From positions 800,001 through 864,000 of the forward strand of contig OY761556.1 of the NCBI GenBank assembly GCA_963664705.1: DNA of 64,000 nucleotides, given 5' to 3'. A model generated the notes under the pieces. It was not told the DNA's origin and did no database searches. It worked only from the letters and a program-made list of their open reading frames with translations. Position numbers and translations under genes: made by a program. Shown piece after piece: positions 1 through 64,000 of this stretch; positions within the stretch are counted from its first letter, which is position 1, and each line of letters starts with the position of its first letter. The DNA is from Acidobacteriota bacterium. Its GTDB lineage: Bacteria > Acidobacteriota > UBA6911.

Positions 1-79
1 CGATGTCGCGGGCGACCCTGCCGTCTTCGAAAAACAGAAAAGCCTTTTCGGCAAAAACGACGATACGAAACCGGAATAG
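1..79 (+). CDS. 3' end of an upstream gene, truncated by the window edge, product unknown
   Basis: Frame 2 reads DVAGDPAVFEKQKSLFGKNDDTKPE to TAG at 77-79, 36 nt before purN. Confidence 0.4.
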   Translation, partial: DVAGDPAVFEKQKSLFGKNDDTKPE

Positions 80-115
80 AAGGCGGGTTTGATCGGCCAT
101 TGGTGCGGGAACACA

Positions 116-694
116 ATGAAAAACAGAAAAATTGCGATACTACTGTCCGGGAGAGGTTCAAATTTCGTTGCCATTCATGAGGCGATCCAGCGGGGAGATC
201 TGAATGCCGAGATATGCTGTGTGATTAGTAATGTCCAGGGGGCTGCAGGGCTGGCGCGGGCAAGGGAATTTGGCTTAAGGGCATCCTGTCTCCCTTCTCA
301 CGGCATCGATAGAGCGGAGTATGATCGGATGCTGGTGAATGCACTCCGTCCGTTCGATCCTGCGATTGTCTGCCTGGCCGGATTTATGCGCATCCTGAGT
401 CCCGAATTTCTCAGGGAATATCGGGGACGGGTCGTGAATATTCATCCGGCGCTGCTGCCCTCCTTTCCGGGATTGCATGCGCAGAAGCAGGCGCTGGAAT
501 ATGGCGTGAAGATTTCCGGCTGTACGGTGCATATTGCGGATGAAGGCGTGGATACCGGCCCCATTCTTCTGCAAAGCGCTGTAGATGTGCTGGCGGGGGA
601 TACGGAGGACAGCCTGTCTGCGCGCATATTGGAGCAGGAGCACCGGATTTACTGGCGCGCGATTGATCTTCTTCTGGCGCGTCTGAATGACTGA
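116..694 (+). CDS. purN: Phosphoribosylglycinamide formyltransferase
   Basis: IAILLSGRGSNF, LAGFMRIL, NIHPALLPSFPG, GCTVH and DTGPI motifs; ATG at 116. Confidence 0.96.
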   Translation: MKNRKIAILLSGRGSNFVAIHEAIQRGDLNAEICCVISNVQGAAGLARAREFGLRASCLPSHGIDRAEYDRMLVNALRPFDPAIVCLAGFMRILSPEFLREYRGRVVNIHPALLPSFPGLHAQKQALEYGVKISGCTVHIADEGVDTGPILLQSAVDVLAGDTEDSLSARILEQEHRIYWRAIDLLLARLND

Positions 695-783
695 AAAGAC
701 GGCCGTTGCCGGCCCAAAAGCCGCGCACGGGAGCGATGGGCTGGTCGATTTGAGGATAATTTTAAAATATTTCAATTTTTGTC

Positions 784-812
784 TTTACAGATCGATGCGA
801 CATGCGTAGAAT
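784..812 (+). promoter_or_regulatory. rrn promoter P1 (sigma70)
   Basis: TTTACA-N17-TAGAAT, with an AT-rich UP-like tract upstream and a C-rich discriminator. Confidence 0.75.
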
Positions 813-916
813 CCCCCCTTCTCAGTCGTTGAGATTGAGGAAGTTGCAGCCTATTTGAAAAAAAGCTTTCGTTTCCTGGGCAGTTTTTGCTCACTCTCCG
901 TGAACAAAATACCTGC

Positions 917-945
917 TTGACAAGAGACGCGATCGGATCTAGTAT
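917..945 (+). promoter_or_regulatory. rrn promoter P2 (sigma70)
   Basis: TTGACA-N17-TAGTAT. Confidence 0.8.
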
Positions 946-1041
946 TTGACCCGCCTCTCAGGAACGATTGAGGGGCTGGATATTTTCGATCGAATTGATT
1001 GAGAAGTCCTTCGGTCATAGTCGGGTTGATCTCAGCCAAAG

Positions 1042-1070
1042 TTGACAAGCTGATTTTTCAGTCCTAAGAT
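1042..1070 (+). promoter_or_regulatory. rrn promoter P3 (sigma70)
   Basis: TTGACA-N17-TAAGAT. Confidence 0.75.
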
Positions 1071-1078
1071 TAATGACT

Positions 1079-1104
1079 GCCTAGATCTTTGAAAACTAGA
1101 TAGT
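1079..1104 (+). promoter_or_regulatory. boxA antiterminator and 5' arm of the 16S processing stem
   Basis: GCCTAGATCTTTGAAAACTAGATAGT contains boxA-like GATCTTTGAAAA and is the exact reverse complement of 2747-2772. Confidence 0.85.
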
Positions 1105-1179
1105 GCGTGTCCTAAAGACACCAATTCCAAAAGTAGTAACCAGTAGCCCGAACATATTAATGTTCGGGACTCTTCGATC

Positions 1180-2724
<1,545 letters not shown>

Positions 2725-2829
2725 AGAGATGGGGTCCAAAGGCACGACTATCTAGTTTTCAAAGATCTAGGCTTTCTGGCCAACAAGCTTTGGACCCGTG
2801 GAAACGGGGAGATGGCTAATGACGAAGAT

Positions 2830-2906
2830 GGGCCTATAGCTCAGTTGGCTAGAGCGCACCCCTGATAAGGGTGAGGTCGGTAGTTCGACTCTACCTAGGC
2901 CCACCA
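2830..2906 (+). tRNA. tRNA-Ile(GAT)
   Basis: Cloverleaf GGGCCTA...CTGATAA...GTTCGAC...TAGGCCCACCA in the ITS. Confidence 0.98.
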
Positions 2907-2938
2907 CAACTGTTCGGTCGGAAAATATTTGACCAATC

Positions 2939-3014
2939 GGGGGTATAGCTCAGCTGGAAGAGCACCTGCTTTGCAAGCAGGGGGTCAGCGGTTCAAATCC
3001 GCTTACCTCCACCA
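2939..3014 (+). tRNA. tRNA-Ala(TGC)
   Basis: GGGGGTA...TTTGCAA...GTTCAAATC...TACCTCCACCA, with a G3:U70 pair. Confidence 0.98.
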
Positions 3015-3220
3015 GCCTCCGCAGGATGTGCCTGAAACCAAGAGCTTCGAAAAGAGCTTTTAGTTTCCGGCATAGCCGGAAGAAGTAATGATTCATCCGC
3101 CGTAGCTTTAGCGAAAGCGGAAGATCTTTGACAATCAGATAACGACGGGTAAAAAAGAATCAAGGAACAAGGGGCCATGATAGTGCTCTGAACTTGAGGT
3201 CTTGGAAGAGATTTTGAGTG

Positions 3221-6237
<3,017 letters not shown>

Positions 6238-6328
6238 TAAGATTTGCCCTGCTTGAAAATCTCAAGCCTGTCGTTATCTGACGATAGAACGGAAAAAAGG
6301 GAAGCAGCGAAGGCTGCAGACCAAAGTT

Positions 6329-6445
<117 letters not shown>

Positions 6446-6456
6446 TAAATTATACA

Positions 6457-6527
6457 GCGCCAGTCATTCGTCGCCGGTAGTTCGCAAAGATGCGGACTAT
6501 GGACGACGGGTGACTGGCGTTTTTTTT
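6457..6527 (+). terminator. Rho-independent terminator of the rrn operon (long hairpin)
   Basis: GCGCCAGTCATTCGTCG...CGACGGGTGACTGGCGT followed by a T-tract. Confidence 0.85.
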
Positions 6528-6677
6528 GCCTTTCCTATCCCTGTCCACACACATATCTCATCCTGTATCATTCCTTAGACTGTTGCATTGCCCGTAATGC
6601 CGCTGGTAAATAGCTATCAGCGGGTTTAACACAATTCATGGTCAAAAGAGATTAGCCAAGAAAAAAGGAGAGAAGAT

Positions 6678-7229
6678 ATGGGTGCGGCAAGAATAGCTCG
6701 GCTCGTTCCTGTCATTGCATGTTTTCTGTTCCTCCTCCCCGTTGCCAAGGCTCAAAGCAAAAAAGATCTGCCCTCGATCCAGGCACGTCTTGCAAAAGAA
6801 GTGCGCCACTCCCTCATTTTGCTGCCGAATTATGGCATTTTCGACAATCTCGAATTTTCCATCTCAGAAATCGACACCGTGACACTTTCCGGTCAGGTGA
6901 CCCGACCTTCTTTGAAAAGCGATGCTGAGCGCACAGTCCTTAACATCGAAGGGGTGGGAAAGGTTATTAACAAGATCGAAGTGTTGCCAATCTCGCCTGC
7001 GGATGAAAGGATACGCCTGGCCGCGTATCGTACGATTTTCTCAAAACCTGGATTGGATTTGTACGCTATGCGAGCTGTCCCGCCGATTCATATTATTGTC
7101 AATAACGGATCGATTACCCTGGTAGGTGTGGTGGCAAACGAAATGGAGCGGAATGTTGCCGGGATAGCAGCCCGGGAAGTTCCGGGAGCTTTTAGCGTCG
7201 TCAATAACCTCCGGGTAGAAAACAAATAA
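6678..7229 (+). CDS. Secreted double BON-domain protein (OsmY-like)
   Basis: Signal peptide; two BON repeats (VTLSGQV...GVGKVINKIEV and ITLVGVV...VVNNLRV); AAGGAG RBS. Confidence 0.9.
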   Translation: MGAARIARLVPVIACFLFLLPVAKAQSKKDLPSIQARLAKEVRHSLILLPNYGIFDNLEFSISEIDTVTLSGQVTRPSLKSDAERTVLNIEGVGKVINKIEVLPISPADERIRLAAYRTIFSKPGLDLYAMRAVPPIHIIVNNGSITLVGVVANEMERNVAGIAAREVPGAFSVVNNLRVENK

Positions 7230-7304
7230 TCCGGCGGATCAGGGAAGTATCCTGATTTTTTGTTGATTATTTACGCTACTCCATTTTCTTTTCCCGGCGA
7301 TATC

Positions 7305-7333
7305 TTGCATTAGTTACGCAGCTCGATTACATT
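7305..7333 (+). promoter_or_regulatory. Putative lon promoter
   Basis: TTGCAT-N17-TACATT, 75 nt before the lon ATG. Confidence 0.45.
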
Positions 7334-7408
7334 GTGCCACGGTTGCCGTGAAAACATGTGCCGCGGAAGTGGCTTTCCAGATAACAGGAATCCATAAGGG
7401 TACTTATT

Positions 7409-9823
7409 ATGACCGATACCATGACAGAGGAAGATGTTATTAAAGCACAGCCGGAAATTGAGCAAGCTCCACTGGTGCTCGCCTCTGAATTGCTTCCGAC
7501 ACGATTGCCGATTCTACCCATTCGACCGAGGCCGCTCTTTCCCGGGTTGCCTATCCCTCTGGAAGTAGGCCCTGATCAGATCCAGGGTATCCAGCATGCG
7601 CTTGAGTTTTCTTCAAAAACGATGGGAATTATCCTCGTTCGTGACCCGAACGGGCCCGAAACGCCCGACAATCTGTACAAGGTCGGGGTGGCCGCGAAAA
7701 TCCTCCGTGTATTCCAGGGCGAAAATGAAAGCACCAACATCCTGATCAATTGCGTGGAGCGATTCACAATTGAGGATATGTCCAAATCGGACATCGGGAT
7801 CATGGCCAATGTCAAATACCAGCTTCCGGCGGCGGTGCCTGTCACTGAAGAGCTCAAGGCCTATGCAATGGCTGTGGTGACGACCCTTAAGGATCTTGTG
7901 AAGTTGAACCCGCTGCAATCCGAAGCGATTAAAATGTTTCTCAGCCGGTCCACCTTCGATGATCCGGGCCGGCTTGCAGATTTTTCGGCCAACCTGACCA
8001 CCGCAAGCGGCGCCGAGCTCCAGGAAGTGCTGGAAACCTTCGATGTCCGCGCTCGAATTGATCGCGTCCTGGTGTTGCTGAAGCGTGAGGTCGAAATATC
8101 CAAGCTTCATGTTGAAATCAACAAGCAGATACAGGAGAAAATTTCCGGCCAGCAGCGCGAGTTTTTCCTGAGGGAGCAGCTGAAGGCGATCAAGAAAGAA
8201 CTCGGCCTCGAGAAAGAAGGGAAAACTGCCGAGATCGAAAAATTCCAGGAAAGGCTCAAGACCCTGACGCTCAATGAAGAGGCCAGGAAAGCTGTTGAAG
8301 ACGAAATGGATAAACTGCAGCTTCTGGAACCTCACTCGCCCGAGTACACGGTTTCCCGAAATTATCTTGATTGGCTCACAATTCTGCCGTGGGGCAAGTT
8401 CAGCCAGGATTCCTTTGATGTTGAGAAGGCGCGAGAGATTCTTGACCGGGACCATTACGGCCTGGCGGACGTCAAAGATCGAATTTTGGAGTTTATTGCG
8501 GTTGGAAAACTCAAAGGCGACATTTCCGGTTCCATCCTTTGCCTCGTCGGCCCTCCCGGAGTCGGGAAGACTTCGGTCGGAAAGAGCATTGCCGATGCGT
8601 TGGGGCGAAGTTTTTTCCGGTTTTCCCTCGGAGGCATGAGGGATGAGGCGGAGATAAAAGGGCATCGACGCACCTATATCGGCGCGCTGCCGGGAAAGTT
8701 TCTGCAGGCAATGAAGACGGTTGGGACTTCCAACCCATTGATCATGCTCGATGAAATCGACAAAGTCGGGGCATCTTTCCAGGGCGATCCTGCTTCAGCG
8801 CTCCTGGAAGTTTTGGACCCGGAGCAGAACAGCAGTTTCCGCGATCACTACCTCGATGTTCCGTTTGACCTGTCGCATGTTCTTTTTGTTGCGACCGGGA
8901 ATCAACTGGATACCATCCCGCGCCCCTTGCTGGACCGAATGGAAATTATCCGCCTTTCCGGATACATCTCTGAGGAAAAGCAGGAAATCGCACGCCGTTA
9001 TCTGATTCCCAAGGCCATCAGGAACCACGGGTTGAAGGAGGGCCAGATCTCCATTCGGCGCGATGCATTATCCACCATCATCGAGAACTATGCCCGTGAA
9101 TCAGGCGTGCGGAATCTCGAAAATCTGATCAAAAAGATTGCCCGCAAAGGTGTCATGGAAGTTGTTCGCGGCGAAAAAGACAAAATTGTCATTCAAAAGA
9201 AGGATGTGGAAACATATCTCGGAAAGCCTGTCTTCATGGCGGATGAGATGTTTGAGAATATTCCGGGCGTTGTCACCGGGCTGGCATGGACGAGCATGGG
9301 CGGCGCCACGCTTCAAATCGAGGCTACCGCTGTGCACAGCCGCAGCAAAGGATTCAAGCAGACCGGCCAACTTGGCGCGGTAATGGTGGAGAGTTCCGAT
9401 ATCGCCTATTCCTATGTGATGGCGCATCTTGAAAAATACGGGGCAAAATCGGACTTTTTCGATGAACGCTTTGTACACATTCATGTTCCCGCGGGCGCTA
9501 CGCCAAAAGACGGGCCCTCAGCCGGGGTAACGATGGCCACGGCGCTGCTATCCATGATACTGAACAAGCCGGTTCGAAAGCACCTGGCAATGACCGGGGA
9601 GCTTACCCTGACCGGGCAGGTTCTGCCGATCGGCGGTGTGAAGGAGAAGATCATTGCAGCCCGACGCGTTGGCTGCAAATTTTTGATTTTCCCGGAAGCG
9701 AACAAAAAGGATTTTGAAGAGCTTCCGGATTACCTGAAGAAAGGGTTGACGGTCAGCTTTGCCGCGCGCTACGAAGAGGTATTCGGGCATGCGTTTGGTG
9801 TGAAGCCGGCTGCAAAATCCTAG
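7409..9823 (+). CDS. lon: ATP-dependent protease La (Lon)
   Basis: LON N domain, Walker A GPPGVGKTS, LDEIDK, catalytic PKDGPSAG, IGGVKEK. Confidence 0.98.
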   Translation: MTDTMTEEDVIKAQPEIEQAPLVLASELLPTRLPILPIRPRPLFPGLPIPLEVGPDQIQGIQHALEFSSKTMGIILVRDPNGPETPDNLYKVGVAAKILRVFQGENESTNILINCVERFTIEDMSKSDIGIMANVKYQLPAAVPVTEELKAYAMAVVTTLKDLVKLNPLQSEAIKMFLSRSTFDDPGRLADFSANLTTASGAELQEVLETFDVRARIDRVLVLLKREVEISKLHVEINKQIQEKISGQQREFFLREQLKAIKKELGLEKEGKTAEIEKFQERLKTLTLNEEARKAVEDEMDKLQLLEPHSPEYTVSRNYLDWLTILPWGKFSQDSFDVEKAREILDRDHYGLADVKDRILEFIAVGKLKGDISGSILCLVGPPGVGKTSVGKSIADALGRSFFRFSLGGMRDEAEIKGHRRTYIGALPGKFLQAMKTVGTSNPLIMLDEIDKVGASFQGDPASALLEVLDPEQNSSFRDHYLDVPFDLSHVLFVATGNQLDTIPRPLLDRMEIIRLSGYISEEKQEIARRYLIPKAIRNHGLKEGQISIRRDALSTIIENYARESGVRNLENLIKKIARKGVMEVVRGEKDKIVIQKKDVETYLGKPVFMADEMFENIPGVVTGLAWTSMGGATLQIEATAVHSRSKGFKQTGQLGAVMVESSDIAYSYVMAHLEKYGAKSDFFDERFVHIHVPAGATPKDGPSAGVTMATALLSMILNKPVRKHLAMTGELTLTGQVLPIGGVKEKIIAARRVGCKFLIFPEANKKDFEELPDYLKKGLTVSFAARYEEVFGHAFGVKPAAKS

Positions 9824-9849
9824 CCGCATTCGGGCTGAAAGGCCCATCG

Positions 9850-10428
9850 ATGACTACGATTGTGATTGGCGGGCACTCCCGCAAAGTGGGGAAGACATCC
9901 GTCACCGAAGGTTTGATCCGGGAATTGCACCAATACCCCTGGACTGCCGTGAAAATCTCATCTCACTGGCATGCAGACCCGGCTGTGACGGATGCTTTTC
10001 TTATCCACGAGGAATCTCCGGGAAGCGGAAATTCTTCAGATACGGCCAGGTACCTGAGGGCGGGCGCCTCGCGTGCTTTCTGGATGCAGGTGCGCCCGCA
10101 GCATTTCGCGAATGCGCTTCCCACCCTGCTTTCCATTATGCATTCCGGGCCGTACACAATCGTTGAGAGCAATGCAATTTTGCATCATATTTGCCCGGAG
10201 CTGTACGTGATGGTCCTTCGCTATGATGTGGACGAATTTAAGGCCAGTGCCCGCGATTCACTGGTCCGGGCGAATGCCATTATTGCGATTGATTCCGGAG
10301 AATCCATCCCTGCCTGGAAAGATGGAATAAGAGCTGCCATGGAGGGGATCCCTGTCTTTACAACACCCATACCAGGCAAACTGCCGGCCGGCTTCATCGA
10401 TTTCGTAAAAGCTCGTTTGGGAATCTAG
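9850..10428 (+). CDS. Hypothetical P-loop protein (MobB-like NTPase fold)
   Basis: N-terminal IGGHSRKVGKTS Walker-A-like motif; SSDTARYLRAGA; IVESN. Confidence 0.7.
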   Translation: MTTIVIGGHSRKVGKTSVTEGLIRELHQYPWTAVKISSHWHADPAVTDAFLIHEESPGSGNSSDTARYLRAGASRAFWMQVRPQHFANALPTLLSIMHSGPYTIVESNAILHHICPELYVMVLRYDVDEFKASARDSLVRANAIIAIDSGESIPAWKDGIRAAMEGIPVFTTPIPGKLPAGFIDFVKARLGI

Positions 10429-10474
10429 CCGCAAGGATAGCCGGTTTCTTGCCGGCAGGATCTCATCCGCAACC

Positions 10475-10885
10475 TCAGATACGCTGAGATCTGGCAGAAA
10501 CTCGGGATTTTACAAAGTCTACAATTTCCTGCAATGGACTGCCGGGCGGAAAGATGGCTGCAATCCCGATTTCCGTTAGCGCGGGGATGTCCCGTTCAGG
10601 GATAATGCCGCCCGCAAAAACCAGGACATCTTCCATCCCGTTCTCGTGCAGCAGGCTGATGATCTTTGGGAAAAGATGCATATGGGCTCCTGATAGAATG
10701 GAAAGCCCGATAGCGTCGACATCCTCCTGCAGAGCCGCCTGCACGATCTGCTCCGGAGTCTGCCGCAGCCCGGTGTAGATAACCTCCATTCCGGAGTCCC
10801 GGAGGGCGCGGGCGATCACCTTGGCTCCCCGGTCATGGCCATCCAGTCCCGGCTTTGCTACCAAAATTCGAATTATCTTCTCCAT
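10475..10885 (-). CDS. Acyl-CoA mutase small subunit (cobalamin-binding domain)
   Basis: [13 protein letters not shown] (DxHxxG), SILSGAH, GGIIP; start set at ATG 10885. Confidence 0.95.
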
Positions 10886-10926
10886 TGGCTGAATCCTCGA
10901 ACAACTGCTTCTCAGGTGCTTCAGGA

Positions 10927-12525
10927 CTAGAAGATGGCCGGTTCCTGGTATTCCCCGAAAACGGATCTCAATGTGTCGCACATTTCGCCAAGAGTGGCAT
11001 AGGAGCGGACGCACTCGAGAATCACGGGCATCAGATTTTCCGTGCCCTGCGCTGCAGTCTTTAACCTCGACAGGTTTTCCCGGACATGCGTGTCATTCCT
11101 CGAAGCTCGCAGCCTTTTCAGCTTTGCGCACTGACGCTCTGTCACTTCTTCGTCAATAGCCAGAATCTCGACCGGGGCTTCTTCTTCTCCGGCGAATGCG
11201 GTAATCCCGACGATGTGCTTTTCCTTGCGTTCCAGGGCTTTGGCATACTGATAGGATGCTTCCTGGATTTCCCGTTGTGGGAAACCGCGTTCAATGGCTT
11301 CGATCATGCCCCCCATTTCATCTATTCTTGCGAAATAGTCGAGGCAGGCGGCTTCCATTTCATTGGTCAGGGTTTCTACGAAATAGGACCCCCCGAGCGG
11401 ATCGACTGTGCCGGCCGCTCCGCTTTCGTGCGCAATAATCTGCTGCGTTCGAAGCGCAAGTCGGACGGAATCCTGCGTCGGCAGTCCCAGTGTTTCATCC
11501 AGCGAATTGGTGTGAAGCGATTGTGTTCCTCCCAGAACGGCGGCCAGTGCCTGGATTGCAACGCGTACAACATTGTTGTAGGGCTGCTGGGCGGTTAAAG
11601 AAACTCCGGCAGTTTGAGAGTGGATTCTGCAGAGAAGCGACCTGGGGTCCTTGGCGCCAAACCGGTCCCGCATCACCCGGGCCCAGATTCGTCGGGCCGC
11701 GCGAAGCTTGGCAATTTCCTCGAAAAAGTCATTGTGGATGTCAAAGAAGAAACTGAGGCGCGGGGCGAAATCATCGACCGCGAGCCCCACATCCATGCAG
11801 TATTTTACATACTCCATGCCGTCGCGCAGCGTGAATGCAAGTTCCTGAATGGCCGTCGAACCGGCTTCCCGGATATGATATCCGCTGATGGAGATCGTGT
11901 TCCAGCGCGGAACGTGGCGAGTTGCGTACGCGATGATGTCGGTCACAATCCGCATGGCGGGCCGCGGTGGGAAGATGTAGGTTTTTTGCGCGATATACTC
12001 TTTTAGAATATCGTTCTGGATCGTTCCGGAAATATCCTCCCAGCGAACTCCCTGTTTTTCGGCTGCTACCAGATACATTCCCCAGATCATCGATGCAGGA
12101 GCATTCGTTGTCATGGATGTGGTTACGGTATCAAGCCGAATGCCTTCAAAGAGGGTTTCCATGTCCGCGAGCGAATCAATCGCAACGCCGCAGCGGCCGA
12201 CCTCTCCGGCGGAAAGAGGGTGATCCGAATCATACCCGTAAAGAGTGGGGTAATCGAAAGCCACGGAAAGTCCCGTTTGTCCCTGTTTCAGGAGGTATTT
12301 GAATCTTTGATTGGTATCCTCCGCGGTCCCAAAGCCGGCAAATTGACGCATTGTCCAGAGCCGGCCCCTGTACATGTCCCGATGCACTCCGCGAGTATAG
12401 GGGAACTCCCCTGGCAGCCCGAGGTCGTTCTCAGGGGCAAACCCCTCGAGATCTTCGTGCGCATATACCTCTTTAACGGGATGTCCGGAAATTGTGGTGA
12501 CCTGTTTTTCGATGGTCTCTTTCAT
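10927..12525 (-). CDS. B12-dependent acyl-CoA mutase large subunit (MCM family, isobutyryl-CoA mutase-like signature)
   Basis: [51 protein letters not shown]. Confidence 0.95.
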
Positions 12526-12564
12526 GAATTCATCTGGATTTGGTTGCGTGCGCCTGCCGATGAA

Positions 12565-13044
12565 CTAGTTTTTGTCTTCGAGTTCTTTTGCTCTCCGGAA
12601 GCAGTCGATCGCTTTATCGTTCTGGTTCATGTTTTTATACAGATAGCCCTTTTCTTTCCAGATTGCGATCTGACTCGGAGAGGACCGAAAGCACTTTGAA
12701 CTCCGGTCAATGACCTGAAGGCCAAGGGATGCTTGTCCCTGCCGCAGAAACTGGTCGCTCAAAAAGAGCAGCTCTTTGAGCAGGAGAGGTTCCTGATCGT
12801 CCGGCCACCGCATTTCAAATATCTTGTTTGCCTCAGCGACCGCCTTTTGAAATTCTTTTTGTTTTATCAGCAGCATTACGATTTCATGCTGGGTTTCGGC
12901 CATGCTCTTGGTTTTGCCCAAGGCTGCCGGCGGATCCGATTGTTGCCCGCAAAGAGGCGCGATTGGCAAAATCCCTGCAAGTAATATTGTAAGAACGCCG
13001 GCTGTGATCCTTCGCCTGATTTTTGATATTGCAGCCGAATTCAT
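12565..13044 (-). CDS. Secreted TPR-repeat protein
   Basis: Hydrophobic signal segment; TPR-like AIWKEKGYLYKNMNQNDKAIDCFRRA; overlaps the anti-sigma stop codon. Confidence 0.8.
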   Translation of the reverse strand: MNSAAISKIRRRITAGVLTILLAGILPIAPLCGQQSDPPAALGKTKSMAETQHEIVMLLIKQKEFQKAVAEANKIFEMRWPDDQEPLLLKELLFLSDQFLRQGQASLGLQVIDRSSKCFRSSPSQIAIWKEKGYLYKNMNQNDKAIDCFRRAKELEDKN

Positions 13045-13529
13045 CGATCCTCCGATCGAAAAGGGTTTTCCGCGGCAGTTGCATGGATTTCTATGAAAGG
13101 ATTATAGGCGTATGGATTGTCGTTTTGGGACTGCATCTGGCGTGCTTCCCGTTCCCGGATGTATTGGGAGATATACCTGTCCAGGCTTTGTTGCTGGATA
13201 TGGGTATATTGCACATATCCCATGGCAAGCGCAGCAAGCAATCCAGCGGTGGCCATTACCGGACGCCAGCGACGAACCAGCCAGACGCGAGGTGCGGTTT
13301 CCGGTGCGTCCTGGTAGATGCGGGCTCGCACCATATTCCACGATTCGGGGCGTGGATCCAATGTGCGGCTATGAGATTCAACGAAATCGCCGACTTCCTG
13401 CAGACTGCGCAATTCCTCTGAGCAGGGAACGCAGGTTCGAAGATGGGATCGGACTCGTTCCGTGTCGGCGGCATTCAACTCGCCGTCCAAATACGCAGTC
13501 AACTCTTCTCCGCATTGTATACAATCCAT
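13041..13529 (-). CDS. zf-HC2 membrane anti-sigma factor
   Basis: MDC...LTAYLDGEL...HLRTCVPC (HxxxCxxC) plus one TM helix. Confidence 0.9.
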   Translation of the reverse strand: MDCIQCGEELTAYLDGELNAADTERVRSHLRTCVPCSEELRSLQEVGDFVESHSRTLDPRPESWNMVRARIYQDAPETAPRVWLVRRWRPVMATAGLLAALAMGYVQYTHIQQQSLDRYISQYIREREARQMQSQNDNPYAYNPFIEIHATAAENPFRSEDR

Positions 13530-13532
13530 GGA

Positions 13533-14138
13533 TTATGCCTTCAGATATTCTTTAACACGTTTCCGGACTTCCAGTCGAGCACGATGAATGTCTGTCTTGA
13601 TGCTCGGAAGACTTCTGCCGACCGCCTCCGCAATCTGCTGATAGCTGAGATGCTGAAGGGCGGAGAGGATGAACACTTCCCGGTATTTTTCAGGAAGCCC
13701 GGCGATAACATCTGCCACAACATCTTCGAGCTCTATGTTCTGAAAAGCCTCGTCAGGGTTCTTCCGCGTATCCACCAGCTCGGTCACCGTCTGGCCATTT
13801 TCGTCCAGAGCGTCAATCGAAACACTCGCGGGAGCGCGCGTACGATATCTCTGGTACACAAAATTTCTTGCAATCCGGAAAAGCCACGGTTCGAACCTGC
13901 TGTCGTCCTTCAGCGTCGCGATTTTCTGGTAAACAGCTACGAAGGTTTCCTGTGCAAGATCTTCTGCCTCTTCCGGAGAATTGACCATCCGGTAAATGAA
14001 GTTCAGGACCTTGCGCGCAAAGAAACCATATATTTCCTGATAGGACTGAATATCTCCCTTTTTAGCTTTCCTGATCCACTGGACCAGCGTTGCGGGATCG
14101 ATATTCGTGCTCACCGGGTTCAAGTTTTTTTTCGTCAA
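13533..14138 (-). CDS. ECF sigma-70 factor
   Basis: AEDLAQETF, FEPWLFRIARN, LSYQQIAE...IHRAR; TTG start uncertain. Confidence 0.93.
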   Translation of the reverse strand: MTKKNLNPVSTNIDPATLVQWIRKAKKGDIQSYQEIYGFFARKVLNFIYRMVNSPEEAEDLAQETFVAVYQKIATLKDDSRFEPWLFRIARNFVYQRYRTRAPASVSIDALDENGQTVTELVDTRKNPDEAFQNIELEDVVADVIAGLPEKYREVFILSALQHLSYQQIAEAVGRSLPSIKTDIHRARLEVRKRVKEYLKA

Positions 14139-14415
14139 ACTGAACTCACAATTGTTGATACATAGGGATACGGAAAGTTTCGCTTCGGACCCATTTTTTT
14201 TGAACCATTATAAACCGGCCAGTGTCATTGGCATACCAAATCAGCGCAGTTTACTGCCTTTCGAATTTGCATGTTTCCGGAGCGATCCGGCAGCAATTGC
14301 CCCTTCTTTCTTAAGTGTAGCAGAGAGGATGGGCCCATTCCTGACGAGAATTCGTGCCCATGCAAGGAAGGCGTCTATTTCAGAAAGGTCATCCACATCG
14401 GAGTTTGCCATATTT

Positions 14416-14441
14416 TGGAACGCACTTACGGCCGGTCCGTA
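14416..14441 (+). promoter_or_regulatory. ECF (SigW/RpoE-type) promoter of the PDZ gene
   Basis: TGGAAC-N16-CGTA, 45 nt before the ATG and divergent from the ECF gene. Confidence 0.6.
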
Positions 14442-14486
14442 TTGAGTGAGGAACAGTTTTGTAGGTTGTTACACCGGAGGATACAC

Positions 14487-15326
14487 ATGAGTTCCTTTGC
14501 TAAAACGGGAAGCATTCTGCTGGTTGCCTTTCTCCTCAGCACGTCGGCTTCCCTGGTTTCTTATGCACAATCGGGGCCGTTTCCGAACATCATCCAGATG
14601 AATTCCAATGGGGCGTACCTGGGGATTGAGATGGAGGATGTTACTGCGGCAAATCTGGCCAAATTCAAACTGACCAGTGAAAAAGGGGTGATTGTCCGCT
14701 CCGTGGTGAGCGGAACTCCGGCAGAGAAAGCCGGACTTCATGAAGATGATGTCATTCTCGAATATGCCGGGACACCGGTGTGGTCGGCCGCCCAGTTTAC
14801 CCGGCTTGTCCAGGAAACACCGCCGGGGCGCAAGGTGGATCTGGCCGTCAGCAGAGAGGGGAAGCGTATCAGCCTGACAGCTGAAATCAGATCGAGGAAT
14901 GAAGATCGAAGCAGCCGGTCTGAGGACGGCATGCGGAATCTCTTTCGCATGCTTCCAGATGGACGGGCGGAGCGCGGGGATTCCCGAATTATTCTGGAGC
15001 CAAGCGGAAAACCGCGGCTTGGCCTGACCCTACAGCCCTTGAGTGATCAGCTCGCGGAGCATATGGGCGTTCCCGGCAAAAAGGGTGTTCTGGTCGCTTC
15101 CGTTCTGGAGGGATCTCCCAGTGCTGGGAAGGTTCGTGCCGGAGATGTGATTACCGCAGCCGATGGCAAGGATATCGGCCAGCCGGAGGATCTCACCCGG
15201 ATTGTTCGTGATAAAGAAGGAAAAATGAGCCTGAAGCTGATTCGGGATAAAAAGGAATTGACCGTTGAGGTGACGCTGTCGACGATTCCCGCGCCCGGCA
15301 AAGAGGAACGCGGTTTGAAATTATAG
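14487..15326 (+). CDS. Secreted tandem-PDZ protein (no protease domain)
   Basis: Signal peptide; two PDZ domains (YLGIEM...GTPAEKAGL...DVI and RLGLTL...GSPSA...GDVI); GGAGG RBS. Confidence 0.9.
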   Translation: MSSFAKTGSILLVAFLLSTSASLVSYAQSGPFPNIIQMNSNGAYLGIEMEDVTAANLAKFKLTSEKGVIVRSVVSGTPAEKAGLHEDDVILEYAGTPVWSAAQFTRLVQETPPGRKVDLAVSREGKRISLTAEIRSRNEDRSSRSEDGMRNLFRMLPDGRAERGDSRIILEPSGKPRLGLTLQPLSDQLAEHMGVPGKKGVLVASVLEGSPSAGKVRAGDVITAADGKDIGQPEDLTRIVRDKEGKMSLKLIRDKKELTVEVTLSTIPAPGKEERGLKL

Positions 15327-15338
15327 ACTCGACCCTGA

Positions 15339-15380
15339 CCGTAAAGATTCAAGGCGTGAACCCGCCTTGAATCTTTACGG
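15339..15380. terminator. Perfect 18-bp inverted repeat (terminator or REP-like)
   Basis: CCGTAAAGATTCAAGGCG-TGAACC-CGCCTTGAATCTTTACGG. Confidence 0.7.
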
Positions 15381-15393
15381 ATCAAAAAATTCG

Positions 15394-15441
15394 TTGACTT
15401 TCACCTTTTTGCCACCTAGAATCCGTGGTGGAGAAAAGGTG
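15394..15441 (+). promoter_or_regulatory. lexA promoter with two candidate LexA operators
   Basis: TTGACT-N17-TAGAAT; CACC-N7-CACC (15402-15416) in the spacer and GGTG-N7-GGTG (15427-15441) downstream of -10. Confidence 0.7.
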
Positions 15442-15446
15442 AAATC

Positions 15447-16052
15447 ATGAAACTGACTAAACGACAAAGAGAGATTCTCGATTTCCTCTCCGACTTTATC
15501 GACCACAACGGATACTCGCCGAGCATGGAGGAAATTGCGGAGCATTTCCACTTCGCATCCCTCAATGCGGTATTTAAACACCTGGAAGCTCTGGAAAGCC
15601 GTGGGTACCTGCACAGGGATTCCAACCGTGCTCGTTCCATCCAACTCTCCCCATCCGCTCCGGCATCTGTGAGCAATCTTCCTCTCTTTGGTTACATTGC
15701 CGCCGGACAGCCGATTGAGGCTGTCTCTGCTCCGGAGGTTTTACAGGTTCCCGAATACCTTTTGCCAGGACGTGGGGATTATTACATCCTGCGTGTAAAA
15801 GGCGAATCGATGATTGAGGAACATATTCAGGATGGAGATTACGTTGTGATTGAATCCCGGCAGACGGCTGCGCCGGGTGATACCGTCGTAGCTCTGGTCG
15901 ATAATGAGAATGTCACTCTAAAGAAGTATTTTCCGGAAGGCGGTCGGATTCGCCTGCAGCCTGCCAATCAGTCTCTTGAACCGATCATACTGGACGGTGC
16001 GAGGGTAAAAATTCAGGGTGTTGTTGTTAGCGTGATGCGTAAATACGATTAG
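15447..16052 (+). CDS. lexA: SOS repressor LexA
   Basis: LTKRQREIL wHTH, Ala-Gly cleavage site IAAGQP, catalytic Ser (GESM) and Lys (TLKK). Confidence 0.97.
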   Translation: MKLTKRQREILDFLSDFIDHNGYSPSMEEIAEHFHFASLNAVFKHLEALESRGYLHRDSNRARSIQLSPSAPASVSNLPLFGYIAAGQPIEAVSAPEVLQVPEYLLPGRGDYYILRVKGESMIEEHIQDGDYVVIESRQTAAPGDTVVALVDNENVTLKKYFPEGGRIRLQPANQSLEPIILDGARVKIQGVVVSVMRKYD

Positions 16053-16063
16053 GAGAGGGAATC

Positions 16064-16249
16064 ATGGGCAAAATTTACTACGTGAACATCAAGGGACGAA
16101 CGTTGGAAAGCAGGAATCTCAAGGAACTGCTGGCCCGTGCAGTTTCCACAAAGCGGAATATGGATCAAAAGTATCGTATGCAGGTTTGTTCTGGAGCGTC
16201 GGCTTTTGCGGCGAACAGCGGAACCGCCTGCGTCGGCTCCTGCTCCTGA
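16064..16249 (+). CDS. Small (61 aa) hypothetical protein, probably co-transcribed with lexA
   Basis: Strong AGGAGAGGG RBS 11 nt after the lexA stop; ATG start; basic N-terminus and Cys/Ser/Ala/Gly-rich tail. Confidence 0.7.
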   Translation: MGKIYYVNIKGRTLESRNLKELLARAVSTKRNMDQKYRMQVCSGASAFAANSGTACVGSCS

Positions 16250-16665
16250 TCCGCTGTCCGCAACCGGAATAGTGCAAACGCTGCAGGCTGTATGGAGCAA
16301 TCGCTTCCGCAATTGACTGATGCGCGATTCTTTATCGTGCGGAGTAGCGCGCTTCGGGTCGGAAACCTCTTGGCGAAAATTTTTTTTAGTTCGGAAACTT
16401 TCCGTCAATGCTTTGCGGGAGCTCTAATCCGGGCCTGCACATTCTTTATGCAAAGAGGTAACAACTATCTATTTTGCAATCATTTGTTCCTGTTAAAAAC
16501 TCTGCTTTCGCCCGGTTTTCCACAATTTCTGTGAAAAACTCGGAGTCGGTTTTCCGCAAAAATTTGTAGCGTGCCGCTCTCCAGGGGGCGGTGTATAATG
16601 CGCCTTCCAAATTGAGGGATGTTCCTTCAATTGCTTTTATCCGATCAAGGTGCAGGTAGGGAACT

Positions 16666-17286
16666 ATGTCGAAGCTTTTTAAGAAGGATGAGAAGTTCTT
16701 CAAGATATTTGGACAGATGACGGTGCATATCCTGGAGGCCGCAGAGATACTTGGAAACATGCTGCGGAATCCGGCCGAGGTGGATTTGGCATCGCTTGCA
16801 TCAAAGATCAAGGATTTGGAGCATAAAGGGGATGAACTGACGCATCGTGTTATCGATGAACTGAATAAAACGTTCATTACTCCGATTGATCGTGAAGATA
16901 TCCATGATCTAAGCGCAGCCTTGGATGATGTCCTTGACCTGATTGACGGGATTGCCACCCGGATTGTCCTTTTTCGTATCAAGGAACCGATTCGTTCCGT
17001 GCCGGAGATGTGTTCTGTGCTTTTAAGCCAGACCATGGAGATTGGAGCCGCCGTATCCAACCTGCAGGATAATGATCATGTAGTGGAGCGCTGCATTGAG
17101 ATAAACAGGCTCGAAAATGATGCCGATCGCCTATTCCAGTCTGCGATTGCTGCGCTATTTGATGAAGTGAAGGATCCCATTGAGGTGATCAAGCGGAAAG
17201 AAATCATCGAGACGCTCGAGGCTGCAACGGACAAGGCAGAAGATGTTGCCAATGTTCTCGAGTCCATCATTGTTAAAAATACATAA
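16666..17286 (+). CDS. DUF47 / PhoU-like phosphate transport regulator
   Basis: LEHKGD...TFITPIDREDI...LDDVLD; LENDAD; LEAATDKAEDVAN. Confidence 0.93.
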   Translation: MSKLFKKDEKFFKIFGQMTVHILEAAEILGNMLRNPAEVDLASLASKIKDLEHKGDELTHRVIDELNKTFITPIDREDIHDLSAALDDVLDLIDGIATRIVLFRIKEPIRSVPEMCSVLLSQTMEIGAAVSNLQDNDHVVERCIEINRLENDADRLFQSAIAALFDEVKDPIEVIKRKEIIETLEAATDKAEDVANVLESIIVKNT

Positions 17287-17296
17287 GGATGCCCAG

Positions 17297-17335
17297 GCCA
17301 CGAATTTCACGCTGGAGTTTTGTGAAATTCGTGGC
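17297..17335. terminator. 14-bp inverted repeat between convergent genes
   Basis: GCCACGAATTTCAC / GTGAAATTCGTGGC. Confidence 0.65.
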
Positions 17336-17342
17336 TATTCCC

Positions 17343-18296
17343 TTACGCACCCAGGTGCGCTGCCAGGCTTTCTCCAATTCCAATCAACAGGTCTGAGTTT
17401 TCCACACTGCGGATAAGGTGTTTGTCGACGGCGTGCACGCCGGCCAGGGTGCCGACAAAACTGCCTGTCAGCGCTCCTATTGAGTCGGAAGCGTCTCCCG
17501 CGTTTACGGCTGGAAGAACAGCACCGGCAAAGCTCCGGGGATGCTTCAAAAAACAATAGATGGCCGCCGGTATCGCTTCGATTGCATCGGAGCTTGTTCC
17601 GATTTCAAACAAGGCTTCTTCAGGCGGCAGGTGAGTGATCTGGGTCGACCAGCGCATCATGGCTGCCAGATCTTCATCCAGATGCGAGATATGATCCGCG
17701 GCTTCCAAAACCTGATCTGCCGGCCGGGAGCGTTCATCTGATTTGAGCAATCTCGCAATGAGGTAGGCGATGCCGACAGCCGCCGCCTTGGCCCGAGGTT
17801 CGTTGTGCGTAATGGTACAGTTGTCCAAGGCGGCACGAGTCAATTCCTCAGGGCAGTGGCTGAAATAGATGCCGATTGGAATCATTCGCATGGCTGCAGT
17901 GCAGCCGCTGCTGAAGACTCCGCTTTTGGTCCAGGGACGTCCGGTTTCCAGGTGCTTGCATGCGCGCAGATTTGCGGTTGAAGGAGTTCGATGCGGGAGC
18001 GTGTTCTGGTACCAGGAAAGCAATGCGTCCGCCTGTCGTGCTGGATCCATTCTCCTGCATTCGATCAGGCATTCCGCAGTCGTAAGCATTGTCTGGGTGT
18101 TATCAGTATAGGAACCCTCGGCCAGGAAATCACTCGCGTGCCCGGTGTGGGCTTTCACAAAGCTCGAGATCGGCTTGCCATAGTAGCGCCGTATTTGTTC
18201 CCGGCTGAGAAACTCCGCAGGCATTCCCAGTGCATCCCCCACAGCGAATCCCATCACAGCACCCACGCATCGATTTCTAAGTTCCTTGAGATCCAT
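17343..18296 (-). CDS. ADP-ribosylglycohydrolase (DraG/ARH) family protein
   Basis: GFAVGDALGMPAEF, GSYTDNT, AAMR, ITH, AGDASDSIGA; start set at ATG 18296. Confidence 0.9.
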   Translation of the reverse strand: MDLKELRNRCVGAVMGFAVGDALGMPAEFLSREQIRRYYGKPISSFVKAHTGHASDFLAEGSYTDNTQTMLTTAECLIECRRMDPARQADALLSWYQNTLPHRTPSTANLRACKHLETGRPWTKSGVFSSGCTAAMRMIPIGIYFSHCPEELTRAALDNCTITHNEPRAKAAAVGIAYLIARLLKSDERSRPADQVLEAADHISHLDEDLAAMMRWSTQITHLPPEEALFEIGTSSDAIEAIPAAIYCFLKHPRSFAGAVLPAVNAGDASDSIGALTGSFVGTLAGVHAVDKHLIRSVENSDLLIGIGESLAAHLGA

Positions 18297-18339
18297 GGGT
18301 AGCTTCCTCTTGAGAAAATTATAGCACGGGACAAATTGA

Positions 18340-18370
18340 GATTTACGATTGTCGATAGACGATTTACGAT
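18340..18370. repeat. Degenerate heptamer tandem repeat
   Basis: GATTTAC GATTGTC GATAGAC GATTTAC GAT. Confidence 0.55.
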
Positions 18371-18422
18371 GAGACTTCGAGCTGAGTGTTCGTCGATAAA
18401 CCGTCAATGGATGGAGGGTTGG

Positions 18423-20210
18423 ATGCAACTTTCATTGGTAGACTGGCTTGCCATCGCTGCCTATTTTCTATTTAACATGCTCATAGGCCTGTACTACCGG
18501 AAGCGCGCTACTGCGAGCACCGAGGACTATTTCGTTGGTGGCCGCAAGGTATCCTGGTGGCTGGCGGGGACATCGATGGTGGCCACGACCTTTGCCGCAG
18601 ACACTCCCCTGGCGGTGACTGGCTTCGTGGCCGCAAATGGGATAGCCGGGAATTGGGTCTGGTGGAACATGCTGATGAGCGGCATGCTCACGGTCTTTTT
18701 CTACGCCCGTCTCTGGCGGCGGGCGGGCGTTCTAACCGATGTGGAGTTTGCGGAGATACGATACAGCGGCCGGCCGGCAGCATTTTTGCGTGGATTTCGA
18801 GCCGTGTACCTGGGTCTGCCGGTCAACTGTATCATCATGGGTTGGGTAAACCTGGCGATGGTCAAGATCCTGATGATGATTTTTGGCGTGACGAAAATAC
18901 AGGCACTCCTGATCGTATTCGGCATCATGCTGCTGACCGCGATGATATCCACTCTGTCCGGTATCTGGGGTGTTCTTGTGACAGACCTTTTCCAGTTTGT
19001 TCTCAAGATGGGAATGATGCTTGTTCTGGCCTATTTTGCCGTTCATGCGGTCGGCGGCATGGAGTCGTTGAAATCGAAACTCCTCGGTCTGGATGCGGCA
19101 AAAGCAGCTGCAACCGGCGGTCATGGATCCATACTTTCCTTTACACCGGATATCGGTTCTGTATGGATGCCGATGCTGACATTTATCGTGTATCTGGCGG
19201 TCAATTGGTGGGCGACCTGGTATCCGGGGGCGGAACCGGGCGGCGGCGGATACATCGCACAACGCATTCTATGCGCCAAAGATGAGAAGCATTCCATGCT
19301 CGCAACTCTCTGGTTTAATATCGCGCATTATGCCATTCGGCCGTGGCCCTGGATTTTGACTGCATTGTGTTCACTCGTTCTGTATCCGACACTCGTGGAC
19401 AAGGAAAGCGGGTTCATCAAGGTCATTGTCGATCCGCAGGTGTTTCCCCCGGCTTTGCGCGGACTCATGATCGCCGCCTTCGCAGCCGCGTATATGTCCA
19501 CCATCGGCACGCAACTGAATTGGGGTGCCTCCTACCTGGTGAATGATTTTTACCGACGGTTTCTGGTGCGAAACCACGCGGAACGGCATTACGTATTTGT
19601 TTCACAGGCTGCCACGGTTTTGATCATGTTCGCATCCTGCTTCGTAACCTATTACCAGGATTCCATTGCGGGCGCCTGGAAGTTTCTGCTGGCAATCGGA
19701 GCAGGGACCGGCAGCGTTTTTATCCTCCGCTGGTTCTGGTGGCGCATCAATGCCTGGAGCGAGGTTTTTGCAATGGCGGCGTCCTTCTGCGTGTCGATGA
19801 TTCTCCAGTTGTACTTCAAATTGAACAATGATGATCCACTGCAGTTTGCCTGGATTGTGATCATCACGGTCCTGTGTTCAACCGTGATATGGCTGGCCGC
19901 GACGTACCTGACCTCTCCAGAGAGGGAAGACATATTGCTCGCCTTCTACCGACGCGTGCGACCCAGCGCGCTGCTGTGGCAACCGATTGCACGCAAGGCT
20001 TCCGATATCACTCCTCCGCGCGATGGCGCCTTCAATCTGCTGGACTGGGCATGCGGATGTATTCTCGTGTATATGAGCCTGTTCGGGGTCGGTAAAATCA
20101 TCTTCGGTCAGGTTGGCACCGGGGTTGTGTTTCTCATGATTGCAGGAATTGCCGGCTGGATCATTTATCGTGACCTGAGCCGCCGTGGATGGAAATCGGT
20201 GATTGAATAG
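18423..20210 (+). CDS. Sodium:solute symporter (SSS family)
   Basis: DYFVGGRKVSWW, SMVATTFAADTP, AAYMST, many TM helices; GGAGGG RBS before ATG 18423. Confidence 0.95.
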   Translation: MQLSLVDWLAIAAYFLFNMLIGLYYRKRATASTEDYFVGGRKVSWWLAGTSMVATTFAADTPLAVTGFVAANGIAGNWVWWNMLMSGMLTVFFYARLWRRAGVLTDVEFAEIRYSGRPAAFLRGFRAVYLGLPVNCIIMGWVNLAMVKILMMIFGVTKIQALLIVFGIMLLTAMISTLSGIWGVLVTDLFQFVLKMGMMLVLAYFAVHAVGGMESLKSKLLGLDAAKAAATGGHGSILSFTPDIGSVWMPMLTFIVYLAVNWWATWYPGAEPGGGGYIAQRILCAKDEKHSMLATLWFNIAHYAIRPWPWILTALCSLVLYPTLVDKESGFIKVIVDPQVFPPALRGLMIAAFAAAYMSTIGTQLNWGASYLVNDFYRRFLVRNHAERHYVFVSQAATVLIMFASCFVTYYQDSIAGAWKFLLAIGAGTGSVFILRWFWWRINAWSEVFAMAASFCVSMILQLYFKLNNDDPLQFAWIVIITVLCSTVIWLAATYLTSPEREDILLAFYRRVRPSALLWQPIARKASDITPPRDGAFNLLDWACGCILVYMSLFGVGKIIFGQVGTGVVFLMIAGIAGWIIYRDLSRRGWKSVIE

Positions 20211-20213
20211 TCG

Positions 20214-20248
20214 CCGGACTTCCGCCTCCGGACTTCTGACTTCTATCT
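20214..20248. repeat. Degenerate heptamer tandem repeat
   Basis: CCGGACT TCCGCCT CCGGACT TCTGACT TCTATCT. Confidence 0.55.
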
Positions 20249-20305
20249 TTTGTATTAGGCTTTTTGATGTATAATCCCTATTCCCTCACGCTTGGTTAAG
20301 GATTG

Positions 20306-21556
20306 ATGAGATCTTTTGCTTGGTTGCGCGCTTCTATCCGGTTGTGCCTGGGATTACTTTGCAGCCTTGCCTGTCTGCATGCAGGGGATAGTGTGCCGCG
20401 CGTACTTAATGGCATCGACGTCCTGCGCGAGAGTGGTTTTCAACCCCTTGCCGGGAAGCGAGTCGGTCTCATTACCAACCATACGGGGCTGGCGGCGGAC
20501 GGGACCTCCACAATAGATCTTCTTTATCGATCAGGGACGTGTAAGCTGGTCTTTCTGCTCAGCCCGGAGCATGGAATCCGTGGTACCATGGATAGCAAAG
20601 TGGATTCATCGGTTGATGAATCCACCTCGCTTCCAGTTTATAGCCTGTACGGAGAAACCAGGCGGCCCAGCGCCGAATTGCTTCAAAAAATTGATGCGCT
20701 TGTTTTCGACATCCAGGATATCGGCGCTCGCTTTTATACCTATATAACGACCATGGCCTACTGCATGGAGGCGGCGGCAAAGGCAAAGATAGCTTTTTAT
20801 GTCCTGGATCGGCCCAATCCTATCGGCGGCGTCCGCGTTGAAGGTCCAATCCTGGATGGAGACAGAACGTCCTTTACCGGATACATGCCGTTGCCGGTGC
20901 GGCATGGAATGACCGTGGGCGAACTGGCCCGCTATTTTAACGCGGAAAAGAGGCTTGGGGCGGAGTTGCATGTAATCGAGATGAAGGGCTGGCTCCGTCC
21001 ATATTATCTATGGGATACGGGACAGGTTTGGGTGAACCCTTCCCCCAATATGCGCAGTATGGCAGCCGCCGTGCTGTATCCCGGGGTATGCCTGTTGGAA
21101 TCGAGCAATATATCGGTAGGGCGGGGGACTGATCGGCCCTTTGAACTCCTGGGGGCGCCGTGGATTGAGCCCAGACATCTTGCTGCGGAGCTTAGAAAAG
21201 CGGGTGTTCCAGGCATCAAGGCCGTGCCCGTGTTTTTTACGCCGAGCACGGATCGATATCAGGGGAAGAAATGTGGCGGCCTGAGCCTGTCCGTTACCAA
21301 TATCGAGAAATTCGATTCGGTTTTGCTGGGGCTTTCGCTGATCGCCATTTTGCACCGCCTTTATCCCGACGAATTCGAAATCGGCAAAGTGATGGATCTG
21401 CTGGGAAATGCCAATGCGATGAAACAGCTGCAGGCGGGTAATTCTGTTCAGAAGGTGATTCAGAGCGGCAGCCAGAGGATGACGGAATTTCTTTCAAAGC
21501 GCCAAAAAGTTCTTATCTATGATGTGGTTCCCCGACACAAAAAAGAGAGGCAATAA
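20306..21556 (+). CDS. namZ: Exo-beta-N-acetylmuramidase NamZ family (DUF1343/YbbC)
   Basis: VGLITNHTG, SPEHG, SLYG, FDIQDIGARFYTY, LDRPNP, RHGMTVGE, PSPN, SVGRGT; signal peptide. Confidence 0.93.
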   Translation: MRSFAWLRASIRLCLGLLCSLACLHAGDSVPRVLNGIDVLRESGFQPLAGKRVGLITNHTGLAADGTSTIDLLYRSGTCKLVFLLSPEHGIRGTMDSKVDSSVDESTSLPVYSLYGETRRPSAELLQKIDALVFDIQDIGARFYTYITTMAYCMEAAAKAKIAFYVLDRPNPIGGVRVEGPILDGDRTSFTGYMPLPVRHGMTVGELARYFNAEKRLGAELHVIEMKGWLRPYYLWDTGQVWVNPSPNMRSMAAAVLYPGVCLLESSNISVGRGTDRPFELLGAPWIEPRHLAAELRKAGVPGIKAVPVFFTPSTDRYQGKKCGGLSLSVTNIEKFDSVLLGLSLIAILHRLYPDEFEIGKVMDLLGNANAMKQLQAGNSVQKVIQSGSQRMTEFLSKRQKVLIYDVVPRHKKERQ

Positions 21557-22431
21557 TGGCTTCGACGGTTCGAAGAAAGAAAAGGAAGGACGAAATTAAG
21601 GTAACGATTGCTCCCTTTCGTAGCCTGGCGGATTACAAGGCCTGTGAGGATATTCAGCGGGAAGTCTGGCACTTCCAGGATATTGACATTATTCCGGTGC
21701 CGCTTCTGCTGGCCGCGAACCGCACCGGCGGTACGCTCATCGGAGCCTATAACAATCTTGGCGATCTTATCGGCTTTGCCTTCAGCCTGCTTGGGTCAAT
21801 GGACGGAAATCTTCTACACTATTCCCACATGCTGGCGGTTCGAGTTGCCTATAGGAACTTTGATGTCGGGTACAAGCTGAAAATCGCGCAGCGAAAAGAA
21901 GTCCTTCGCCGCAAGATATCGCTGGTCTCCTCTACCTTCGATCCGATGCAGCCGCTGAACGCCTATTTCACGCTGGGTAAGCTGGGGGCGTGGACCAATA
22001 CTTACGAAGAAGATTTTTATGGGGAAACCACCAGTGCTTCAGATCGAGGGCTCCCCACTGACCGAATGCTTGCCATTTGGGATCTTGACAGTAACCAGGT
22101 CGCCGAGAGACTCGAGTCCGGCCCTGCCCGCCGCGACATTCGAAAAGAGCTGAAGCAAAAGACGGTTATCAATACGTTGATCGAAGTTGCGCCGGGGCTG
22201 ATGCATTCGTCTCCTTTAAAGCTGAATTGCGCTGCCGACCGCTTTCTTTTCGAAGTTCCCTATAATCTTCCGGAAATCAAAAATCGAGACCTTGGAATGG
22301 CTCTCGAGTGGCAGGGGAAGATGCGCCAGGTATTCAAGAGTTATTTTAAAAAGGGATATGCGGCTACCGATTTCTGGGTGTCCGAGCAGGATGGGCATCT
22401 GCGCTCATTCTATCTTCTCGAAAAGCTGTAA
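21556..22431 (+). CDS. Double GNAT acyltransferase (COG3375-like)
   Basis: IQREVW, YSHMLAV, LKIAQR, TFDPMQPLNAYF...KLG, GLPTDRM; TAATG overlap with namZ. Confidence 0.85.
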   Translation: MASTVRRKKRKDEIKVTIAPFRSLADYKACEDIQREVWHFQDIDIIPVPLLLAANRTGGTLIGAYNNLGDLIGFAFSLLGSMDGNLLHYSHMLAVRVAYRNFDVGYKLKIAQRKEVLRRKISLVSSTFDPMQPLNAYFTLGKLGAWTNTYEEDFYGETTSASDRGLPTDRMLAIWDLDSNQVAERLESGPARRDIRKELKQKTVINTLIEVAPGLMHSSPLKLNCAADRFLFEVPYNLPEIKNRDLGMALEWQGKMRQVFKSYFKKGYAATDFWVSEQDGHLRSFYLLEKL

Positions 22432-22444
22432 CGGAGCTATTTAG

Positions 22445-22491
22445 CTGCAGCAGGTTTCCGTGCCTAATCTGCGGGCTGCAACCTGCTGCAG
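22445..22491. terminator. 12-bp inverted repeat after the GNAT gene
   Basis: CTGCAGCAGGTT / AACCTGCTGCAG. Confidence 0.5.
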
Positions 22492-22697
22492 TGCATGATG
22501 CGACCCCTCGTGTATTGACAGACAAGCAACCCCATCCTCATTGAAACCCGCCGGGAGCGCCTCTTCATATCCGGTGATTAGTGGCGGAATGGACCAATGC
22601 CCAACCAAATGCATCATAGGATGACCTCGAGTCGATTGGCCAAGCGGAAAGGCAGTTTTCGTGAAATAATAGCGAAGTTTCTCTTGAGGGGAGATCT

Positions 22698-23531
22698 ATG
22701 AATCTCGAAGAACTAACCAATCAGTATGATTTTAAGGGTCGCGTTGTTGTGGTTACCGGAGGTGCCGGCATCTTGTGTGGAGAGATGGCCTGCGCATTGG
22801 TTGGATGCAATGCAAAGGTGGCGATTATTGATCACGCGCCGGAGCGGGCGGAACGTCTGGCTGCGCAACTGAATGTTCTGAAAGATCAATGCATCGTGGT
22901 GGCTGGTGATGTGCTGCAAAGGCAATCCCTGGAACTGGCTGCGCAAAAAATTATGGATTTGTGGGGCAGAGTGGATTGCCTGATTAATGGAGCCGGCGGG
23001 AACAATCCCGGTGCAACGACGGGTGTCGACAGGACATTTTTCGATTTGCCGGAGGAATCACTCCGATTTGTCACAGATCTCAATCTCATGGGAACAGTGA
23101 TCTCCTGCCAGGTTTTTGGCAAGACGATGGTTGGGCAAAAGGAGGGTGTGATTCTAAATGTATCCTCCATGAATGCATTTCGCCCGCTGACGCGCATCCC
23201 GGCTTATTCGGCTGCAAAAGCCGCCGTGTCGAATTTTACTCAATGGCTTGCCGTATACATGGCACAGGAATATTCGCCGGATATCCGTGTGAATGCCGTC
23301 GCCCCCGGGTTTTTCCTGACCGAGCAGAATCGCTTCCTGCTGACCGATAAGGACACGGGGAAAATGACACCTCGAGGTGAACAGATATTGGCCCACACTC
23401 CAATGAGACGTTTTGGATCGCCCGAAGACTTGCTGGGCGGTGTGTTGTGGCTTCTGTCTCCAATGTCCCGGTTTGTAACAGGAATCGTGTTGCCGGTTGA
23501 TGGTGGATTTTCTGCATATTCCGGGATTTGA
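22698..23531 (+). CDS. SDR oxidoreductase (D-mannonate oxidoreductase / UxuB-like)
   Basis: TGGAGILC, LINGAGGN, SSMNAFRPLTRIPAYSAAK, NAVAPGFF, VDGGFSA. Confidence 0.92.
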   Translation: MNLEELTNQYDFKGRVVVVTGGAGILCGEMACALVGCNAKVAIIDHAPERAERLAAQLNVLKDQCIVVAGDVLQRQSLELAAQKIMDLWGRVDCLINGAGGNNPGATTGVDRTFFDLPEESLRFVTDLNLMGTVISCQVFGKTMVGQKEGVILNVSSMNAFRPLTRIPAYSAAKAAVSNFTQWLAVYMAQEYSPDIRVNAVAPGFFLTEQNRFLLTDKDTGKMTPRGEQILAHTPMRRFGSPEDLLGGVLWLLSPMSRFVTGIVLPVDGGFSAYSGI

Positions 23532-23852
23532 GGCGGCTGCAAAGACTTTTGCCGCGAATTGCACGGATTTTGCTCGCGCGGTCAAGCCGGATTAGCCAAC
23601 AGTATCCACCACGTTAGATTCGCGCTTCTTTCAATTGAATTGGCGTTCAAAAGAATAGGAAAACAGCTTTGGCCCGCCGCCACAAGGCCGGTCGATTCAG
23701 TTATGGTCCCGGAATGAAGGGGAGCGAACCGAGCCGTAACGGAGGAATCATAACTGAATCGAATTCCGATAAATCAAAATTGAATTTACAAAAAGGAAGT
23801 CGCAGCCCCTACATTCCCTGCATTGAAGATGACACATGCCGCCTCATCCGTC

Positions 23853-24308
23853 TTATTTGGACGGAAGCTTCGAATTGTGAGATGCCACACACTGCCATTT
23901 GCCCCCGACTTTGACGAAAGTGTCTGTCCAGGGGTATTTCCCCGTAGAATCCTTTCCTTTGAAGGTTCCCTTAATACTGGCGATGCCTGTTGCAATAGCT
24001 GTATCGCCATATACTTTTACTTTCAAATTTTCATGAAAAAATGAACTGTAGTTATTTAGCTTTCCCTTGACCCACTGGAGTATGGCGGCCTTATCGGTCA
24101 TAACCCCATCCTCATCCGTCATGACAAACCCATCAGCTATGTTGCGCTCAAACCATAAAACATCATGTTTGATGGCAGCTTCAGCCCATGCGTTTTCGAG
24201 CGCTGCTATCTCCTGTATAACATTTTGTCCTGCGGTTGGTTTTGCCTGTCCAAAGATCAGGCATGGCAGCAAGAGCATTAAGAGAACTGAAACACATATG
24301 CTTTTCAT
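23853..24308 (-). CDS. Secreted NTF2-like (DUF4440) protein
   Basis: Signal peptide; LENAWAEA...VKVYGDTAI...WTDTFVKVGGKWQCVASH; AAGGAG RBS. Confidence 0.88.
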   Translation of the reverse strand: MKSICVSVLLMLLLPCLIFGQAKPTAGQNVIQEIAALENAWAEAAIKHDVLWFERNIADGFVMTDEDGVMTDKAAILQWVKGKLNNYSSFFHENLKVKVYGDTAIATGIASIKGTFKGKDSTGKYPWTDTFVKVGGKWQCVASHNSKLPSK

Positions 24309-24327
24309 TGGAGTCTCCTTTTGTGCG

Positions 24328-24780
24328 CTACTGTTTTTCATAAACCCAAGTCTCACTTGTTTCCTGTCCTTTTGAGTCTTTCACTTTTCCTACGGCCGTC
24401 TGCGTTTTTCCATCTTTGGAGATGACAACCCGCCAACTGGACACTTCCTTTCCAGCCTTCTTGGCCACTACCGTGATGGCGTTGGAGTCAATCTTTTTCA
24501 TGGAGATTACGTCTTCATTTGGGTTTCCAACTCTGGGGTGCTCTTTCCCATCATAGGTTGCAGCCCATTCATCATGGAATGCTTTCCCTTTGCCGTCCAC
24601 GCCCTCAAAGCTTGTCTTGAACCCGTTTTCTTGCGGCGTTATTACCATGATTTCATTCTTGGGCATGTTCTCAACCTTGCTCTTGGCCAGGTTTAGTTTC
24701 CATGATCCGATAAATGGATCTGCCGCCCATGCCCAGCCAACTAATCCGAGAACAGTCAGCAACAGCATTGCCTTTTTCAT
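24328..24780 (-). CDS. Secreted hypothetical beta-barrel protein
   Basis: Signal peptide then ADPFIGSWKLNLAKSK, YDGK, VISKDGKT, VYEKQ; GGAGG RBS. Confidence 0.85.
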   Translation of the reverse strand: MKKAMLLLTVLGLVGWAWAADPFIGSWKLNLAKSKVENMPKNEIMVITPQENGFKTSFEGVDGKGKAFHDEWAATYDGKEHPRVGNPNEDVISMKKIDSNAITVVAKKAGKEVSSWRVVISKDGKTQTAVGKVKDSKGQETSETWVYEKQ

Positions 24781-24847
24781 TTATTTGTCCTCCGCTGCTT
24801 GTGATTTAGGAATTCATTTATTCAAACGGGTAGAAATTTGCTCCAGG

Positions 24848-25471
24848 CTACTTCCTGAGTTCTGCAATGAATGTTTCTGTGAGTTTGGAAGTGCCATCCG
24901 TTTGCTTAGACTGTTTTGCCATGTATGGGCAGATCCCGGAGGTGATTATTTTGCCGTCCTGAACGACGCCTTCACCGCTATGGATGGCTCCCTCAATTTG
25001 CGGCCAATCTTTGGCAAGCGCATACTTTTTGCCCTTCAATAATCCTGCTTGGCCGAGGATTACCACTGATCCGGTCTGTGCTGCGATTGGCTTCCCTTTG
25101 GCCACAGCCTCCTTGATAAATGCCATGCCTTCGGACGGAAGCGGAGCCCCGGATGCAGCCATGCAGGGTATGATTATTCCCTTATAATCAGCCACCTTTG
25201 CCGCACTGAGCTTTAGATCCGGTTTCAATTTTGCGAGCCCTGCGGTCAGCGGTTTATTTGAAGCCGTGGATACCACGACGGTGTATCCCGCCTTCTTAAG
25301 GAGGTCGCTCATAACGCCAACTTCCTTTGTAAGCATCAGCTCAAGATCCGATGACTTTGCTTCGTTGACGATCATTAAGACTTTGCCCCCTTGCTTGGCA
25401 AACCCCGACGGCGATGAACAGACTGCAATTACCAGTCCCAAAAGCGAAACCAATAACATGGTTTTTCGCAT
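24848..25471 (-). CDS. Secreted DJ-1/PfpI family protein
   Basis: KVLMIV, LKPDLKL, YKGIIIP, KPIAAQ, AGLLKGKK, VVQDGKIITS; GGAGG RBS. Confidence 0.85.
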   Translation of the reverse strand: MRKTMLLVSLLGLVIAVCSSPSGFAKQGGKVLMIVNEAKSSDLELMLTKEVGVMSDLLKKAGYTVVVSTASNKPLTAGLAKLKPDLKLSAAKVADYKGIIIPCMAASGAPLPSEGMAFIKEAVAKGKPIAAQTGSVVILGQAGLLKGKKYALAKDWPQIEGAIHSGEGVVQDGKIITSGICPYMAKQSKQTDGTSKLTETFIAELRK

Positions 25472-25894
25472 AGCAGCTTCCTCCGAATATTGCGATTTCA
25501 AAAGAGTCGGAATGACAACAGAGTGTTACCCGCCAAAGACCGCGCTGGGCTGCGCTAGAATTGGTGCAGGAATCAAAGCAAGGATGAGCTTGAATGTGCC
25601 CTAAGGCAACTTCCTGGATATTGCTATATCCTATCTACCATATTACCGTAAGAACATTAAAGGACTTTTATTGGATTTGTCCGGTTATCAAAACCGCACG
25701 GAATTTGCGGGCTTCCTGTATAATCTGTTGGGCAAAATCAACAAATACTCAGAATCCGAATGTCCACTCACTTGTGGTGAATCTGTGGTAAATCCGGTTC
25801 AGGACAGTGCAATAGTGCAATAAAGGGGAGCCCAAGAGCAAGAACCACAACCTCAATGATTTACGCTAGTTTGTTGATTTTATTGAAGTACAGC

Positions 25895-25923
25895 TTGACA
25901 CCACGAGGCCGCGAACGTATTAT
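25895..25923 (+). promoter_or_regulatory. tRNA-fMet promoter
   Basis: TTGACA-N17-TATTAT, 11 nt before the tRNA. Confidence 0.85.
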
Positions 25924-25934
25924 TTCCCAGTTAT

Positions 25935-26011
<77 letters not shown>

Positions 26012-26024
26012 GCCATCATAAATC

Positions 26025-26048
26025 AGCCGCCGACAAGGCGGCTTTTTT
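26025..26048 (+). terminator. Rho-independent terminator
   Basis: AGCCGCC-GACAA-GGCGGCT followed by a T-tract. Confidence 0.85.
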
Positions 26049-26287
26049 GTTGGGTTGAGCGTAACAAATGGCTTTTTGCTGACACTTCGCAAACCCCCTC
26101 ATTATCTGCCTGGTCACTATTCTCTCAACCAGGCATCTCGCTAATACCATCGGGCGCACAAATTTCGAGTTTCCCGGTTCAATCTGGTCGATACGGCTGT
26201 ACTATTGCCGCTTGGAAATCATGAATAGTTCCTGGCAATCTCCAGTCTTACATTGGGGGGATTCGGCGTCGGCTGCGGGAGAGAATA

Positions 26288-27667
26288 TTGATTACGAATT
26301 GTCATAGTGGCTTTTGGGGCCGCGTGCGGGAGCGGTTGGAACGGCATCCGCTTGCCCACCTCGCTGTGCTGTATTTGGGCTGCATTGTGATTTTCCTTGT
26401 CTCTGTTCCATTGCCTCGCGTGGATGGACAACTGGTTGGGTCCGATGGTACTTACTATTACGCCTACCTGCCCAGCCTGTTGATAGATCACGATTTGGAT
26501 TTCAGCAACCAATATCGGAGACTGATGCCACAACTCTCCGCAAACTCATCCCCGCCTCTTCCCGATGGCACTACCAACAAATTTGCCGTTGGCGCGGCGC
26601 TTCTCTGGTTCCCATTTTTTCTTTTGGGCCACGGTATCGCGCTTATTCTGAATGCCTCGGGTTTTTCCACAGTGCCGGATGGGATGGGGTTTGCCTATCA
26701 GATCCCCACATTGCTCGGCAGTATTACCTATGGTTTTGTCGGGGTAGTGCTCGTCTACCGTATCTGCCATAGATTTTTCAGCCCATTGAGCAGCGCTTTG
26801 GCCGCCATTTTGATCTGGCTGGCTACAAGTCTGATTTATTACATGACCGCCGAACCATCGATGTCTCATGCCTGCTCCTTTTTTGCGGTTGCGTTGTTTC
26901 TGGAGCTCTGGCTTCGGTTCCGACCTCTGCCCGATCTCAGGCAATGGGTGCTTTTGGGAATCACCGCTGGAATTGTCGCGTTAGTGCGATTGCAGGACGC
27001 AACCTGGCTGGTACTGCCATGTATGGATTCATTATTGGCTTTGAGGAAAAGCAGAAATGTCGGCTGGAGACGCCAACTAGGAGGGATCTGCTGTTTTGGA
27101 GCTGCTGCCTGGGTGACCTTTTTGCCGCAAATGGTCATTTGGCAAATTCTGAATGGGTCCATTGTCAGACCAGGCTATGTTCACGCACACGAGGGATTTT
27201 TCTGGCTAGCGCCGAAAACTCTGAAAGTCCTGTTTTCGCTCTGCCATGGGCTTTATTCGTGGCATCCGATTTTGCTTTTTGCGACTGCCGGCCTGGTTTT
27301 ACTCTATCGCAAAAATAGGCTCCTTCCTGCTTTATTGGGACTGATGTTCGCCGTGCAAATCTATGTCATTGGTTCCTGGCATGCCTGGTCTGGCGGCGAT
27401 GCGTTTGGCGGAAGAATGCTTATCAGCTCACTTCCGGCACTGGCATTGGGACTGGCGGCCCTTGTCGATTGGGCTGCGGAACGCCGGGCGATGCCAATTG
27501 TCGTCAGCCTGTCATTGATTCTGGTTGTATGGAATGCGTTGTTATTGGCCCAGTACCGATTCCGCTATATCTCTCAGGGGGCGGCAGTCAACCTTGATGA
27601 CATGACCTTGGGAAAACTGTCAATGCTACAGGATATTGTCAGCCGCATCCATGCCATGCTTCGATAG
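26288..27667 (+). CDS. Polytopic membrane glycosyltransferase (GT-C fold, PMT/ArnT-like)
   Basis: SDGTYYYAYLPSLLIDHDLDF loop after TM1, EPSMSH, LVRLQD, WSGGDAFGGR; start uncertain. Confidence 0.75.
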   Translation: MITNCHSGFWGRVRERLERHPLAHLAVLYLGCIVIFLVSVPLPRVDGQLVGSDGTYYYAYLPSLLIDHDLDFSNQYRRLMPQLSANSSPPLPDGTTNKFAVGAALLWFPFFLLGHGIALILNASGFSTVPDGMGFAYQIPTLLGSITYGFVGVVLVYRICHRFFSPLSSALAAILIWLATSLIYYMTAEPSMSHACSFFAVALFLELWLRFRPLPDLRQWVLLGITAGIVALVRLQDATWLVLPCMDSLLALRKSRNVGWRRQLGGICCFGAAAWVTFLPQMVIWQILNGSIVRPGYVHAHEGFFWLAPKTLKVLFSLCHGLYSWHPILLFATAGLVLLYRKNRLLPALLGLMFAVQIYVIGSWHAWSGGDAFGGRMLISSLPALALGLAALVDWAAERRAMPIVVSLSLILVVWNALLLAQYRFRYISQGAAVNLDDMTLGKLSMLQDIVSRIHAMLR

Positions 27668-27774
27668 GATCCCTCTTTGGCGATGTCCTATGGTCCGGAA
27701 GATTGTTTTTCAATCTCTATGCTTGATGAAGATGCGTTCATGATTTCAACGGCAAGCCCGGCGCCGGCGGTCGG

Positions 27775-29016
27775 CTAGTTTTTGGGCCCGGTCCCCGTAG
27801 AGATCGTGGATACGCGCCGCGTCACAAGCAGGTGCGGTTCCTTATGTATATCGCCATACCCGAAACGCAGGGGCATTTCGCGATGAGGCTGCGACTGCCA
27901 TAATTTTACAAAATCGTTCTTCTCGCAGGTGCGTGAAGGGATGAAGGTTCCCTCGAATGTCCCATACGTCTCCTGCACGAAACCAGCCTTCTGCGCATAG
28001 CGCGGAGGGATTCCGCTGCTGTCGGAGATTATGAAGTCTGAATAACCCAGCAGGTAGTTTCGAAGCTGCCCAAAGGGCAGAGTCCAAAGAAGGTAGCTTG
28101 CGGCTTTCACAAGACCAACCGTATGCCCCTTTGCCTCCAGGTGACGCAGCACTGCGGGGTCCTGCTTAAGCGCCGTGTCACTCAGGTCCGCAGCAATGTG
28201 CCGGTGCACTCGAATGCGCGTACCAAGGCTGGTGTCCATGGGCCTGAAGGTCAATTCAAGGTTGGAGAATGCCAGCGAAAAGTCCGGCGACTTCCACACC
28301 TTGTTGAGCTTGCGTGCTTGTATTGGTTCAAAGGCTGCAATGTCCGCGTCATCGAGATAGTGCAGGGATCCGTTTGGCTCAATTCTGAAATAGCGCAGCG
28401 ATACCGGTTCAAAACCGTGGATGGCGAGAGCTACCAGGAAGAACGACAATTGTCCGGCGATTCCACCTCGGTGCATTTGCATCAGGTCCTCGCTGGCACT
28501 ATCGCTGAGTGTCAACAACTGCAGCATGGAGTGCCGCAACCGAGTAAGGTCTTTTTCCAGCGAGTCGGAGTTGATGGTTGTTATCCGACGTGGATCGCCT
28601 GCGGACTCAAGCGAAATCGTGGTGATCTCTGTTGCATCGGGATATGCCGTCAGGGCGGAGAGCAGATCGCCTCCTCCCAAAGGGTAGACTACCTTTGTTG
28701 GCAGGCCGGCCGGGCGAAGCCTGGAGAGGTAGGGCCCCATGATCGACAAATATTGATCACGATAGACCTGCATTCGTGGCAACAGCTCGTCGCAGTGACG
28801 CTTGATTACGTCCAGATCAAACGACTTCGGGATTGGCGCATTCCCAGAGCAGGCCGCAATCCTGAATAGCAGGCGGGCCTCCGAACCAAAATCGTGCCCG
28901 GCAGTGGATGCGTTTCCATTCTCAACGGGATTCCCGCGTCGACCGCTGGCACAGCCATGACAGCAAAAGGAGACAGCGATAAGTACCAGGGCAACAAGCG
29001 GGAACGCGCTTCGCAT
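27775..29016 (-). CDS. Hypothetical exported protein or lipoprotein
   Basis: Long ORF with signal-like N-terminus; motifs VVYPLGGGDL, KAASYLL, SDSSGIP. Confidence 0.75.
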   Translation of the reverse strand: MRSAFPLVALVLIAVSFCCHGCASGRRGNPVENGNASTAGHDFGSEARLLFRIAACSGNAPIPKSFDLDVIKRHCDELLPRMQVYRDQYLSIMGPYLSRLRPAGLPTKVVYPLGGGDLLSALTAYPDATEITTISLESAGDPRRITTINSDSLEKDLTRLRHSMLQLLTLSDSASEDLMQMHRGGIAGQLSFFLVALAIHGFEPVSLRYFRIEPNGSLHYLDDADIAAFEPIQARKLNKVWKSPDFSLAFSNLELTFRPMDTSLGTRIRVHRHIAADLSDTALKQDPAVLRHLEAKGHTVGLVKAASYLLWTLPFGQLRNYLLGYSDFIISDSSGIPPRYAQKAGFVQETYGTFEGTFIPSRTCEKNDFVKLWQSQPHREMPLRFGYGDIHKEPHLLVTRRVSTISTGTGPKN

Positions 29017-29334
29017 CTTCCCGTTAGCTCTTGCAGTTTTGCCTGGCCGTGGATTGATAGGTATTGGCGAAAAGATGAATGAACTATGCAAAGGCCATCC
29101 TTATCCAGAGTATGAAGCCAAACTTGGATCCTCCCAGATTGCTGGGGATTAAGCAACCCGAAATTGCGTAGCATATTTGATCGTTGGATGGCAAATTAGG
29201 AGACAGTCATTCGTCCGGTTTTGGAACCGGACGATTCCGATAATCAGCTTATCGAGCCTGGATAGCACCTTCGGGATCTTGCCCCGTTGTCAAAGTGCTT
29301 CATTCAAACATGCTGGCGTCGGGCAGGCAATTTT

Positions 29335-30951
29335 TCAGCGAGCTCCAAGGCGGACGGAGGCCTTGCTGACAATCCCCTTTCTTCCAAATTCATCCTCGAC
29401 ATTTATTTCGAGCTGATTCCGCCCAATCCCCAATTTCCATTGAAAATGCGAATCAACCGGTTTCCATTCTCCGCCATCAATCCTGGCCAGGTACCGCTTG
29501 AAAAATGGTTGGCTGTTGCCGCATTCAACCGACAGGGTGTCGTCCCCGGTTCGAATAAGGCGGAACGAAGCTTGATTTAGGGACCACCAGAGATCCCGCG
29601 GACGCGTGTACCAGACCGCGGTGGACGATTCCACAATTGGAGTCTTTTCGTCAATGTAAACCGGAAAGCCGCAGTAGCCGTCAGGATCCTCAGCGAAGGC
29701 TCGGCACCATGGCTCAGGCTGCGACTGCCAGTTGTTTCTTGGCGTAAGCTGCATCCATCCGGCCGTCAAATATCCATGGCCATATTCCCAATCCCACTTT
29801 TCGTGTTCTCCATAGGTATAGTCGTTCGTCACGCATTTGATCGGATGCTTGCCCCGGAGTGCTTCTACTCGGGAGAGGTTGACGTCTTCGCCGCGACGCT
29901 GAATTTCGCCTGGTTTTAATACAAAATTCGTATAGATATTATGCATTTCAAGCAGACTGAGCGGCTGTCCGGTTTTTCTGTCGGCATAATAAGTGTCCAG
30001 CGAGGGATCCAGGTACACCCACTTGTTCAGTTCATTCACCCATATCTCGGCGACTTCATGATTAGTATCGCGGAAGCCCTTGATCGCCAGGTGGCGAGCC
30101 TGCCAACCCAAGGAAATGACTGCTGAAATTAGAGTCTCACAATAGCTCATGCAGTGGCCATAGATGGTGCCCCCATTTTCTTCCCCAAGAGCTTTGCGAA
30201 TATTCCATGGATAGCTGCCATCCGGGTTTTGCATCTCAGGGCGTTTGTTTTTCCGTTTGGCTACCCAATCCAGAAGTGCTTTGAGTTGCCCGAATTCGTT
30301 CTGCTTCCCGGCAATGACTTCATCCAGTTTGAATGTTTGGCGAAGCCAGGTCAGGTCGGATTGGTCGGGCCGCTCATAGCCAAAGACAACAGGCGAAACT
30401 AAAATTTGTTGGACCTGGTCCTCCAGCAGAATCACCGCTTCTGGAAACACGGAAGGATTGGCCTGGTACGTTATTTTCGCTCCCGTGATTGCAGGTAGAA
30501 CTCTTGCATCGGTTGTTGTGAGTACAAAGCGGAATTGGGCGTAACGTCCCCTGGGGATGATGGCTCCGATTGCGGGCTGCCATTTGGACCAGGTCGCCTC
30601 GGTTTGGAAGAAGGAAGTGCCGGTGCGGACTTCGACGGCAATGTGGGCTGGGGCCTCAGCATTGGCGGTAATCTGAATGCCGAGATCTGAAATGCTTCCT
30701 TCGTTGCTCAGAATACCTGTGCCGATGAGATCAAGCACATCCGTAATAATCACTCCGGCGCCGCCGGTCTTCTGCAAGTTGCGGGCATCAAGTACCAATG
30801 AATCGCCTTTTGGAATCACGCGGGTTGCCTCGAGGCCGGCATATAGATCTCTGGCTGTCAGGATCCGTTCCTGAGCGTTGTCGGCGGCGAAGAGTATCTG
30901 CCCATGAATCACGGCAATCCAAACCAGGGAAATCCATCTCAATCGGCCCAT
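29335..30951 (-). CDS. Secreted transglutaminase-like domain protein
   Basis: Putative Cys-His-Asp triad: GHCMSY, NHEVAEIW, KWVYLDP; signal peptide; GAGG RBS. Confidence 0.8.
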   Translation of the reverse strand: MGRLRWISLVWIAVIHGQILFAADNAQERILTARDLYAGLEATRVIPKGDSLVLDARNLQKTGGAGVIITDVLDLIGTGILSNEGSISDLGIQITANAEAPAHIAVEVRTGTSFFQTEATWSKWQPAIGAIIPRGRYAQFRFVLTTTDARVLPAITGAKITYQANPSVFPEAVILLEDQVQQILVSPVVFGYERPDQSDLTWLRQTFKLDEVIAGKQNEFGQLKALLDWVAKRKNKRPEMQNPDGSYPWNIRKALGEENGGTIYGHCMSYCETLISAVISLGWQARHLAIKGFRDTNHEVAEIWVNELNKWVYLDPSLDTYYADRKTGQPLSLLEMHNIYTNFVLKPGEIQRRGEDVNLSRVEALRGKHPIKCVTNDYTYGEHEKWDWEYGHGYLTAGWMQLTPRNNWQSQPEPWCRAFAEDPDGYCGFPVYIDEKTPIVESSTAVWYTRPRDLWWSLNQASFRLIRTGDDTLSVECGNSQPFFKRYLARIDGGEWKPVDSHFQWKLGIGRNQLEINVEDEFGRKGIVSKASVRLGAR

Positions 30952-31194
30952 CGTCAGTTTCCTCTTGGTGAAGCCAGATTTGTGCATTAAGCCCGGCGCC
31001 TTCAAGCGTGTCATTGCCCCGAAGCATATCCCAATTCGCAGACCTGCTCCTAGAAAAAAGCCTGAACATGGATATTGGTTATTATGTTGATATCCGGAGG
31101 TTCTGGCCGGCCCGATTATAGTTGCGACGAGTCAATCGGGATTGCTAATGTACAGTGATTGGCGTGACTCTAACCGAAACCAGGAGGCTACGTA

Positions 31195-31563
31195 ATGAAG
31201 ATCAGAGTTTATGCAATTGGATTGGTTGTGTTGCTGAGCATCGCGGTATGTGCTCTTGCTGCTGATTTTTCGGGTAAATGGATTGCCCGGGCCGGAGATG
31301 TCGATATTACGTTGATCTTCAAGGTGGACGGAAGTGCATTAACCGGAACCGTTGATAATCCCCAAGCGGGTCCCACCGAAATCAAAGAAGGAAAGATTGA
31401 CGGAGAAAATATATCTTTCTACGTGGTGAGAAAAATGGGAGAGACTGAGGCCAAGATATCATGGAAGGGAAAGGCCTCAGGCAGTGAAATCAAGTTTGTG
31501 CGTGAAACCATGGGAGGCGGCCAGGGTGGCGCCATGGAAATCATCGCCAAGAGAGCCCAATAG
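31195..31563 (+). CDS. Small secreted beta-rich hypothetical protein
   Basis: Signal peptide then AADFSGKW, FKVDGSALTG, GKIDGENISF; AGGAGG RBS. Confidence 0.88.
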   Translation: MKIRVYAIGLVVLLSIAVCALAADFSGKWIARAGDVDITLIFKVDGSALTGTVDNPQAGPTEIKEGKIDGENISFYVVRKMGETEAKISWKGKASGSEIKFVRETMGGGQGGAMEIIAKRAQ

Positions 31564-31621
31564 GCTGATCCGAAATTCAAAGCAAGGTGGTGAGTGGAAC
31601 AAAGATAGAGTTTCCTTAATT

Positions 31622-31647
31622 AAAAGCCGCCCTGTCGGCGGCTTTTT
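31622..31647 (+). terminator. Bidirectional rho-independent terminator
   Basis: AAAAGCCGCC-CTGTC-GGCGGCTTTTT. Confidence 0.8.
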
Positions 31648-31815
31648 GATTCGATATATGGAGGATGCAGGGCGGCTATATTGTTAGTCTTGATGCCGCC
31701 AAAATCCTGATAGCATGCCGGAGCCAATCAAATAAGCTATTCCAGAATAGTGCTCCGGGCTATCAGAAGACAGGATGTCCTTTCCTTTATCCCGCTCAAA
31801 TCCGCAATTTCTCAT

Positions 31816-31846
31816 TTGACTCTCCCTTTGGGGGAGACTCTACGCT
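31816..31846 (+). promoter_or_regulatory. MerR-type promoter/operator
   Basis: TTGACT-N19-TACGCT with dyad TCTCCC-N5-GGGAGA in the long spacer, directly before the MerR gene. Confidence 0.85.
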
Positions 31847-31866
31847 CTTGGTGGAGTGAGGACGCT

Positions 31867-32703
31867 ATGTTCAGCATCGGTCAGTTTTCAAGGATCACAG
31901 GGCTTACGATCAAGACCATTCGTCTCTATCACGAAAAGGGACTTTTGATTCCGTGCCGGGTGGATGAGTCAACCGGGTATCGCTATTTTGACGGCAGGAA
32001 TGTGGAGCGGGCTCGGGCGATTTCCTATCTCCGTGAGCTGCTGTTTCCACTTTCGGATATCAAGTTGATGTTGGACCAGTTTTCCGAAGACGCCGATATT
32101 TTGGTTTTTCTGGAGACGCACAAGGGTGACATCACCAGGAGAATTAAGGAGCTGAACAAAACCGCCCTCAAACTGGAGGAGATTATTCAAAAGGAGAGGG
32201 AGGCCAAGGATATGCTAAATCAGAATTCATTCTCCGTCATAGAGAGGGAAATCGATTCCATTCTGGTTGCAGGGTTGCGTTGGAAAGGTCGGTATTCCGA
32301 TGTGGGTGGCGCTTTTCAGAAACTGGGAAAGCTGGTTGGCCGCTACATCCGGGGAAAACCAATGAACCTTTATTATGACGGAGACTATCGGGAGGAGGAT
32401 GCAGATATTGAGACCTGCTATCCGGTTCAAAATAAAGTGAAGCAAAGCGAAGCGTTTATTCTGCATCAACTGCAGGGAGGGAAGTGCGTTTGCCTTGTTC
32501 ACAAGGGGCCATATGATCTTTTGAGCCGTTCCTATTCAAAGATCATGGAGTATATGCAGGAAAGGAAATATCAGGCTCTTCTACCCACCAGGGAAGTCTA
32601 TCTCAAAGGGCCGGGAATGATATTCCGGGGAAATCCCAAAAACTACCTGACCGAAATTCAAATAATGATAGCCGAGCAGCAGGATGGCTCCCCATTGCGT
32701 TAG
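31867..32703 (+). CDS. MerR-family regulator with GyrI-like effector domain (BmrR-like)
   Basis: FSIGQFSRITGLTIKTIRLYHEKGLL...GYRYF; C-terminal HKGPY, REVYL, TEIQ. Confidence 0.93.
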   Translation: MFSIGQFSRITGLTIKTIRLYHEKGLLIPCRVDESTGYRYFDGRNVERARAISYLRELLFPLSDIKLMLDQFSEDADILVFLETHKGDITRRIKELNKTALKLEEIIQKEREAKDMLNQNSFSVIEREIDSILVAGLRWKGRYSDVGGAFQKLGKLVGRYIRGKPMNLYYDGDYREEDADIETCYPVQNKVKQSEAFILHQLQGGKCVCLVHKGPYDLLSRSYSKIMEYMQERKYQALLPTREVYLKGPGMIFRGNPKNYLTEIQIMIAEQQDGSPLR

Positions 32704-32898
32704 CGAGTGGGCTATAGATCGGGGGATTCACAGCAGTTCGGATGGCTGGGGATTCCCTGAATCCCGGCTGCATCCCGCAAGAATAGAATAGGCTCGCCTT
32801 CCCATAGGTTGTCGGATAGAGTATCTGTCGTGGCGTGAAGACCTACTTAGAAACTCGCGCTGGTTGGCTTGTACGTCGCTTAGAATCCTGAGAATGCC

Positions 32899-35325
32899 AT
32901 GGCTGGAGATCTCAATCCCAGCAGGGGCGCAGTGTCGGAAACTCCTGCTATTCGACTCCGTGTTGTCCTTGCCTGTCGCTACGCGGCTTTCGGTTTAGCG
33001 CTGATTGCCTCGGCGTCCCTGCGCGAGGGTTCGGCTGGCATTATCGACCATGCCATCATCTGGTTGCCTACCGGAGTCTCGATTGCCGGCCTGTGGCTGC
33101 TCGGACCCAGTGCGTGGTGGGTTGTTGCCGCATCCACGTTTCTTCAACGCCTGTTCCTTGGCTACGACTGGGGCGTCGGGGTCAGCGCGGCTGCCGGCAG
33201 TGCCTTGGAGGCTTTGATCGGTGTCCTGATATTGCGCCGGCTTGGATTTCAACATTCTCTTTCCCGGCTGCGCGATGTGGGTGCGCTCCTGGCCGCGGCA
33301 GCCCTTGCCCCGCTTGGCAGCATCCTGACGTCATGGATTGGCCGGCTTTACATCTGGGTTGATCCAAACATGCCGTTTTACTCCGGCTGGGATGGCTGGT
33401 GGCGTATGAATGCGCTGGGTGCCATCACCATGGTGCCGCCAATTGTCAGTTGGCTCGGCCGGCCACGGCAGCATTCCATTTGGCGATTCCTTGCCGCGCT
33501 GGGTATCGGGATTTCCGCAATTGCGGTTGTCATGGCATTGCTGTTCTTCATATTGCCCGGTGACGCCATTGGCATCATGTGGATGAATCTGGTGCTGATG
33601 GGGATTGCATTGTTTGCGGCAGTCCGATACGGCGTGCCTGGAGCTACTCTGACAACGCTGTTATTGGCCATTGGCGTGGCGGTGATGACATCGCGAGGAT
33701 TTGGGCCCTTCCCCGGATTGCCCCGCCCTCAGCGTCATGAAGTAGTTCAGTTGTTCGAGCTCGCTCTGGCTGTAATCCCGGTTGCTTTTGCCGCGCTGAT
33801 TGCTGAACGGAGGGTTGCCGAAGATCTCCTCGAGTCCATTAACCGAAATGTGAACGAGGGGTTGTTCCGTGCAGATACTTCATTGCGGCTTGTATATTCG
33901 AATATGGCGTTGGCACGCATGCTGGGTCATGATTCTCCCGAGGGTGCGGTGGGGACCAGTCTCCGTAGTGCATTTGCCGATTCGATTCATGGCTCAGAAA
34001 TGGTCGGCCTGATCTTCACGCGTGGCCAGTGGCTGAACGAGGAGGTGCGGTTCCGACGGCCCGACGGCACAGCCTTCTGGGGCCTGATCACCGCCACTGC
34101 CGCGCGCAATGCTCAGGGCGAGGTTACCTGCTATGATGGCGCGGTTGCGGATATTACCGAACGCAAATTGTTGGAGGAAAAATTCCGTCACGCACAGAAA
34201 ATGGAGGCGGTTGGCAAGCTCGCTGGCGGCGTGGCCCACGATTTCAACAACCTGCTTACGGTCATTATTGGGTATGCTGAAAGTCTGCTGGACGAAATCA
34301 CAGATCCGGAACTGCATTCCTATGCAGAAAGTGTGCTCGAGGCTGCGCAGCGCGCCGCTACCTTGACCAGGCAATTGCTGGCCTATGGCCGCCGGCAGCA
34401 GCTTTCCCCCCGCGTTGTTGATCTCAGCGCCGTGGTTGGCCGGATGGGCAGCATGCTGAAGCGGATTATCGGCGAGGACATCCAATTTTGCGTGGAGCAC
34501 CTCTCCGGTCCCTGCTGGGTGCGCATCGATCCCGGGCAACTCGAGCAGGTACTGCTGAATCTGGTGGTCAATGCGCGTGATGCCATGCGCGGAGGCGGGA
34601 CATTGACTGTATCCACCGCGCACGAGGAAATTGACGAGCCTTCAGCCCGGGCACACTCGGATCGGTTTGCCGGATCCTGCGTGATTCTGCGCGTTCGCGA
34701 TACCGGCGACGGGATGCAGCCTGAAATTGTCGAGCGGGCTTTCGATCCCTTCTTTACTACCAAGGAGATGGGTCGCGGCACCGGTCTCGGTTTGTCGATG
34801 GTTTACGGCATTGTCAATCAAAGTGGAGGGGCTGTTTGGCTGGAAAGCGCTCCCGGCTGCGGGACTACTGCCACCATTCAGCTGCGGCGCGAACCCCAAC
34901 CGAGCGAAGCGCCGGCGGATCGTCCCGCCGGCGTTCGCATTTCAGATCCCGGTTCCGGCACAGTCCTGGTAGCGGAGGATGAATCTGTTGTGCGCGCGTT
35001 GGTATGCAGTACGCTGTCAAACCGCGGATACCGGGTGATCGAGGCTACCAATGGGGCACAGGCCCTGGAGGTGTTGGACCAGTGGGCAGGCCGTGTCAGC
35101 CTGCTGATCACAGACCTGGTGATGCCTGGCATGGGCGGTCGCGAACTTGCGCGCCGCGTGCGCTTGGTATGGCCCGGCATGCATATACTCTTCATGTCGG
35201 GCTATCCTGCCGAAGAGCAGCCGGAACCCGCCGCGGATAATCTCGATTTCCTTGCAAAACCGTTTACATCAAGTCAATTGCTGGAACGCGTTGCCCGATT
35301 ACTGCAGGAGGGTGTGGCAAAATAG
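32899..35325 (+). CDS. MASE1-PAS hybrid histidine kinase with receiver
   Basis: IWLPTG MASE1 TMs, PAS, AHDFNNLL H-box, NARDAM, FFTTK...GTGLGL, C-terminal REC. Confidence 0.93.
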   Translation: MAGDLNPSRGAVSETPAIRLRVVLACRYAAFGLALIASASLREGSAGIIDHAIIWLPTGVSIAGLWLLGPSAWWVVAASTFLQRLFLGYDWGVGVSAAAGSALEALIGVLILRRLGFQHSLSRLRDVGALLAAAALAPLGSILTSWIGRLYIWVDPNMPFYSGWDGWWRMNALGAITMVPPIVSWLGRPRQHSIWRFLAALGIGISAIAVVMALLFFILPGDAIGIMWMNLVLMGIALFAAVRYGVPGATLTTLLLAIGVAVMTSRGFGPFPGLPRPQRHEVVQLFELALAVIPVAFAALIAERRVAEDLLESINRNVNEGLFRADTSLRLVYSNMALARMLGHDSPEGAVGTSLRSAFADSIHGSEMVGLIFTRGQWLNEEVRFRRPDGTAFWGLITATAARNAQGEVTCYDGAVADITERKLLEEKFRHAQKMEAVGKLAGGVAHDFNNLLTVIIGYAESLLDEITDPELHSYAESVLEAAQRAATLTRQLLAYGRRQQLSPRVVDLSAVVGRMGSMLKRIIGEDIQFCVEHLSGPCWVRIDPGQLEQVLLNLVVNARDAMRGGGTLTVSTAHEEIDEPSARAHSDRFAGSCVILRVRDTGDGMQPEIVERAFDPFFTTKEMGRGTGLGLSMVYGIVNQSGGAVWLESAPGCGTTATIQLRREPQPSEAPADRPAGVRISDPGSGTVLVAEDESVVRALVCSTLSNRGYRVIEATNGAQALEVLDQWAGRVSLLITDLVMPGMGGRELARRVRLVWPGMHILFMSGYPAEEQPEPAADNLDFLAKPFTSSQLLERVARLLQEGVAK

Positions 35326-35351
35326 CCCCGCTTTTGTTGCGTGCCGGGAAT

Positions 35352-36755
35352 TTACGACCCAAGGACACGCAATTCGACAGGATGGGAATGCTCCGGCACT
35401 TCATAACGTTGGTTCTTTCCGGATGGGTTCCAGCCGCGGATGCCCTCGCGTTTGTTGTCATAGCGATAGGTCAGGCTCAGCCTTAATCCAAGAAGGGCCG
35501 TTTGCCACCGGAATGCCAACACATTGCGCATAAATCTCCAATAGATACGATCAAGTCTGTAAAACTGTGCATATAGCCAGTCGGCGCCAGCCTGGAGTTC
35601 TCTTGCGGTGAGCTGCGAAGGCTGAAATACAACGTGGCGGAAGTCAAAATGGCTCCAGTCCGGATCTGTTATGCGCCCGCTACCTTTCATGTCGGTAAAC
35701 AGAGGCGTGCCCGGGAGCGGGGTGAGGATATTGAGCTGAAGGGCGTCAATTCTGGATTTCTGCAGAAACCCCAGCATCCTCTCAAACACCGTTTCATCAT
35801 CCTCGTCGAGCCCGACAATGATTCCGGCGATGACGCCAATGCCTTTCCGACGGATCCTGGCAAGACGCTCGGCATATCGTGCGCTGTCGTTGAAGGTTTT
35901 GTTCATACCCGCGAGATTGCCCGTATTCAAGGTTTCGATCCCAATGAAAAAACCGCAGCAGCCGGCGGCAGCGGCCAGGCCGAGTAGTTCAGCATCGTCC
36001 GCAATTTCTATAGAACACTGGCCGACCCATCGTTTGTGCAGCGGAATCATTTTGCGGAACAGATTTCGCGCATAATCCCTGTCCGCCATAATATTGTCGT
36101 CCACAAATATCAGATCCCGGGGCAACCCCTTCAATTCCACAAGCACATCCTCAAGCCTGCGATTCCGGTATCTCTGGCGATGAAATGCCGAAACGGAACA
36201 ATAGCGGCACGCATGCCGACAACCCCGCCCGGCTTGAACGGCATTGATCGTGACATAGTGTCCTGCCTTGCCTGCCAGTAGATCGCGGCGCGGCACGGGT
36301 GAGTCCAGAGGAGCTTCATCGACACAACTGGAGTGTTCGTAGCGCCGGCGCAGTTTTCCGGTTTGGATATCCTGAAGCAGCTGCGGCCAAAGACCCTCCG
36401 CATCACCCATTACAATGGAGTCGAAATGCTCCAATGCCTCGGACGGGCAAAGCGTGGGGTGATACCCCCCGCCAATTACCACTTTTCTCTGATCTCGGAA
36501 TTGATGGGCAATCTCGTAGGCGCGCGGCGCCAGTGCCGTCATGAATGTGATGCCTATTACATCAGCATCCGAAGTGAAATCCAGGGGTTCAACATTTTCA
36601 TCCACGATGCGGACTTCATGCTCACACGGAGTCAGGGCTGCTACAATCGTGAGCGGCAGCACGCTGAAGCGCAGCATTTTCCGCTTGGGTACGGTGGGAT
36701 TCTCCCGAGTAACCCGAACATTCCGGCCGGCTGGCAAAACAAGCAGTATCTTCAT
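35352..36755 (-). CDS. Cobalamin-binding radical SAM protein
   Basis: N-terminal B12-binding-like domain (GGYHPT), CRHACRYC, FVDDN, TPLPGTPLF. Confidence 0.92.
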   Translation of the reverse strand: MKILLVLPAGRNVRVTRENPTVPKRKMLRFSVLPLTIVAALTPCEHEVRIVDENVEPLDFTSDADVIGITFMTALAPRAYEIAHQFRDQRKVVIGGGYHPTLCPSEALEHFDSIVMGDAEGLWPQLLQDIQTGKLRRRYEHSSCVDEAPLDSPVPRRDLLAGKAGHYVTINAVQAGRGCRHACRYCSVSAFHRQRYRNRRLEDVLVELKGLPRDLIFVDDNIMADRDYARNLFRKMIPLHKRWVGQCSIEIADDAELLGLAAAAGCCGFFIGIETLNTGNLAGMNKTFNDSARYAERLARIRRKGIGVIAGIIVGLDEDDETVFERMLGFLQKSRIDALQLNILTPLPGTPLFTDMKGSGRITDPDWSHFDFRHVVFQPSQLTARELQAGADWLYAQFYRLDRIYWRFMRNVLAFRWQTALLGLRLSLTYRYDNKREGIRGWNPSGKNQRYEVPEHSHPVELRVLGS

Positions 36756-36789
36756 ATCCGCCTCCTGTTCAATGGAACATACTTGGATA

Positions 36790-36806
36790 TGCCCGTTTTA
36801 TGCCAA
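36790..36806 (-). promoter_or_regulatory. Possible sigma54 (-24/-12) promoter of the radical SAM gene
   Basis: Minus strand TTGGCATAAAACGGGCA (GG-N10-GC), 34 nt before the ATG; -12 element imperfect. Confidence 0.4.
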
Positions 36807-36905
36807 TTGCTAACTGTTGATATGGTTAGGCTTGTCGTTTGTGGATAAAATGAGTGCTTGGGGAAATATGCATAGAATGTATATGGCGGGTACGGTTTAT
36901 GCAGG

Positions 36906-37086
36906 GCTTGCAGCGAAGCCATAGGGAGTGCCGCCGGGATGGCTAAGGCCGCATATTATTTGCAGGAAGGCGTGCCCGAATGGGAGCCGTGGAGCGCGGC
37001 AGCAAGCTCAGCTGTCTCCGAAGGGCTTCGTCTCGACAAATAGTATGCGGCCTTGGCCGTCTCGGCGGCCTCAGCGCTATGCAAGC
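36906..37086 (+). ncRNA. Candidate structured RNA or MITE-like element
   Basis: 33-bp stem 36930-36962/37037-37069 (29 Watson-Crick plus 4 G:U on the + strand), outer GCTTGCA/TGCAAGC helix, 74-nt head. Confidence 0.5.
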
Positions 37087-37094
37087 AGCCCCGG

Positions 37095-37679
37095 TCACTT
37101 TTTATTTATATTGCCAAGAGCTTTTTCCTCACAATCCGGGCAGATGCCGTGGGAGAAGATAATGTTGGAATGGCTGCTGATGTAGGATTCGAGTTGATTC
37201 CAGTAATTTTTGTCGTCGCGGATCCGTTTGCAATAGGAGCAGATCGGAAGCAAATTCCGCAGGCTTTCAATTTCGCGTTCCTGTAAAGTTTGCATATAAT
37301 CCCGGGCTTCCTTGGATTCGGTGATGTCGATACAACTTCCTATGTAGCCCAGAAATGTGCCGGCTGCATCGTGAAAGGGGACGCCCCGGTCAAAGATCCA
37401 GCGGTATGCGCCATCCGAGCGGCGCAATCGGTATTCCATTTCAAAAGACAGCCTTCTGGCAAAATGATCCGTATAAATCTGCAGGCAGCGGTCAAAGTCT
37501 TCGGGATGGACTCCTTCTGCCCACCCATTTCCCATTTCCTGCTCCATGGAGCGGCCGGTAAATTTGAGCCAAACCTCGTTAAAGTAATCACATCCCATCG
37601 TTAAGTCTGCGCGCCAGATCATAATGGGCGCTTTTTCCACCAAAAGTCTGTATTCCTCGAAGCTCAATCGAATATCCAT
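37095..37679 (-). CDS. PAS domain protein with C-terminal Cys/His (Zn-finger-like) module
   Basis: PAS (IWRAD...VHPED...EYRLRRSDG...DITE) plus LPICSYCKRIRD...SHGICPDC. Confidence 0.9.
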   Translation of the reverse strand: MDIRLSFEEYRLLVEKAPIMIWRADLTMGCDYFNEVWLKFTGRSMEQEMGNGWAEGVHPEDFDRCLQIYTDHFARRLSFEMEYRLRRSDGAYRWIFDRGVPFHDAAGTFLGYIGSCIDITESKEARDYMQTLQEREIESLRNLLPICSYCKRIRDDKNYWNQLESYISSHSNIIFSHGICPDCEEKALGNINKK

Positions 37680-37899
37680 TCTCTAGCCATCCTATAAGTC
37701 AAGGTGTGCTTAATCTCGCCATTGGTTTTATTCATTATAGAGTATTTTCGAAGTGTTCACAGTACCAGTCTATTTCGAGGGATGCATGTCAGGAAGAGCG
37801 CTGATGCCAGGGAACTGCCGGCATGATTCTATTGCGGATAATCTTGATTCAAGGCTGCGAACGCCTTATGCGGATTCGATGCAACCTGCGGCCGCGCTA

Positions 37900-38883
37900 T
37901 CAGTCAAACACGAATTTCCCATCCGTCAGCAACGAGATGGCAGCCTGAGCTGCATCGGCATTGTATTTAATTCCCATGTTGGCGCGGAGTTCGCGGATCG
38001 CTTCCTCAAGGCCCTTGGCGGGGCGGTAGGGCCGATGATGCGCGATCGCTTCCACAATGTCGGCAACGGCAATAATCTGCGCTTCCACGTGTATCTGGGA
38101 CCCCTTCAGCGCCTTTGGATATCCTGAGCCGTCCAGCCTTTCGTGGTGCTGGTAAACAATTTCGTGAATAGGAAATGGAAATCCGATGGGTGCGAGCACG
38201 TCATGTCCCACTTGGGAGTGCATCTTTACAATTTCCCATTCTGAAGCATTCAGAACGCCGGGTTTGCTGAGAAACTCGACCGGGACATAGATCTTTCCTA
38301 TGTCGTGAATCATCGCCGCCATGCGGATCTGCTCGACGGCGTTTTGCGGGAAACCAAGGGATTCTGCAATGGCGGCAGAAAGCTTGGATACGCGAGTCTG
38401 GTGTCCAGCCGTATAGGGGTCTTTCGATTCAATCAAACGGGAAAAAGCCTGGATCAGGCCTCCCATGCCCTCATTCCATCGCTTCAGGGCATAGTATTCC
38501 CGCTCGGTTTGAAGCAGTTGATGATGCCGCAGGCCGTCGAGAAGCGCCTTTTCCAGGACATCCATGGGGCATGGCTTCGAAAGGAATCGGAAGATGTTGC
38601 CTTCGTTAATGGCTCTGATGCTGATGTCGAAATGGGCGCAGCCCGTCAGCAGCATCCGTACTGAATTGGGAGAAATTTTTCCAATGGTGGCCAGGAAGGA
38701 AATTCCATCAATGCCCGGCATCTGATAGTCGGAGACAATGACGGGAAATACGTTTTCCTTTTCGATCAGCGCCAGTCCTTCTTTTGCCGAACGGGCGACC
38801 GAGATATCAAATTTTTCTTTAAACGCACGGCGGATTACCGACAGGACCGTGACTTCGTCATCAACAAAGAGGATTCTATTCAA
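37900..38883 (-). CDS. Response regulator with HD-GYP phosphodiesterase domain
   Basis: REC (FVDDE, SDYQMP, KP); DPYTAGH, HDIGK, HHERLDGSGYP, HRPYR. Confidence 0.93.
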   Translation of the reverse strand: MNRILFVDDEVTVLSVIRRAFKEKFDISVARSAKEGLALIEKENVFPVIVSDYQMPGIDGISFLATIGKISPNSVRMLLTGCAHFDISIRAINEGNIFRFLSKPCPMDVLEKALLDGLRHHQLLQTEREYYALKRWNEGMGGLIQAFSRLIESKDPYTAGHQTRVSKLSAAIAESLGFPQNAVEQIRMAAMIHDIGKIYVPVEFLSKPGVLNASEWEIVKMHSQVGHDVLAPIGFPFPIHEIVYQHHERLDGSGYPKALKGSQIHVEAQIIAVADIVEAIAHHRPYRPAKGLEEAIRELRANMGIKYNADAAQAAISLLTDGKFVFD

Positions 38884-39051
38884 CGTGCGAGCCCCCTAAT
38901 TTGTCCTCATTCCTCTTATCGTTCCGCAACCCTGTATTCGTACAATTTAATTCACAATCCTGCCTGACCATGTCCTGGCTGTGAATTCACCTATCGCGGA
39001 GGGGGGATACCTGTCGATATGTTATCCGTGCCGGAGTGTATGTGAGGGAAC

Positions 39052-41088
39052 ATGTCAAAAGCAAAAATACTGGTGCTCGAGGACGATGAAAGGCTGGGCA
39101 CTTACATCCGCAAATGCCTGGAGCAGTGCGACTATGAAGTTGCGGACCTTGTCGATACCGGACAGGCGGCTGTAGATGCGGCCTGGAATACTCTTCCGGA
39201 TCTGGCGCTGCTGGATATCTATGTTCCGGGGGATATGGATGGAATTGACGCCGGGGCCATCATTCGACGGGATCTGGATATTCCGGTCGTCTTTCAGACC
39301 GGCTATTTCGATGAGGACACGCTCGAACGCGCCATGAACGTTGATCCTCTGGGCTATCTCCTCAAGCCGTTCAATCATTTGAATCTGCAAACAACCATCG
39401 ATAATGCATTGCACCAGCACCGTGCGACATTGAAGCGAACTCGGGCGCTTGTGGCTGCCATGGAAAAGCGCTATCAGGAGATGTTCGAGAACTCGCCGTT
39501 GGGGATCGGCAGAATGGATTTGTCCGGGCATCTGGTGAATGCCAACGCCTCGCTGGCAAAGACGCTCGGGTATGAAAGCGTTCAAGCGCTCATGGAGTCT
39601 GTCGAAAATGTCGGGACGGACATGTTTGCCGATGCCGAAGACAGTCGATCTATTTTTGACCTTCTTCGCCAGCAGGCCCTGGTCAGTGCATTTGAATCGC
39701 GGTTGCGATGCGCCAACGGCAGTGAGATCTGGGGCAGCATTAACGCACGCCTGACCAAGGACGTGGGCCGGATGGAGGATTGCTACGAGTGCATCGTGCA
39801 GGACATTACGGGAAAGAGGAAGGCTGAAGAGGCATTGCGCATAAGCGAAGAGCGCCTGACCTGCCTGGTGAATGCTGCCCGGGATGGAATTTCCATGACC
39901 GATGGCACCGGCAATGTGCTGTTATGGAATCAGACCATTCAGAAAATCACCGGATACTCGGAGGCGGAGGCCCTGGGGAAGAACCTGAACGAGCTGATTA
40001 CGCCAGAGAGGTATCGCATCGATTACCAGAAGGCTTTTGTGGACTGGCTGGCGTCTGCCACGGGTGATGAGATTGGACAGACCATTGAATCAACGGCGAT
40101 GCGAAAGGATCACACGGAATTTCCTGTGGAGCTTTCTCTCTCGGCTGTGAGGCAGAACGGCCATTGGACCTCTATCGGGATCCTGCGCGATATTTCGGAG
40201 CGGATGCAGGCCAAGACCGAACGCGATCACATGGAGGTAACGCTTCGCCAGGCCCAGAAGCTCGAATCCATCGGTCAGCTGGCAGCAGGAATTGCGCATG
40301 AAATCAACACTCCAACACAATACGTGGGCGACAACACGCGTTTCCTGTTGGATGCATTTCGCGATGTGAATTCGGCGCTGCAGACATATGGGCAAATGCT
40401 CGATGCCTGCCGGGATGACAGCGTTTCTCCCGATCTGATAAAAAGGGTCGAGGCGGTTCTCCATTCGGCGGACCTGGACTATCTTTCATCGGAGATCCCC
40501 AAGGCTATCACTCAAAGCCTTGACGGCATTGAGAGAATTGCCACCATCGTGCGGGCGATGAAGAACTTTTCTCATCCAGGCTCCAAGGATATGACTCCGA
40601 CCGACATCCACAGAGCCATCCAAAACACGCTCATTGTCTGCCGAAATGAATACAAGTATGTTGCTGATGTTGCGACTCAGTTTGACGAGTCTTTGCCGTT
40701 GGTTCCCTGCATTCCCGGCGATTTCAACCAAGTCATCATGAACCTTGTCATCAATGCAGCGCATGCAATTGCCGATAAGGTTGGCTCCCAGCCAAACGCC
40801 AAAGGAAAGATCAGTATCGCTACGCACAATAAAGGAGATGTGGCCGAAATTCGCATTTCGGATACAGGGGCGGGGATCCCTGAGGAGATTCAGGGGAAGG
40901 TCTACGATCCTTTCTTTACCACAAAAGACATCGGGCGGGGGACTGGCCAGGGCCTTGCCATATGCCACGCGGTTATTGTGCAGCAGCACAAAGGCTCCAT
41001 CCGCTTTGAATCCGAAATAGGCAAAGGGACAACTTTTGTTGTGTGTCTACCGCTGGATAGTGTGGGAAGGAACGAGGAAGTGGCATGA
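39052..41088 (+). CDS. REC-PAS-PAS histidine kinase
   Basis: N-terminal REC, two PAS domains, AHEINTP, NAAHAI, FFTTK...GTGQGL. Confidence 0.93.
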   Translation: MSKAKILVLEDDERLGTYIRKCLEQCDYEVADLVDTGQAAVDAAWNTLPDLALLDIYVPGDMDGIDAGAIIRRDLDIPVVFQTGYFDEDTLERAMNVDPLGYLLKPFNHLNLQTTIDNALHQHRATLKRTRALVAAMEKRYQEMFENSPLGIGRMDLSGHLVNANASLAKTLGYESVQALMESVENVGTDMFADAEDSRSIFDLLRQQALVSAFESRLRCANGSEIWGSINARLTKDVGRMEDCYECIVQDITGKRKAEEALRISEERLTCLVNAARDGISMTDGTGNVLLWNQTIQKITGYSEAEALGKNLNELITPERYRIDYQKAFVDWLASATGDEIGQTIESTAMRKDHTEFPVELSLSAVRQNGHWTSIGILRDISERMQAKTERDHMEVTLRQAQKLESIGQLAAGIAHEINTPTQYVGDNTRFLLDAFRDVNSALQTYGQMLDACRDDSVSPDLIKRVEAVLHSADLDYLSSEIPKAITQSLDGIERIATIVRAMKNFSHPGSKDMTPTDIHRAIQNTLIVCRNEYKYVADVATQFDESLPLVPCIPGDFNQVIMNLVINAAHAIADKVGSQPNAKGKISIATHNKGDVAEIRISDTGAGIPEEIQGKVYDPFFTTKDIGRGTGQGLAICHAVIVQQHKGSIRFESEIGKGTTFVVCLPLDSVGRNEEVA

Positions 41089-42296
41089 AGAAACGGATAA
41101 TTTTCGTGGATGATGAGCCCAGTATCCTGGATGGATTGGGCCGGATGCTGCGTGACATGCGGCATGATTGGGAGATGCGCTTTGCAACCAGCGGCAAGGA
41201 CGCGCTGGATATCCTGAGTGCCGAACCATTCGATCTTATTGTTTCTGACATGCGAATGCCTCTGATGAACGGGCTGCAGTTGCTGACTGAAGTTAAGGCG
41301 AGGTTCCCCGGAGTTATCCGGATGATCCTTTCCGGCTATTCAGATCAATCTCTGATCATGCGTTCGGTTGGAATTATCCACCAATACATGTCCAAGCCCT
41401 GCGATGCAGCCGTAATTCGTACCGTTATCGGACGGGCGCTTGAACTGCGCGCATTATTGTCGGATGAGAGGCTGGTTCGCCTGATCAGCCGCTTGAGTAA
41501 TCTCCCCAGTCTTCCCTCTCTTCATCACGAAATAGTGGCAGAGTTGCAGTCCCCCAATGCTTCCTCCGGGCGCATCGGAGATATTGTTGCGCATGACCCC
41601 GCGATGACCGCCAAGATTTTGCAACTGGTTAATTCGGCTTTCTTCGGAATCCGGCGCAAGATATGCAGCGCCCGGGAGGCTGTGAGCTTTATCGGAATTG
41701 AGACCATTCAAGCGCTGGTTCTGTCCTTGAATGCATTTGACAGCTTCAGAAGTCAGGGCGTGCCGAATTACACCATTGAAAATATCTGGAGCCACAGTGT
41801 AATCGCCGGCATATTTGCAAAACGGATTCTGCAAAAGGAAAATGGCGGCGACAGCATGGCGGACGCCGCCCTGACAGCGGGCCTGCTGCATGACCTGGGG
41901 AAACTGGTGCTCGCGTCAAACCTTCCGGAGGAATATGGAAAAGTTCTTCGCAAAGTAACGCACGAAGGGATTTCGTTCCCGGATGCGGAAAGAGATGTAT
42001 TCGGATCGACCCACGAAGAGGTGGGGGCCTATTTGCTCGGTCTGTGGGGATTGCCTGATTTGATTGTTGAGTCGGTGGCCTGGCACCACCGGCCAAGTCA
42101 GTGCAAAATCAATGTCTTTGGATTGCTCGCTGCGGTCCATACCGCCGATGTTCTGGAACACCGGCTGTCCAGCCGTGAGTCCATCGGACCGCTGCCCAAA
42201 CTGGATGTAGAGTTTCTCCAGACCGTACAGAAAAATGAGAAGATTGATGTCTGGACGGAATTGTGTGCCAACAGCATTTCCAGCAGCACCCCGTAA
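41085..42296 (+). CDS. REC-HDOD response regulator
   Basis: FVDDE/SDMRMP REC; LPSLP, DPAMTAKILQLVNSAFFG, LLHDLGK, WGLP...HH; ATGA overlap. Confidence 0.93.
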   Translation: MKKRIIFVDDEPSILDGLGRMLRDMRHDWEMRFATSGKDALDILSAEPFDLIVSDMRMPLMNGLQLLTEVKARFPGVIRMILSGYSDQSLIMRSVGIIHQYMSKPCDAAVIRTVIGRALELRALLSDERLVRLISRLSNLPSLPSLHHEIVAELQSPNASSGRIGDIVAHDPAMTAKILQLVNSAFFGIRRKICSAREAVSFIGIETIQALVLSLNAFDSFRSQGVPNYTIENIWSHSVIAGIFAKRILQKENGGDSMADAALTAGLLHDLGKLVLASNLPEEYGKVLRKVTHEGISFPDAERDVFGSTHEEVGAYLLGLWGLPDLIVESVAWHHRPSQCKINVFGLLAAVHTADVLEHRLSSRESIGPLPKLDVEFLQTVQKNEKIDVWTELCANSISSSTP

Positions 42297-42635
42297 GGGA
42301 TTCCTTGGTGGCCGCAACGTAGTCAGGTTTCCTTCTGCATGCAAAGGCCGAAGGCAAGTGACCGTTTCCAAAAGCCGGGATGTACCGCACACAGGCATGG
42401 TGCGGGTCGATCTCTTCTTTGCTTATCGTCAGAAATATCTCCGTAGTGCCTCCTCCTGTTTTTCACAAGACCAGAACTAATAGATTCGGAATTATTCATG
42501 CATTTTTATTGCGTTTTTATTGGAACTATTTGTTGCACGTCAGCCACCATGCGCAATATTATCAGTCAACACTCTCGGGTTTTTCCTGACACACAGATTT
42601 ACGGCAGCTGATATCGCTGATGTGGGGGTTGCAGG

Positions 42636-43295
42636 GTGCCAACGGCAGACGAATGGATTGATCAGTTTGAGTTGGCGTTGTTGGCTATGGATTCGATGGA
42701 AGCCCGGCAACTTATTCACAGCGCTGGTGCAATGCTTTCTCCTGTTCAGATCGTGGACAGCATCATTGTGCCTGCGCTTGAGCGCATCGGGGCCAGGTGG
42801 GAACGCGGCGAGGCTGCGCTTTCACAAGTCTATATGAGCGGCCGAATCTGCGAGCCGCTGGTAAGCAATCTCCTGCCCATCGACAGCCACGATCGAAAGG
42901 ATAAACCGATTGTGGGGGTTACCGTCCTGGAAGATTTTCATGTATTGGGAAAAAATCTGGTTCTGTCCGCCCTGCGTGCGAGCGGATTCAATCCGCTCGA
43001 TCTTGGACGAACCGATGTAGGGCAGCTCATCCAGACTGTGATTGCTGAAAATGTGAAGGTGCTGCTCATATCCACCCTCATGCTTCCATCGGCGCTCCGT
43101 GTGCGCGATGTATGCAACGGACTGAAAGCGGCAGGATACCGGGCAAAGATCGCCGTTGGCGGCGCGCCATTTCGCTTTGATCCGGAGTTGTGGCGTGAAG
43201 TAGGCGCCGATGCCGGAGGGCGCAGTGCCGGCGAAGCTATCACGATCACGCGCGAATTGATACAGGCCGTGGAAAGGATGGAGACTACAACGTGA
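42636..43295 (+). CDS. Corrinoid (cobamide-binding) protein, MtaC/MtbC-like
   Basis: Cap domain IVPALERIGARWERGE; EDFHVLGKNLV (DxHxxG), ISTLM, VGGAP; GTG start. Confidence 0.9.
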   Translation: MPTADEWIDQFELALLAMDSMEARQLIHSAGAMLSPVQIVDSIIVPALERIGARWERGEAALSQVYMSGRICEPLVSNLLPIDSHDRKDKPIVGVTVLEDFHVLGKNLVLSALRASGFNPLDLGRTDVGQLIQTVIAENVKVLLISTLMLPSALRVRDVCNGLKAAGYRAKIAVGGAPFRFDPELWREVGADAGGRSAGEAITITRELIQAVERMETTT

Positions 43296-44356
43296 CTGTG
43301 CCCGCAGCAACAGCGATGGAACGGATCATGATCAGCATGAGTCATCGGGAGCCGGACCGGGTTCCGTTTGTCATCTCGGCCACAATGCTGGGTGCTCGCG
43401 AACTGGGTCTTTCGATAAAAGAGTATTACTCAAGAGCCGAAAACATCGTTGAAGGCCAGTTGCGCATTTTAGCCAAATATCGACATGATGCCCTGATTGC
43501 CAGTTTTTATGGCGCCTTGGAAATAGAAGCCTGGGGAGGAGAAACGATATTTCGCGAAGACGGCCCTCCCAATGCCGGCGCTCCGATCATTTCCCGTCCG
43601 GAGCAGATTGTTGATCTCACGCCCCCGCGAGTTGAGGAATCCCCGCGGCTCACCGAAGCACTTAAGGTTATTCAGCGGCTGAAAGACAAAGTGGGAGATT
43701 CCATCCCGATCATGGGCGCGGTTAATTCCCCGTTTTCTCTTCCCGTCATGCAGATGGGATTTGAAGCTTATCTGAGCCTGATGCATGAACGTCCCGATCT
43801 GTTCAACCGGTTGATGGCAGTGAATGAGGAATTCTGCGTTGCCTGGGCAAATGCACAGATTTTGGCAGGCGCAACGGCCGTCGGCTATGCGGACCCGGTT
43901 TCTTCCCCGACGATTATTCCGCGCGAAATGTATCTTCAAACAGGGTATCAGGTAGCCAGGCGCGTTATCCCCCAGATTAGAGGAGGTGTTGCGACGCATT
44001 TTGCCTCCGGCAACTGTTTGTCCATTCTTGGCGATGTTGCGGAGACGGGCACCATTGCAGTCGGAGTCAGCGCCTTGGAATGCCTGACGGATCTCAAGGC
44101 GGCCTGTCGCGGCCGGTTGGCTGTAATGGGGAATCTCAATGCCATTGCCATGAGACACTGGTCAGCAGAAAAGGCAGTCGATGAGGTGAAAAATGCCATC
44201 GCCGAAGGTGGGCCGGGAGGAGGATATATCCTGTCGGACAACCATGGCGAAATTCCCTGGCAGGTATCCGATGACATTCTGCATGTTATTGCCGATGCTG
44301 TTCATACTTGGGGGTCTTATCCACTAAATTGGATTTCGAAGGAAGCAATGGAATGA
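43292..44356 (+). CDS. UROD-fold methylcobamide methyltransferase-like protein (MtaA/CmuA family)
   Basis: EPDRVP, EIEAWG, SPFSL, GA...ADP, MGNL, GGGYILS; GTGA overlap with the corrinoid gene. Confidence 0.88.
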   Translation: MTVPAATAMERIMISMSHREPDRVPFVISATMLGARELGLSIKEYYSRAENIVEGQLRILAKYRHDALIASFYGALEIEAWGGETIFREDGPPNAGAPIISRPEQIVDLTPPRVEESPRLTEALKVIQRLKDKVGDSIPIMGAVNSPFSLPVMQMGFEAYLSLMHERPDLFNRLMAVNEEFCVAWANAQILAGATAVGYADPVSSPTIIPREMYLQTGYQVARRVIPQIRGGVATHFASGNCLSILGDVAETGTIAVGVSALECLTDLKAACRGRLAVMGNLNAIAMRHWSAEKAVDEVKNAIAEGGPGGGYILSDNHGEIPWQVSDDILHVIADAVHTWGSYPLNWISKEAME

Positions 44357-45627
44357 CTTTTCCTTCCAGTGAAAATGGGGGCGCACTCGATCTGCAGAGA
44401 AGGCTGGCCGATTCAGTCATGGTACTGGATCTGCTGGGGACACTGCCCGAATTGATGGATGAAGACAGGGTGGTGGGCTTGATTCAGGATTTGTTTGTGA
44501 TGCTGTGTGCTCCCTCCCAGATTTATTACATTTCCTCCGGCAACGACAGTTCCCTCTATCCCTCCGGCGGCAATGCCAGCCGCGAGCTTCGCGAGTTCCT
44601 GTCTTGCAACAATGGCTCTCATGCATGGACGGCTTCCGGCAACGGATTCATTGTGAGATTCATGCGCGCGGGGACAACGCTGGGTGCAATGGAGGTCGAG
44701 GGCGTCGCGTTCCCGCAATACAAGACTCACTATCTCAATCTTGCCTTAACGGTTGCGCAGGTGTGCAGCCTGGCAATTCAGAATGCACGGACCTACCGAC
44801 AACTGAATGCCGCGTTAGCGGCGCGGGAGAAAGCGGAGCGCGAAGTCCGGTCGTTAAATGAGGACCTCCGGTCACAGATTCATCAGGTGGAGATTGCCAA
44901 TCGGGAGCTGGACTCCTTTGCGCATGCCGTTTCTCACGATCTGCGGGCACCCTTGCGGGCAATACATGGCTTCAGTGAAGCTCTGATTGAAGATTATGGC
45001 GGCGTCCTGCCGCCCGGAGCGCAGGAACAGGTGACACAAATCGTTTCAGCCACCGGCAACATGAGCGAACTCATCCAGGGTTTGCTGACCTTGTCTCGCA
45101 ACAGTCGTGGTGAAATGAAGCAGGGCGTAGTTGATCTGTCAATGCTCGCTGAGCGTATTCGCGATGAACTCAGTGCCTCCGATCCAGGTCGCCGAGCTAT
45201 TTGGACCATTGACCCCGGTGCCAGCGTGCTGGGAGATGCCCGCATGATGGAGGTGATGCTGTCCAACCTCATTGGAAACGCCTGGAAATATTCGATGAAA
45301 TGCGACGAGGCACGGATTTCTTTTGGCATTGCGGAGGAAATGCCCGGAGCACAATTTCAAGCGCTATCCTCCGGGCGGAGGTGCACGCAGTTTTATGTGC
45401 GGGACAATGGTGCGGGTTTTGACATGAAGCATGCCGCAAAATTGTTCCAACCCTTCCACCGTTTGCACCGGGATGAAGAATTTCCGGGATTGGGCCTGGG
45501 GCTTGCGACTGTGCAGCGGATCGTACATCGTCACGGAGGCGACGTTTCGGCTGTCTCGAGCCCGGGCCAGGGAACAACCGTCTACTTCACTTTGCCATCC
45601 GCACAAGAGGAGAACACACTGCCATAG
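44353..45627 (+). CDS. GAF-like domain histidine kinase (Cph1-type HisKA)
   Basis: LAIQNAR GAF end, ELDSFAHAVSHDLRAPLR, NAWKY, DNGAGF, GLGLGL; ATGA overlap. Confidence 0.92.
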   Translation: MTFPSSENGGALDLQRRLADSVMVLDLLGTLPELMDEDRVVGLIQDLFVMLCAPSQIYYISSGNDSSLYPSGGNASRELREFLSCNNGSHAWTASGNGFIVRFMRAGTTLGAMEVEGVAFPQYKTHYLNLALTVAQVCSLAIQNARTYRQLNAALAAREKAEREVRSLNEDLRSQIHQVEIANRELDSFAHAVSHDLRAPLRAIHGFSEALIEDYGGVLPPGAQEQVTQIVSATGNMSELIQGLLTLSRNSRGEMKQGVVDLSMLAERIRDELSASDPGRRAIWTIDPGASVLGDARMMEVMLSNLIGNAWKYSMKCDEARISFGIAEEMPGAQFQALSSGRRCTQFYVRDNGAGFDMKHAAKLFQPFHRLHRDEEFPGLGLGLATVQRIVHRHGGDVSAVSSPGQGTTVYFTLPSAQEENTLP

Positions 45628-45755
45628 ATCGTTTCAGCTTGTGCTGGTGTTCCTGAGGTTGCCAAAGGAAAGACGCGGAAACAATTGGCGTGAGGCAGCG
45701 GCCCAATGCAAAGTTTCGCAGATCCGTTCATCCACAACTGTAGTGTGGCAATAGG

Positions 45756-48700
45756 ATGACTTGCATGAGCAAAATGCTGAAATTTTTGGTTCTTGAGGAT
45801 TCTCAGTCAGATTTTCTGCTCATTGAACGGCATCTGAAGAAGAATGGCGTGGAGGCTTTGTGCCGACGCATAGAGGATTGGGCGGGACTGGAAGCGGCAA
45901 TTGGTGAAGGAGGCTGGGACCTTGTCATTTCGGACTACAATCTGCCGGGGATGGATTTTTACGAAATCCTGAATGCGCATCGGCTGCGCCAGCCGGAGAT
46001 CCCGTTTGTTTTGGTCTCTGGCAGCGTGGGTGAGGAGTCCGCCGTTGATTTGCTCAAACTGGGCGTGTCCTATTTTGTTCTTAAGGACAATCTGGTCCGG
46101 CTGAAGCCTGCCATCGAACGGAGCCTTCAAGATGCCGCCGATCGCAAAGCCCGGATTGAAGCAGAATCCGCATTGCGGGAGAGTGAAGAGCGCTATCGCA
46201 CCATTTTTGAAAATGCTCGCGATGGCATGGTCGTGGCGGATTCCGAAACCGGGATCATCCTGGATTGCAACCAGGCTCTCTGCCGCATGGCTGAAAGGGA
46301 AAAGCAGGAAATCGTTGGGAACCTGCAGTCGTTTCTACATCCTCCCCGGGATCTTGTCGATGGCAAGTCTCCCACCTTCCGCGAGCACCGATTCAACCCG
46401 TCCATCGTTTTGGAGGACGAGCTTCTTTCCAAGAGCGGGAAGAGAATCCCGGTGGAGATACGCGGCGCCCGCATCAACATTGGAGGGCGGGACTGCATGG
46501 TGGGCATTTTCTGTGATATCACCGAGCGGCGGCTGGCGGAACAGACCGTTCGGGATATGAACCGCAAGCTTTCGCGTGCCCAGCGGATTGCCCATATCGG
46601 CGACTGGGAAGACCATCTGCCCACAGGAGAATTGCATTGGTCGGAGGAAATGTATCAGATTTTTGGCTTCCCTCCGGGAATGCCGGTGACGCTTGCCGAT
46701 GCGGCTCGTCTGTTTCCTCCCGACGAGCAGGTACGATTCCGGAAGGCGGTGGAGGATGCCGTAAGCGGGCGTACGCCTTATTCCATGGACTATCGCATTA
46801 TCAGGCCCGACGGCTCTACTCGGTATATCCACGATGAAGGCGAAATCGCCCGCGACGAAGCGGGGAATGCATCCTGGATGTATGGGACGACTCAAGACAT
46901 AACGGAGAGAATGCAGTCTGAGGCGGCATTGCGCGAAAGTGAGATGTGGTACCGGACCTTGTTTGAAAGCTCTCGCGAAGCGATCATGACCATTTCTCCG
47001 GAAGACCTCAAATTCAGAAGCGTCAATGCGGCTACCCTGGCGACCTTTGGAGTGCAAAGTGTCCAGGAACTTTTGGCGCTGCGAGTGACCGACCTGTCTC
47101 CGGAACGGCAGCCGGATGGGGAGTTGTCTCAAAACAAAGCGCGACGCTTTGTGGACATGGCGCTGGAGACAGGTTCTCATTTTTTTGAATGGATGCATCA
47201 ACGCATGGATGGGAACCAGTTTCCCGCCGCCGTTCTTCTGACTCGAGTGGAACTGGCCGACGGAGATGTCGCCATTCTAGCAACGGTCCTCGATATTACG
47301 GAGCAGAAACGATCGGAAGCCGAACACGAGCGGCTTTCAACCGCCATTGAGCAGGCGGCAGAACCCATTGTGATCACGGATGCGGAGGCGAAGATACAAT
47401 ACGTCAACCCCGCTTTTACGAGGATCACCGGGTATGCACGGGATGAGGTATATGGCAATAGCCCGAACATCCTCAAAAGCGGGAAGCAGGATGAAGCCTT
47501 TTATCGACGCATGTGGGACACGATCCAGGCGGGACAGACCTGGCAGGGACGCCTGGTCAATCGGCGTAAGGACGGAACGTTCTACACGGAGGATATTACC
47601 ATCTCTCCCGTCTGTGATCAGGCCGGCACTATAACCAATTTTGTGGCCGTCAAAAGAGACATCACGCGGGAACTCAGTCTGGAGGCTCAGTTCCAACAGG
47701 CGCAGAAAATGGAGGCGCTGGGAACACTCGCAGGAGGGATTGCCCACGACTTCAATAACATACTGGGAATCATCCTGGGTTATACGGAACTGGCTGTCTC
47801 GGATTGCGATCATCCCGCCGCGGTCCGCTCTCAGCTCGAGGAGGTGCTTGCCGCTGCGGGCCGGGCCAGGGATCTGGTACAACAGATCCTTACCTTCAGC
47901 AGGCTTAAAGACCAGGAGAAAAAGCCAATCCAGCTCGGGCTTGTTGTAAAAGAAGTGATGAAGATGATGCGTGCCTCCCTGCCGACAACCATTGAGATTC
48001 GAACCAGCGTTGTCTCGAGGGGGGTGATGCGGGGCGACCCCACGCAGATTCACCAGGTATTGATGAATCTGTGCGTGAATGCCGGGCAGGCAATGGGGAA
48101 TCGCGGAGGAATCCTCGATGTAACGCTTCAGGATGTTGAAGACAAAACTGCCCTTCTGTCCTCCCATCCGGACTTGGCGCCCGCATCTTATATGAAGCTC
48201 GTGGTCAAGGATACCGGCCAGGGAATTGATCCGTTCATTATGAATCGCATTTTTGACCCTTTCTTTACCACCAAGTCTCCCGGCACCGGAACGGGTTTGG
48301 GGCTGTCGGTTGTTCACGGAATTGTAAAAAGTCATGGCGGCGCTATTGAGGTGGATAGTATTCCGGACCGTGGAGCTGCTTTCAGCCTTTATTTCCCAAT
48401 GATGGAGGGCTTGGAGTCCTCTGAAACAACGGAAGAGGTGCCCCTGCCTCGCGGGAGAGAGAAGATCCTGATAGTGGATGATGAAGCTTCACTGGCCAAT
48501 GTCATGAAGAAAATGCTGGAGAATCTTGGGTACAACGTTGAATCGTGCACGAGCAGCATCGGGGCTTTGAAAATAATCCGTGAACAAAGCCAAACAGAAC
48601 CTGCATTCGATCTGATCATTACCGATATGACCATGCCGCAGCTCACGGGTGTGGAACTTGCCGGGAAACTGATCGACCTTCAGCCTGATTTGCCGATTCT

Positions 48701-48851
48701 TTTGTGCACGGGGTTCAACGATTCGGTGGATGCCGAAAGGGCCCGGAGAAGCGGGATTCGTGAGATATTATCCAAGCCGTTTGCGGTCAAAGAACTTGCG
48801 AGATCGGTCCGCAAAGTGCTGGATGGACATCGCAATGTAGAGATCCCGTAA
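45756..48851 (+). CDS. REC-(PAS)4 hybrid histidine kinase with C-terminal receiver
   Basis: N-terminal REC, four PAS/PAC domains, AHDFNNIL, FFTTK...GTGLGL, C-terminal REC; start 45756 or 45765. Confidence 0.93.
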   Translation: MTCMSKMLKFLVLEDSQSDFLLIERHLKKNGVEALCRRIEDWAGLEAAIGEGGWDLVISDYNLPGMDFYEILNAHRLRQPEIPFVLVSGSVGEESAVDLLKLGVSYFVLKDNLVRLKPAIERSLQDAADRKARIEAESALRESEERYRTIFENARDGMVVADSETGIILDCNQALCRMAEREKQEIVGNLQSFLHPPRDLVDGKSPTFREHRFNPSIVLEDELLSKSGKRIPVEIRGARINIGGRDCMVGIFCDITERRLAEQTVRDMNRKLSRAQRIAHIGDWEDHLPTGELHWSEEMYQIFGFPPGMPVTLADAARLFPPDEQVRFRKAVEDAVSGRTPYSMDYRIIRPDGSTRYIHDEGEIARDEAGNASWMYGTTQDITERMQSEAALRESEMWYRTLFESSREAIMTISPEDLKFRSVNAATLATFGVQSVQELLALRVTDLSPERQPDGELSQNKARRFVDMALETGSHFFEWMHQRMDGNQFPAAVLLTRVELADGDVAILATVLDITEQKRSEAEHERLSTAIEQAAEPIVITDAEAKIQYVNPAFTRITGYARDEVYGNSPNILKSGKQDEAFYRRMWDTIQAGQTWQGRLVNRRKDGTFYTEDITISPVCDQAGTITNFVAVKRDITRELSLEAQFQQAQKMEALGTLAGGIAHDFNNILGIILGYTELAVSDCDHPAAVRSQLEEVLAAAGRARDLVQQILTFSRLKDQEKKPIQLGLVVKEVMKMMRASLPTTIEIRTSVVSRGVMRGDPTQIHQVLMNLCVNAGQAMGNRGGILDVTLQDVEDKTALLSSHPDLAPASYMKLVVKDTGQGIDPFIMNRIFDPFFTTKSPGTGTGLGLSVVHGIVKSHGGAIEVDSIPDRGAAFSLYFPMMEGLESSETTEEVPLPRGREKILIVDDEASLANVMKKMLENLGYNVESCTSSIGALKIIREQSQTEPAFDLIITDMTMPQLTGVELAGKLIDLQPDLPILLCTGFNDSVDAERARRSGIREILSKPFAVKELARSVRKVLDGHRNVEIP

Positions 48852-48928
48852 TAACCGACGAATGGGTCGGACCTGCTCCCGACCCGCATTGATAGATGCT
48901 TCCGGGGGCTGAAAAATGAGGAGCTTCA

Positions 48929-49825
48929 TTGGCGGCATTGAACCGTGGATATGAATTTCGCAAGCATCTGGGATCCGATGCCGTTGGCGTCCGGTTGATA
49001 GACTACCTGGTTCGCTGCCATTCAGCGTTTACGGAGGCCGAGTGGCTTGAAAGAATTGAGGCGGGGCGAGTGTTTCTCAACAGCGCCCGCGCCAATGCCG
49101 ATGCGGTCCTTCAGACGGGGCACTGTTTAAGCTGGGTCCGTCCTCCCTGGGAGGAACCCCGGGTCCCACTTTCCTTTGCGATTCTGTATTCCGATGATCA
49201 CCTGCTTGGAATTGCGAAACCTTCCGGACTGCCGACGCTTCCCGGCGGCGGCAGTTTTATGGAAAACACGCTTTTATATCGGGTACGCCAGCATTATCCG
49301 GAGGCCAATCCGTTGCACCGGTTGGGACGCGGAACGTCCGGTATTGTTCTGTTCGCACGCAACACTTCCGCGGCTTCCGTCATCTCTCAATCCTGGCTTC
49401 GCGGAACCTTGAAGATCTACCGTGCACTAATCTCTGGCTGCCCTGACGAGGATGAATTTGATATCGACGTGCCTATCGGACCGGTTCCTCATCCCGCCCT
49501 AAAATCGATCTATGCCGCCAATCCCAACGGTAAGCGGGCACACAGTCATGTAAAGGTCCTGACGCGACGTGGCAACCATGCCTTGGTGGATGTCCAGATC
49601 ACTACCGGCAGACCGCACCAGATACGTATTCATCTTGCAGCGGCCGGATACCCTTTATTTGGCGATCCCCTCTATGGGATTGGAGGGGTGCCTGCGGAGA
49701 ACTCGCGCGCCTTGCCCGGGGACCTGGGCTATCTGCTGCATAACAGCGTACTGGGGTTCAGCCATCCCATCACCGGCCGGTGGATTGAGATTGGCTGTAT
49801 CCCGCCTCCCCTATTGCGTCCATAG
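48929..49825 (+). CDS. RluA/RluD-family pseudouridine synthase-like protein (catalytic Asp absent)
   Basis: S4-like N-terminus, KPSGLP, HRLGRGTSG, KIYRAL, TGRPHQIRIHL, GDPLY. Confidence 0.88.
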   Translation: MAALNRGYEFRKHLGSDAVGVRLIDYLVRCHSAFTEAEWLERIEAGRVFLNSARANADAVLQTGHCLSWVRPPWEEPRVPLSFAILYSDDHLLGIAKPSGLPTLPGGGSFMENTLLYRVRQHYPEANPLHRLGRGTSGIVLFARNTSAASVISQSWLRGTLKIYRALISGCPDEDEFDIDVPIGPVPHPALKSIYAANPNGKRAHSHVKVLTRRGNHALVDVQITTGRPHQIRIHLAAAGYPLFGDPLYGIGGVPAENSRALPGDLGYLLHNSVLGFSHPITGRWIEIGCIPPPLLRP

Positions 49826-49889
49826 CCAAGCGATCTCCGGCGAGTTAAAACCGATAGGCGAAGAAGGCGCGATCTATCCGCTGCCGGGG

Positions 49890-50639
49890 CTAAAAACGAA
49901 TCTGCCTAGTCACAGATTGTCTTCTCTGCGCCTCAGGGAAAATGCTTTCGATGAATGAATGGCTCCAATAGCCGGCGGGGCTCCCGTTGCCAATATTAAA
50001 AGTGGATGTGGCTCGGACCAGGTAGGAATGTCCGGCCGCAAACTCGGGGTAATCCTTCCGGATATCTTCCTGGCGAATAAAGATTCTTAAATTACTGCGC
50101 TCATCCAAATAATAGGCAGATGCATGCAGCCGCATTAGCTTTGCATTCGGAGTTGTCTGCAGAATATCGAATTGCAGGATGTAACTGCCGCCGGAACTGC
50201 CGGTGAAAGTCGGGAGGATATCGTAATCGCGTCCATTCCCGTTGCGCTCAATCCGAAAATCGCGCAGCTGTACTGGATCCAGGGAATGGTTGCGCCTTTT
50301 CTGCTCCAGTTCTGTACGGTCGGCGGCAGACCCCTCTTCGACCAGTTTCAGGCATTGATCCGGGGAATAACCCCAACTTGAAGCAAAAAGGGAATGCCTC
50401 TGAATGACTTTCCGGCAAAGAGATTTGTCTCGAAATTGAACCGCGGCCTGCTGAAAACATTCAGACCGGATATAAAAAGATCGATAGCCTGCGGGATTGA
50501 AATACAGTCCCCCACGGTATTCGGAAGGATCGATAACTTCGCATTTCCGGATGGCATTGGTGCGCAGGGATTCATAGTCAGCTCCCCATGCATAGGTTGT
50601 AGAGATAGCGATGAGGAAAGTGGCGAGCCCGATTTTCAC
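49890..50639 (-). CDS. Secreted hypothetical protein
   Basis: Signal peptide, four N-terminal Cys, AAGG RBS; overlaps the thioesterase stop codon. Confidence 0.75.
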   Translation of the reverse strand: MKIGLATFLIAISTTYAWGADYESLRTNAIRKCEVIDPSEYRGGLYFNPAGYRSFYIRSECFQQAAVQFRDKSLCRKVIQRHSLFASSWGYSPDQCLKLVEEGSAADRTELEQKRRNHSLDPVQLRDFRIERNGNGRDYDILPTFTGSSGGSYILQFDILQTTPNAKLMRLHASAYYLDERSNLRIFIRQEDIRKDYPEFAAGHSYLVRATSTFNIGNGSPAGYWSHSFIESIFPEAQRRQSVTRQIRF

Positions 50640-51094
50640 GGCTGTTCCTTTGTCCGATCGGTTGAAGGGCGTTCCTCAATAGCTTTGAGAAAGGCAGCCG
50701 GAATTGGGACGCTTTTTCGATCTTCGTAGTTGTAGGTCGCAAGCCCAACTTCCACGAGAGCGATTAGCGTGGCTTCCCTCTTGACGCGGTGGAACATCCG
50801 AAATCGTTTCTCCTCGATTTCATCGATGTGTGTTTCGATGCAAAGATTGTCAAACAGGAACGCTTCGGCTCTATAGTTGACGGTCAGGTCCGTGATGATA
50901 ATACCCGTCTGTCCGTCCCCCAGATCCGTTTCGCTGAGACCGAGACCGCGAAACAGATAGGCCCTTGCGGTTCCGATCAGCGAGATCAGATTGTCGTTGC
51001 CCAAATGGCCGCCATAGTTGATGTCCTGAGGCCTGGTACAGATCGTGAAATGGAATTCATATGCTTCCTGTTCGGCAAGTTTCGTTCGCGGCAT
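50636..51094 (-). CDS. Hotdog-fold acyl-CoA thioesterase
   Basis: DINYGGHLGND, NYRAEAF; start set at ATG 51094. Confidence 0.88.
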   Translation of the reverse strand: MPRTKLAEQEAYEFHFTICTRPQDINYGGHLGNDNLISLIGTARAYLFRGLGLSETDLGDGQTGIIITDLTVNYRAEAFLFDNLCIETHIDEIEEKRFRMFHRVKREATLIALVEVGLATYNYEDRKSVPIPAAFLKAIEERPSTDRTKEQP

Positions 51095-51135
51095 AGGGCT
51101 TTCGAATGGAATCCTTATTAGGCAATCATCTCTTC

Positions 51136-51179
51136 GAGTCTTGGAGCTCTTGCGGCATGCGCTGGAGCCTCCAAGACTC
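51136..51179. terminator. Intergenic hairpin
   Basis: GAGTCTTGGAG / CTCCAAGACTC. Confidence 0.5.
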
Positions 51180-51205
51180 ATAGCAGAAAAGCTCTCGACA
51201 GACTC

Positions 51206-51619
51206 TTAGAGTTCGTGGGGCCCTCTGTAGTTTTTGTCGGTGGCGGTCGCAAAATGAAAGACCGGGCGGTCCAATTTTTTCAGGATCAAAGGGCAATGCT
51301 GGATTCCCGGAGGGACAAAAATCACGCAGCTCTTGGTAATGAGGTGCGGTTCGTTGCCGATCCAAAACTCAATCTGTCCACCCAGGTCGGTCGGGTCAGC
51401 CGGATTTGATCCAAAAAATGTTACGACTTCTCCGAAGTCATGCGTATGACCTTTGTCAACGACGACAACCTCTTTGGGCTGCGGCCAGAACCACGCGCAA
51501 TCAACATAGGGTGCGCCTTCGAATACTCCACCATTCAAGCAATAGACTCGTGTCCCCAAAGCATCCGGGACCTTATTCAGATCAGTGATGATGTATTTCC
51601 CGTATTGCGTATCAGCCAT
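51206..51619 (-). CDS. Cupin-fold hypothetical protein
   Basis: HTHDFGE...FVPPGIQHCP metal-binding pattern; GAGGAGG RBS. Confidence 0.85.
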   Translation of the reverse strand: MADTQYGKYIITDLNKVPDALGTRVYCLNGGVFEGAPYVDCAWFWPQPKEVVVVDKGHTHDFGEVVTFFGSNPADPTDLGGQIEFWIGNEPHLITKSCVIFVPPGIQHCPLILKKLDRPVFHFATATDKNYRGPHEL

Positions 51620-51760
51620 GTTTCAATGCCTCCTCGAATGTTTATCGAAGTCATGAAGAATTGCCGGGCTGCAATTTCAACAGGCATTATATGCGGCCGA
51701 AGACCGGACCTGATATTGAATTCGCTTTTTATGCGGGGGATTGTCGGGCGGATGATTCCG

Positions 51761-51790
51761 TGAAGGTCGTGGCTCCGGCCACGACCTTCA
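51761..51790. repeat. REP-like or terminator hairpin
   Basis: TGAAGGTCGTGGC-TCCG-GCCACGACCTTCA. Confidence 0.6.
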
Positions 51791-51798
51791 GTGCTGCA

Positions 51799-52116
51799 CT
51801 AGGCAATTTCGATCAGGATCTGGTCTTTTGCCACTTTATCGCCTTTTCTTACGCGGATATGTTTGACAACGCCATCCTGCGCGGCTTTGAGGCTATTGAG
51901 CATTTTCATGGCTTCAAGAATCAAGACGGTTTCCCCTTGTCGCACCGGCTTGCCGTTTTCAACGTTGATTTGCGCAATTACCCCCGGAATAGCCGCGCGG
52001 ATAATCCGGGGATCTTTTTTTTGAAAGCGCTTGCGCATTCCGAATTTTCGGGTCAAGCGGGTTTCGAATACGCCGTTTTCCAACCCGATCTGCATGAACT
52101 TATCGTGATCGCTCAC
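51799..52116 (-). CDS. Biotin carboxyl carrier protein
   Basis: LEAMKM biotinylation motif, IPGVI; GTG start 7 nt after AGGAG. Confidence 0.92.
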   Translation of the reverse strand: MSDHDKFMQIGLENGVFETRLTRKFGMRKRFQKKDPRIIRAAIPGVIAQINVENGKPVRQGETVLILEAMKMLNSLKAAQDGVVKHIRVRKGDKVAKDQILIEIA

Positions 52117-52126
52117 AGTCAATCTC

Positions 52127-53671
52127 CTAGAATGGCGGAATTCCGTGCTTGCGCGTCGGACGGCTTTCCTCTTTGTTGCGCGTCATTTTCAAAGCGTGGG
52201 TAATATAGGCCCGTGTTTCCTCCGGCGCGATCACCGCATCTACGTAACCGCTGGAGGCTGCGACGTACGGATTGGCGAATTTGTCGGAGTATTCCTTGAC
52301 CTTGAGCTTGCGCATCTCTTCCGGGTGCTTTGCGGACATTATTTCGCTGCGGAAGATTATATTGGCGGCGCCTTCCGGACCCATGACCGCAATCTCGGCT
52401 ATGGGCCATGCAAAAACGAAGTCCGCGCGAAGATGATGCGAGCACATCGCGATATAGCCGCCGCCATAGGCTTTGCGCAGAATCAGGGTAATTTTCGGCA
52501 CGGTGGCTTCGCTATAGGCATATAAAACCTTGGCGCCGTGGCGGATAACACCGGCGTGTTCCTGATCGGATCCCGGCAGATATCCCGGGATGTCCACCAG
52601 CGTGAGCAGCGGTATATTGAAAGAATCGCAGAAACGGATAAAGCGCGCGATCTTGTCGGACGCGTCCACATCCAGCACGCCCGCGAGCACCAATGCCTGG
52701 TTTCCGATGATTCCAACGCTCTGACCATCGATGCGACCAAATCCGATCACCGCGTTGGGCGCGAACATTTCCTGAACTTCAAAGAATTCGGAATTGTCCA
52801 CGAGCGCGCGCACGATGTCTCTGACATCGAAGGGAACCTTGGAGTCCTTCGGGATCAAGGTTTCGATTTTAAATGTTTCGTGCGGGATCTTGGGCTCGGC
52901 GTCGGGAGCTTTTTCGCGGTTGCTGTTGGGCAGATAGCTGAACAGTTTGCGGATCTGCTCAAAGCACTCCCTTTCACTCCTGGCAAAGAAGTGGGCATTG
53001 CCTGCCAGTTCGGCCTGAACACGGGCTCCGCCGAGATCTTCCATTGAAATCTCTTCGCCAAGCACCGTCTTTACCACTTCCGGGCCGGTAATAAACATTT
53101 TGGAAATCTGGTCGACGACAAAAACGAAATCGGTAAGGGCTGGCGAGTAGACGGCTCCTCCGGCGCATGGGCCCAGGATAACCGAGATCTGTGGAACTAC
53201 TCCGGAAGCCAGGGTGTTGCGATAGAAAATTTCTCCATAGCCGGCGAGTGAATTAACGCCTTCCTGGATCCGCGCTCCCCCCGAATCGTTGATTCCGATG
53301 ACCGGGATTCCCATCTTGACGGCATGATCCATGATCTTTGTGATTTTGCGCGCATGCATCAATCCCAGCGACCCGCCGGCAACGGTGAAGTCCTGTGCGT
53401 AAATACAAATCGGCCGGCCGCCAATGGTCCCGGAGCCGGTAATAACACCGTCGGCCGCCAGTTCCTTATTGTCCATGCCGAAATCGCGGCAGTTGTGTTC
53501 TACGAAAAGGTCGTATTCGTGAAAGGAGCCCGGATCGAGCAGCGCGGCAATTCTTTCTCGCGCCGTCATTTTCCCGACAGCCTTCTGTTTGCTGATGGCC
53601 TGCTCGCCACCGCCTTTGGAGATATTTGATTTCTTCGTGAAGAAATCGACGATCCTTTGCATGACAGACAT
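52127..53671 (-). CDS. Acyl-CoA carboxyltransferase (PccB/MmdA-like)
   Basis: TARERI, DSGGARIQEG, GPCAGGAVYSP, RKAYGG, KHGIPP. Confidence 0.95.
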   Translation of the reverse strand: MSVMQRIVDFFTKKSNISKGGGEQAISKQKAVGKMTARERIAALLDPGSFHEYDLFVEHNCRDFGMDNKELAADGVITGSGTIGGRPICIYAQDFTVAGGSLGLMHARKITKIMDHAVKMGIPVIGINDSGGARIQEGVNSLAGYGEIFYRNTLASGVVPQISVILGPCAGGAVYSPALTDFVFVVDQISKMFITGPEVVKTVLGEEISMEDLGGARVQAELAGNAHFFARSERECFEQIRKLFSYLPNSNREKAPDAEPKIPHETFKIETLIPKDSKVPFDVRDIVRALVDNSEFFEVQEMFAPNAVIGFGRIDGQSVGIIGNQALVLAGVLDVDASDKIARFIRFCDSFNIPLLTLVDIPGYLPGSDQEHAGVIRHGAKVLYAYSEATVPKITLILRKAYGGGYIAMCSHHLRADFVFAWPIAEIAVMGPEGAANIIFRSEIMSAKHPEEMRKLKVKEYSDKFANPYVAASSGYVDAVIAPEETRAYITHALKMTRNKEESRPTRKHGIPPF

Positions 53672-53810
53672 AATTGCCCCTCGGTCTCCTAGCCAAAAAG
53701 TCGCATCAGTACGCAGAGAAGATGCGAGTTTAGCAGAAAAAAGCCGTCTGGGAAGCTGCAATTTAGGTGGATGCCAATCGCGATTCCCGAACCGCCTGGC
53801 TGCTCACCCC

Positions 53811-54809
53811 CTACTGTCCTCCGCCTTCCGCAACATAGACCTGTGGATTGACGCAATTTGGCAGGCGCTCCCGCTTCAACCCGGCGATCAGGTTTTCCGC
53901 GGCCATGCTTGCCATCTTGTTGCGGGTTTGAAAGCTTGCGCTCGCAATGTGAGGCGCAACGATGATGTTGTCCAGCGACAACAACGGGTCGTTTGCGCGG
54001 ATAGGTTCGGGTTCTGTTACATCCAGCGCGGCGTAGGCGATGGTGCCAGCAGATAGCGCGTGGTAGAGGGCCACGGGGTCGACGATTGGCCCGCGCGCGG
54101 TGTTGATCAGGATGCTGCTTGGTTTCATCATCCTCAGGCGGGTTTCATTGATGAGATGGTGCGTTTGCTCGGAAAGTACCGTGTGCAGCGAAACAAAATC
54201 GGATTCTTGAAGCAGGGTATCCAGGTCGGCATATTGTGCACCAAGCTGCTGCTCCGCGTCGGGCTGGCGCTTCCTGTCAAAATACAGAATGCGCATATCG
54301 AAGCCGCGGGCACGGCGTGCCACAGCCTGCCCGATCCGTCCAAACCCGATAAGGCCCAAAGTAGCGCCCGTTATATCGGGTCCGAGAAAATCGACCGGCC
54401 CCCACGTTTTCCATTTGCCGGCCCGTGTGAATTTATCCCCCTCCACAACTCGGCGCGCTGCCGCCATCAGGAGTGTCCACGCAAAATCAGCCGTAGTGTC
54501 GGTGAGAACGCCGGGCGTATTTCCGACTGGAATGCCTTTCTCGGTGGCCGCGGTCACGTCTATGTTGTCAAAGCCCACAGCCATCTGGCTGATGACCCTT
54601 ATTTGCGGGCCGATGGAGTCCATAAGGGCCGCATCGATCCTGTCGGTCAGCAGGCATAAAAGCGCGTCGACGCCCTTTGCCTTTTTCAGTAAAACTTCGT
54701 GCGGCGGCGGGAGCGCATCGGGCCAGATCTCGATATCCGCTTCCTTCCGGATCATTTCAAGTCCCACTGCCGGGATGATGCGAGTAACAAAAACTTTGGA
54801 CTTTGCCAT
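53811..54809 (-). CDS. D-2-hydroxyacid dehydrogenase (glyoxylate/hydroxypyruvate reductase, GyaR-like)
   Basis: AVGFDNID, NTPGVLT, GFGRIG, INTARG, LDVTEPEP, PHIASA. Confidence 0.93.
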   Translation of the reverse strand: MAKSKVFVTRIIPAVGLEMIRKEADIEIWPDALPPPHEVLLKKAKGVDALLCLLTDRIDAALMDSIGPQIRVISQMAVGFDNIDVTAATEKGIPVGNTPGVLTDTTADFAWTLLMAAARRVVEGDKFTRAGKWKTWGPVDFLGPDITGATLGLIGFGRIGQAVARRARGFDMRILYFDRKRQPDAEQQLGAQYADLDTLLQESDFVSLHTVLSEQTHHLINETRLRMMKPSSILINTARGPIVDPVALYHALSAGTIAYAALDVTEPEPIRANDPLLSLDNIIVAPHIASASFQTRNKMASMAAENLIAGLKRERLPNCVNPQVYVAEGGGQ

Positions 54810-54840
54810 GGATATTCCTGGGAATGGTTTTGGATTCTCG

Positions 54841-54871
54841 GCAACTGGGAGTGTCCGGCACTCCCAGTTGC
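54841..54871. repeat. 13-bp perfect inverted repeat
   Basis: GCAACTGGGAGTG-TCCGG-CACTCCCAGTTGC. Confidence 0.6.
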
Positions 54872-54938
54872 GCAGAATTTCATCGGGGGACAATTCCCGG
54901 GTTGGGGATGTCTCTCCGACCAATATCAGACAGCAGCG

Positions 54939-55955
54939 TTATTGAATACCTTTTACCCACTCGAGGTTCTCTTTGATCAGGTTCGGTATGGGCAGGTCGT
55001 AGGGGCATCGCTCCATGCAGTCGCCGCACTCCGTGCATCCCAACGCTTTTTGCAGTGTGTTTGCGAGCATCGGAGATTTCAGGATAGCCGGACCGCCCCG
55101 CTTCACGAGCGATTTCACTCCCATCATGAATTGTATTGGAATTTCGACCGTGCAGGGCAGGCAGTAGTCGCAGCGGCGGCAGAATTTATTTTCGTATTCC
55201 TTGCTGACCTCAGCAATCAGACTCATTTCTTCCTGGGTCAAGACATAATCGCTCTCAAAAACAGACCAGTTCTGATCTATGCGCTGTTTGTCTTCAACCC
55301 CTGCAAGAACCAGGATGTTCTGATACGCAAAAATCCACTTTAGCGCGGCCGAAGCAGATTCAATGACTCCACCGGAAAAGGGCTTCATGGCCAGAATCCC
55401 CACCTGCTTGTCAATTGCCTTGGGTATGACTTTCTCCCGGGCAGCCGGCTCAAGAAAACTGAAGCAGACCATGATGGTTTCGAATAAACCATCATCGAGT
55501 ATCTGTTCCAAGAGATCAAGACTATGGCTGGTAATCCCGATATGGCCTATCAATCCCTCCTCTTTTGCCTTCTGAAGACCGTAAAGTGCACCTCCCGGCG
55601 CGGTGATCCGGAGGTATTCCTCTTTGCTGCTGATCCCGTGGCACTGGTAGATATCAATGTAATCCCGCTGGAGTTCCTTTAGGCTGATCTCCACATCTTT
55701 CCGGATGCTGTCGGCGGTGCGGCCGAAGGATTTTGTGGCCAGGGCCGCTTTTTTGTCCGTTTCCTTCAAAGCTTTGCCTATCCTTGTTTCGCTGGTCGTA
55801 TACATCCTGGAGGTGTCGATAAAGTCCATCCCCTTTTCGAGCGCATACTTAACGACCTCGATGGCTTCCGGCTCGCTGACCCTTTGAATCGGAATGCCGC
55901 CAAATCCAAACCTTGTGACTTCGATTCCTGTTTTTCCCAAAACTATTTTCTTCAT
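54939..55955 (-). CDS. Aldo/keto reductase with C-terminal 4Fe-4S dicluster
   Basis: LGKTG, FGGIPIQR, IDTSRMY, AMKP; CRRCDYCLPC and CTECGDCMERCP. Confidence 0.92.
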   Translation of the reverse strand: MKKIVLGKTGIEVTRFGFGGIPIQRVSEPEAIEVVKYALEKGMDFIDTSRMYTTSETRIGKALKETDKKAALATKSFGRTADSIRKDVEISLKELQRDYIDIYQCHGISSKEEYLRITAPGGALYGLQKAKEEGLIGHIGITSHSLDLLEQILDDGLFETIMVCFSFLEPAAREKVIPKAIDKQVGILAMKPFSGGVIESASAALKWIFAYQNILVLAGVEDKQRIDQNWSVFESDYVLTQEEMSLIAEVSKEYENKFCRRCDYCLPCTVEIPIQFMMGVKSLVKRGGPAILKSPMLANTLQKALGCTECGDCMERCPYDLPIPNLIKENLEWVKGIQ

Positions 55956-56438
55956 GTGTCTGACCTCGAATGCAGGATAGCTTACTCCTGAACCTTGTTC
56001 CAAGAAACCAACAAAAAAGCGGGACTGTCGGTGCGAGTACTTTCGAATCTATTCGTAGGAGGGGACTCCATTTGGTCATTGGTATTAAGAATCGTTTCCG
56101 ACATGGGCATAAAATGTGATAAAAAGATATGGGCAAATTGAGCAAAAGTCCGATGTCGGATGCTCGTGCGATTGTTGAATGCCGGCATCGGTTGATTCGT
56201 ATATGCCGCTGGAATGCCCCATAATGATGTATCTGTTTCGGAAGTTCAGCCAATGTCTGCGCCGCCGGGAGATTCCTCCGCGGCGGGTTTAGTGTGCTTG
56301 TGAGAATCCCGCTGGACCGAATTCAGGAATAGCAATTATTTACGGGGGCCAGTAGACCGATGCCGGAAGCGTTTTCCCCGGAGCCATCGGCGGTGGAAGC
56401 CCAGGGTTTTATAACATAAGAGTTAAGGGAGAAGTACG

Positions 56439-58091
56439 ATGATCGAAACAGAAATGGCCGATGCTTCACAGTCTGGTGGATCAAAGGTTATTAGCGCTGA
56501 CCAGGCAGCTGCTCTGATACAGGACGGCGTGACGCTGGCTGCCCCCATTATTGGTTTGGCCGGCTGGTCCGAGGAAATTGCGCAGGCGATTGCAAAACGT
56601 TATCGGGAAACGGGGCATCCGAAAGGCATCACATTGTTTTTGGGGTCCGCCGCCGGCAACCATAAAGACAAAGGGCCACAGACCATCGGGATCGAGGGAT
56701 TGGTTACCCGTTACATCGGCGCGCACATGCACGGATCCCCGGCCATTGGAAAGCTGATCCAGGAAAACAAGATGCTCATTTACTGTTTCCCCCAGGGCGT
56801 TGTGGTGCAGCTTCTGCGGGAAATTGCCGCGAAACGGCCGGGCATCATTACTAAAGTGGGGTTGGGCACGTTTGTTGATCCTCGGCAGGAGGGCGGCAAG
56901 CTCAACGATCTGACTCGCAATGAGCCTGACCTGAATGAGGTGGTGACTTTTAATGGCGAGGAGTACATCTGGTACAAGCCGGTACCCATCAATGTTGGTT
57001 TGATTCGTGGAACGCGGGCTGATGAGCGTGGAAACATAGCGATGGACAGGGAAGGAGCCAATCTCGAGGCTCTCCAGGTCGCGCAGGCTGCCAAGAATAG
57101 CGGCGGGATTGTCATTGCCCAGGTCGAGTATCTGGCGAAAGCCGGCACGCTTCACGCAAAGTCCATCCAGGTGCCAGGCGTGCTCGTCGACTATATCGTT
57201 GTTGCTAAGAATCCCCAGGAATGGCACATGCAGAGCGAAGGCATTTACTACCAGCCGGCGTTCAGCGGCGATGTGGTTATGCCCTTGGGCGCTCTCCCGA
57301 AACTTCCATTCGACGAACGTCTGTTCATTCTTCGCCGTGCAGCCATGGAGCTTACTCCCAATTCTGTTGTCAATCTGGGGATCGGTATTCCGGACCGGCT
57401 CGCGACGGTTGCGGCTCATGAGGGCGTGACCGATATGCTGACTCTCACCACCGAAGTCGGCGGTGTCGGTGGCGTGCCGGCAGGCTGGCCCAATTTTGGC
57501 ATGAGTTACAACGCAGAGGCTTTCGTTTGCCATCCCAATATGTTCGACTGGTACGATGGCGGTGGGATCGATCAGGCTTTCCTCGGGATGGGAGAAATCG
57601 ATCAGCACGGCAATGTCAATGTGAGCAAGTTCAACGGCAGGCCGATCGGATGCGGCGGATTTATCAACATCACCACTGCATCAAAGAAGGTTGTCTATTG
57701 CGGCACCTTTACGACAGAGGGCCTCAAAGTTACGGCCGAGGATGGCAAGGTCAAGATTTTGCAGGAAGGGAAAAAGCTCAAATTCATCGATCACGTGGAG
57801 CAAATTACCTTCAGCGGCAAATATGCGGCCAAGAACAAGAAGCCCATTCTCTATGTGACTGAGCGCGCGGTGTTCCAGTTGATTGATGGCGAAATCACTC
57901 TTGTGGAGATTGCTCCGGGAATCGATATCGAGAAAGATATTTTCGCGCACATGGAATTCAAGCCCAAGGTTGCGGCCAACCTGAAATCGATGCCGCCGGA
58001 GATTTTCTATCCGGAGTGGGGACGGCTCAAGCAGATTATTGAAGCCAAGCGTCAGGACGCGGCAGCCCAGGCTGCTGGAACAGCCAAGTAG
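56439..58091 (+). CDS. Family I acyl-CoA:carboxylate CoA-transferase (Pct/YdiF-like)
   Basis: PQG, VGLGTFVDPR, VNLGIGIP, catalytic TEVG, GNVNVSKF, GGFINI, YVTERAVF. Confidence 0.93.
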   Translation: MIETEMADASQSGGSKVISADQAAALIQDGVTLAAPIIGLAGWSEEIAQAIAKRYRETGHPKGITLFLGSAAGNHKDKGPQTIGIEGLVTRYIGAHMHGSPAIGKLIQENKMLIYCFPQGVVVQLLREIAAKRPGIITKVGLGTFVDPRQEGGKLNDLTRNEPDLNEVVTFNGEEYIWYKPVPINVGLIRGTRADERGNIAMDREGANLEALQVAQAAKNSGGIVIAQVEYLAKAGTLHAKSIQVPGVLVDYIVVAKNPQEWHMQSEGIYYQPAFSGDVVMPLGALPKLPFDERLFILRRAAMELTPNSVVNLGIGIPDRLATVAAHEGVTDMLTLTTEVGGVGGVPAGWPNFGMSYNAEAFVCHPNMFDWYDGGGIDQAFLGMGEIDQHGNVNVSKFNGRPIGCGGFINITTASKKVVYCGTFTTEGLKVTAEDGKVKILQEGKKLKFIDHVEQITFSGKYAAKNKKPILYVTERAVFQLIDGEITLVEIAPGIDIEKDIFAHMEFKPKVAANLKSMPPEIFYPEWGRLKQIIEAKRQDAAAQAAGTAK

Positions 58092-58106
58092 ATTTTTTCC
58101 GAAAGG

Positions 58107-58155
58107 GGCCGCCAATCCCGCATGGTTACGGAGTTGGCGGCCTGATTTTTTTTTT
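58107..58155 (+). terminator. Rho-independent terminator
   Basis: GGCCGCCAAT...GTTGGCGGCC followed by a T-tract. Confidence 0.75.
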
Positions 58156-58375
58156 CGGACGTGTGATTCCGTTTGATATTGTAGGTGAATTTCAAAACTC
58201 CGGGATGACATTGACCATTTTTTGCTGTAATATTGGCAATGCGTTTCAACTACTAACAAAAAGAGAAACCGAAAAGACGTCTTTGTTGACGCTGCAGTTA
58301 CGAACACCGGATCGAACTCGCAGAGAAGCTTTCAGTCGTCAAAAACAACAATGACTTCATTGTAAAGGTGAAGCG

Positions 58376-59818
58376 ATGAGCTCTGTAAATATTGGCAGAT
58401 TAAAGGAAATAGTCGGAGAAGTGAATGTTCGGGATAACATAGCCGACCTGTATGTCTATGGTTCCGATTCTTCCGTCCACGAAGCAATGCCGAACGCCAT
58501 TGTCCGGCCGCAGAACACTGAACAGGTTCAGGAAATCATGCGGTACGCAAATGGTGAGAAAGTACCAATCATTCCGCGTGGGTCCGGTTCGGGTATGTGC
58601 GGCCAGGTAGTGCCGGTTCAAGGGGGCATTATCCTTGACATGAAGGGCATGAACCGAATCCTCGAAATTAACCCGCAAGATGGCTATTGCCGCGTAGAAC
58701 CGGGAGTCGTTGATGATGATCTGAATAGAGCGCTGAAACCATTCGGCGTATTCTATCCGCCGACCCCGGCGTCCAGCTGCGTGGCAACCATTGCCGGCGA
58801 AATCGCCAATAACGCTTCCGGCGGACGGTCAGTGAAATACGGCGCCGCCCGTGATGCGATCCTCTCCATGAAAGTTGTCATGCCGAATGGCGACCACCTT
58901 TCATTTGGATCCAGCACGCGTGTGGCTGCGTCCGGATATCCGCTGGAACGGCTCATGGTCGGATCGGAAGGAACGCTGGCCGTTATCACGGAAGCCTGCA
59001 TGCGCTTCGTGCCAATACCCAAGCTTCGTTGCCTGGGCATTGCCAAATTCAACCAACTCGGAGAAGCAGGAGATGCGATTTCCGATATCATGGGCAGCGG
59101 TTGCCAGCCTTCCATGTTGGAACTCATCGACAAGGTTGCGATCATCGCCGCGAACAAGGCTGCGAAGCTGGGATTGCCCGAAGTTGAGGCGATTCTTCTT
59201 TTCGAAGCGGACGGAATGACGAAAGACCTGATCGATGCCGAGATGGCCAAGATTCAGAAGATCTGCGAAAAGCATAACTGCTTCGGTATGGAGAGCAGCT
59301 ACGAGGAGAAGGAAAGAACGCGGATTTGGGCCGGACGCGCCAAATTGTTCCCGGCTCTTTCAAAATACGACGATCGCCTTGCCTCCACATCATTGGCTGA
59401 TGATATGGCAGTGCCATTCTCCAAAATGGCGGCAACAGCCGAGAAGATCCATGAAGTGGCCGAGAAACATGGGCTCGTAATGACTGCCTACGGGCACTGT
59501 GGTGCCGGTTGCATGCACACCAAGATATTGATGGATACTGACCGGGAGTTCCAATGGGAAGGCGCCCGGGATGCCGTTGCCGAGATTTATGATTTTGTTC
59601 GCTCGGTTGGCGGTACCACCTCTGCGGAACATGGCATCGGATTGTCCAAAGCCGCAGCGTTCAAGAGGGAAAAGCAACCCAGCCTTGAACTGATGCGTGC
59701 GATCAAGCGCGCGTTTGATCCCAACAATATTTTGAATCCTGGAAAACTCATGGACGGCCCGGACGATTGGGTCGAGGCGACAAATTTGCGGTATCAAGTT
59801 TCGAAGGCGGGAAATTAA
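58376..59818 (+). CDS. FAD-linked 2-hydroxyacid dehydrogenase (GlcD/LctD, D-lactate dehydrogenase-like)
   Basis: PRGSGSG, VEPGV, GSEGTL, GHCGAGCMH, SAEHGIG, DPNNILNPGK. Confidence 0.93.
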   Translation: MSSVNIGRLKEIVGEVNVRDNIADLYVYGSDSSVHEAMPNAIVRPQNTEQVQEIMRYANGEKVPIIPRGSGSGMCGQVVPVQGGIILDMKGMNRILEINPQDGYCRVEPGVVDDDLNRALKPFGVFYPPTPASSCVATIAGEIANNASGGRSVKYGAARDAILSMKVVMPNGDHLSFGSSTRVAASGYPLERLMVGSEGTLAVITEACMRFVPIPKLRCLGIAKFNQLGEAGDAISDIMGSGCQPSMLELIDKVAIIAANKAAKLGLPEVEAILLFEADGMTKDLIDAEMAKIQKICEKHNCFGMESSYEEKERTRIWAGRAKLFPALSKYDDRLASTSLADDMAVPFSKMAATAEKIHEVAEKHGLVMTAYGHCGAGCMHTKILMDTDREFQWEGARDAVAEIYDFVRSVGGTTSAEHGIGLSKAAAFKREKQPSLELMRAIKRAFDPNNILNPGKLMDGPDDWVEATNLRYQVSKAGN

Positions 59819-60759
59819 TGAGAGACATCACCAAATTAGAAAAATGGAAGCTTGCGCTCAATAAGTGCATCCGTTGCGGTTACTGTTATGAACACTGCCC
59901 GATCTACAAATCCACACGGTGGGAAATTGATAGCCCTCGTGGCAAGCTGATTCTGCTCTACGGAATGCTCAGCGGAGAACTGGAGCCGTCCGATTACATC
60001 GCCACCAAGATTTTTGATTGCTTCCACTGCAACCGCTGCGTGAAGGCCTGTTCTTCCGGCGTGCCGCTACAGGATGTCTATAATGATTCCAGGTCGTTCT
60101 TCCTGGAAGCCGGGTACGACGTCGTCGGAACCACCTCCATGACCAAGCACGAAGATTGTGCGCGCTGTCTGAACTGCGTGCGCATGTGCAAACATGAAGC
60201 CCGGAAGTATGTGGACGGAAAGATTGTCACGGACCGTCTGAAATGCCAGAGCTGCGGCAGCTGTATCGATATCTGCCCGGCGCAGGGTGTCAGCATTCAG
60301 CACGGTTTTGGTACCAATCCGAACGAGCTTCTTGATGAGGTGCAAGCCTACTTCGGGAATCCGGAAAACAAAGATGCCAAGGCTATCGTGTTTTCCTGCG
60401 GATATTCCAGCTATCCGGGGCTTCAGACCGCGCAGTACGACAAGTTCGTGATCAGCAACGAATACAAGATCCTGGTGACCGCGTGCAGCGGACGCCTGAA
60501 ATCGAATACTGTTCTGGAAACAATGGAGCGTGGAGCCTGGGGCGTCCTGATCTGCTGCTGCCCGGAAGATGAATGCGAGCACGGCGGAAGTCCGCGAGTG
60601 AAGGCGCGCATGAAGGCCCTGACAAGCTCTCTCGAGAGACTCGACATCAACCCGAAGCGGCTGCAGGTGGTTGAAGTGCCGCCGGGGAATCCGGGGCAGT
60701 TTACCAACGCTACGAAGGCTTTCATGGAAGATATCCGAAGCATCGGGCCTTTAGTATAA
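59818..60759 (+). CDS. Fe-S fusion protein: GlcF/HdrC-like dicluster, ferredoxin dicluster and MvhD/FlxD domain
   Basis: Four CxxCxxCxxxC motifs, SPRG, then FSCGYS, CSGR and CPEDECEH; TAATG overlap. Confidence 0.88.
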   Translation: MRDITKLEKWKLALNKCIRCGYCYEHCPIYKSTRWEIDSPRGKLILLYGMLSGELEPSDYIATKIFDCFHCNRCVKACSSGVPLQDVYNDSRSFFLEAGYDVVGTTSMTKHEDCARCLNCVRMCKHEARKYVDGKIVTDRLKCQSCGSCIDICPAQGVSIQHGFGTNPNELLDEVQAYFGNPENKDAKAIVFSCGYSSYPGLQTAQYDKFVISNEYKILVTACSGRLKSNTVLETMERGAWGVLICCCPEDECEHGGSPRVKARMKALTSSLERLDINPKRLQVVEVPPGNPGQFTNATKAFMEDIRSIGPLV

Positions 60760-60769
60760 GGAGTTGCCA

Positions 60770-62044
60770 ATGAAGCTAAGTGTTGCATACGGCAAAGATG
60801 GAAAGCTCGAGGCCGAAATCGACGAAAAGCGTGTTCTTGGGCTCATTGAACCCAATGAAGTCGAGATCGGCGATGAAACGGAAGTCATCCGGCAAGCGTT
60901 GGCGAGTCCCCACGGGTATGAAAGCCTGCGGGAATTCCTGAAGGATGCCCGGGATGTGCTGTTCATTGTGAATGACCCGACGCGGCCGACGCCAACGTCG
61001 CGCGTGCTTCAGTTGATTCAGGATGACATTGCCGGTCACAAGGTCAGTTTTATTGTGGCCACCGGAATCCACCGGAAGCCGACGGATGAAGAATACGTCC
61101 AGATATTCGGCGAGAAGCTTTATGCCAAATACAAGGATTGTATTTTCGTCCATGATGCCAGGAAGAGCGAGGATATGGTCTTCCTCGGAACGTCGAAAAA
61201 CGGCACCGAGATGAAGGTCAACAAGCTGGGCGTCGAAGCGCACAAAATCGTCATCATTACTTCGGTGGAACCCCACTATTTTGCGGGATACACCGGCGGG
61301 CGCAAGTCGTTCCTGCCCGGCATTGCTTCGTATGAAACGATCACGCAGAATCACAAGCTCGCGCTGAAACGTGAAGCCTGTGCGCTCAAGCTCGAGGGCA
61401 ATCCTGTTCATGAGGACATGATTGATGCCCTCAGCACGGTGAAGAAGGAAATTTTTGTAATCAATACGGTTCTGGACAAGAACCATCGTATTTATGCTGC
61501 CGCCGCCGGGGACATCTATAAGTCTTTTGAGGCAGCGGTTGCGAAGGCGAATGATGTATTTGTAGCCAAGATCCCGGAAAAAGCGGATATCGTCGTTTCT
61601 GTCGCTAAATTCCCTTCCGATATCGATCTCTATCAGGCTCAGAAGGGAATCGATAACGCGAAACATGCGTTGAAGGAAGGCGGCATCCTGATTTTGGTTT
61701 CAAAGTGCCGTACAGGCATTGGCGAGGATTCGTTCGTCAAGCTTTTAAGCTCTGCAAGTTCGCCGCAGGATGCTCTGGACCGCATCGAGAAGAAATTCGT
61801 TGTGGGCTACCATAAAGCGGCCAAGATGGCGGAAGTCGGGATTTGGGCACAAACCTGGGGCGTTACGGATCTCGATCCCAAACTGCTTGAAAGCATCTTC
61901 ATCAAGCCCTTTTCTTCGCTGCAGACGGCCCTGGATGCCGCTCTGGCGGAGAAAGGAAAAGATGCCAAAGTCCTGGTGTTGCTCGACGGCAGTCTGACCA
62001 TTCCGTTCGTGCAACAGCAGACAGCCTCAGGCAAGAACGCCTAG
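60770..62044 (+). CDS. larA: Nickel-pincer lactate racemase family protein
   Basis: NDPTRPTP, ATGIHR, EPHYFAGYTGGRKS, QNH, YQAQK; AAGGAG RBS. Confidence 0.92.
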   Translation: MKLSVAYGKDGKLEAEIDEKRVLGLIEPNEVEIGDETEVIRQALASPHGYESLREFLKDARDVLFIVNDPTRPTPTSRVLQLIQDDIAGHKVSFIVATGIHRKPTDEEYVQIFGEKLYAKYKDCIFVHDARKSEDMVFLGTSKNGTEMKVNKLGVEAHKIVIITSVEPHYFAGYTGGRKSFLPGIASYETITQNHKLALKREACALKLEGNPVHEDMIDALSTVKKEIFVINTVLDKNHRIYAAAAGDIYKSFEAAVAKANDVFVAKIPEKADIVVSVAKFPSDIDLYQAQKGIDNAKHALKEGGILILVSKCRTGIGEDSFVKLLSSASSPQDALDRIEKKFVVGYHKAAKMAEVGIWAQTWGVTDLDPKLLESIFIKPFSSLQTALDAALAEKGKDAKVLVLLDGSLTIPFVQQQTASGKNA

Positions 62045-62062
62045 CAAATGGAGGAATAGATA

Positions 62063-62728
62063 ATGATAGTTGGTGATCAGAAACCTATTGAAGACATCCT
62101 GGCATACGTCGATGGTTGCGAACGTATACTGCTGGCAGGTTGCCACGGCTGCGTTACGGTGTGCTGCGCGGGGGGACAGAAGGAAGTGGATGTTCTGGCC
62201 AGCATGATTGAACTGGGCCGGATGAAGCGCCGCCAGCCATGCCAGATTACGAAGATTACGCTGGAACGCCAGTGCGATGTGGAGTTCCTCGAAGAATTGA
62301 TCGCAAAGTCCAAGGAAAACGATGTAATCCTGTCGATGGCTTGTGGCGCAGGCGTTCAGCTGGTAGCCGAAAATGCCGGGACGAAGAAGGTAGTGCCGGC
62401 GCTGAACACAAATTTTATCGGCGCCATTCATGAAAAGGGAGTATGGGGCGAACGGTGTCAGACCTGCGGCGACTGCAAGCTTGCTCTGACCGGCGGTATT
62501 TGTCCCGTCACGCGCTGCTCCAAGAGCCTGATGAACGGCCCCTGCGGCGGATCGCGCGATGGAAAATGCGAAGTGAATTCCGATATTTCCTGCGGCTGGA
62601 ATCTGATCGTGGATCGGCTGGAGGCGACAGGTTGTTTGGACCAATACGAGAATATTCTGGAACCGGCGGACTGGTCGCGCTCCCGTGATGGAGGACCGCG
62701 AAAACTGGTTCGGGAAGACTTAAGGTAG
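62063..62728 (+). CDS. metV: Methylene-THF reductase Fe-S/Zn subunit
   Basis: GCHGCVTVC...GG, ERQC, ACGAGVQ, CQTCGDC, CPVTRCSKSLMNGPCGG, CEV, CGW. Confidence 0.93.
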   Translation: MIVGDQKPIEDILAYVDGCERILLAGCHGCVTVCCAGGQKEVDVLASMIELGRMKRRQPCQITKITLERQCDVEFLEELIAKSKENDVILSMACGAGVQLVAENAGTKKVVPALNTNFIGAIHEKGVWGERCQTCGDCKLALTGGICPVTRCSKSLMNGPCGGSRDGKCEVNSDISCGWNLIVDRLEATGCLDQYENILEPADWSRSRDGGPRKLVREDLR

Positions 62729-62731
62729 AGA

Positions 62732-63670
62732 ATGGCTAAAAGAGGAAAAAACATGAATCCAAGCAAGTCAAACCTGAAGACCGTACTCGAATCGGGCCAA
62801 TTCGCGGTAACCGCCGAAGCGGGGCCGCCGCGCGGAGCCAAGCCTGAAGTCGTGCGCCAGAAGGCCAAGATTCTGAAAGGCTGTGTCGATGCCTGCAACG
62901 TCACCGACAATCAGACCAGCGTTGTTCGTATGTGCAGCCTGGCAGCCTGCAAGATTTTGAGTGATGAGGGCATTGATGCCGTCATGCAGATGGTTTGCCG
63001 TGATCGAAACCGAATCGCGGCTCAGAGTGATATCCTGGGAGCCGCATCGCTCGGGATTTCCAATCTGCTATGCCTTTCCGGAGACCATCAGGTTTTCGGA
63101 GATAACCCGAAAGCCAAGAATGTATTCGATATCGATTCAATCCATCTCCTACAGATCGCCAAGGGAATGCGGGATGACTCCAAATTCGCCGGCGGCAAGG
63201 ATGTGGATGGACCTCCGGATATGTTTATTGGTGCGGCGGCAAATCCGTTCGCGGATCCTTTCAAAATCCAGGTTCCGCGGCTGGCAAAGAAAATTGCGGC
63301 CGGGGCACAGTTTATTCAGACCCAATGCGTTTTCAATCTCGACAAATTTATTGAGTTCATGAGCGGCGCAAGAGATCGTGGACTTGATGAAAAAGCCTAT
63401 ATCCTAGCGGGAATTACGCCGGTCAAGAGCTTGCCCATGATTGAATACATGGCAACGAAGGTGGCCGGGATGGATGTTCCGCAGGCGCTGATTGAACGCA
63501 TCAAAGGCGTCGAGAAAAAGAATCAGAAGAAGGAAGGAATCAAGATCGCGGTGGAAACGATCCAACAGCTCAAGGAAGTCAAAGGCATTCGTGGCGTACA
63601 CATTATGGCCATCGAATGGGAGGACGCTGTTCCTGAGATCGTCGAACAGGCGAATCTGAAAACCAAGTAA
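62732..63670 (+). CDS. metF: Methylene-THF reductase flavoprotein
   Basis: TAEAGPP, NVTDN, CRDRNR, LSGDH, KKIAAGAQFIQTQ, GVHIM; start 62732 or 62753. Confidence 0.94.
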   Translation: MAKRGKNMNPSKSNLKTVLESGQFAVTAEAGPPRGAKPEVVRQKAKILKGCVDACNVTDNQTSVVRMCSLAACKILSDEGIDAVMQMVCRDRNRIAAQSDILGAASLGISNLLCLSGDHQVFGDNPKAKNVFDIDSIHLLQIAKGMRDDSKFAGGKDVDGPPDMFIGAAANPFADPFKIQVPRLAKKIAAGAQFIQTQCVFNLDKFIEFMSGARDRGLDEKAYILAGITPVKSLPMIEYMATKVAGMDVPQALIERIKGVEKKNQKKEGIKIAVETIQQLKEVKGIRGVHIMAIEWEDAVPEIVEQANLKTK

Positions 63671-63687
63671 ATCCGCACAAATACTCC

Positions 63688-63748
63688 GCGGTGAAAATCG
63701 GGTCCGACCCCGATTTTCACCGCCGCCACAAATCGGGTCCGACCCCGA
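63688..63748. repeat. REP-like palindrome plus a partial second copy
   Basis: GCGGTGAAAATCGGG-TCCGAC-CCCGATTTTCACCGC, then AAATCGGGTCCGACCCCGA at 63730-63748. Confidence 0.7.
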
Positions 63749-63907
63749 AAGCTAAATTTCGCCTCAGCCCATCCTCTAAATTTCTCATCAATATTTTGGC
63801 CCCCAACGGATCCGTTCACCAGATTGCCGTTTATTGCGTCTGCCCTCGGCTTGTAGCGGGATTTTTAGTTTACTAAACTTGTATTCAAGGCAGGGGAGGG
63901 GAGAGCC

Positions 63908-64000
63908 ATGAAAAAAGTCAGCATCATCGGCAGCGGAAATGTGGGAGCGAATACCGCTTTTTTTGTCGCGGAAAATCGGGCCGCATCGGTCGTGCTCGTT
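63908..64000 (+). CDS. Malate/lactate dehydrogenase family, 5' end (truncated by the window edge)
   Basis: MKKVSIIGSGNVGANTAF Rossmann GxGxxG motif; GGAGG RBS. Confidence 0.8.
   Translation, partial: MKKVSIIGSGNVGANTAFFVAENRAASVVLV

Follow-up and report, generated by a model that had tools for sequence, protein, structure and literature searches.

We propose, with moderate confidence, that a five-gene operon, conserved in anaerobic bacteria and found here in an Acidobacteriota genome, in a stretch of 64,000 nucleotides (hereafter, the window), encodes a soluble, near-equilibrium D-malate:methylene-THF oxidoreductase that would serve as an electron module for MetVF-type methylene-THF reductases (MTHFRs) and would more likely run in the direction of malate oxidation. 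The proposal builds on the directly observed gene content, gene order, conservation and cofactor motifs; judging from signature residues, malate is probably the substrate. If correct, this would be an undescribed route for electrons between malate and one-carbon metabolism, and would imply malate oxidation without NAD+ or quinone as well as a physiological job for malate racemases, the largest group of the LarA superfamily (PMC11770544). The physiological electron partner of MetVF-type MTHFRs is a standing question in the bioenergetics of acetogens and sulfate reducers, according to PMC8760232, and the operon would supply a candidate partner that is small and soluble, uses a named organic donor and lacks a bifurcating flavin. 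The module is present in two copies in a cultured bacterium, Desulfocicer vacuolatum DSM 3385, which makes the proposal directly testable.

Table 1. Coordinates of the operon genes and flanking features in the window
Feature	Position	Strand	Product, domains or basis
glcD homolog	58376..59818	+	480 aa; Pfam FAD_binding_4 and FAD-oxidase_C
Fe-S/MvhD adaptor gene	59818..60759	+	313 aa; Fer4 domains and FlpD (MvhD)
LarA-superfamily racemase gene	60770..62044	+	424 aa; Lar_N and LarA_C
metV (predicted)	62063..62728	+	221 aa; PF12225
metF (predicted)	62732..63670	+	312 aa; PF02219 (MTHFR)
Hairpin and T run, a likely intrinsic terminator for the CoA-transferase gene upstream	about 58107..58155	+	folding
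15-bp perfect inverted repeat 3' of metF	63688..63723	none	sequence inspection
First of two malate dehydrogenase genes (start)	63908..64000	+	remainder beyond the window

The five open reading frames occupy positions 58376-63670 of the plus strand with gaps of -1, 10, 18 and 3 nt (Table 1), in agreement with the first-pass annotation of this DNA, and a domain search of the five-gene unit bore out its statement that etfAB, hdrAB and rnfC2 are missing; the start codon of metF may be the ATG at 62732 or that at 62753. The operon had also been described as bounded by a terminator and a palindrome. The upstream hairpin is GC-rich, folds at -33 kcal/mol and is followed by ten T (a simple terminator scan did not list it). 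The downstream palindrome is present too, but it lacks a T run and is partially repeated directly downstream, and therefore need not terminate the transcript; it was rejected as a genome-wide repeat, with only 3 exact core matches. A sigma-70-like site at 58205-58234 (9 of 12 matches) is weak because promoter-like matches are rarer here than in shuffled sequences, and comparison of the upstream non-coding regions of 11 relatives by eye revealed no common motif. Past the palindrome, the same strand carries two malate dehydrogenase genes and, beyond the window, genes that from their sequences we take to encode citrate synthase and PEP carboxykinase (PEPCK). This malate dehydrogenase-type context was found in one close relative (L085) and in none of the 80 genome loci described below.

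The first product is likely a D-malate dehydrogenase, a FAD/metal D-2-hydroxyacid dehydrogenase of the GlcD/LctD/D2HGDH subfamily. It scores 381 bits against the NCBIfam GlcD model, below the cut-off of 568, and its best PDB match is LctD, only slightly above other subfamily members. We aligned it with LctD (7QH2), mouse LDHD (8JDC) and 3PM9, taking residue roles from PMC7801405 and PMC10589216; D2HGDH positions were mapped via the 8JDC and 3PM9 alignments and the equivalences given in these papers. Subsite A, the Arg, His, His, Glu, His set of VAO-family D-2-hydroxyacid dehydrogenases, is intact (R321, H374, H381, E418, H419), and the metal site is retained. Subsite B consists of F325, A341, Y372 and K383, where K383 aligns with D2HGDH Asn443 and LDHD Ile407, and Y372 with D2HGDH Tyr432; both residues are found in 123 of 124 homologs (not dereplicated, kin included), the remaining one being unreadable. 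By this alignment, F325 and A341 fit the hydrophobic subsite B of D-lactate dehydrogenase (Trp351, Ser365 and Ile407 in LDHD), but K383 does not, and Y372 is polar. The D2HGDH set Thr390, Lys401, Tyr432, Asn443 reads F, A, Y, K here; the replacement of Lys401 by Ala341 and the Phe at Thr390, as in lactate/glycolate enzymes, count against the malate reading. Two extra cysteines, C375 and C379, are invariant.

The third product had been labeled a lactate racemase. The assignment to the LarA superfamily of nickel-pincer racemases stands, but the protein is likely a malate racemase. The NPN-binding and catalytic residues of LarA (R75, H108, H174, K184, H200, K298) are kept as R72, H101, H169, K179, H195 and K292, with equivalents in 117 of 117 homologs (again not dereplicated, with kin included). 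The specificity positions are occupied by Y170, F171, Q291, H348 and K349; at LarA positions 175, 176, 358 and 359, Y and F are each present in 117 of 117 homologs and H and K in 115 of 117. Under the rule of PMC11770544, malate racemases (MARs) carry H/Q and K at 358 and 359, as found here, whereas lactate racemases (LarA group 1) carry F,F,W,E/Q/T at the four positions, where the operon protein has Y,F,H,K, and 2-hydroxyglutarate racemases (HGRs) carry Y,F,H/Q,T, from which it departs by the final K. Q291 corresponds to Q293 of Mar2 (PMC7583248). The best PDB match is Mar2 (6D6Z; 249 bits, against 176 for LarA), and the best NCBIfam model is the LarAH6 malate racemase, at 399 bits against a cut-off of 500; LarAH5 is likewise below its cut-off (298 against 462). 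For NPN synthesis, the genome encodes larC (by Pfam) and candidates for larB and larE, picked by a short motif only.

The adaptor combines a GlcF-type 2x[4Fe-4S] domain (residues about 14-82), an HdrA C-terminal-type 2x[4Fe-4S] domain (about 110-156) and an MvhD domain (185-311), with five predicted clusters in total; the domain search detected no CCG domain. In the MvhD domain, C194, C223, C248 and C253, which we take to be [2Fe-2S] ligands, are invariant in 54 aligned rows. In a Foldseek search with the AlphaFold2 model (pLDDT 88, pTM 0.83), MvhD chains ranked best and the MvhD fold was matched, with no full-length match for the adaptor. From the homology to GlcDF, we infer that the dehydrogenase binds the adaptor.

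The last two genes are predicted to encode MetV and MetF, the Fe-S and flavin subunits of MTHFR, respectively; MetF shares 64% identity with the Hdr-linked MetF that the genome also encodes. In the tree, MetV proteins of the downstream gene order form one clade (support 100/99; 22 rows from five phyla), separate from the Hdr-linked MetV copies that these genomes also encode, and Desulfobacterales have recruited a different MetV clade. When the ferredoxin-MvhD half of the adaptor was modeled together with MetV, the complex scored 0.64, compared to 0.00 for the best of 3 controls, and passed a mark cleared by 116 of 157 solved complexes and by 2 of 215 mismatched pairs. The runs share at least 95% of contacts, with a partner pLDDT of at least 78, and place MetV residues 28-40 against the adaptor cluster at 113-123/151-156. 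Close cousins of true partners pass the same test (10 of 12 colicin pairs), and therefore a pass does not single out this particular MetV; no MetV relative was found in the PDB. From the model together with synteny, we infer that the adaptor binds MetV.

The glcD-FeS/mvhD-larAH trio is near-invariant over 80 genome loci (glcD in 79, larAH in 77). The metV and metF genes adjoin it, within the stretch in view, in 47 of the 80, in four arrangements; metVF is missing from 10 loci with both sides in view, 15 loci were partly seen without metVF, and 8 end too early. Within the genus, 23 of 29 genomes carry the fusion gene, and its recurrence there and in other phyla indicates that the arrangement is not due to chance. 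None was found in 31 relatives outside the genus. The order of one carrier (G011) yielded the adaptor in 1 of 251 genomes, and the phylum of another (G033) the dehydrogenase in 3 of 401: the distribution is patchy and rare. Two Pseudomonadota bins, G011 and G012, retain glcD-FeS-metV-metF and have lost the racemase; each has one MvhD and one MetV match, both inside the module, and no HdrA-type match. Other variants include a locus with metV not followed by metF (L027), 14 loci where the neighboring metVF has HdrA/MvhD-type partners of its own on the other strand, nine metagenome loci with the adaptor near hdrA-mvhD and no glcD, and a fragmented bin (G037) with the adaptor, a weak MetV match only and no MetF match. 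In one locus of Desulfocicer vacuolatum (L048), the order is oadB, malic enzyme, PFOR, metV, metF, glcD, FeS, larAH. Among the 80 loci, the neighbors include RACo pairs (25), PFOR (6), OadB (5), OadA/PycB (4), malic enzyme (4), alanine dehydrogenase (3), FTCD (2) and Fhs (1). The malate-linked neighbors stem from few lineages.

The host genome (98% complete) encodes Fhs, FolD, two AcsE-type methyltransferases and three RACo; AcsB, AcsC and AcsD were not found, with no CdhC match and only partial CdhD matches. The Wood-Ljungdahl/acetogen framing of the first-pass annotation therefore fails for this genome, and acetogenesis was rejected as the role of the operon here. In a survey of 50 genomes hand-picked from the 80 loci, AcsB was detected in 2 of 15 Acidobacteriota compared to 32 of 35 other carriers. 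A general Na+-pumping cycle was rejected as well: OadB is encoded in 18 of 28 genomes and is absent from the host genome and, among 8 further Acidobacteriota bins searched, from 7. No MttB-type methyltransferases were found. The one etfAB pair, at C1:2.41 Mb, lies outside the unit, unlike in LctBCD-type operons, and a true type IV MTHFR cluster is located at C1:42.9-51.2 kb.

In the proposed mechanism, the racemase would convert L-malate to D-malate, which the flavin dehydrogenase would oxidize to oxaloacetate; MetV and MetF would then receive the electrons from the adaptor and reduce methylene-THF to methyl-THF, which would be used by corrinoid methyltransferases or re-oxidized by Hdr-linked MetVF copies. 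Malate oxidized by this path would sidestep the uphill NAD-dependent reaction without the involvement of quinone. The malate/oxaloacetate couple has a potential of -166 mV. That of methylene/methyl-THF is -200 mV (PMC8760232); the computed cost of electron transfer from D-malate to methylene-THF is +6.6 kJ/mol, and a malate/oxaloacetate ratio above about 14 favors folate reduction. Because the two couples are close, the reaction should be reversible; the adjoining NAD-malate dehydrogenase, citrate synthase and PEPCK would keep oxaloacetate low, making malate oxidation the likelier direction, an argument that depends on the potentials and pool sizes assumed.

Several other explanations were weighed. 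Within the same wiring, a substrate other than malate, such as 2-hydroxyglutarate, tartrate or a similar dicarboxylic or polar 2-hydroxyacid, is unlikely. Y, F and H at three racemase positions likewise fit hydroxyglutarate racemases, malate racemases epimerize tartrate too, and a SerA-like neighbor is present at the two racemase-less loci, Pseudomonas SerA being tied to D-2-hydroxyglutarate and D-malate (PMC12294151); however, 115 of 117 homologs have K rather than T at position 359, Ala occupies the place of the Lys401 that D2HGDH requires for 2-hydroxyglutarate, and the neighboring genes encode malate/oxaloacetate enzymes. D-lactate as the donor, with a lactate racemase, as first suggested, appears very improbable. 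The lactate/pyruvate couple is nearer to -200 mV (+1.9 kJ/mol), Phe325 resembles lactate/glycolate enzymes, genes for PFOR are among the neighbors in 6 loci and those for alanine dehydrogenase in 3, and a Pct-type CoA-transferase is encoded upstream here. Against this, the F175, W358, T359 signature is missing, and according to 10.1101/2024.11.28.625916, swaps of such racemase residues exchanged the lactate/malate preference; the dehydrogenase carries an invariant Lys in subsite B, which is hydrophobic in D-lactate enzymes; and LctD, although the best PDB match, barely exceeds other subfamily members. Malate fits better.

It seems improbable that glcD, the adaptor gene and the racemase gene form an independent malate dehydrogenase module that feeds HdrA/Qmo-like proteins or ferredoxin, with metVF just co-regulated. 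The trio is indeed far more constant (79 and 77 of 80) than the metVF link (47 of 80), the adaptor occurs without glcD near hdrA-mvhD in nine metagenome loci, and the solved partner of MvhD is HdrA, of which the host genome has several copies; yet G011 and G012, with no HdrA-type match, keep glcD-FeS-metV-metF and have lost the racemase, a dedicated MetV clade exists, and the MetV-adaptor model passed. By the same evidence (synteny, MetV clade, G011/G012, complex model), the originally suggested wiring without HdrA, Etf or RnfC2 has gained support. A mainly reverse reaction would involve the same enzyme and differ from the preferred explanation in direction: oxaloacetate would be reduced to malate with electrons from methyl-THF, itself supplied by corrinoid demethylases or by the oxidation of acetyl-CoA, and malic enzyme with a Na+- or ATP-driven carboxylase would lift the electrons to NAD(P)H. 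We consider this quite unlikely, and it may apply to Desulfobacterales only. At standard state the reverse direction is favorable by 6.6 kJ/mol, a RACo pair is adjacent in 25 loci, acsB lies 39-52 kb from the module in two genomes, malic enzyme and OadB adjoin the module in some Desulfobacterales, and the host set of AcsE-type methyltransferases, RACo, Fhs and FolD, with no acetyl-CoA synthase found, is compatible with it. Conversely, an active NAD-malate dehydrogenase would hold oxaloacetate too low, OadB is lacking in the host and most of the other Acidobacteriota bins searched, and no RACo was found in G011/G012. Finally, it is very unlikely that the four redox proteins bind one another but work only in a confurcating or bifurcating reaction with ferredoxin or HdrA as an additional partner: the operon encodes no bifurcating flavoprotein, and the reaction is near equilibrium unaided, even though type IV MTHFR, according to PMC8760232, shows no NADH-methylene-THF coupling unless there is an unknown second acceptor, the five predicted clusters suffice for another port, and rnf genes lie upstream in one locus (L023).

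In a broader but rather doubtful scheme, methylene/methyl-THF would act as a soluble carrier of electrons at a potential near -200 mV, and the three to five copies of MetV in these bacteria would be sockets connecting different redox modules to it. The operon would then supply the malate socket. Its quinone-free malate dehydrogenase would, in hosts that also have a Na+-pumping oxaloacetate decarboxylase or malic enzyme, render the MTHFR step energy-conserving or push methyl-THF oxidation uphill.

The comparisons with characterized MTHFRs draw on PMC8760232. Type IV MTHFR of Moorella thermoacetica (HdrCBA-MvhD-MetVF) shares with the operon MetV, MetF, the MvhD domain and the HdrA C-terminal ferredoxin domain before MetV, whereas HdrC, HdrB and HdrA, with its flavin domains and NADH site, are absent here, and a GlcD-type dehydrogenase and a racemase are present. 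The soluble type II (MetVF) and type III (MetVF-RnfC2, Acetobacterium woodii) enzymes have in common with it the MetVF core and a plug-in donor module, but here a 2-hydroxyacid (about -170 mV) rather than NADH or ferredoxin would serve as donor, and no rnfC2 lies beside metVF. The five-gene unit was not found in passages of PMC8760232 and PMC2702500, and a literature search, with most subscription papers outside its reach, returned no paper joining GlcD with MvhD and MetV, MTHFR and MetV with malate and a racemase, or D-malate dehydrogenase with methylene-THF. LctBCD of A. woodii (7QH2) and GlcD-GlcF enzymes share the VAO-family FAD/metal dehydrogenase with an adjoining racemase gene and the GlcF-type dicluster domain; the operon differs in the lack of Etf, in ferredoxin-MvhD in place of the GlcF CCG domains, and in its polar, basic subsite B. 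D2HGDH (PMC7801405) and the D-malate:cytochrome c oxidoreductase of Ectopseudomonas oleovorans (PMC12294151), also of the VAO family, convert D-malate to oxaloacetate, as proposed here, but feed ETF, quinone or cytochrome, and the binding lysine is elsewhere in the operon dehydrogenase. The malate racemases Mar1/Mar2 and LarAH group 4 (PMC7583248, PMC11770544) share the NPN-binding and catalytic residues, the H-K motif and the Q before the catalytic Lys, whereas the operon racemase has F, not K, in the loop and scores under both family cut-offs. In Table S1 on LarAH group 4 (PMC7583248, PMC11770544), MetF (COG0685) has 0 hits, and COG0277 together with COG1908 (MvhD) is recorded beside 3 of 18 genes, with no conclusion drawn there.

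The five-gene operon is real and conserved; it probably encodes a variant of the MetVF-type reductase, with malate rather than lactate as the likely substrate. The ORF calls and domain search reproduced the families described in the first-pass annotation, with gaps of -1, 10, 18 and 3 nt between the genes. Of the proposed bounds, the upstream hairpin carries a T run and the downstream palindrome has none. The hairpin and T run close a CoA-transferase gene, and malate dehydrogenase genes lie 3' of the palindrome on the same strand as the operon. A CoA-transferase gene again adjoins the trio (dehydrogenase, Fe-S/MvhD adaptor and racemase) in 5 of 160 loci.

Positions of the operon and associated features (G000:C1, contig of the source genome; L, loci around adaptor relatives)
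Sequence	Position	Feature
Window	58376-63670 (+)	Operon: glcD-type dehydrogenase, Fe-S/mvhD adaptor, larAH racemase, metV, metF
Window	59495-59518	Dehydrogenase motif GHCGxGCxH (GHAGDGNLH in relatives), whose two Cys are invariant and lie on either side of the metal-binding His residues
Window	51799-58091	Upstream genes: biotin carrier, methylmalonyl-CoA carboxyltransferase-like, glyoxylate reductase-like, Fe-S aldo-keto reductase, Pct-type CoA-transferase
Window	42636-44356	Genes that we take to be corrinoid-protein-like and MtaA/UroD-like, amid sensor kinase and receiver genes
G000:C1	79949-93065 (L002)	Further MetVF plug-in: mvhD-like gene, divergent metF, three glutamate-synthase-domain genes, 1503-aa HdrA/GltD fusion, mvhD, metV
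G000:C1	888804-895383 (L004)	Second racemase cluster: LarA homologue (Q,Y,Q,R at specificity positions), GlcF, GlcD (Asn at the K383 position), two class 2 malate/sulfolactate dehydrogenase-like genes
G000:C1	1.15 Mb, 3.07 Mb, 4.33 Mb, 0.64 Mb	Corrinoid methyltransferase clusters (MtaA/UroD-like, corrinoid protein, AcsE-type, RACo)
L042	12443-16786	Desulfobacterales operon metV-metF-hdrA-like (383 aa)-hdrA/ferredoxin/MvhD (511 aa), convergent on the trio, as in 13 more loci; QmoAB-like, without HdrBC
L022	14404-15396	Short SerA-like gene near racemase-less operon
L023	13639-14631	Short SerA-like gene near racemase-less operon; rnf genes upstream

Adaptor relatives were confirmed in genomes (299, of which 80 were analysed) and metagenomes (313, 80 analysed); by the fusion protein, the closest among the matches listed come from Acidobacteriota bins. 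The trio keeps its order in almost all of the 80 genome loci: 79 have glcD 5' of the adaptor and 77 have the racemase 3' of it. Either metV or metF is in view in 47. In these 47 loci, metVF is directly downstream (24), downstream without a racemase (2), upstream (7, including L071, reassigned by eye) or convergent and accompanied by its own HdrA/MvhD-type genes (14). Of the remaining loci, 10 are visible on both sides and lack it, 15 are partly visible and do not show it, and 8 end too early.

In a MetV tree of 73 rows, all downstream-type copies except that of locus L076 form a single clade (support 100/99, 22 rows) that spans Acidobacteriota, Myxococcota, Planctomycetota, Thermodesulfobacteriota and Pseudomonadota and is separate from the Hdr-linked MetV that these genomes also carry. 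A different clade holds the Desulfobacterales copies, and this separation suggests that the trio was joined to MetVF at least twice. In the dehydrogenase tree, the metVF link is lost or absent on several branches. A MetV-domain match was obtained in all 50 genomes searched, one of them weak. In two related, incomplete Pseudomonadota bins with racemase-less operons, no MvhD or MetV was found outside the module, a separate standard MetF is present, and neither LarA nor an HdrA-type protein was found; the SerA-like gene near these operons could supply the D-hydroxyacid. Three other genomes (G014, G015 and G043; loci L185, L186 and L193) have stand-alone MvhD genes that adjoin metV and are read through one TGA, likely a selenocysteine codon.

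In the adaptor, two dicluster domains, the first GlcF-type and the second resembling the HdrA C-terminus, are joined to MvhD (domain search), with 16 ferredoxin-type and 4 MvhD cysteines invariant across 54 aligned homologues. It was modelled as a single compact protein (pLDDT 88, pTM 0.83), for which Foldseek found no full-length match among solved structures. It appears to be a GlcF in which the CCG half was swapped for the HdrA-MvhD part found 5' of metV in type IV clusters. A 332-aa form without glcD occurs in L145-L147, L150-L153, L155 and L162, often with mvhD-hdrA-hdrA a few genes away.

Contact between adaptor and MetV, implied by the first-pass reading, was also predicted by structure modelling. 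MetV and adaptor residues 100-313, each with a 37-row alignment, scored 0.64, compared with 0.00 for the best of three controls; 116 of 157 solved complexes passed the mark, as did 2 of 215 mismatched pairs. At least 95% of contacts were shared between runs, with partner pLDDT of at least 78. As the PDB holds no MetV relative, the model is unlikely to be a memory of a solved pair; cousins of true partners can also pass, and the result is a prediction. In the model, the Cys-rich N-terminal loop of MetV contacts the adaptor cluster (residues 113-123/151-156), which would make a sensible electron path.

Lactate had been proposed as the substrate. The racemase scores 249 bits against the malate racemase Mar2 and 176 bits against lactate racemase, and falls below the NCBIfam cut-offs. 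At four diagnostic positions, lactate racemases are described as having F, F, W, E/Q, and hydroxyglutarate racemases Y, F, H/Q, T, whereas malate racemases have H/Q then K at the last two (PMC11770544, available text). The operon racemase has Y, F, H, K, retained in 117, 117, 115 and 115 of the 117 homologues left after the 160 loci were filtered by length and identity; this is not the lactate racemase signature, and we abandon lactate in favour of malate as the probable substrate. The protein probably belongs to group 4 as outlined in the available part of PMC7583248.

The dehydrogenase retains the metal-site and catalytic residues. Its second subsite is reported to be hydrophobic in D-lactate/glycolate enzymes, and polar and basic in dicarboxylate enzymes (excerpts of PMC7801405, PMC10589216). 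Here, Lys383, in the place of LDHD Ile407/D2HGDH Asn443, and Tyr372, in the place of D2HGDH Tyr432, are each present in 123 of 124 homologues, and D2HGDH Lys401 and Thr390 are replaced by Ala and Phe. The signature is thus mixed, but the conserved Lys in this subsite argues, at the sequence level, for a substrate with a second carboxylate. Neighbours in the genome loci (malic enzyme, 4/80; OadB, 5/80; OadA/PycB, 4/80) add a little to the malate reading.

Under the malate reading, the racemase would convert L-malate to D-malate, which the FAD dehydrogenase would oxidize to oxaloacetate, and the electrons would cross five Fe-S centres to MetV and then MetF, yielding methyl-THF. The malate/oxaloacetate couple lies at -166 mV. 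For methylene/methyl-THF, -200 mV is given (PMC8760232, available text). From these values, the electron step from malate to methylene-THF costs +6.6 kJ/mol, becoming favourable above a malate/oxaloacetate ratio of about 14, and the reaction should be reversible. In the source genome, oxaloacetate would be held low by NAD-malate dehydrogenase and by enzymes that consume it, and for this reason we favour the direction of malate oxidation. In Desulfobacterales, the trio lies opposite a RACo pair, with acsB 39-52 kb away in two genomes, and methyl-THF oxidation is as plausible a direction.

The component parts are known, and their combination is outside the four MTHFR types set out in the available text of PMC8760232. 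A literature search of limited coverage found no paper on this combination; its sole trace is a context table, available in part (PMC7583248 Table S1), in which 3 of 18 group 4 racemases have COG0277 and COG1908 as neighbours.

The source genome is a single contig of 6.89 Mb, 98% complete. As to the Wood-Ljungdahl genes, Fhs and FolD were found but AcsB and AcsC/D were not; nor did the search of this genome detect OadB or MttB. Malic enzyme, two AcsE-type methyltransferases and three RACo are present, and the search for larBCE, etfAB and hdrABC suggested in the first-pass annotation yielded LarC, one EtfAB pair and a canonical hdrCBA-mvhD-metVF cluster. AcsB was detected in 2 of 15 Acidobacteriota carriers versus 32 of 35 other carriers, at odds with a preprint on the family UBA6911, the available text of which describes the pathway as complete in most of the genomes in that genus. 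Acetyl-CoA synthase was not found in the source genome, which carries the tabulated corrinoid methyltransferase clusters. The canonical cluster is one of two further MetVF clusters in this genome, and the MetV of the L002 plug-in groups with copies from two relatives.
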